From: an archaeon
Lineage (GTDB): Archaea; Iainarchaeota; Iainarchaeia; Iainarchaeales; CSSED10-239
NCBI GenBank assembly: GCA_037147375.1
Contig: JBAWVI010000040.1
Location: 1-8,372 of the forward strand
Direction: 5' to 3'
DNA length: 8,372 nucleotides
Part shown: positions 1 to 8,372 of the stretch, in pieces
Position numbering within the stretch: position 1 is the stretch's first letter
Layout of the letters: each line of letters starts with the position of its first letter
Position numbers and translations under genes: made by a program
The notes under the pieces: generated by a model
Databases searched by the model: none
What the model saw: the letters and a program-made list of their open reading frames with translations, nothing else
Told to the model about the DNA's origin: nothing

Positions 1-1264
1 AAAGGATCATACAATGTTTTTGTACAATCTTGATGAAGCAACAACAGCTAGAGATTCATACACATCTGATGAAATAGACGGACATTCATTATATGTTAAG
101 TTCTATGAAAGTACAGTAGCTTCAGACGCTAATTTCACAGTACAAATAGATGACTCTGATGGTAAGTACTTAATAGGCGGACAAGGAACAACTCCAACAT
201 GGGGAACTACAAATAACAACTATTACCTTGCAACAAATACAGTTAATTCAAATTCTACATACGGAATATACTATAATTTAAATATCCCTTACTATAACAA
301 TGAGGAAAAATATGTATCTTACAGTATGTTACTACAACCACAATCAATCTCTGCTGGTTTAACTGGAGATTTCAACAAGGTTAAGACAGTTGCTATGGGT
401 TTAAAGGATGCTCAAGCAGTAAAGCCTATTGGAGACACACAATATACATGGAACATATCTGGTATTGAAACATCTGGTAAAGATGCAACTGCATTCCAAG
501 ATAATGGTGACTTTGTAGGAGATAGAAACGATAGTACAACATTTGCTTCAAATTATGCAGCAGATTCATTTGAATCTATTGTAAGAATTGATGTAAATAA
601 TGCTACAAACACACACATCTACGCATATTATGATGCATACACAGGAGATATGGTAACTCTTTCAGATAATGATTTCACTGACACATACAAGCAAGTTGCT
701 TACTCAGATGGAACAAACACATTCAATTTATCTGATGAAGGAAACGATACAGATCTTGAATTCGGTTACACAACATACGGTGCATACGTATCTATCTTAG
801 ATGGATATGTTAATATGACACTTCCTGAACAACAATTAAAAGGACAAATCTTCATAGGTGGAGGAATTTCATCTGAAACAACACTTAATGGTGGAAATGT
901 TACTTTAACTACTGTTGGAACTGTTGTTACAACTGAAGATGGAGCAATGTCTGCAAAATTAGTTTCAAGTAACGTTATAGGCGGAACATCTGGAACAGCA
1001 ATAACTCCAGCTGCTTGGAATGTTGGAACTAATAGACTTGTTTACTTAGATAATGAATCACCAGCAGGTAACATGATCATCGTTGGTGGATTTGTTGTAA
1101 ACACTCTTGCAAAGACAGTATACGGCCTTGAAGACAAGCTTGTTCAATCAGGTAACTACGTTGTTGGAAGAGCAACTAACGGAAATATCATAGTTGCTGG
1201 AACAGACGCTGTTGACACAGCTTCAGCTGCAAAGGAATTAATCGCAGCAATCGAAAACATGTAA
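1..1264 (+). CDS. S-layer-type surface glycoprotein, C-terminal ~420 aa (5' end probably outside the window)
   Basis: The frame is open from nt 2 (K-D-H-T precedes the first ATG at 14). The ATG-14 product has no signal peptide, so the gene is likely 5'-partial. Composition is Thr/Asn/Gly/Tyr-rich and Cys-free. There are 10 N-x-S/T sequons (NFT, NST, NIS, NDS, NAT, NLS, NDT, NMT, NVT, NES). The C-terminus ...MIIVGGFVVNTLAK...NIIVAGTDAVDTASAAKELIAAI recalls the C-terminal domain of Methanococcales-type S-layer proteins (from memory, not searched). GC is higher than in the island genes (22/60 in line 841-900). Confidence 0.65.
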   Translation, partial: KDHTMFLYNLDEATTARDSYTSDEIDGHSLYVKFYESTVASDANFTVQIDDSDGKYLIGGQGTTPTWGTTNNNYYLATNTVNSNSTYGIYYNLNIPYYNNEEKYVSYSMLLQPQSISAGLTGDFNKVKTVAMGLKDAQAVKPIGDTQYTWNISGIETSGKDATAFQDNGDFVGDRNDSTTFASNYAADSFESIVRIDVNNATNTHIYAYYDAYTGDMVTLSDNDFTDTYKQVAYSDGTNTFNLSDEGNDTDLEFGYTTYGAYVSILDGYVNMTLPEQQLKGQIFIGGGISSETTLNGGNVTLTTVGTVVTTEDGAMSAKLVSSNVIGGTSGTAITPAAWNVGTNRLVYLDNESPAGNMIIVGGFVVNTLAKTVYGLEDKLVQSGNYVVGRATNGNIIVAGTDAVDTASAAKELIAAIENM

Positions 1265-1277
1265 ATGTTTGAGATAT

Positions 1278-1316
1278 GAAAAGGATTAAACCCCTTTTCC
1301 TTTTTTCTTTTTTTTT
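1278..1316 (+). terminator. Hairpin plus long oligo-T tract downstream of the surface-protein gene
   Basis: GAAAAGG (1278-1284) pairs with CCTTTTC (1293-1299). This is followed by CTTTTTTC and a 9-T run (1308-1316). Oligo-T tracts act as archaeal terminators. Confidence 0.6.
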
Positions 1317-1352
1317 AAATTTCCCTTGAGACGTAAGTCTAGGCTCTAATTA
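1310..1352 (+). repeat. Repeat family A, copy 1 (T-run + AAA + hairpin core TGAGACGTAAGTCTAGGC)
   Basis: About 38 of 43 aligned positions are identical to 2953-2994. The 18-nt core 1327-1344 is identical to 2969-2986. The core folds as AGAC-GTAA-GTCT (GNRA-type loop), extended by CCT/AGG arms with one bulged G. Confidence 0.85.
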
Positions 1353-1518
1353 TTTTTCTGATTATTTTGGTCAATAGCTTGATCAAAAGCAAGTGGGTTT
1401 TGTTCAACAGGTTGACCAAATAAAGACCTATATTCACCTGTTTTTAATCTGATCTTAATTAAACCACCCTTACTAATTTATACATATTACCAAGTTGACT
1501 AGTGAAAAATAGCTAATT

Positions 1519-1540
1519 ATTAACTAGTGCGCTAGTTAAT
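1519..1540. promoter_or_regulatory. 22-bp near-perfect palindrome (operator-like) upstream of ATPase-1
   Basis: ATTAACTAGTG|CGCTAGTTAAT has 10 of 11 symmetric pairs. An extra ACTAGTG half-site lies at 1498-1504. The palindrome sits just upstream of the (AT)n TATA-like tract at ~1549-1562, which is centred about 26 nt before ATG 1582. Confidence 0.45.
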
Positions 1541-1581
1541 TTAGCGATACATATATATATATCCTTAGTTATATACTATAT

Positions 1582-2913
1582 ATGGAAAGAAATAAAATAA
1601 TCCAACAGAACCCCTGGTGGGGAGAACAGGATGATTCTGATCTTTTACAAGTAAGTAAATCTAAATTTAAAATAGATAGAATAAGTTTACAGGTAGTAAA
1701 AGGAAAAGTATATCTAATCAAAGGACCAAGAAGAGTAGGTAAAACAATATACCTAAAACAAATTGCTAGAGATAATAAAGATAGAGCACTTTATATTAAT
1801 TTAGATTCTTTTTCAAACACAAAACCAAATGAATTAATAAGAGAAATAGAATCATTTATTAATCTTAAAAAAGATGCAATAATACTTATAGATGAAGTCC
1901 AAAATTTAAAAGATAATTGCTCATTTTTAAAAGCAATGTCAGATTTAAATATATTAAAAGAGGCAACAGTCTTTGTAACTGGTTCTGATCCAAGAGCAAT
2001 AGAAGTATGCAAACAAAAATTAATTGGAAGATCAGAAGAACAAAGAATAATGGCTCCACTAACCTTTAGACAGTTTTTATTAAATATAACAAAAGAAAAT
2101 AATCTAAAATTAAATAATTCATTACAAAACACAATATCAGTAAAAGATAGTAATAAAATAATAAAAGAAAAATATTTATTATTAGAACCCCATACCATAG
2201 AAATAGAAAAATATTTTGATATATATCTATTAACTGGTGGTTTCCCAGAAACTATTAATTGTTACCTAACAAATAATACAATAACTAAAAAGTACTATGA
2301 AGACTTAATACAGAAAATATTTGAAAAATTAGATAAACAAAAAACAATTTCTATTTTAAGAATACTAAACAATAGTTTGTCTAATTCATTAAAGTATTCT
2401 ACTATATCCCAAAAAGCAGAGTTATCCCCAGATACTGTTAAAAGCTATTTATTTGATTTAAGTGAGTTACTATTATTATTCGAAGTTAAAGAAAAACAAA
2501 ATGATCATCAAAAAAAATATTATTTTAAAGATCCATTTATAATCCACTCAATAAATTCATATTATTCTAATTTAGATCCATTTATGGAGTCTATAAATTA
2601 TATTTTAAATGAACAAACAAAAGGTCAATTAGTTGAAAATGTAGTTGCTGGTCATTTACATAATATTTATTTTCACAATTTACAATATTTATTTACAAAA
2701 AATAAAGAAGTTGATTTTATAATGTATAATAAAGCAATAGAAGTAAAATATAGGGCTAATATCGTCGCTCCTAATAAGATCGCAGGAGATCTAGAATATT
2801 TATTACTTACTAGATATCCTCAAGGGCTAGTTGATATAGAAAAAAATAATACATTAGCAATACCTGTAAGTTCATTTCTTGCTATGTTAGAGCCCCCAAT
2901 TAATTTTTTATAA
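1582..2913 (+). CDS. AAA+ ATPase of the AAA_14/DUF4143 (COG1373-like) type with C-terminal D..ExK nuclease-like motif (paralog 1)
   Basis: 443-aa ORF. The N-terminal NPWW motif is typical of this family. Walker A is GPRRVGKT (aa 48-55, nt 1723-1746). Walker B is IILIDEVQ (aa ~100-107). The C-terminal motif is EVDFIMYNKAIEVKY, with D378 at nt 2713-2715, E387 at 2740-2742 and K389 at 2746-2748. The family call is from memory of the domain architecture. Confidence 0.85.
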   Translation: MERNKIIQQNPWWGEQDDSDLLQVSKSKFKIDRISLQVVKGKVYLIKGPRRVGKTIYLKQIARDNKDRALYINLDSFSNTKPNELIREIESFINLKKDAIILIDEVQNLKDNCSFLKAMSDLNILKEATVFVTGSDPRAIEVCKQKLIGRSEEQRIMAPLTFRQFLLNITKENNLKLNNSLQNTISVKDSNKIIKEKYLLLEPHTIEIEKYFDIYLLTGGFPETINCYLTNNTITKKYYEDLIQKIFEKLDKQKTISILRILNNSLSNSLKYSTISQKAELSPDTVKSYLFDLSELLLLFEVKEKQNDHQKKYYFKDPFIIHSINSYYSNLDPFMESINYILNEQTKGQLVENVVAGHLHNIYFHNLQYLFTKNKEVDFIMYNKAIEVKYRANIVAPNKIAGDLEYLLLTRYPQGLVDIEKNNTLAIPVSSFLAMLEPPINFL

Positions 2914-2920
2914 TTTTTGA

Positions 2921-2959
2921 TATCAGTGACTTTACTGATAAAAGGCTTCAACTTTTTTT
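2921..2959 (+). terminator. Hairpin plus T7 run downstream of ATPase-1
   Basis: TATCAGT (2921-2927) pairs with ACTGATA (2934-2940) around a 6-nt loop. A TTTTTTT run follows at 2953-2959. The hairpin / T-run / family-A-core layout is the same as after the surface-protein gene. Confidence 0.5.
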
Positions 2960-2994
2960 AAATTCTCCTGAGACGTAAGTCTAGGCCCTAATAA
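2953..2994 (+). repeat. Repeat family A, copy 2
   Basis: TTTTTTTAAATTCTCCTGAGACGTAAGTCTAGGCCCTAATAA aligns to 1310-1352 with 4 mismatches and 1 gap. Confidence 0.85.
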
Positions 2995-3042
2995 CATCAT
3001 AGATCTATTTAAAAGGATAACTATTAGTATGTTATATACACC

Positions 3043-3066
3043 TAACATATTATTAATAATATGTTA
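3043..3066. promoter_or_regulatory. 24-bp perfect palindrome (operator-like) upstream of ATPase-2
   Basis: TAACATATTATT|AATAATATGTTA has all 12 symmetric pairs matching. An extra TATGTTA half-site lies at 3029-3035. The palindrome is 33-45 nt upstream of the candidate starts at 3099 and 3111. Confidence 0.45.
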
Positions 3067-3098
3067 CTTGCACATAACCAACTATAATGTGATATTTT

Positions 3099-4427
3099 AT
3101 GCGAGATATTATGTCTTATAATCAAAATATTTTAATTTCACAAAACCAATGGTGGAAAGAACAAATATCTATTGATTATAAAGAAAGAGATGAACATCTA
3201 AAAATATTACAATATTTAAAGGAACCTCAAATAATAGCTATAACAGGAATTAGAAGAGTTGGAAAAACAACAACCTTATATAAATTAATTGAAAAATACA
3301 TTTTAGAAGGCTTTAATAAAACAAGTATTTTATTTGTTTCTTTTGATGAACTTAAAGAAGAAAAAATAAGAAACATAATAGAAGATTATTGTATATTACA
3401 CAACAAAGATTTATTCAAAGATAATTTATTATTTTTCTTTGATGAAATTCAAAAAGTTAATAATTGGGAAGATCAATTAAAATCAATATATGATGAACAT
3501 AAACTAAAAGGAAATATTAAAATATTTATATCAGGCTCAGAATCTCTATTTATAAGAAAAAAATCAAAAGAATCTCTAGCAGGAAGAATATATGAATTTA
3601 AATTAAATCCATTATCCTTTAAAGAATATTTATCTTTTATAAATTATAATTTCGATAATATTAATCTATATAATAAAGAGTTATTGCAAAAGTTTAATGA
3701 ATATATTATTTCCCAAGGATTCCCAGAATTAATAAATAAAACAAATAAAGAAATAATAAAGAATTATACTTCTGGAATTATTGAAAAAGTAATATTTAGT
3801 GATATTGCAATTCAGTTTAAAGTCAAAAATCCATCAGTTTTAGAATCAATAGTAAACATAATCTCAAATGAACCTGGGCAGATAATAGATAACAATGGTT
3901 TAGCAAAAGAACTTGGAATATCTAGACAATTAATTTCAACATATTTAAAATATTTGTGTGATTCCTTCTTAGTTTTAAAATTATATAACTTTTCTAAAAA
4001 TCAAAGAAAATCAGAAAGAAAGCAAAAGAAGTATTATCCAATTATTTTACCAAATCAATTGGTCTTTAGTGATGATTATCTTATTAAAACAAAAGTTTTT
4101 GAAAGTATTATTGTTAGTCAATTAGAATCTAATTTTTTTTGGAGAACTCCTCAACAAAATGAAGTGGATATTATATTAACAAAAGATAATAAAATAATCC
4201 CAATAGAAATAAAATATGGTAAAATAGAAACTACAGGGCTTGTTAAGTTTTTAACAACTTTTAATTTAGATAAGGGATATATAATTAGTTATAATGAAGA
4301 AAAAATAATAACAAATAATGTTAAAATTAAAACTAATTCAGGCATAGTTAAAGACGTTAAGAAAACAATTTATGTTATTCCAGCATATAAGTTTTTGCTT
4401 CTTAAAGATAAATATTTATCAGGATAA
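3099..4427 (+). CDS. AAA+ ATPase of the AAA_14/DUF4143 (COG1373-like) type with C-terminal D..ExK nuclease-like motif (paralog 2)
   Basis: 442-aa ORF. ATG 3111 (MSYNQNILISQNQWW) aligns better with the N-terminus of paralog 1 and may be the true start. Walker A is GIRRVGKTT (aa 50-58). Walker B is LFFFDEIQ. The C-terminal motif is EVDIILTKDNKIIPIEIKY, with D357 at nt 4167-4169, E370 at 4206-4208 and K372 at 4212-4214. Confidence 0.85.
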   Translation: MRDIMSYNQNILISQNQWWKEQISIDYKERDEHLKILQYLKEPQIIAITGIRRVGKTTTLYKLIEKYILEGFNKTSILFVSFDELKEEKIRNIIEDYCILHNKDLFKDNLLFFFDEIQKVNNWEDQLKSIYDEHKLKGNIKIFISGSESLFIRKKSKESLAGRIYEFKLNPLSFKEYLSFINYNFDNINLYNKELLQKFNEYIISQGFPELINKTNKEIIKNYTSGIIEKVIFSDIAIQFKVKNPSVLESIVNIISNEPGQIIDNNGLAKELGISRQLISTYLKYLCDSFLVLKLYNFSKNQRKSERKQKKYYPIILPNQLVFSDDYLIKTKVFESIIVSQLESNFFWRTPQQNEVDIILTKDNKIIPIEIKYGKIETTGLVKFLTTFNLDKGYIISYNEEKIITNNVKIKTNSGIVKDVKKTIYVIPAYKFLLLKDKYLSG

Positions 4428-4437
4428 AGAATGGTTC

Positions 4438-4482
4438 TTTAATGAAGCTTGGCCAGCTACCCCCCCGAAAGGAATATATTTA
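4438..4482 (+). promoter_or_regulatory. Repeat family B, copy 1: GC-rich 33-mer fused to a BRE/TATA-like box, upstream of the RhuM gene
   Basis: TTTAATGAAGCTTGGCCAGCTACCCCCCCGAAA (4438-4470) is 31/33 identical to 5529-5561. Its 3' end, CCGAAAGG + AATATATTTA, resembles an archaeal BRE (CGAAA-type) plus TATA box. It lies about 31-40 nt before ATG 4513. Confidence 0.6.
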
Positions 4483-4512
4483 CAATTTACACTAATATAT
4501 GTGTGATTGTAC

Positions 4513-5523
4513 ATGAATAAGGAAATTATATCTGAAAAAAATAGCTTTTTACTTTATAAATCTCCTACTGGAGAAATAAAAATAGACGTATTTTTACATG
4601 ATGAAACAATTTGGTTGACCCAAAAGAAAATAGCAGAATTATTTAGTGTAGAAACAAATACAATTAACTATCATTTAAAAGAAATTTTTAAATCAAAAGA
4701 ATTAGATGAAAATTCAACTATTCGAAAATTTCGAATAGTTCAAAAAGAAGGTTTAAGAGAAGTAGAAAGAGAAGTAGAATTATATAATTTAGATGTAATT
4801 ATTTCTGTAGGATACAGAGTTAATTCTTCAAAAGCAACTCAATTCAGAATTTGGGCAAATAAAATTTTAAAAGAATATATAATTAAAGGATTTGCTATAG
4901 ATGATTATAGATTAAAGAATCCAAATTATTTTATAAATGATTATTTTAACGAACTTCTTGAAAGAATAAGGTCAATTAGAACTAGTGAAAGAAGGATTTA
5001 TCAAAAAATAACAGATATTTTTGCAGAATGCAGTATTGATTATGATTCTAATTCTAAGATTACAAAAGATTTCTATGCTACAGTTCAAAATAAATTTCAT
5101 TATGCAATTACAGGAAGTACAGCTTCAGAAATTATTTTTAATAAATCAGATGCAAAAAAAGTAAATATGGGTTTAACAACTTGGAGAAATGCACCAACTG
5201 GTAAAATTTTAAAATCAGATGTAATTATTGCTAAAAATTATCTTCAAGAAAAAGAGATTAAACAACTCGAGAGAACAGTATCTAGTTTTTTTGATTATAT
5301 TGAGAGAATTGTGGAAAGTAAGAAACTAATGTATATGGAAGATTTAGCAGAAAGTGTTAATAAATTTTTAGAATTTAATGAATATAAAAAGCTAAAAGAT
5401 AAAGGTAAAATTTCTTTTAAAAATGCAGAAAATAAAGCAATCAAAGAATACACTAAATTTAATAAGACTCAAATAATCGAATCTGACTTTGATAAATTTT
5501 CAAAGCGTTTATTAAATAAATAA
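4513..5523 (+). CDS. rhuM: RhuM-family (Virulence_RhuM) protein
   Basis: The ORF track starts at TTG 4507, but ATG 4513 (MNKEII...) is the more likely start. The N-terminal half (LLYKSPTGEIKIDVFLHDETIWLTQKKIAELFSVETNTINYHLKEIFKSKEL...LYNLDVIISVGYRVNSSKATQFRIWANKILKEYIIKGF) matches the conserved RhuM signature as I remember it. The tail is helical and Lys/Glu-rich. Confidence 0.85.
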   Translation: MNKEIISEKNSFLLYKSPTGEIKIDVFLHDETIWLTQKKIAELFSVETNTINYHLKEIFKSKELDENSTIRKFRIVQKEGLREVEREVELYNLDVIISVGYRVNSSKATQFRIWANKILKEYIIKGFAIDDYRLKNPNYFINDYFNELLERIRSIRTSERRIYQKITDIFAECSIDYDSNSKITKDFYATVQNKFHYAITGSTASEIIFNKSDAKKVNMGLTTWRNAPTGKILKSDVIIAKNYLQEKEIKQLERTVSSFFDYIERIVESKKLMYMEDLAESVNKFLEFNEYKKLKDKGKISFKNAENKAIKEYTKFNKTQIIESDFDKFSKRLLNK

Positions 5524-5528
5524 TATAT

Positions 5529-5571
5529 TTTAATGATGCTTGGCCAGCTACCCTCCCGAAAAGTATATACA
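5529..5571 (+). promoter_or_regulatory. Repeat family B, copy 2: same 33-mer plus BRE/TATA-like box, upstream of the ORF6N gene
   Basis: TTTAATGATGCTTGGCCAGCTACCCTCCCGAAA (5529-5561) is followed by AG + TATATACA (5564-5571). The TATA centre lies about 27 nt before ATG 5595, consistent with a leaderless transcript. Confidence 0.6.
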
Positions 5572-5594
5572 CGACCATTTCTATAATATATCTG

Positions 5595-5858
5595 ATGATT
5601 ATACGAATGATAGGAAATAATTTAATTACTCAGGAGAACATAAAATATAAAATTTATAAAATCAGAGATACCCAAGTTATGCTTGATAGAGACTTAGCTA
5701 ACCTATATGAAATAGATGCTATACGTTTGCGTGAGCAAGTGAAAAGAAATATTGCAAGATTTACAAATAAGTTTATGTTTCAATTGAATCTTGTTGAAAT
5801 TGATTTCATGGTATCACAAAATGTGATACCAAGTTTAAAGAAGTTAGCTATCTTGTGA
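5595..5858 (+). CDS. ORF6N (KilA-N-like) domain protein, apparently 3'-truncated or scrambled (possible pseudogene)
   Basis: IYKIRDTQVMLDRDLANLYEIDAIRLREQVKRNIARFTNKFMFQL matches the ORF6N core pattern (..R...VMLD.DLA.LY.V....L...VKRN..RF...FMFQL). The ORF ends at TGA 5856-5858. The next 17 in-frame codons (SQIVTTNLGWDGVPYTP, stop at 5910-5912) resemble the usual family continuation (..SQIVTS..GG....PY.FT..) better than the actual tail VSQNVIPSLKKLAIL does. Confidence 0.7.
   Translation: MIIRMIGNNLITQENIKYKIYKIRDTQVMLDRDLANLYEIDAIRLREQVKRNIARFTNKFMFQLNLVEIDFMVSQNVIPSLKKLAIL
5809..5831. repeat. 23-nt perfect hairpin/palindrome TGGTATCACA-AAA-TGTGATACCA inside the ORF6N 3' end
   Basis: All 10 arm pairs match. 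It shares the TCACA/TGTGA core with the downstream 13-mers. Confidence 0.8.
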
Positions 5859-5878
5859 TCACAAATTGTGACCACAAA
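5853..5878. repeat. Tandem 13-mer x2 (TTGTGATCACAAA / TTGTGACCACAAA), each itself palindromic
   Basis: The two units are 12/13 identical. 5853-5864 (TTGTGATCACAA) is a perfect 12-bp palindrome. 5859-5871 (TCACAA-A-TTGTGA) forms a second, overlapping palindrome. The array spans the ORF6N stop codon. Confidence 0.8.
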
Positions 5879-5891
5879 TTTAGGATGGGAT

Positions 5892-5908
5892 GGGGTGCCT
5901 TACACCCC
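5892..5908 (+). terminator. GC-rich hairpin GGGGTG-CCTTA-CACCCC followed by TTAAATTTA
   Basis: A 6-bp G/C-rich stem in an otherwise ~20% GC region, at the end of the ORF6N remnant frame. A terminator role is inferred only. Confidence 0.3.
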
Positions 5909-5935
5909 TTAAATTTATAGTCTAAATGCAACTCA

Positions 5936-5943
5936 TTTATAAA
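5936..5943 (+). promoter_or_regulatory. TATA box (TTTATAAA) for the wHTH-NTase operon
   Basis: Near-consensus archaeal TATA centred about 26 nt upstream of ATG 5966, implying a leaderless mRNA. ATGCAACT occurs on both sides of it (5926-5933 and 5966-5973). Confidence 0.5.
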
Positions 5944-5965
5944 CCTTTAGCACCACAATATAATT

Positions 5966-6844
5966 ATGCAACTAACAAAGAATGAATTAAGTTGTTTTTT
6001 AGAGATTTTTTCAAATAAACTTACTCCAAAGGAACTATCAAGCAAATTTAAGAAAAGTAAATATCAAATATATAGATATATCTCTAATCTACAAAAATTT
6101 GGTTTGATTACTAAACTCGAACATAGATACCTAGAACCAAGTAAATCAATTCATGCAATTAAACTTGGATTACTATTACAAAAACATCCAGAGATAATAC
6201 ACATATTATCTGATTCTGGATTAGATGTTCTATCTAAACTTCTAATACCTCTAACCATTAATCAATTATCTCTAGAAACTAAATTAAAATCAATAACAAT
6301 ATATAAAATTATAAATAATGCAAAACAAATGTCTATTGTAAGAAAAGAAGAAAAGAAATATTTAATTAATAAACTAATTTGGAAAGACTTATATGAATTT
6401 TTAAATGAATACAATACATTTAATCAAACGATAGATTCTCGTGTACCTGTTAGTTCAAAAATATATTATTCTGATAAAAATGAAGTTATTTTTTCCACAT
6501 TAAAAGAATTACCAAATTATAAAAAAACATCCTTTTCTGTTTTTGTAAACTATGGTTTAGATTTAGGATCAAATACTTATTATTACACAACCAAACAAAA
6601 AAATACACAAAACATAGATGAAGTTGTTTTAGATACTTTAAAAGTATTAGAAAAGGATATGGATTATCATGATTTAATATACTTATCTTTACTTTATTTA
6701 AAGTATAAACCAAAACTAAAATCAATCACACACCCAATACTTGAAAACATTAAACTAATATTAACTGGTCTAAAAATAGATAACTATCCAAGTCTAATTG
6801 AAATAAAAGAAAAAGCAGAACAATATAATATAAAAATAGATTAA
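5966..6844 (+). CDS. Winged-helix (wHTH) DNA-binding protein, candidate AbiEi-like antitoxin/regulator
   Basis: 292-aa ORF. There are two HTH-like segments (LTPKELSSKFKKSKYQIYRYISNLQKFGLITK and LTINQLSLETKLKSITIYKIINNAKQMSIVRK) followed by a ~150-aa C-terminal domain. Its stop lies 2 nt before the start of the NTase gene. The functional call rests on architecture and context, not on demonstrated homology. Confidence 0.6.
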   Translation: MQLTKNELSCFLEIFSNKLTPKELSSKFKKSKYQIYRYISNLQKFGLITKLEHRYLEPSKSIHAIKLGLLLQKHPEIIHILSDSGLDVLSKLLIPLTINQLSLETKLKSITIYKIINNAKQMSIVRKEEKKYLINKLIWKDLYEFLNEYNTFNQTIDSRVPVSSKIYYSDKNEVIFSTLKELPNYKKTSFSVFVNYGLDLGSNTYYYTTKQKNTQNIDEVVLDTLKVLEKDMDYHDLIYLSLLYLKYKPKLKSITHPILENIKLILTGLKIDNYPSLIEIKEKAEQYNIKID

Positions 6845-6846
6845 TA

Positions 6847-7506
6847 ATGATAGATGATATAATTCAAATAGATAATCTATTTCAGGAAATTGATTTGCAC
6901 ATAGATGCTAAAGTTAATATCTATCTTATTGGTGGTGTAGTTTTATTAACTAGAAATTTAAGAAAAGTTACTAAAGATATTGATGCAATCGTTGCATCAA
7001 AAAAAGATTATCAAATATTAAAAACAGTATTTACTAAATTATTGTTTACTGAAAGTAAACCAACAAAAGAGTACAGTCGTCTTAACTTAAGTCAAATATT
7101 TATTAGAAAGGATTATAGAGTTGATTTATTTGAAAAGGTAGTTTGCAAACAACTCGCATTAAGTAAGAATATGATTTCTCGTGCTAAATTATACAAAAAA
7201 TATAATCAAATATCTGTGTATTTTTGTTCAGACGAAGATATTTTTATATTTAAATCAATTACTGATAGGAACGGAGATGTAATTGATTGTATTGGGCTTG
7301 CAGAAAAAAGAATAGATTGGAAAATAATACTTAATGAAATAAAATATCAAATTCAATTAAGTGGAAATGAAATATGGATAACCTTCTTTGAAGAGAGATT
7401 AAATTTAATGGAAGATAAAGGTCTTGTTATTCCAATTATAAAAGAAGTTAGAAAGTTATCTGAAAAATATTATCTTGAACTTGAAAAGCAATTAAATAAT
7501 AAATAA
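6847..7506 (+). CDS. Pol-beta-fold nucleotidyltransferase, candidate AbiEii-like toxin
   Basis: 219-aa ORF. The NTase signature is LIGGVVLLTRNLRKVTKDIDAIV (G29-G30 ... D44-x-D46, nt 6931-6984). A candidate third acidic residue lies in YRVDLFE. A downstream FKSITDRNGDVIDCIGL motif resembles the K..(A)..R..D..D motif of the AbiEii/DUF1814-type NTases. The gene is translationally coupled to the upstream wHTH gene (TAATAATG). Confidence 0.7.
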   Translation: MIDDIIQIDNLFQEIDLHIDAKVNIYLIGGVVLLTRNLRKVTKDIDAIVASKKDYQILKTVFTKLLFTESKPTKEYSRLNLSQIFIRKDYRVDLFEKVVCKQLALSKNMISRAKLYKKYNQISVYFCSDEDIFIFKSITDRNGDVIDCIGLAEKRIDWKIILNEIKYQIQLSGNEIWITFFEERLNLMEDKGLVIPIIKEVRKLSEKYYLELEKQLNNK

Positions 7507-7519
7507 GGATACTATGCAT

Positions 7520-7537
7520 TTTCCAGACGTCTGGAAA
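7520..7537. terminator. 18-bp perfect palindrome TTTCCAGAC|GTCTGGAAA between convergent genes
   Basis: All 9 symmetric pairs match. It lies between the NTase stop (7506) and the stop of the - strand ATPase (7565), so it is a likely bidirectional terminator hairpin. Confidence 0.55.
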
Positions 7538-7564
7538 TTTGTAGTCATTTATTAGATAATTATT

Positions 7565-8372
7565 TTATTCTAAATCAGCAGCAATATCGCTTGCATCTTT
7601 CTTTTCTTCGTTTATTCTCTTAACTATCTTTGGAGTAAAGGAATCATGATACCATTTCTTCCAGATTGTTGTTATATCATTGTAATCTATTTTTCCTTTT
7701 TCTTCAAGATAATCTTCTTTTAAAAGAAGTAACTTGTTGTGAGCAAATGCAGTGTTTTCTGCTTCAAGTAATTCTATACAATCCATTTCGTGTGCAACTT
7801 CTACTTGATATTCCTTTTCAGTTGCAAGCATCTTAATATTATCCCAAACCTCTTCTATTCCCATTCCTGAAAGACGACAGATTTTTGAAAAGAGCTCAGA
7901 ATCCTTAAGTGCATCCTCGTTTAAGATTAATGCATCTTTTCCAGCATCATACTCTAAGAGATTTAGAAGACCACCCTCAGCATCAGGATCTTTATTCCAA
8001 TGCTTTCTAACTTCTGTTATTTGAACAACTCTACGGTGGCTCTTAAGTGAACCTTTAAACCTAATTGGCTTTGCAACAACAACCAAGTCTGTTGCCTTAA
8101 ATGAAGTAGTAGGCACCCCTAAATCATTAACAACTCTATCCCATACAGCATAAGCAGAGTCAGCATGTATTGTTCCCATAACAACGTTACCTGCTGCACC
8201 AATTCTCATAGCTTCATATAGTACTTTAGCTTCCACAGATCTAACTTCACCAACAATAAGCGCTGAATCTCCAAGTCTTAATGCAGTTCTAAGTGCGTCC
8301 TCTGGCTTAACTTCTGCGCTCTCTTCGCTTGCACCAATAGCAGACCTTGTCTTTAATCTTTGAATTAGTTTC
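7565..8372 (-). CDS. Type II/IV secretion-system family ATPase (GspE/VirB11/FlaI-like; archaeal pilus or archaellum type), C-terminal part; N-terminus outside the window
   Basis: The ORF track starts at an internal GTG (8236), but the frame stays open to the window edge. I translated upstream ...KLIQRLKTRSAIGASEESAEVKPEDALRTALRLGDSALIVGEVRSVEAKVLYEAMRIGAAGNVVMGTIHADSA.... The LIVGEVR (Walker B/Asp-box region) and GTIHA (His box) are characteristic of this family. GC is higher (22/60 in line 8041-8100). Confidence 0.75.
   Translation of the reverse strand, partial: KLIQRLKTRSAIGASEESAEVKPEDALRTALRLGDSALIVGEVRSVEAKVLYEAMRIGAAGNVVMGTIHADSAYAVWDRVVNDLGVPTTSFKATDLVVVAKPIRFKGSLKSHRRVVQITEVRKHWNKDPDAEGGLLNLLEYDAGKDALILNEDALKDSELFSKICRLSGMGIEEVWDNIKMLATEKEYQVEVAHEMDCIELLEAENTAFAHNKLLLLKEDYLEEKGKIDYNDITTIWKKWYHDSFTPKIVKRINEEKKDASDIAADLE

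Follow-up and report, generated by a model that had tools for sequence, protein, structure and literature searches.

A hotspot of variable candidate defence genes between the S-layer and secretion ATPase genes of an uncultured Iainarchaeota archaeon

What is the AT-rich stretch of about 6 kb that separates an S-layer gene from a type-IV-pilus/secretion (T2SSE) ATPase gene in the window (the whole 8,372 nt of DNA analysed), and how did its gene content come about? Our best explanation, to which we give a probability of about 70%, is that 1.3–7.55 kb of the window is the cargo of a conserved hotspot on the chromosome of an uncultured Iainarchaeota (DPANN) archaeon, that host recombination turns this cargo over, and that short repeats act both as control modules and as recombination substrates. 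The two flanking genes converge on the hotspot with their 3' ends; their full lengths are 842 aa for the S-layer gene in strain L083 (PF05124) and 775 aa for the secretion ATPase (PF00437). Flanks, cargo and repeats are as follows.

1–1264, + strand: S-layer gene, 3' part, left conserved flank (weak S_layer_C match in the window)
1278–1310, + strand: terminator-like hairpin and T-run of the S-layer gene (terminator scan; conserved in lineages A and B)
1311–1350, + strand: D3a, first D3 repeat, at the left edge of indel A
1582–2913, + strand: ATPase1, AAA_14 + DUF4143 (PD-(D/E)XK) ATPase-nuclease of PADLOC PDC-S01 type (Pfam, PADLOC)
2953–2992, + strand: D3b, second D3 copy
3099–4427, + strand: ATPase2, second PDC-S01-type ATPase-nuclease (Pfam, PADLOC, motifs)
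4438–4506, + strand: D2a, putative expression module before RhuM (repeat comparison)
4507–5523, + strand: RhuM-family protein, PDC-S05 (Pfam E=3e-105, PADLOC)
5529–5594, + strand: D2b, putative expression module before the ORF6N remnant (repeat comparison)
5595–5912, + strand: ORF6N pseudogene remnant (sequence comparison with relatives)
5966–6844, + strand: partner protein with two tandem winged-helix (wHTH) domains and a C-terminal domain (TrmB wHTH, Pfam)
6847–7506, + strand: DUF6036 minimal nucleotidyltransferase (NTase) (Pfam; GG..DID motif)
7520–7537, + strand: terminator-like hairpin 3' of the NTase gene (terminator scan)
7565–8372, − strand: T2SSE (type IV pilus/secretion) ATPase gene, 3' part, right conserved flank (translation)

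A fragment of the secretion ATPase used as query retrieved 184 Iainarchaeota/Diapherotrites loci. Among the best 18 of these, 12 have an S-layer gene 1.5–6 kb downstream of the secretion ATPase, with low-GC cargo of differing content between the two genes. Differing low-GC cargo at this interval was found in 18 related species (lineages A and B and 16 others), including Bro-N/PDC-S13 proteins and AbiEi/AbiEii pairs; bona fide AbiE pairs occupy the hotspot position in relatives. In A (L001/L093), the closest sister lineage, the locus reads S-layer, D3, ATPase2, secretion ATPase, with the ATPase2 ortholog as sole cargo gene. In sister lineage B (L096-98) the order is S-layer, D3, left half of D2, wHTH, NTase, secretion ATPase, the last pair before the flank being its only cargo genes. 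All six ORFs of the window species are present in at least seven samples. The stretch is thus a genuine hotspot, with candidate anti-virus genes that vary among sister lineages, and the islet of variable content put forward in the original prediction is borne out by these genomes. So is its claim that mobility genes and tRNAs are missing: neither integrase nor transposase was found in the window or in 16–19 kb contigs of the window species, and a tRNA scan of the window was empty, as was an Rfam search.

Base composition sets the interval apart as well. The six 60-nt lines counted by hand in that prediction proved exact on recount (22, 22, 9, 13, 9 and 14 G+C). A two-change-point likelihood fit placed steps at ~1440 and ~7732 (log-likelihood gain 58.9), with GC of 0.351 to the left, 0.240 between and 0.389 to the right; the sliding profile agrees, and the right step falls within the secretion ATPase gene, ~170 nt from its 3' end. 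Core genes of the window species have GC 0.28–0.33 and GC3 0.14–0.20, island genes GC 0.21–0.24 and GC3 0.11–0.14, and the S-layer gene, at GC 0.36–0.38, exceeds the genome mean. Because the flanks are GC-richer than that mean, the true island deficit is ~6–8 points and not ~13: the predicted step exists, but its size had been overstated.

Other parts of the genome hold accessory genes just as AT-rich as those of the island, an observation that favours a different account, which we consider unlikely. It holds that the cluster is ancestral, that the common ancestor had a window-like gene set of which the reductive DPANN lineages A and B lost different parts, and that AT mutation pressure, together with relaxed selection, lowered the GC of dispensable genes. 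The two lineages do hold complementary subsets of the window's content, as it would have it, but most species' cargo at the site is unrelated.

Six co-directional ORFs of the predicted families were recovered by Pfam, but only five are intact. The ORF6N remnant consists of an 87-codon N-terminal domain, an in-frame TGA and 17 further homologous codons before truncation, common to five strains; full-length relatives have ~310–320 aa. ATPase1 retains its Walker A/B and D..ExK motifs. Gene callers start ATPase2 at ATG 3111, and RhuM likely starts at ATG 4513. PADLOC assigned window proteins to the candidate-defence families PDC-S01 and PDC-S05, both unvalidated "guilt-by-embedding" candidates (PMC12988326, whose introduction treats defence islands in general). 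According to the same study, PDC-S01 is a fusion of ATPase and PD-(D/E)XK nuclease that is enriched in Archaea, PDC-S05 is a bacterial family that reached archaea by HGT, and AbiE and PDCs are enriched in DPANN. We infer a defence function for the islet genes from these candidate families.

The wHTH and NTase genes are 2 nt apart, which places them in one operon; the expectation that each gene has its own promoter fails for this bicistronic module. The NTase (AlphaFold2 pLDDT 92.6) has the MenT1 toxin as best PDB match (E=1.3e-4), at a modest TM-score of 0.44–0.51, and may be a putative toxin; its sequence matched no AbiEii model in Pfam or PADLOC. The partner (pLDDT 90), a putative antitoxin or regulator, is kept beside DUF6036 NTases in unrelated contexts. 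Its structural matches comprise wHTH domains only, and a search with its conserved C-terminal domain returned no structural match. By analogy, the two genes most likely form a toxin-antitoxin/abortive-infection pair comparable to AbiE or MenAT.

How, then, did the content come to differ between sister lineages? Four further features bear on this question.

1346–2987, + strand: indel A, a 1642-bp segment holding ATPase1 and one D3 copy (blastn of the window against L001/L093)
1366–1420, no strand: inverted repeat TTTGGTCAA...TTGACCAAA within the 230-nt spacer that precedes ATPase1
3025–3084, no strand: palindrome of 30+30 nt upstream of ATPase2, conserved in lineage A, which may be an operator
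4420–7554, + strand: indel B, a 3135-bp segment from RhuM to NTase (window compared with lineage A)

D3 comprises a TATA-like motif and a palindromic/hairpin box, lies after a terminator and precedes three orphan ATPase genes by 95–240 nt. In D3a, a T-run/TTTAAAT is followed by the invariant core TGAGACGTAAGTCTAGGC (a stem with GUAA loop) and then TAAT. The two window copies are 88% identical over 40 nt (0.01 such matches expected by chance), and the 18-nt core, exact in both, is invariant in six copies, including one on the unrelated contig L095. Motif and position suggest a promoter or operator role; hairpin stability is not unusual (z = -1.1 and -1.9). The edges of the ATPase1 indel fall exactly on the D3 repeats: lineage A lacks indel A and has a single D3 precisely where the window's two copies bracket 1642 bp. 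Recombination between the two copies explains this presence and absence, and in strains L083/84/86 conversion has given D3a the sequence of D3b, the copies being equal over 34 nt. Since ATPase1 orthologs (52–76% identity) are syntenic in the interval of five more distant species (L005, L008, L010, L014, L018), a D3×D3 deletion in lineage A is probably the better reading than an insertion in the window; the same synteny is in keeping with an ancestral cluster.

The history of the neighbouring segment is harder to reconcile with such a cluster. Between window and lineage A, dS is 0.22 for ATPase2 (protein 96.6% identical) and 0.19 for the S-layer 3' end, 3–4 times below the 0.61–0.96 of adjacent core genes. 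Nucleotide identity of the S-layer gene is 39–66% at positions 1–800 and 88–98% from ~1000 on, its last ~300 nt being part of a young block with edges at ~1000 and ~4419. By this pattern, the S-layer 3' end–D3–ATPase2 block was exchanged between the sister lineages long after their split. For wHTH and NTase, dS between the window species and lineage B is about half that of core genes. Strong third-position AT bias may lower dS of island genes; the S-layer 3' end is not AT-extreme and yet has its low value.

Recombination at other repeats is seen in L005, where a 555-nt duplication that takes in the final 101 secretion-ATPase codons brackets the ATPase1 ortholog. Its copies are ~100% identical over 430 nt and then ~80% over ~120 nt, and this diverged, donor-type sequence again argues against simple inheritance. 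Of 16 orphan-ATPase genes, 4 are flanked by direct repeats, compared with 5 of the 649 remaining genes (Fisher p=2.6e-5, from few and phylogenetically non-independent cases). Homologous recombination has been documented in Ca. Forterrea (PMC5905446).

Indel B has another kind of junction. Its edges share only the microhomology ATATTTAT / TATTTTAT, and joining there explains the 3.1-kb difference from RhuM to NTase. In lineage A, which lacks the segment, the convergent stop codons of ATPase2 and the secretion ATPase overlap, as maximal deletion from an ancestral cluster would give; the decay of ORF6N and the clear deletion of Bro-N in lineage B, with a 3' remnant left, fit that account too. It explains losses but not turnover, and it overlaps with the hotspot reading without excluding it.

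RhuM, a predicted toxin or DNA-binding effector (PMC3710099), has relatives of 54–62% identity encoded by Streptococcus satellite phages and by more than 100 viral contigs, at odds with ancestral descent; its origin in a bacterial mobile element forms part of our preferred reading and shares its good, not overwhelming, confidence. That the whole island is what decay has left of an integrated virus or plasmid is very improbable. RhuM, ORF6N and Bro-N are typically phage-associated, and low GC and one pseudogene would suit such a remnant, but no integrase, capsid, terminase or replication genes were found in the window or the 16–19 kb contigs, no ATPase1 or NTase relatives on viral contigs, and neither D2 nor D3 in the viral collection, and the segments differ in history.

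In D2a, the GC box GCTTGGCCAG is followed by a BRE/TATA-like stretch, an initiator region and GTGAT, which resembles a Shine-Dalgarno sequence. The copies at 4438–4478 and 5529–5569 are 90% identical over 41 nt, extending to ~66 nt (the 10-nt GC box has a chance expectation of 0.10). Eight copies were aligned; the likeness stops at the start codon, and D2 precedes four different candidate-defence genes: RhuM, ORF6N, Bro-N (PDC-S13) and an NTase (PDC-M21B-like). Its position and motifs make a portable, self-contained promoter/5'-UTR module the best reading of D2. D2 as a demonstrated recombination site was set aside, a shared promoter/5'-UTR module fitting better. Of the original proposal that two repeat families separate the gene units, the families stand, but only the ATPase1 and RhuM units are set apart.

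The repeats could also be att-like sites (D3 and/or D2) served by a recombinase encoded elsewhere, with integron-like capture and excision of single genes, a possibility we hold to be improbable. Co-oriented single-gene units between short conserved repeats with invariant cores would suit it, as would the enrichment of direct repeats at orphan ATPases, the D3–ATPase–D2 order of L095 with its extra 33-nt direct repeat around the ATPase, and the "empty" arrangement of lineage B, where D3 abuts a D2 half-site and D2c is retained without a gene, the Bro-N gene that once followed it having been deleted. Against it, the window and 16–19 kb of window-species contigs encode no integrase or recombinase, and indel B offers only microhomology. 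The repeats of other species are unrelated in sequence, range from 33 to 555 nt and include coding sequence, which fits homologous recombination and not a dedicated site; the Bro-N remnant shows that excision was not precise; and likeness running up to the ATG, with promoter and Shine-Dalgarno motifs, is more simply read as a promoter.

We therefore return to the hotspot reading. Its cargo (two PDC-S01-type ATPase-nucleases, RhuM, a decayed ORF6N and the double-wHTH + DUF6036 NTase module) would be turned over by the host's homologous and illegitimate recombination and not by an integrase encoded in the island; one or the other is the likely driver, no integrase having been found in the contigs searched. 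D2 and D3, near-identical and scattered between genes, would double as recombination substrates, and the sister-lineage differences look like recombination at such short repeated control sequences. The relatives' differing cargo, D3 at the indel edges and the PADLOC families support the recombination-shuffled islet first proposed, its defence role being the conditional part.

Among known systems, integron cassette arrays likewise have co-oriented single-gene units between short repeats, whose presence or absence tracks the repeats. Here, however, IntI is absent, and the repeats are identical and direct, where integrons have imperfect palindromes specific to each cassette. Most integron cassettes lack a promoter, but D2 brings a putative one with it and stops at the ATG. 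Other indels arose via microhomology or long homology. The ATPases and RhuM/ORF6N equal PADLOC PDC-S01 (AAA_14+DUF4143, COG1373) and PDC-S05 at family level, with strong HMM matches and intact catalytic motifs, these families being candidates. AbiE (AbiEi/AbiEii, type IV toxin-antitoxin/abortive infection; PMC3985639) and MenAT (PDB 8an5) share with our module a bicistronic order, wHTH first and pol-beta-superfamily NTase second, and the catalytic hGG...DxD motif. Unlike AbiE, the NTase is DUF6036 and not DUF1814/AbiEii, and the partner has two wHTH domains and a C-terminal domain without detectable AbiEi similarity; TM-scores are only ~0.45–0.5. Like defence hotspots of bacterial pan-genomes, the locus combines fixed core flanks, defence/TA-type cargo highly variable among close relatives, compositional deviation and signs of recent exchange, and it is a clear though fairly ordinary case of such a hotspot. 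It differs from them in lacking integrase, transposase and tRNA, in its very small size (1.5–6 kb), in its DPANN host with a genome of roughly 1-Mb class, in cargo made up almost entirely of unvalidated single-gene candidates, and in junctions that use shared promoter-like intergenic modules.

The interval of ~1.3-7.55 kb between the S-layer gene and Sec (a T2SSE secretion/pilus ATPase gene) is a small hotspot of defence type, shuffled by recombination, in the genome of a DPANN archaeon. Six ORFs running in one direction lie between the two flanking gene fragments, and Pfam assigns them to AAA_14+DUF4143 (twice; ATPase1 and ATPase2), Virulence_RhuM, ORF6N, a TrmB-type wHTH and a DUF6036 NTase, in agreement with the six co-directional genes and the families named in the original prediction. 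Both of the direct-repeat families that it described, D3 and D2, are real, with two copies each in the window:

S-layer gene fragment, ending at 1264, + strand (left flank)
D3 repeats, 1311-1350 (D3a) and 2953-2992 (D3b): 88% over 40 nt, with an exact 18-nt core (chance expectation 0.01 matches)
D2 repeats, 4438-4478 (D2a) and 5529-5569 (D2b): 90% over 41 nt, extending to ~66 nt
Sec gene fragment, starting at 7565, - strand (right flank)

As first reported, the window contains no tRNA, integrase or transposase; an integrase or transposase is also absent from 16-19 kb contigs of the same species. A search against NCBIfam added nothing useful, and the 230-nt spacer upstream of ATPase1, considered as the site of a hidden small gene or remnant, holds only an insignificant 32-aa ORF.

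The island is marked by its base composition. Two-change-point maximum-likelihood segmentation of the window placed steps at ~1440 and ~7732 (log-likelihood gain 58.9), with GC of 0.351, 0.240 and 0.389 in the left, middle and right segments, and the 300-nt GC profile is concordant. The compositional step foreseen at the island edges is thus present, and all six 60-nt G+C counts first made by hand were exact on recount. The S-layer gene is unusually GC-rich (0.36-0.38); same-species core genes have a GC of 0.28-0.33 (GC3 0.14-0.20) and island genes one of 0.21-0.24 (GC3 0.11-0.14). The AT shift of the island is truly there, with a size of ~6-8 points. Accessory genes outside the island are equally AT-rich: one encodes a PIN-like DUF3368 protein, another, upstream of the S-layer gene, a third PDC-S01 ATPase. 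They belong to an accessory-rich region on the other side of the S-layer gene (L083, a contig of the window's species, 356-5175) that includes a DUF3368(PIN)/UPF0175 TA-like pair and this third ATPase (419 aa, PADLOC E=2e-109), both of low GC.

Using the Sec fragment as query, we recovered 184 loci, essentially all from Iainarchaeota/Diapherotrites (DPANN), with a 77% match in Ca. Forterrea multitransposorum. A methanogen source, which the low GC might suggest, is rejected by these hits. Exact-protein look-ups with ATPase1 and wHTH led to the source contig, ENA ERZ4223250 NODE_6737 (L082); those with the S-layer fragment, RhuM (TTG start) and NTase gave no result. The six-ORF arrangement recurs in at least seven assemblies at 98.3-100% identity. 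Of the 18 closest species, 12 have the S-layer gene at a distance of 1.5-6 kb downstream from the Sec stop, and different low-GC genes stand between the two in nearly every species. Alignment of the S-layer-to-Sec interval across relatives shows content that differs from that of the window's lineage (W) in sister lineages A and B and in 16 further species, with conserved flanks; the related genomes do not carry the same six genes. The cargo in relatives includes PDC-S01-type ATPases, genuine AbiEi/AbiEii pairs (L010, L014), Bro-N/PDC-S13, ORF6N proteins and unknowns, and ATPase1 orthologs (52-76% identity) lie inside the interval in five species. The proposal of a recombination-shuffled islet therefore survives both refutation tests, that of the GC step and that of gene content in relatives.

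Other features of these loci may be mentioned here. A RhuM homolog (54-60% identity) adjoins Sec in L006 (10865-11893) and is apparently a split pseudogene, as tblastn spans 326 aa and the longest ORF 197 aa. In L005 an archaeal type IV pilin gene with a class III signal peptide (13232-13588) sits between Sec and the S-layer gene, which supports Sec as a pilus-assembly ATPase. Five long contigs of close relatives (L001, L003, L096, L097 and L098) stop within the interval or at its margin, which is what assembly breakage by strain-level heterogeneity would produce.

PADLOC places some of the island proteins in candidate-defence families. ATPase1 and ATPase2 match the PADLOC HMM for PDC-S01 (E=2e-27 and 9e-60), in concordance with their Pfam domains, and RhuM matches both Virulence_RhuM (E=3e-105, model positions 1-248 of 252) and PDC-S05 (E=5e-147). 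These matches are to candidates: PDC-S01 and PDC-S05 are unvalidated (PMC12988326), PADLOC gives nothing else in the window, experimentally validated defence systems are absent from it, and AbiE of validated type is confined to relatives, where it occupies this locus. A defence function of the island genes is thus one that we only infer. Both ATPases retain intact Walker A, Walker B and D...ExK nuclease motifs, DUF4143 being a predicted PD-(D/E)XK nuclease class (PMC3424549); we found no functional work on DUF4143 or COG1373 in the literature. RhuM is a predicted toxin (PMC3710099). More than 100 viral contigs, as well as Streptococcus satellite phages, encode proteins with 54-62% identity to it, which fits the bacterial origin reported for archaeal PDC-S05 (PMC12988326). 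No relatives of ATPase1 or NTase were found on viral contigs. Inverted repeats upstream of ATPase1 (1366-1420, TTTGGTCAA...TTGACCAAA) and ATPase2 (3025-3084, 30+30 nt, kept in lineage A) may be operators.

The count of six genes also needs qualification: six ORFs are present, but one of them, ORF6N, is a pseudogene remnant (ORF6N'). It runs for 87 codons; an in-frame TGA then stands at the very position of 'ILKSQ' in full-length relatives (~318 aa), and 17 further homologous codons (SQIVTTNLGW(D/G)GVPYT) follow before the gene is cut off. The defect is common to all five strains examined. The end of ORF6N' (CCTTACACCCC) resembles the D2 box before wHTH in lineage B (13/21 identity); a microhomology deletion there is speculation on our part.

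Comparison of the three lineages reveals complementary content with exact breakpoints.

Order of genes and repeats from the S-layer gene to Sec in three sister lineages
W (window): S-layer, D3a, ATPase1, D3b, ATPase2, D2a, RhuM, D2b, ORF6N', wHTH, NTase, Sec
Lineage A (L001/L093): S-layer, D3, ATPase2, Sec
Lineage B (L096-98): S-layer, D3, left half of D2, wHTH, NTase, Sec

The single D3 of lineage A aligns with both window copies, so W and A differ there by exactly one D3 plus 1602 bp. A 3135-bp segment (4420-7554) is also missing from lineage A, where the stop codons of ATPase2 and Sec overlap by 9 nt and the junction has microhomology only (ATATTTAT / TATTTTAT). In lineage B, D3 directly abuts the left D2 half. 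Elsewhere, W and A have a Bro-N gene (PDC-S13) flanked by the RPA-like gene and MCM, and B lacks it; lineage B retains the D2 of Bro-N and ~20 nt from the 3' end of this gene (L096 6829-6950 compared with L088 10883-11783), which identifies the loss as a deletion, and the retained D2 would be an orphan promoter left behind. Strains L083/84/86 have the same sequence in D3a as in D3b over 34 nt, and the D3a variant of the window is common to lineage B and L095; this pattern indicates conversion between D3a and D3b within the W species.

Sequence divergence offers evidence of recent exchange. The dS between W and A amounts to 0.22 in ATPase2 and 0.19 in the last 94 codons of the S-layer gene, against 0.96 for Sec, 0.70 for the RPA-like gene, 0.87 for Bro-N and 0.61 for MCM among adjacent core genes. 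The island is discordant with its flanking core genes (0.19-0.22 vs 0.61-0.96), with the caveat that extreme AT3 bias may depress dS of island genes: wHTH and NTase give 0.38-0.41 between W and B, against 0.71-1.03 for core genes. Such a bias does not explain the value at the S-layer 3' end. Sliding identity between W and A shows an 88-98% block from ~1000 to 4419, with Sec at ~84% and the N-terminal S-layer region at 39-66%. Window positions 1-800 of the S-layer gene share this 39-66% DNA identity with L093, compared with ~85% in core genes and 88-98% in the last ~300 nt of the gene; the surface-exposed part of the protein seems to be hypervariable or recombination-replaced.

The orphan ATPase genes of the hotspot are bracketed by species-specific direct repeats. 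Three repeat copies surround two ATPase genes in L010; L014 has a 100% identical 53-nt repeat with a terminator hairpin inside; and in L095 a 33-nt repeat (GACATTAAAGTATTATACTYGTTACTCCAAAAT) brackets a PDC-S27-type ATPase (ATPase_2+DUF234). On this last, unrelated 4.3-kb contig the ATPase gene stands between copies of D3 and D2 (370-410 and 2000-2040). In L005 a 555-nt direct duplication (10475-11027 and 12799-13352) brackets the ATPase1 ortholog and takes in the last 101 Sec codons, with ~100% identity over 430 nt and ~80% over the next ~120 nt; it looks like a single-crossover integration of related-strain DNA. A blind scan of 665 genes found flanking repeats at 4 of the 16 ATPase genes and at 5 of the 649 others, one of the five being the window RhuM (p=2.6e-5, from small numbers of non-independent cases, with the L014 and L005 examples missed by the scan). 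In a more distant Iainarchaeota genome, two small genes (172 and 176 aa, no Pfam match) are bracketed by 69-70-nt direct repeats of 94-100% identity (L022 5330-6518), possibly another cassette-like arrangement. The varied length and sequence of the repeats, together with the absence of a recombinase, favour host homologous recombination over a dedicated site-specific system, and homologous recombination has been described for Ca. Forterrea (PMC5905446).

Alignment of eight D2 copies gives a fixed order of an invariant GC box (GCTTGGCCAG-STACCC), a BRE/TATA-like GAAAGG-ATATAT, ~10 nt, ATAATATATGTG, a Shine-Dalgarno-like GGTGA, 5-7 nt and ATG, and similarity ends at the start codon. D2 stands 5' of RhuM, ORF6N' and Bro-N, the last with a PDC-S13 match at E=1.5e-124; on L095, an unrelated contig, it precedes a minimal NTase (PDC-M21B-like). 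Across 1.15 Mb from related loci the GC box of D2 is confined to D2 copies, bar two matches in the GC-richer L048. From this arrangement D2 would appear to be a portable promoter/5'-UTR module. Spacers that hold D2 or lie upstream of wHTH (4428-4506, 5524-5594 and 5859-5965) have a GC of 0.35-0.37 vs 0.21-0.24 in the surrounding genes, the reverse of the usual trend in AT-rich genomes, and the higher GC of the D2-containing spacers suggests constraint.

The six D3 copies always follow the terminator hairpin and T-run of the upstream gene, and three orphan ATPase genes (two PDC-S01, one PDC-S27) lie 95-240 nt downstream of a D3. The element contains TTTAAAT and an invariant 18-mer able to fold into a 7-bp stem closed by a GUAA loop. 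A stable RNA structure was considered and rejected: the loop is of the GNRA type but the folding energy (-5.7 to -6.8 kcal/mol) is unexceptional. D3 is probably a promoter/operator or an RNA-level element. A known RNA or tRNA fragment was likewise rejected for both repeats, as Rfam has no match at E<=1 in the window and tRNAs are absent. Neither repeat occurs in the viral collection. A sigma-70 promoter scan was uninformative, with fewer sites than in shuffles and an archaeon as host.

DPANN archaea have tiny genomes and are mostly uncultured, and this locus offers a nucleotide-resolution view of the gain, loss and exchange of defence candidates among them. It provides a fixed hotspot between two envelope genes and, from three sister lineages, evidence for shuffling by ordinary recombination at shared promoter-like modules. 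Defence hotspots with variable cargo are well established in bacteria, so the locus extends a known picture and should not surprise specialists. Concrete targets for further work are the conserved double-wHTH + DUF6036 NTase pair and the non-coding elements D2 and D3, which are short and invariant and occur with candidate-defence genes only; the putatively portable D2 and the ATPase genes between direct repeats most deserve attention. For defence, DPANN are reported to depend on AbiE and compact single-gene candidates, not on CRISPR or restriction-modification (PMC12988326).

The wHTH and NTase genes, 2 nt apart, form one operon. NTase has 55 homologs, mostly from DPANN and other archaea; a 289-313-aa partner homolog lies directly upstream of NTase in every context examined (one contig has two pairs), and the pairing is kept in L096-L101. 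The NTase model (pLDDT 92.6) has its best PDB match in the MenT1 toxin of MenAT1 (E=1.3e-4, TM 0.44-0.51), followed by TM1012 and ANT(2''). The partner model (pLDDT 90) has two tandem winged helices and a C-terminal domain, for which Foldseek gave no match, returning only wHTH matches. As in AbiE, a wHTH gene stands immediately upstream in a bicistronic operon, and this architecture, at a position where relatives have AbiE, likens the pair to AbiE/MenAT. The AbiE toxin, however, is AbiEii/DUF1814, whereas NTase matches DUF6036 only in Pfam and no PADLOC AbiE model, and its BLASTP likeness to a real AbiEii is confined to the GG..DID motif; NTase was therefore rejected as an AbiEii at the family level. 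Nor does the partner have an AbiEi-type C-terminal domain (no AbiEi hit in Pfam, nothing significant by BLASTP against the AbiEi of a relative). The pair may thus work like AbiE or MenAT in architecture and, by the tests applied, is not a member of the AbiE family.

A more far-reaching idea is that D2 and D3 could be boundary elements of an undescribed DPANN defence-gene cassette system, integrase-independent or with a recombinase acting in trans. D2 would then serve as a 'plug-in' socket for expression, with exchange of its cargo exactly at the start codon, and the orphan ATPase-nuclease genes (PDC-S01, PDC-S27) would be semi-autonomous, moving from genome to genome and producing long direct repeats at their flanks. 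We regard this as a long shot. An integron has an adjacent IntI integrase, whereas the island has none in the window or the 16-19 kb contigs. Integron attC sites are cassette-specific imperfect palindromes, whereas the aligned D2 and D3 copies are direct repeats of the same sequence. Finally, attC sites lie at the 3' ends of cassettes, whereas D2 sits 5' of its genes, with promoter motifs.

Follow-up and report, generated by a model that had tools for sequence, protein, structure and literature searches.

The closest described system is PDC-S01, the fourth most common PADLOC defence candidate, which is enriched in Archaea and has been published as an 'ATPase fused to a PD-(D/E)XK superfamily member' (PMC12988326). 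In the only published test, one PDC-S01 representative in E. coli B, challenged with T7, T5 and T4, fell outside the protective set (PMC12881386). The same paper gives ~1000-fold protection in E. coli for one PDC-S05 member. According to Payne et al., association with other defence systems is less frequent for PDCs than for classical systems. DUF4143/COG1373 is PD-(D/E)XK family no. 100 of Steczkiewicz et al. 2012 (PMC3424549).

The window analysed here, a stretch of 8,372 nucleotides of contig JBAWVI010000040.1, contains two adjacent genes of this kind. The host looks like an uncultured DPANN/Iainarchaeota-type archaeon and is no demonstrated methanogen, so the methanogen setting implied by an earlier, sequence-only reading is not retained. 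Both ORFs are present as that reading described them:

1582–2913, + strand: gene for ATPase 1 (443 aa), a PDC-S01 family protein made up of an AAA_14 ATPase, then lid, winged helix and a nuclease-like DUF4143 domain
3099–4427, + strand: ATPase 2 gene, 442 aa as an ORF; architecture as in ATPase 1; PDC-S01 family

For ATPase 2, gene callers choose a later ATG, at 3111 (438 aa), which is more likely the true start, judging from its better match to the family N-terminal consensus. The AAA_14/DUF4143 domain call was correct, as both proteins score above the Pfam gathering cut-offs for AAA_14 (PF13173, 27 bits; ATPase 1 78.2 bits, 7.4e-22; ATPase 2 117.6 bits, 4.8e-34) and DUF4143 (PF13635, 28.1 bits; 59.2 bits, 5.4e-16, and 69.0 bits, 5.3e-19, respectively). 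All seven PADLOC PDC-S01 models match both proteins (2.4e-27 for ATPase 1, 9.4e-60 for ATPase 2). By these profile matches, both are members of the COG1373 / AAA_14-DUF4143 / PADLOC PDC-S01 family through homology rather than chance, with the same single-gene architecture and no essential difference, and their reading as ATPase-nucleases is one already published under PDC-S01. ATPase 1 is peculiar in its sparse sub-clade (a single 50%-identity cluster exceeds 50% identity with it, followed by one at 36%) and in having ~45 extra helical residues inserted behind the ATPase core; ATPase 2 is peculiar in an extra C-terminal β-hairpin in its AF2 model. MAGs of Woesearchaeota, Nanoarchaeia, Thermoplasmata and Freyarchaeota encode proteins ~50% identical to ATPase 2. 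The two proteins share 26% identity over 419 columns (BLASTP, E = 3e-16), in line with the 'about a quarter' estimated by eye. The proposal that they do not reflect a recent duplication is strongly supported by this divergence, by far closer relatives elsewhere, and by near-identical strains with one copy only.

The shared layout and every motif listed in the sequence-only reading (N-terminal, Walker A, Walker B and C-terminal) occur in both proteins. The N-terminal motif of ATPase 2 is NQWW (residues 16–19), and the ATPase features are:

1609–1620, + strand: NPWW motif, ATPase 1 residues 10–13; N10, W12 and W13 nearly invariant in set A2
1723–1746, + strand: Walker A GPRRVGKT, ATPase 1 residues 48–55; G48, R50, G53 and K54 invariant in A2
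1879–1902, + strand: Walker B IILIDEVQ, ATPase 1; D104 and E105 invariant
2029–2031, + strand: candidate arginine finger R150 (ATPase 1), preceded by G149 in the stretch linking α4 to β5
3246–3269, + strand: Walker A GIRRVGKT, ATPase 2 residues 50–57; G50, R53, V54, G55, K56 and T57 invariant in set A1
3432–3452, + strand: Walker B FFFDEIQ, ATPase 2; D115, E116 and Q118 invariant in A1

Conservation was assessed in 142 unbiased (word-index-free) homologs of 25–54% identity. K54 is kept in 140, D104 and E105 in 141, R150 in 141, and the NPWW residues N10, W12 and W13 in ~130. G53 with K54, and likewise R150, occur in 70/70 family ORFs from the fetched loci, and R150 is invariant in A2. This conserved Gly-Arg probably provides the arginine finger, since it is placed with respect to Walker B and sensor 1 as in clamp-loader and initiator AAA+ proteins.

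Predicted structures (AF2; ATPase 1 pLDDT 93.9, pTM 0.92; ATPase 2 pLDDT 91.1, pTM 0.88) both show an Orc1/Cdc6-like AAA+ core, a lid and a winged helix, followed by a C-terminal α-β-β-β-α-β domain. The top Foldseek match of ATPase 1 is the archaeal Orc1/Cdc6 2qby_B (E = 1.6e-08), and ATPase 2 matches RuvB, ORC, RFC and STAND ATPases; probabilities reach 1.0 for Orc1/Cdc6, ORC, RFC and RuvB, and the alignments, of up to 361–436 columns, extend over the winged helix. The AAA+ core, lid and winged helix follow the same order as in archaeal Orc1/Cdc6 (2qby, 2v1u; best E = 1.6e-08, 6.4e-07). However, identity to Orc1/Cdc6 is 12–15% without a Cdc6/ORC Pfam match, both ATPases add an N-terminal NxWW helix and a C-terminal nuclease domain, and Orc1/Cdc6 are core genes whereas these are strain-variable.

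The C-terminal domains and their key codons lie as follows:

2611–2910, + strand: PD-(D/E)xK-like domain, ATPase 1 residues 344–443; E352, E376, D378, E387, K389
2635–2637, 2707–2709, 2713–2715, 2740–2742, 2746–2748, + strand: codons of E352, E376, D378, E387 and K389, respectively
4077–4424, + strand: PD-(D/E)xK-like domain, ATPase 2 residues 327–442; E335, E355, D357, E370, K372, then the β-hairpin extension
4101–4103, 4161–4163, 4167–4169, 4206–4208, 4212–4214, + strand: codons of E335, E355, D357, E370 and K372, respectively

In ATPase 1 the motif EVDFIMYNKAIEVKY carries E376, D378, E387 and K389, which like E352 are invariant in A2 and A3; in ATPase 2 EVDIILTKDNKIIPIEIKY carries E355, D357, E370 and K372, which like E335 are invariant in A1. 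The DSSP order is H344-366, E368-372, E375-381, E384-389, E405-410 in the ATPase 1 model, and H327-342, E346-349, E355-362, E365-372, H379-387, E392-397, the canonical α-β-β-β-α-β, in that of ATPase 2. Both models thus predict that the D/E/K residues singled out from sequence occupy the elements expected for a PD-(D/E)xK nuclease: ExD falls on β2, ExK on β3, and a further E on α1. Pfam cross-matches of the isolated domain are almost exclusively to PD-(D/E)xK-type families (DUF234, NERD, UPF0102, REase-ARP, Mrr_cat, PDDEXK_13, AHJR-like, PDDEXK_3, DpnII), in agreement with the proposed membership of DUF4143 in that superfamily. Whole-chain Foldseek searches of both ATPases gave zero nuclease matches because the AAA+ module dominates.

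Among PD-(D/E)xK proteins, Can2/Card1 (7bdv), AF1548 (1y88), Hjc/AHJR-like, YraN/UPF0102 and Mrr share the α-β-β-β-α-β core order, and helix-E … (E)xD … ExK is in register, weakly (E = 0.1–0.2); the domain-only A3 profile aligns in register with AF1548 (E = 0.12) and Can2 (E = 0.19), both sub-significant. Unlike these, the two proteins join their nuclease domain to an AAA+ ATPase and winged helix; Can2 is activated by cyclic oligoadenylate through a CARF domain, and the other nucleases compared are resolvases or restriction enzymes. Avs/STAND-nuclease systems, McrBC, Septu and Gabija likewise couple an NTPase module to a nuclease effector, and Avs4 and the Dark apoptosome are among the AAA+/STAND Foldseek matches of ATPase 2. 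However, PADLOC models of these validated systems gave zero matches to either ATPase, and the two proteins lack a sensor repeat domain, have sub-threshold nSTAND matches and carry the nuclease C-terminal to the winged helix. Archaeal ATPase_2 (PF01637) + DUF234 (PF03008) proteins also place a C-terminal domain after an AAA+ ATPase. Weak ATPase_2 matches occur in 64/74 relatives and DUF234 matches over the C-terminal domain in 8–15, and one ATPase_2 + DUF234 protein lies within an array of family members (L054). Both ATPases, though, fall under ATPase_2 gathering (20.5 vs 33.2 bits) and lack a DUF234 match; by these scores, ATPase_2 + DUF234 proteins are a sister family, not the same family.

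Within the WW-type clade, to which both ATPases belong, the D/E/K residues are conserved: E352 is kept in 139 of the 142 homologs, E376 in 138, D378 in 140 and ExK in 128. Family-wide they are not. In the fetched loci, 28/70 members (~40%) have Q/N-x-(C/T/S/A/V/I) at the ExK site and 7/70, some of them in arrays, lack the DUF4143-type nuclease domain altogether. Most family loci are chromosomal and solo, with a single member at ~39/46 genome loci. Adjacent same-strand arrays occur at four of the 46 (L008, L009, L011, L032) and at L054 and L055, the latter with the largest arrays, of five copies, and often mix ExK members, Q-x-C/T/S members and members without a nuclease domain. Given the missing canonical ExK and the domain-less array members, cleavage may not be the universal output of the family. 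Members also occur on 209 plasmids, 16 phage records and 31 IMG/VR contigs.

Both ATPase genes lie within a cassette hotspot, a low-GC island (22% vs 35%) with an S-layer gene on one side and a T2SSE ATPase gene on the other. RPA and MCM genes are found just past the T2SSE gene. Other features of the interval are:

1311–1350, + strand: D3 repeat copy a (core TGAGACGTAAGTCTAGG), 47 nt past the S-layer gene stop, behind an oligo-T run; left ATPase 1 cassette junction
2953–2992, + strand: D3 repeat copy b, 40 nt past the ATPase 1 stop; right ATPase 1 cassette junction
4438–4478, + strand: D2 repeat copy a, in the gap that separates ATPase 2 from the RhuM gene
4507–5523, + strand: RhuM-family gene (PADLOC PDC-S05, 4.7e-147; Pfam Virulence_RhuM, 3e-105)
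5529–5569, + strand: D2 repeat copy b, upstream of an ORF6N fragment
5966–6844, + strand: TrmB-type HTH gene (Pfam)
6847–7506, + strand: DUF6036 nucleotidyltransferase gene (Pfam)

The context is of the defence type: besides the low GC and the adjoining RhuM/PDC-S05 gene, AbiEi/AbiEii and Bro-N genes occupy the corresponding interval in L008 and L056. The TrmB-type HTH and DUF6036 genes are its most stable residents, both present at 88% identity in L062, which is without both ATPases and RhuM. The 40-nt D3 copies are 88% identical here and 97.5% identical in strains L003, L004 and L006; two such matches were reproduced in 0/200 shuffles. D2 copy a comprises a GC box and a BRE/TATA-like sequence ~30 nt before the RhuM start, and a third D2 copy in L001 lies upstream of a Bro-N gene. 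Strain L063 has ATPase 2 (96.6%) without ATPase 1 and a single D3, and L064 has both ATPases. ATPase 1 orthologs occur without ATPase 2 in L056 (54%), L008 and L054, and the ATPase 2 relative in the L008 MAG sits elsewhere in the genome (L058). As near-identical strains carry ATPase 2 alone, both genes or neither, with junctions inside the 40-nt repeats, the two are independent modules: cassettes gained and lost separately, neither a duplication nor an obligate pair.

The two genes have separate promoter-like regions and palindromes, and the 185-nt gap between the genes includes an oligo-T run:

1519–1540, unstranded: palindrome ATTAACTAG-tgcg-CTAGTTAAT (9+9), upstream of ATPase 1; candidate operator
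3003–3016, + strand: TATA-like box ATCTATTTAAAAGG, upstream of ATPase 2, read from the sequence
3043–3066, unstranded: candidate operator, a perfect 12+12 palindrome TAACATATTATT|AATAATATGTTA that lies past the TATA-like box and ahead of the ATPase 2 start

We infer that the ATCTATTTAAAAGG box is an ATPase 2 promoter element; a box ATCTATTTAAAA also lies upstream of a 79% ortholog (L059) and a 59% homolog (L058). The sequence-only reading had assigned each gene a different upstream palindrome. This stands for ATPase 2, whose palindrome, part of a longer imperfect repeat (I2), was equalled in 2/300 dinucleotide shuffles and is kept in the close strains L063 and L064, with a different palindrome in the same position in L058. 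The ATPase 1 palindrome taken alone is within chance (31/300 shuffles equal it), though related AACTAG..CTAGTT-type palindromes, identified by eye, also precede its orthologs in L064 (a perfect 10+10), L056 (54% ortholog) and L008.

So, are these defence genes? We favour, with a probability of about 0.6, two separate single-gene ATPase-nuclease modules of the defence type, carried as independent hotspot cassettes, each with a promoter and an operator-like palindrome to itself. It is unlikely that the genes are selfish or self-mobilising and serve their own spread or maintenance rather than host defence, for example by cutting or recombining D3 in a homing-like manner or by addiction. ATPase 1 does lie between direct repeats that are near-identical in some strains, L063 resembles a clean empty site with one D3, members occur on plasmids and viral contigs and in arrays of up to five copies, and the sole PDC-S01 defence test was negative. 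Yet D3 also occurs apart from any family gene (fused to D2 in L062, between two unrelated ORFs in L068), flanks ATPase 2 on one side only, and is missing along with D2 from the 76% ortholog locus L008; the prevalence of solo chromosomal loci also argues against selfishness, and homologous recombination between repeated intergenic sequences accounts equally well for the strain polymorphism.

It is improbable that the proteins act as regulators or sensors that bind DNA in an ATP-dependent manner (STAND/MalT-like or Orc1-like) and use a non-catalytic PD-(D/E)xK domain for DNA binding or oligomerisation. The winged helix and Orc1/Cdc6-like fold, weak nSTAND3 and nSTAND5 matches (Pfam), the operator-like palindromes and the many members without ExK or the whole domain would all fit, but the nSTAND matches are under gathering scores, a sensor repeat domain is lacking, and the four acidic residues and lysine are kept at 90–99% in this clade across 25–54% identity, which is hard to account for other than by catalysis. 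A single machine of two components, in which diverged paralogs would form a hetero-oligomer as in the Orc1-1/Orc1-3 heterodimer, could explain the recurring same-strand arrays and their mixed nuclease types; the solitary ATPase 2 in L063, the solitary ATPase 1 orthologs, the separate upstream regions and gap, and the predominance of single-member loci make it quite improbable. Housekeeping replication or repair factors are very improbable: the fold resembles Orc1/Cdc6 and RFC, and RPA and MCM genes are nearby, but presence varies between near-identical strains, the island is low in GC, the family occurs as multiple diverged copies, and Cdc6/ORC Pfam matches are zero.

Under the favoured reading of two separate defence-type modules, each protein starts with a short N-x-W-W helix and an initiator/clamp-loader AAA+ ATPase; a helical lid and a winged-helix domain for DNA binding come next, and a PD-(D/E)xK nuclease domain with an intact E…ExD…ExK site closes the chain. 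ATP binding may build an oligomer on DNA via the winged helix, which would position the Mg2+-dependent nuclease domain for nucleic-acid cleavage or license it to cleave; hydrolysis, requiring the arginine finger of a neighbouring subunit, would then reset the complex. The most likely biological role would be defence against viruses or other mobile DNA. Because the family is already known, what is new here is its local context, a strain-variable cassette hotspot.

Two same-strand ORFs that match the description in the sequence-only reading are present among the ten ORFs of at least 60 aa in the window:

ATPase 1: 1582-2913, same strand as ATPase 2, ORF of 443 aa
ATPase 2: 3099-4427, same strand as ATPase 1, ORF of 442 aa (438 aa from the ATG at 3111 according to gene callers on the contig)

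All of the motifs listed in that reading were found: an N-terminal NPWW in ATPase 1 and NQWW in ATPase 2, Walker A motifs (GPRRVGKT and GIRRVGKT, respectively), Walker B motifs (IILIDEVQ and FFFDEIQ), and C-terminal EVDF…IEVKY and EVDI…IEIKY motifs, with D378/E387/K389 (ATPase 1) and D357/E370/K372 (ATPase 2) exactly where it placed them. Both proteins score above the Pfam gathering thresholds of the two domains it assigned, AAA_14 (PF13173; 78.2 and 117.6 bits for ATPase 1 and ATPase 2, threshold 27 bits, full-length profile covered) and DUF4143 (PF13635; 59.2 and 69.0 bits, threshold 28.1 bits). The DUF4143 matches span profile positions 3/4 to 159/160 and end at the IE(V/I)KY motif. BLASTP aligns the two proteins at 26% identity over 419 columns (E = 3e-16), in line with the by-eye estimate of about a quarter, and the similarity is homology rather than chance. 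All seven PADLOC models of PDC-S01, a single-gene system whose membership requires no partner gene, match both proteins (the best, PDLC04787, at 2.4e-27 for ATPase 1 and 9.4e-60 for ATPase 2); no NCBIfam model matches either. Both genes add to a candidate family that was already known. The ATPase 1 sub-clade is sparse, with a single 50%-identity cluster exceeding 50% identity to ATPase 1.

DUF4143 (COG1373, PF13635) is family no. 100 of the 2012 PD-(D/E)XK census (PMC3424549), and PDC-S01 was defined through 'guilt-by-embedding' in BREX, DISARM and type I RM loci (bioRxiv 10.1101/2024.01.29.577857). A 2026 survey, in which PDC-S01 is an ATPase joined with a PD-(D/E)XK superfamily member, ranks it as the fourth most common prokaryotic defence (candidate) system (9,986 instances in archaea and 29,494 in bacteria) and gives its experimental validation as pending (PMC12988326). 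One PDC-S01 representative challenged in E. coli B with T7, T5 and T4 fell outside the four protective candidates, and PDC-S05 (RhuM) was protective in the same screen (PMC12881386). Because the ATPase-nuclease family has already been published, the proposal that these proteins are NTP-driven nuclease modules is essentially the published prediction; it is partly supported, and it is not new.

AlphaFold2 models were obtained for both proteins (pLDDT 93.9 and pTM 0.92 for ATPase 1; 91.1 and 0.88 for ATPase 2). Whole-chain Foldseek searches of the PDB return AAA+ proteins at probability 1.0, including RuvB, ORC/Cdc6 and RFC. The best match of ATPase 1 is an archaeal Orc1/Cdc6 (2qby_B, E = 1.6e-08, 361 columns), and ATPase 2 matches RuvB, ORC and RFC as well as STAND proteins such as Dark and Avs4. 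These matches indicate that the N-terminal two-thirds are built from an AAA+ base with its lid, followed by a winged helix. The invariant GxRRVGKT, hhhDE and G-R elements of AAA+ proteins are present, and the arginine of the last (R150 in ATPase 1, R163 in ATPase 2) may, judging from its position, be an arginine finger of the clamp-loader type. Searches of the PDB with a full-length profile gave AAA+ matches only, and single-sequence phmmer gave spurious P-loop matches only. Resemblance to STAND NTPases stays below threshold (nSTAND5 19 bits versus a gathering score of 34, nSTAND3 21 versus 27.2), and whereas STAND NTPases carry a C-terminal sensor repeat domain, the models show none. ATPase 1 also falls short of ATPase_2 (PF01637; 20.5 versus 33.2 bits), which ATPase 2 does not match, and neither window protein matches DUF234 (PF03008); cross-matches to these two families occur in some relatives only.

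In whole-chain Foldseek, the AAA+ module dominates and masks the C-terminal domain. In the models, this part has the topology of the canonical nuclease core, α-β-β-β-α-β. DSSP places a helix at 327-342, strands at 346-349, 355-362 and 365-372, a helix at 379-387 and a strand at 392-397 of ATPase 2, and a helix at 344-366, strands at 368-372, 375-381 and 384-389, and then a strand at 405-410 of ATPase 1. The suspected active-site residues sit on the expected elements of both models: E352 and E335 on α1, E376-x-D378 and E355-x-D357 on β2, and E387-x-K389 and E370-x-K372 on β3 (ATPase 1 and ATPase 2, respectively). In an alignment of the C-terminal domain alone (32 sequences, mean identity 30%), the invariant columns are exactly E, E-x-D, E-x-K-Y and one P, and its profile finds AF1548 (1y88, E = 0.12) and Can2 (7bdv, E = 0.19) in the PDB, both weakly, with the motif in register. 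Domain-only sequences cross-match almost exclusively PD-(D/E)xK-type Pfam families, each weakly: NERD, UPF0102/YraN, Mrr_cat, REase-ARP, PDDEXK_3, PDDEXK_13, AHJR-like and DpnII at E = 1e-3 to 0.1, and DUF234 at E = 7e-5. Together, these individually weak matches, the predicted topology and the published assignment support a PD-(D/E)xK fold; we regard family membership as established and AAA+/winged-helix/PD-(D/E)xK as the predicted architecture.

The full-length alignments centred on ATPase 1 and ATPase 2 suggested a universally invariant ExK, which proved to be partly an artefact of word seeding: the underlying search is biased towards sequences with common words such as IEVKY, so two less biased samples were checked. 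Among 142 full-length representatives from a word-index-free search (25-54% identity), K54 is kept in 140, D104 and E105 in 141, R150 in 141, E352 in 139, E376 in 138, D378 in 140 and ExK in 128. At the level of these sequences, conservation of the predicted ATP-binding and hydrolysis residues, the Gly-Arg, the putative nuclease triad and two further glutamates is established. The second sample draws 70 family members from every locus fetched. All 70 have Walker A, Walker B and R150; ExK occurs in 35/70 and Q/N-x-(C/T/S/A/V/I) in 28/70 (~40%), and the C-terminal domain is absent from 7/70. The expectation that the D/E/K residues are conserved across homologs thus holds within the clade with an N-terminal N-x-W-W motif (ExK 128/142) but not in the wider family (35/70). 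In these samples the family falls into two types: one, 'WW + ExK', includes both window proteins, and the other, more distant, lacks the canonical Glu/Lys. The remark that both copies keep D..ExK is therefore informative rather than trivial. A third paralog (L003:3916-5175), present in sibling contigs outside the window, precedes the S-layer gene by ~680 bp and carries N-x-C where the window proteins have E-x-K. Some family members in the fetched loci are only 398-401 aa long and lack the nuclease domain. Tandem arrays (loci L055, L009, L011 and L032) usually mix ExK, Q-x-(C/T/S) and nuclease-less types.

The two genes lie in a low-GC island bounded by an S-layer-like gene on one side and a T2SSE-type ATPase gene on the other; genes for RPA and MCM follow beyond the latter. 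GC drops from ~35% to ~22% over ~1500-7500 (20-26% in the island versus 34-38% in the S-layer and T2SSE genes on either side), and the island coincides with the strain-variable interval. It also encodes a RhuM protein (PDC-S05), an ORF6N fragment, a TrmB-type HTH protein and a DUF6036 nucleotidyltransferase. Scans for tRNA genes and Rfam families found no match in the window, so the island is not tRNA-associated and its repeats match no known RNA family. The same S-layer/T2SSE frame occurs in a 193-kb contig of 'Candidatus (I)ainarchaeum sp.' (T2SSE fragment 75.6% identical); there, a 54% ATPase 1 ortholog beside AbiEii is all that the interval has of the family. This shared frame indicates that the host is probably a DPANN/Iainarchaeota-type archaeon. 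The methanogen setting implied by the sequence-only reading is unsupported; synteny and best homologs point to Iainarchaeota/DPANN. AbiEi/AbiEii and Bro-N genes occupy the equivalent interval in the related loci L008 and L056; the L008 interval, with a 76% ATPase 1 ortholog, has an AAA_14-only protein, AbiEi, AbiEii and Bro-N instead.

The TrmB-type HTH and DUF6036 genes (5966-7506), 2 nt apart, are the most stable residents of the interval, kept at 88% identity in the related haplotype L062. In layout they recall an AbiE or MNT-type toxin-antitoxin pair, yet they match no PADLOC system. The S-layer-like protein (14-1264) is highly variable among otherwise very similar strains (L063, L055 and L056 compared): that of L063 is 49% identical to the window's, next to a T2SSE fragment at 93%. 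Such variability would fit diversifying selection acting on a surface protein, encoded here next to the defence hotspot.

Two direct repeats, searched by blastn-short, lie between the genes of the island:

D3: 1311-1350 and 2953-2992, 40-nt direct repeat with core TGAGACGTAAGTCTAGG, also in the related loci L063, L062, L064 and L068
D2: 4438-4478 and 5529-5569, and 10881-10916 of the related locus L001, GC-rich box GCTTGGCCAG(C/G)TACCC(C/T)CCCGAAA(G/A)G followed by (A/T)ATATA

A metagenome scan with a 17-nt core of D3 recovered closely related haplotypes, with T2SSE fragments 92-93% identical at the protein level. Their gene orders are as follows:

Window: S-layer, D3, ATPase 1, D3, ATPase 2, D2, RhuM, D2, ORF6N fragment, TrmB, DUF6036, T2SSE
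L063: S-layer, D3, ATPase 2 (96.6%), T2SSE
L062: S-layer, D3 fused directly to D2, TrmB (88%), DUF6036 (88%), T2SSE
L064: S-layer end, another family member, D3, ATPase 1 (97.7%), D3, ATPase 2 (94.6%), ORF6N-like

In L063, the sequence left of the single D3 is the left flank of the left window copy and the sequence right of it is the right flank of the right copy, which indicates that the 1,642-bp ATPase 1 segment was gained or lost through an event inside D3. D3 follows an oligo-T run 40-47 nt past the stop codons of the S-layer gene and ATPase 1, and in L068 it lies between unrelated ORFs. The single D3 without ATPase 1 in L063, the D3-D2 fusion in L062 and the occurrence in L068 mark D3 as a cassette junction; no integrase was found near it. 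Matches to the D3 core in L061, L065, L067, L069 and L070 lie in GC-rich, unrelated contexts and were taken as unrelated. Folding z-scores of -0.9 to +1.4 led us to reject an RNA-structure or hairpin-terminator reading of D3 and D2.

Each of the three D2 copies precedes a RhuM, ORF6N or Bro-N start by 26-34 nt, with similarity reaching the ATG. Given this placement, a shared promoter/operator was preferred over an att site, and D2 looks like a common BRE/TATA promoter with an operator-like box for the RhuM/ORF6N/Bro-N gene class. The ORF 3' of the second D2 copy (5595-5858, 87 aa; 59 aa from 5679 according to gene callers) has a match limited to the N-terminal ORF6N/PDC-S05 region, suggesting a gene remnant or else a short ORF6N gene in its own right. 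In L064, ORF6N-like sequence directly follows ATPase 2, without RhuM.

Each ATPase gene has upstream elements of its own. ATPase 2 is preceded by the following:

TATA-like box: 3003-3016, upstream of ATPase 2, ATCTATTTAAAAGG

This box recurs upstream of a 79% ortholog and a 59% homolog. The suggestion that the genes have different upstream palindromes stands beyond chance for ATPase 2, where a perfect 12+12 palindrome (3043-3066) between the box and the ATG is reached by 2/300 shuffles, but not for ATPase 1, whose palindrome (1519-1540) is reached by 31/300 and is not significant alone. AACTAG..CTAGTT-type palindromes recur upstream of ATPase 1 orthologs, and the related locus L058 has a different palindrome at the position equivalent to 3043-3066. 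Separate promoters and operator-like sites would fit independent regulation of the two genes. The long spacer between the left D3 copy and the ATPase 1 promoter also contains an imperfect inverted repeat (1366-1420; TTTGGTCAATAGCTTGATCAAAA / TTTTGTTCAACAGGTTGACCAAA) with 23-nt arms, 78% complementarity and a 9-nt spacer, and L064 has similar GTTCAACAG..TTGAC sequences.

How did the two paralogs come to be neighbours, and do they work together? Recent tandem duplication, already doubted in the sequence-only reading, is rejected on the 26% identity, separate closest relatives and independent presence or absence. Tandem arrays are common in the family: adjacent same-strand members occur at 4/46 genome loci, ~7 have two or more within 10 kb, and L055 has five in a row. 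The genome containing L008 carries an ATPase 2 relative (59%) elsewhere, in L058. Independent presence or absence and common arrays point to accumulation at a hotspot rather than duplication or an obligate pair. A hetero-oligomer of ATPase 1 and ATPase 2 was also considered and is improbable. A housekeeping replication factor would recall the Orc1/Cdc6 initiators, but the resemblance is in fold alone: neither protein has a Cdc6/ORC match in Pfam or NCBIfam, and while Orc1/Cdc6 is a core, single- or few-copy gene by the origin, the ATPase 1 and ATPase 2 genes are strain-variable.

The proteins may oligomerise on DNA in an ATP-dependent manner via the winged helix, and this could be coupled to Mg2+-dependent cleavage, with a putative role in defence against invading DNA. 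Against a nuclease-defence mechanism stand the one negative heterologous test and the many relatives without ExK; a non-catalytic regulator was also considered. Family members occur in 209/72,556 plasmid records, 16 phage records and 31 IMG/VR contigs, low frequencies that are typical of defence genes and also compatible with self-mobilising or selfish cassette genes. A bolder reading, which we consider quite improbable, is that the S-layer-T2SSE interval is an integrase-less, repeat-delimited cassette array of DPANN archaea, with D3 and D2 as junctions, and that its PDC-S01 proteins are more than cargo and help to gain and lose cassettes by cutting or pairing DNA at D3. Were this true, the main activity of the family would be self-mobilisation or hotspot recombination rather than virus restriction, which would explain its very high copy number, mixed-type arrays and the negative phage-defence test.

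The window leaves unchanged what the PDC-S01 family is thought to be. The by-products of most interest are the repeat-delimited cassette polymorphism and the split between ExK and Q-x-C/T/S types in mixed arrays. Near-isogenic haplotypes with neither gene, ATPase 2 only or both indicate that the paralogs are independent cassettes, and evidence is added that the WW/ExK type is distinct from Q-x-(C/T/S) or nuclease-less types, often mixed in tandem arrays. There are also two high-confidence models, each combining an Orc1-like AAA+/winged-helix module with an intact PD-(D/E)xK core, and candidate operators and a short junction repeat that are open to biochemical testing. PDC-S01 is enriched in Archaea and its activity is so far a prediction, and there is some value in whatever opens it to testing. 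Should the proteins prove to be ATP-gated nucleases, they would represent compact, single-gene effectors of immunity of a kind typical of DPANN archaea with small genomes.

Follow-up and report, generated by a model that had tools for sequence, protein, structure and literature searches.

A winged-helix and nucleotidyltransferase gene pair of archaea that may form a MenAT/AbiE-like toxin-antitoxin module

Two neighboring open reading frames in a stretch of 8,372 nucleotides from an archaeon of the Iainarchaeota (contig JBAWVI010000040.1; hereafter the window) constitute a self-contained, archaea-wide two-gene module, tightly coupled and adjacent wherever this could be checked. The first gene encodes a winged-helix protein, here called the partner, and the second a nucleotidyltransferase (NTase). 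We give a probability of about 0.5 to the reading that the pair is an archaeal toxin-antitoxin or abortive-infection module that resembles MenAT and AbiE but is drawn from different protein families, with a toxicity, a target and a mode of neutralization that we infer. We favor this reading because of the coupling of the two genes, their pairing, fusions and co-evolution, the toxin-like active site, the defense-like context, the copy number, the asymmetric decay and the stronger conservation of the NTase. Under this reading, the module is analogous in function to AbiE and MenAT and distantly related to them in structure, and it is not a member of the AbiEi and AbiEii families.

The features of the locus are collected in Table 1. 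The sequence-only reading that preceded this work had placed the regulator first and the NTase second, with the stop codon of the former 2 nt before the 219-residue frame of the latter; the junction sequence (...GAT TAA TA ATG...) and the coordinates agree, and both the order and the tight coupling are confirmed. No Shine-Dalgarno-like G-rich sequence precedes the NTase ATG at this junction. Upstream of the partner gene, the TATA-like element, which a simple scan also recovered as an A/T hexamer, is a candidate archaeal promoter in an AT-rich region and would give rise to a leaderless or near-leaderless mRNA. It is flanked by the 8-nt repeat ATGCAACT, and palindromes lie 85-160 nt 5′ of the partner gene (5806-5882), before a terminator-like hairpin. 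As an operator, the palindromes and the repeat were too weak to call in DNA of 75% A+T. The hairpin that follows the NTase gene is a possible terminator; three terminator-like sites were found, against 0.3 expected. Scans for tRNAs and Rfam families gave no match in the window, which therefore shows no obvious integration site.

Table 1. Positions of the gene pair, its motifs and its upstream context in the window
Feature	Position	Strand	Basis or remark
Upstream context, same low-GC island	1582-5858	+	Two AAA_14/DUF4143 ATPases, RhuM, ORF6N remnant (Pfam, PADLOC)
AAA_14/DUF4143 ATPases	1582-2913 and 3099-4427	+	PADLOC PDC-S01 twice
RhuM	4507-5523	+	PADLOC PDC-S05
ORF6N remnant	5595-5858	+	Pfam/PADLOC scan
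TATA-box-like TTTATAAA	5936-5943	+	23-30 nt 5′ of partner ATG; read from sequence
Partner gene	5966-6844	+	ORF, 292 aa; TrmB match; AlphaFold2 model; proposed regulator/neutralizer of NTase
First winged helix, residues 1-60	5966-6145	+	TrmB match; model H5-16, H21-28, H32-44, E48-50, E56-58
Second winged helix, residues ~82-137	6209-6376	+	PADLOC HTH match; model H85-91, H98-105, H109-121, E125-128, E131-134
Partner C-terminal domain, residues 138-292	6377-6841	+	HVO_2833_C type; proposed NTase-binding domain
Gene junction TAA-TA-ATG	6842-6849	+	Stop codon 6842-6844, 2-nt spacer, ATG at 6847
NTase gene	6847-7506	+	ORF, 219 aa; Pfam DUF6036, pol-beta superfamily; proposed effector
Motif I, G29-G30	6931-6936	+	Invariant in 186/186 homologues
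Motif II, T42-K43-D44-I45-D46	6970-6984	+	Metal-binding aspartates; T42, D44, D46 invariant in 186/186
D93, third acidic residue, motif III-like V-D-L-F	7123-7125	+	185/186; predicted strand E90-96
Motif IV-like K136-x4-R141-x2-D144-x2-D147	7252-7287	+	K136, D144, D147 in 186/186; R141 in 185/186
Hairpin TTTCCAGACGTCTGGAAA + T-rich tail	7520-7537	+	Between NTase stop and convergent ATPase gene

The AlphaFold2 model of the partner (pLDDT 90.1) upholds the earlier description of a duplicated winged helix followed by a C-terminal domain. It predicts two helix-helix-helix-strand-strand units at about residues 5-58 and 85-134 and a mixed alpha/beta domain at 140-292. Pfam TrmB matches residues 3-55 (30.9 bits, cut-off 25.6), PADLOC Csa3/CARF3 HTH models match residues 76-150, and an LSDSG linker motif, invariant in the partner alignment (A2), precedes the second unit. 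The Pfam matches are to generic winged-helix families (TrmB, MarR, ArsR and others). Likewise, the 50 best Foldseek matches of the whole model are dominated by winged-helix domains and headed by tandem winged-helix proteins (RPC62, SelB WH2-4). The C-terminal domain of the window's partner has no match of its own to PF24271 (HVO_2833_C) at E <= 5, and its membership would follow from homology in alignment A4 and not from a direct score: PF24271 matches 35 of 53 orthologous C-terminal domains (best E 5.4e-24) and also the fused relatives described below (P0105, 39.6 bits against a cut-off of 34). PDB matches of the partner sequence to eIF2B-gamma (E 0.32) and of the C-terminal-domain profile to interleukin-4 (E ~1, with nothing else found) were set aside as spurious. 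The possibility that this domain is a degenerate NTase found no support either, as hhalign of A4 against the NTase alignment (A1) aligns 13 columns at a probability of 0.5%.

The NTase of the window scores 29.7 bits against PF19502 (DUF6036; cut-off 23.6), a family that matches 28 of 29 NTase homologues with a best E of 2.6e-10. Its model (AlphaFold2, pLDDT 92.6) and sequence contain every element of the pol-beta signature that had been claimed for it, with 13 residues separating G29-G30 from D44-x-D46 and a third acidic residue in R91-V-D93-L-F95 on a predicted beta-strand. Compared with MNT, the protein carries an extra helical domain, which bears the K..R..D..D motif. Eight residues (G29, G30, T42, D44, D46, K136, D144 and D147) are invariant in all 186 full-length homologues, and they include D44 and D46, the catalytic aspartates whose conservation had been singled out for checking. 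Judged from this alignment, the motifs are far from chance, the active site is under strict purifying selection, and the enzyme is predicted to be catalytically intact.

The family comprises at least 1552 clusters (50% identity, E <= 1e-3), and the pair is present in at least 127 archaeal species. An archaeal origin is supported because the relatives are exclusively archaeal and because a longer copy of the contig carries genes for MCM, RPA and eIF-2 beta. In all of the approximately 75 loci that have upstream DNA, an orthologue of the partner lies directly upstream on the same strand. These loci cover DPANN, Methanosarcinales, Thermoplasmata, Methanofastidiosum, Methanomassiliicoccales and Hydrothermarchaeota, and the same pairing occurs on a putative haloarchaeal contig (acidic proteins, PAS/GAF histidine-kinase flanks). 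The intergenic gap in relatives ranges from -46 to +13 nt when start codons are assigned naively, and a 4-nt overlap is frequent.

In 22 of 203 relatives the two proteins form a single chain of 537-569 residues with the order wHTH - HVO_2833_C - DUF6036 - wHTH, and many of the fused relatives have a third winged helix. By hhalign, the N-terminal halves of the fusions are homologues of the partner (probability 98.1%, E 7.8e-14), and in the fused chains the partner-type C-terminal domain adjoins the NTase. Sequence identities of NTase and partner are correlated (r = 0.915, Mantel p = 0.001), and among the parts of the partner the C-terminal domain follows the NTase most closely (r = 0.89). Because the genes are fused in many relatives and co-evolve, this domain is tied functionally to the NTase and probably contacts it. 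The winged-helix heads appear to be exchangeable on a conserved HVO_2833_C-type domain; for example, the tandem paralogues of L006 share 86% identity in the NTase and 85% in the C-terminal domain, with 37-38% in the winged helices. Mean identity is 45% for the NTase versus 35% for the partner. Tandem or multiple copies are found in several loci and genomes, including two to three paralogues in tiny DPANN genomes. In L052, L073 and L077 a disrupted NTase stands beside an intact partner, whereas no locus showed the opposite pattern, an asymmetry that rests on three to four cases in metagenome-assembled genomes.

These same data bear on a second reading, in which the NTase would nucleotidylylate its own partner and thereby switch the DNA binding of a multi-winged-helix transcription factor, neither protein being toxic. 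Such a regulatory pair would resemble MntA AMPylating HepT, or control of the GlnE/GlnD type. The stable fusions, many of them with a third winged helix, fit a single regulatory machine better than two antagonists, and the co-evolution of the C-terminal domain with the NTase also suits it. Moreover, highly conserved hydroxyl residues of that domain could serve as acceptors (T188, S191, Y207, Y244 and Y287); the 53-sequence C-terminal-domain alignment has a single fully invariant column, which is Y207. Some loci also sit amid housekeeping genes. However, we consider this reading rather unlikely. The neighborhoods are highly variable and offer no conserved candidates for a target gene, the module recurs in the midst of defense candidates, tandem paralogous copies occur, decay is seen in the NTase only, and the closest relative in structure is a toxin that modifies tRNA.

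That relative is the AbiEii-family toxin MenT1, the best Foldseek match of the NTase model in the PDB (8an5_B, from the MenAT1 complex; E 9.9e-5). A single NTase sequence found no match among PDB sequences, but the family profile matched MenT1 and nothing else, aligning TKDiD with TRDVD. The 50 best Foldseek matches include neither MenT3 nor MenT4. TM-scores are 0.44-0.51 for MenT1 and 0.42-0.62 for TM1012, ANT(2″)-Ia and LnuA, and the predicted fold lies in the MenT/AbiEii - ANT(2″) - TM1012 neighborhood of the pol-beta superfamily. The last three proteins thus fit the model about as well as MenT1, which would agree with an enzyme like ANT(2″)-Ia or LnuA that modifies an antibiotic or a metabolite and is accompanied by a dedicated transcriptional regulator. 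Resistance genes often have an adjacent regulator gene, as would be the case here. Nevertheless, a small-molecule enzyme seems improbable to us, given that fusion to as many as three winged helices and co-evolution of the C-terminal domain are not features of resistance enzymes, that several paralogues in tiny DPANN genomes would be unexpected, that no transporter or biosynthetic genes recur nearby, and that the motif IV-like pattern aligns with AbiEii.

The hhalign comparison of the NTase and AbiEii profiles is colinear across 144 columns and keeps all four motifs in register (P = 1.2e-3), at a probability of only 19%; control comparisons gave P values of 0.076 (local MNT cluster; 47 columns, motifs I and II only) and 0.12. 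The AbiEii sequences were taken from neighboring archaeal loci and IMG/VR because no full-length MenT1 homologues were obtained: a search that started from the 48 aligned residues of MenT1 returned only fragments of 52-84 residues, which carry PF08843, and tblastn against plasmids found no MenT1 homologue. Motifs I and II also align with GG...SEDLD of archaeal AbiEii, a feature that pol-beta NTases have as well and that is not specific to DUF1814. D93 and K136...D147 fall in register with I-D-I and K-x6-R-x3-R-D-x2-D of AbiEii, in an alignment that is statistically weak. The K..R..D..D motif of the sequence-only reading is present and conserved, but its spacing is four residues shorter than the K...R...RD..D pattern read off archaeal AbiEii sequences from neighboring loci.

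T42, D44, K136 and D147 (or D144) are, at similar spacing, the counterparts of T39, D41, K137 and D152 of MenT1. Since a serine or threonine two residues before the first catalytic aspartate is common among pol-beta NTases, T42 does not discriminate. It stands at the position of the phospho-acceptor, T39 in MenT1 and S78 in MenT3 (PMC11375011). The four MenT1 residues are experimentally essential, and motif IV has been described as unique to DUF1814 (PMC10435456).

Family searches place the two proteins outside AbiE. PF08843 matches neither the window NTase nor any of 29 homologues at E <= 5, and the PADLOC AbiEii models do not match the window NTase at E <= 1; as controls, the PADLOC models match true archaeal AbiEii in neighboring loci at 1e-62 to 1e-68, and neighboring archaeal AbiEii matches PF08843 at 3.4e-26. 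The AbiEi families (PF13338, PF09407, PF11459, PF17194) are absent from all 10 families that match the window partner and from the 25 of 36 families listed for seven A2 members, in both cases at E <= 5. PADLOC AbiEi does not match the partner, the AbiEi (6Y8Q) and Rv2827c folds do not appear in the top 50 Foldseek matches of its whole-protein model, and similarity to MenA proteins is undetectable. AbiE family membership was rejected because neither the two proteins nor their 29 and 7 homologues gave an AbiEi or AbiEii match in the Pfam, NCBIfam and PADLOC scans. The proposal of an AbiE-like pair keeps its structural and profile match to MenT1 and its colinear motifs, but the comparison with PF08843 and the AbiEi families that came with it yielded nothing for either protein. 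The NTase falls instead in DUF6036 and the partner, through its orthologues, in HVO_2833_C, two uncharacterized families.

The two genes travel together through neighborhoods that vary and are often rich in defense genes. Singletons account for 294 of 339 neighbor-gene clusters, and the recurrent neighbors are SoFic/PDC-S04 in 10 loci and true AbiEii and PDC-M05A in 4 loci each. In the window, GC content is 0.19-0.29 in the island and 0.33-0.38 in its flanks, and the two PDC-S01 ATPases, the PDC-S05 RhuM gene and the ORF6N remnant bear out the defense-island context originally proposed. DPANN lineages are enriched in AbiE, SoFic and single-gene candidates and under-represented in two other systems (PMC12988326). 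General features of toxin-antitoxin and abortive-infection systems are present: an autonomous two-gene operon, variable context, multiple copies and defense-gene neighbors. A viral origin was rejected, with no relative in IMG/VR or PHROGs and only generic small NTases in BFVD; on IMG/VR viral contigs, where the NTase family has no relative, AbiEii is found on 27.

In another interpretation, a terminal transferase would be tethered by a winged-helix protein to process DNA or RNA ends, for example in repair or RNA maturation. The pol-beta fold, the DNA- or RNA-binding partner and the broad archaeal distribution would suit such a housekeeping role, and genes for Lhr helicase, PCNA and a beta-CASP nuclease each recur in 4-5 of 82 loci. 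However, at five loci or fewer, none of these genes shows conserved synteny with the module. Multiple divergent copies per genome with swapped winged-helix heads, tolerance of pseudogenized NTases, and patchy, variable placement are atypical of core functions, and we regard end processing as a long shot.

If the pair does function in the manner of MenAT and AbiE, with an NTase as toxin, the winged helices of the partner would serve to repress the operon. Its C-terminal domain would keep the NTase inactive, possibly by triggering auto-phosphorylation of the invariant T42 in the way of MenA1, MenA3 and AbiEi. Once this control fails, for instance after a virus has infected the cell or the element has been lost, the freed NTase would attach nucleotides to an essential RNA, with tRNA 3′ ends as the most plausible site, and growth would stop. 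Several observations count against this MenAT/AbiE-like reading. The sequence link to AbiEii is not statistically solid, the TM-scores to MenT1 are modest and are matched by TM1012, ANT(2″)-Ia and LnuA, and the partner has no similarity to AbiEi or MenA detectable by Pfam, Foldseek or PDB profile search. Single-chain fusions are unusual for classical toxin-antitoxin pairs. The absence from IMG/VR, the loci among housekeeping genes and the small number of decay cases point in the same direction.

A bolder version is conceivable, although we find it doubtful: an archaea-wide, unrecognized family of type VII-like NTase effectors in which the partner would be both sensor and switch. Its swappable winged-helix heads would read DNA or viral nucleic acid while the HVO_2833_C domain clamps the NTase, and the fusions would be CapRel-like sensor-toxins. 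The module might then be a major defense or addiction system of DPANN archaea and methanogens that every current defense finder misses.

The module is common and compact and repeatedly adjoins AbiE, SoFic and single-gene candidates, yet PADLOC misses it. If it is MenAT/AbiE-like, it would add an archaeal branch to a toxin family characterized experimentally mainly in bacteria, and it would supply a third, unrelated type of neutralizing partner for the proposed universal mechanism of induced auto-phosphorylation. The split and fused forms would then offer a natural experiment in the wiring of sensor, regulator and effector. The obligatory pairing and fusion of DUF6036 with HVO_2833_C are documented here, and our proposal is the first functional hypothesis for both Pfam families. 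HVO_2833_C is named after HVO_2833 of Haloferax volcanii, and should that protein prove to be paired with an NTase of DUF6036, a genetically tractable model would be at hand.

Among known systems, the Pfam families to which the two proteins are assigned, DUF6036 (PF19502) and HVO_2833_C (PF24271), are both functionally uncharacterized. A literature search found no paper that mentions DUF6036 or HVO_2833, DUF2204 only in passing in an unrelated paper, and nothing on ‘Cmi2’ with Haloferax. The earlier suggestion of a distinct, undescribed archaeal branch therefore holds, in that the lineage is distinct and archaeal and that search turned up no description. ANT(2″)-Ia, LnuA and TM1012 are similar in size and fold, and the AbiEii authors assign ANT(2″)-Ia to the ‘DUF1814 superfamily’ as well. 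However, the substrates of ANT(2″)-Ia and LnuA are small molecules, TM1012 is uncharacterized, and none of the three is known to have an obligatory winged-helix partner or fusion.

HepT-MntA is likewise a two-gene module with a pol-beta NTase, which in that case modifies its partner. HEPN-MNT identity was rejected: NTP_transf_2 (PF01909) matches only 3 of 29 NTase members (best E 0.12), the hhalign comparison with the MNT cluster is weak, and the partner has no HEPN family match, nor did reading its C-terminal consensus reveal a HEPN domain or an Rx4-6H motif. PDC-M05 is another archaeal winged-helix and NTase defense candidate, enriched in Archaea and adjoining the module in four loci. PDC-M05A has an MNT-type (PF01909) NTase of ~200 residues with an N-terminal MarR-like HTH; the window NTase has no PADLOC match at all, whereas neighboring wHTH-MNT genes match PDC-M05A at 5e-18, and identity with PDC-M05 was rejected.

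AbiE resembles the module in that a winged-helix regulator is encoded first and tightly coupled to the NTase, the partner joins an N-terminal DNA-binding part to a C-terminal domain, the four NTase motifs align in matching order, and the neighborhood is a defense island. In contrast, the partner described here combines two winged helices with a C-terminal domain of an unrelated type (PF24271), and AbiEii is found on viral contigs where the DUF6036 module is not. The sequence-only reading had presented AbiE as a type IV system with a GTP-specific AbiEii. Both statements are dated, as a 2026 preprint reclassifies AbiE as type VII, that is, antitoxin-induced auto-phosphorylation, and reports the use of UTP (bioRxiv 10.64898/2026.01.19.700257).

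The MenAT systems of Mycobacterium tuberculosis also consist of two-gene operons with the neutralizing partner first, and their partner families differ among systems (PMC11375011), which we count as a further likeness. MenAT1 (MenA1-MenT1, Rv0078B/Rv0078A) has a similarly compact NTase. The remark that the NTase of the window is shorter than AbiEii is correct for typical AbiEii, but the MenT1 chain, at 196 residues against 219, is shorter still. The MenAT toxins are PF08843/DUF1814 NTases, a family that does not match the module described here. MenA1 is a 68-residue helix without a DNA-binding domain (PMC10435456), whereas the archaeal partner has 292 residues with two winged helices and an HVO_2833_C-type domain. 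Unlike MenAT, the module is confined to archaea and also exists as fused, single-chain versions.

The coupling proposed by the sequence-only reading is confirmed in the window, where the gene of the winged-helix partner stops two bases before the start of the nucleotidyltransferase (NTase) gene (GAT TAA TA ATG), with no Shine-Dalgarno-like sequence seen in the junction upstream of the NTase start. Both proteins yield confident AlphaFold2 models. That of the partner (pLDDT 90.1) contains the two winged-helix segments read earlier from the sequence, at residues about 5-58 and 85-134, and a C-terminal domain of mixed alpha/beta structure (residues 140-292), while the NTase model (pLDDT 92.6) has an alpha/beta core and then a five-helix domain. 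The pol-beta signature and the K..R..D..D motif claimed for the enzyme are all found: G29-G30-x13-D44-x-D46, V-D93-L-F on a strand, and K136..R141..D144..D147.

Features of the window around the partner-NTase module
Feature	Position	Strand	Remarks
S-layer-like protein gene	14-1264		Flank of low-GC block
Low-GC block	about 1500-7500		GC 0.19-0.29; flanks GC 0.33-0.38
AAA_14 + DUF4143 ATPase genes, two tandem paralogues	1582-2913, 3099-4427	+	443, 442 aa; PDC-S01, up to 9.4e-60
RhuM gene, full-length	4507-5523	+	PDC-S05, E 4.7e-147
Apparent ORF6N remnant	5595-5858	+	87 aa; ORF6N/anti-repressor N-terminal domain only; PDC-S05 N-terminal matches
Direct repeat, 32 nt	5806-5882		75% identity, 45-nt spacing
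GC-rich hairpin + T tract	5892-5908		
TTTATAAA box	23-30 nt 5' of partner ATG	+	Sequence reading
Partner ORF	5966-6844	+	292 aa
NTase ORF	6847-7506	+	219 aa
Hairpin, T-rich tail	3' of NTase stop	+	Sequence reading and scan
T2SSE-type ATPase gene	7565-8236	-	Other flank; runs off window

When one genome was scanned for each species, relatives turned up in at least 127 stretches, all of them archaeal; the earlier intuition of a distinct archaeal branch was right. Their hosts are Woesearchaeota/Nanoarchaeota, other DPANN groups, Methanosarcinales, Methanofastidiosum, Thermoplasmata, Methanomassiliicoccales and Hydrothermarchaeota. In the 80 loci fetched, a partner orthologue (276-351 aa) lies immediately 5' on the same strand wherever upstream DNA is present, separated from the NTase gene by -46 to +13 nt (naive ORF starts), with 4-nt overlaps being frequent. 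The same order, MarR_2 + HVO_2833_C and then DUF6036 + wHTH, is found on a contig that looks haloarchaeal from its acidic proteins. Metagenome-assembled genomes with differing phylum or order labels, such as Woesearchaeota versus Methanosarcinales or Thermoplasmata versus Nanoarchaeota, share modules at 81-94% identity (L015/L019, L020/L021/L024 and L030/L043); either the modules were transferred horizontally in recent times, or the taxonomy or binning of these genomes is unreliable.

The two genes co-evolve. Partner identity follows NTase identity with r = 0.915 (2080 comparisons, Mantel p = 0.001), and among the partner's domains the correlation peaks at the C-terminal one (r = 0.89) and is lowest at the first winged helix (r = 0.73). 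Where one locus (L006) carries tandem duplicated modules, identity is 86% between the NTases and 85% between the C-terminal domains, versus 37-38% for the winged helices. Hence the enzyme and the C-terminal domain stay together, and the DNA-binding heads diverge or are swapped. Within the C-terminal domain, a site that reads His-Ser (I-H-S-L) in 75 of 84 homologues, fused proteins included, is Asp-Thr in the window partner (D223, 6632-6634) and its closest relatives, and the clade may therefore differ in the function of this site. Three loci also have a divergent second module adjoining the main one (L032 1745-3036; L038 1993-3335; L077 7485-8437), in which a partner of only 182-228 aa with a weak TrmB match stands directly 5' of an NTase of 219 aa, cut short by the locus end in L077, whose match to the family is no better than E 1e-18 to 1e-37. 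These may form a sub-family whose partner has a single winged helix.

When 1.84 billion representative proteins were searched with the family profile, at least 1552 clusters fell in the NTase family at E <= 1e-3. Among 203 sequences examined, 99 are NTase alone as in the window, 65 carry a C-terminal extension, 22 are single chains of 537-569 aa, and 17 are fragments. The extensions are winged-helix-like in some proteins (weak TrmB/HTH_Cmi2_C matches in P0091 and P0055); such matches are absent from those of P0086, P0100 and P0090. Two further relatives, one encoded at L075 4001-5890 and the other being the protein P0070 (381 aa), have extensions of ~410 and ~160 aa, respectively, that lack Pfam matches and are further domain fusions. 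In the long chains, whose Pfam architecture is wHTH - HVO_2833_C - DUF6036 - wHTH, the N-terminal half is a homologue of the partner (98.1% probability in hhalign, E 7.8e-14). Because the two proteins are fused into one gene in these relatives, the arrangement indicates that the window partner and NTase act together, and they probably touch physically. Such stable fusions, together with Tyr, Ser and Thr residues that are conserved in the partner's C-terminal domain, favor the main rival to a toxin-antitoxin reading, namely that the NTase would modify its own partner within a regulatory pair that is not toxic. We regard this rival as unlikely, and a decay pattern of the kind expected of a toxin is considered below.

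Both window proteins belong to Pfam families that are already named, yet uncharacterized. The NTase matches DUF6036 (PF19502; 29.7 bits versus a cut-off of 23.6), with no NCBIfam or PADLOC match, and 28 of 29 NTase homologues match the same family, some of them additionally DUF2204, GrpB or NTP_transf_5. All Pfam matches of the partner are to generic winged-helix families, with TrmB exceeding its cut-off. The partner's C-terminal domain is below detection for HVO_2833_C (PF24271), a family matched by the corresponding domains of 35 of 53 orthologues (best E 5.4e-24). We found no mention of DUF6036 or HVO_2833 in the searchable literature.

Among 186 full-length homologues, G29, G30, T42, D44, D46, K136, D144 and D147 are invariant, the proposed catalytic aspartates included, and D93 and R141 each show one change. 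Judged by this conservation, the enzyme is active and strongly constrained. The top Foldseek match of its model in the PDB is MenT1, an AbiEii-family NTase toxin of Mycobacterium tuberculosis (8an5_B; E 9.9e-5, TM 0.44/0.51), followed by TM1012, ANT(2'')-Ia and LnuA (TM 0.42-0.62); the remaining NTases among the matches listed have TM <= 0.32 on the query. A role in small-molecule modification is improbable in our estimation. MenT1 is likewise the sole match of the family profile among PDB sequences (E 0.45), with GG...TKDiD opposite GG...TRDVD. The experimentally defined active-site set of MenT1 is T39, D41, K137 and D152, with T39 as the auto-phosphorylation site (PMC10435456, PMC11375011), and its window counterparts at similar spacing are T42, D44, K136 and D147 (or D144).

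We consider a MenAT/AbiE-like mechanism, in which autorepression and neutralization would restrain a growth-arresting NTase, to be the best supported, with a probability of about 0.5. The partner would repress its own operon and neutralize the NTase, possibly by phosphorylation of T42, and un-neutralized enzyme would nucleotidylate RNA and thereby arrest growth. On this analysis we rate the module as NTase toxin-antitoxin-like. In line with this reading, the NTase gene is frameshifted or truncated beside an intact partner in three loci (L052, L073 and L077) and also in L047 at a contig edge, and the reverse was not seen in the loci examined. Such an asymmetry would be expected of a toxin, although the cases are few and come from metagenome assemblies.

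The regions through which the module moves are variable, and defense genes are often abundant there. The 422 flanking ORFs of 82 loci form 339 clusters, and with 294 of these being singletons, synteny is not conserved. The commonest neighbors are Fic proteins matching the PADLOC defense entries SoFic/PDC-S04 (10 loci); genuine AbiEii genes (PADLOC E 1e-62 to 1e-68) and wHTH-MNT genes matching PDC-M05A adjoin it in four loci each, and in several loci there is a pair of modules or a divergent additional one. Some modules sit amid housekeeping genes. A housekeeping role in end-processing is another reading to which we give little credence. A small MazG-like pyrophosphohydrolase gene stands divergently just 5' of the module in three loci (L005 531-905; L006 9461-9817; L052 2511-2876), which could mean a functional tie to the NTase or may reflect shared ancestry of these related loci.

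In the window, the module stands at the end of the low-GC stretch, which fits an inserted island of ~6 kb. Scans of the window gave neither a tRNA gene nor an Rfam match, and an integrase-family Pfam match was absent from all eight ORFs scanned. The PADLOC candidate PDC-S01 is especially abundant in Archaea according to a recent survey (PMC12988326), and the 87-aa ORF seems to be what is left of another RhuM-like gene. The direct repeat spans the end of this ORF, 5' of the hairpin and T tract, and a TCACAA-N-TTGTGA-type palindrome is present in each of its copies, e.g. TGGTATCACAaaaTGTGATACCA and TTGTGATCACAAaTTGTGACCACAA; the repeat could be a putative protein-binding site or the end of a repeat element.

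The module is a conserved autonomous two-protein unit that links a catalytically intact NTase with the C-terminal domain of its DNA-binding partner; the module's obligatory pairing, fusion, co-evolution, archaeal breadth and defense embedding were not found in the searchable literature. As a family assignment, the earlier AbiE label fails: neither the NTase nor any of its 29 homologues matches AbiEii (PF08843), even at E <= 5, and no AbiEi family is among the Pfam matches listed at E <= 5 for the partner or seven homologues. Lacking both PF08843 and PADLOC matches, the NTase is not placed in the AbiEii family. AbiEii is also present on 27 IMG/VR viral contigs, whereas the NTase family was found on none. 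Against a profile of the four archaeal AbiEii genes adjoining the module and about 22 from IMG/VR, hhalign gave a colinear alignment of 144 columns in which all four motifs line up (P = 1.2e-3, probability 19%), compared with 0.076 for MNT-type NTases and 0.12 for a reversed AbiEii alignment, a weak statistical link. Two earlier statements are dated: a 2026 preprint (bioRxiv 10.64898/2026.01.19.700257) classes AbiE as type VII rather than type IV and reports UTP use by AbiEii rather than GTP specificity, and nucleotide preference differs among AbiEii/MenT enzymes (UTP, CTP or GTP). The 'DUF1814 superfamily' of the same authors takes in ANT(2'')-Ia, and we read the NTase and AbiEii as distant relatives in this structural neighborhood; the AbiE comparison stands as an analogy and a distant structural relationship.
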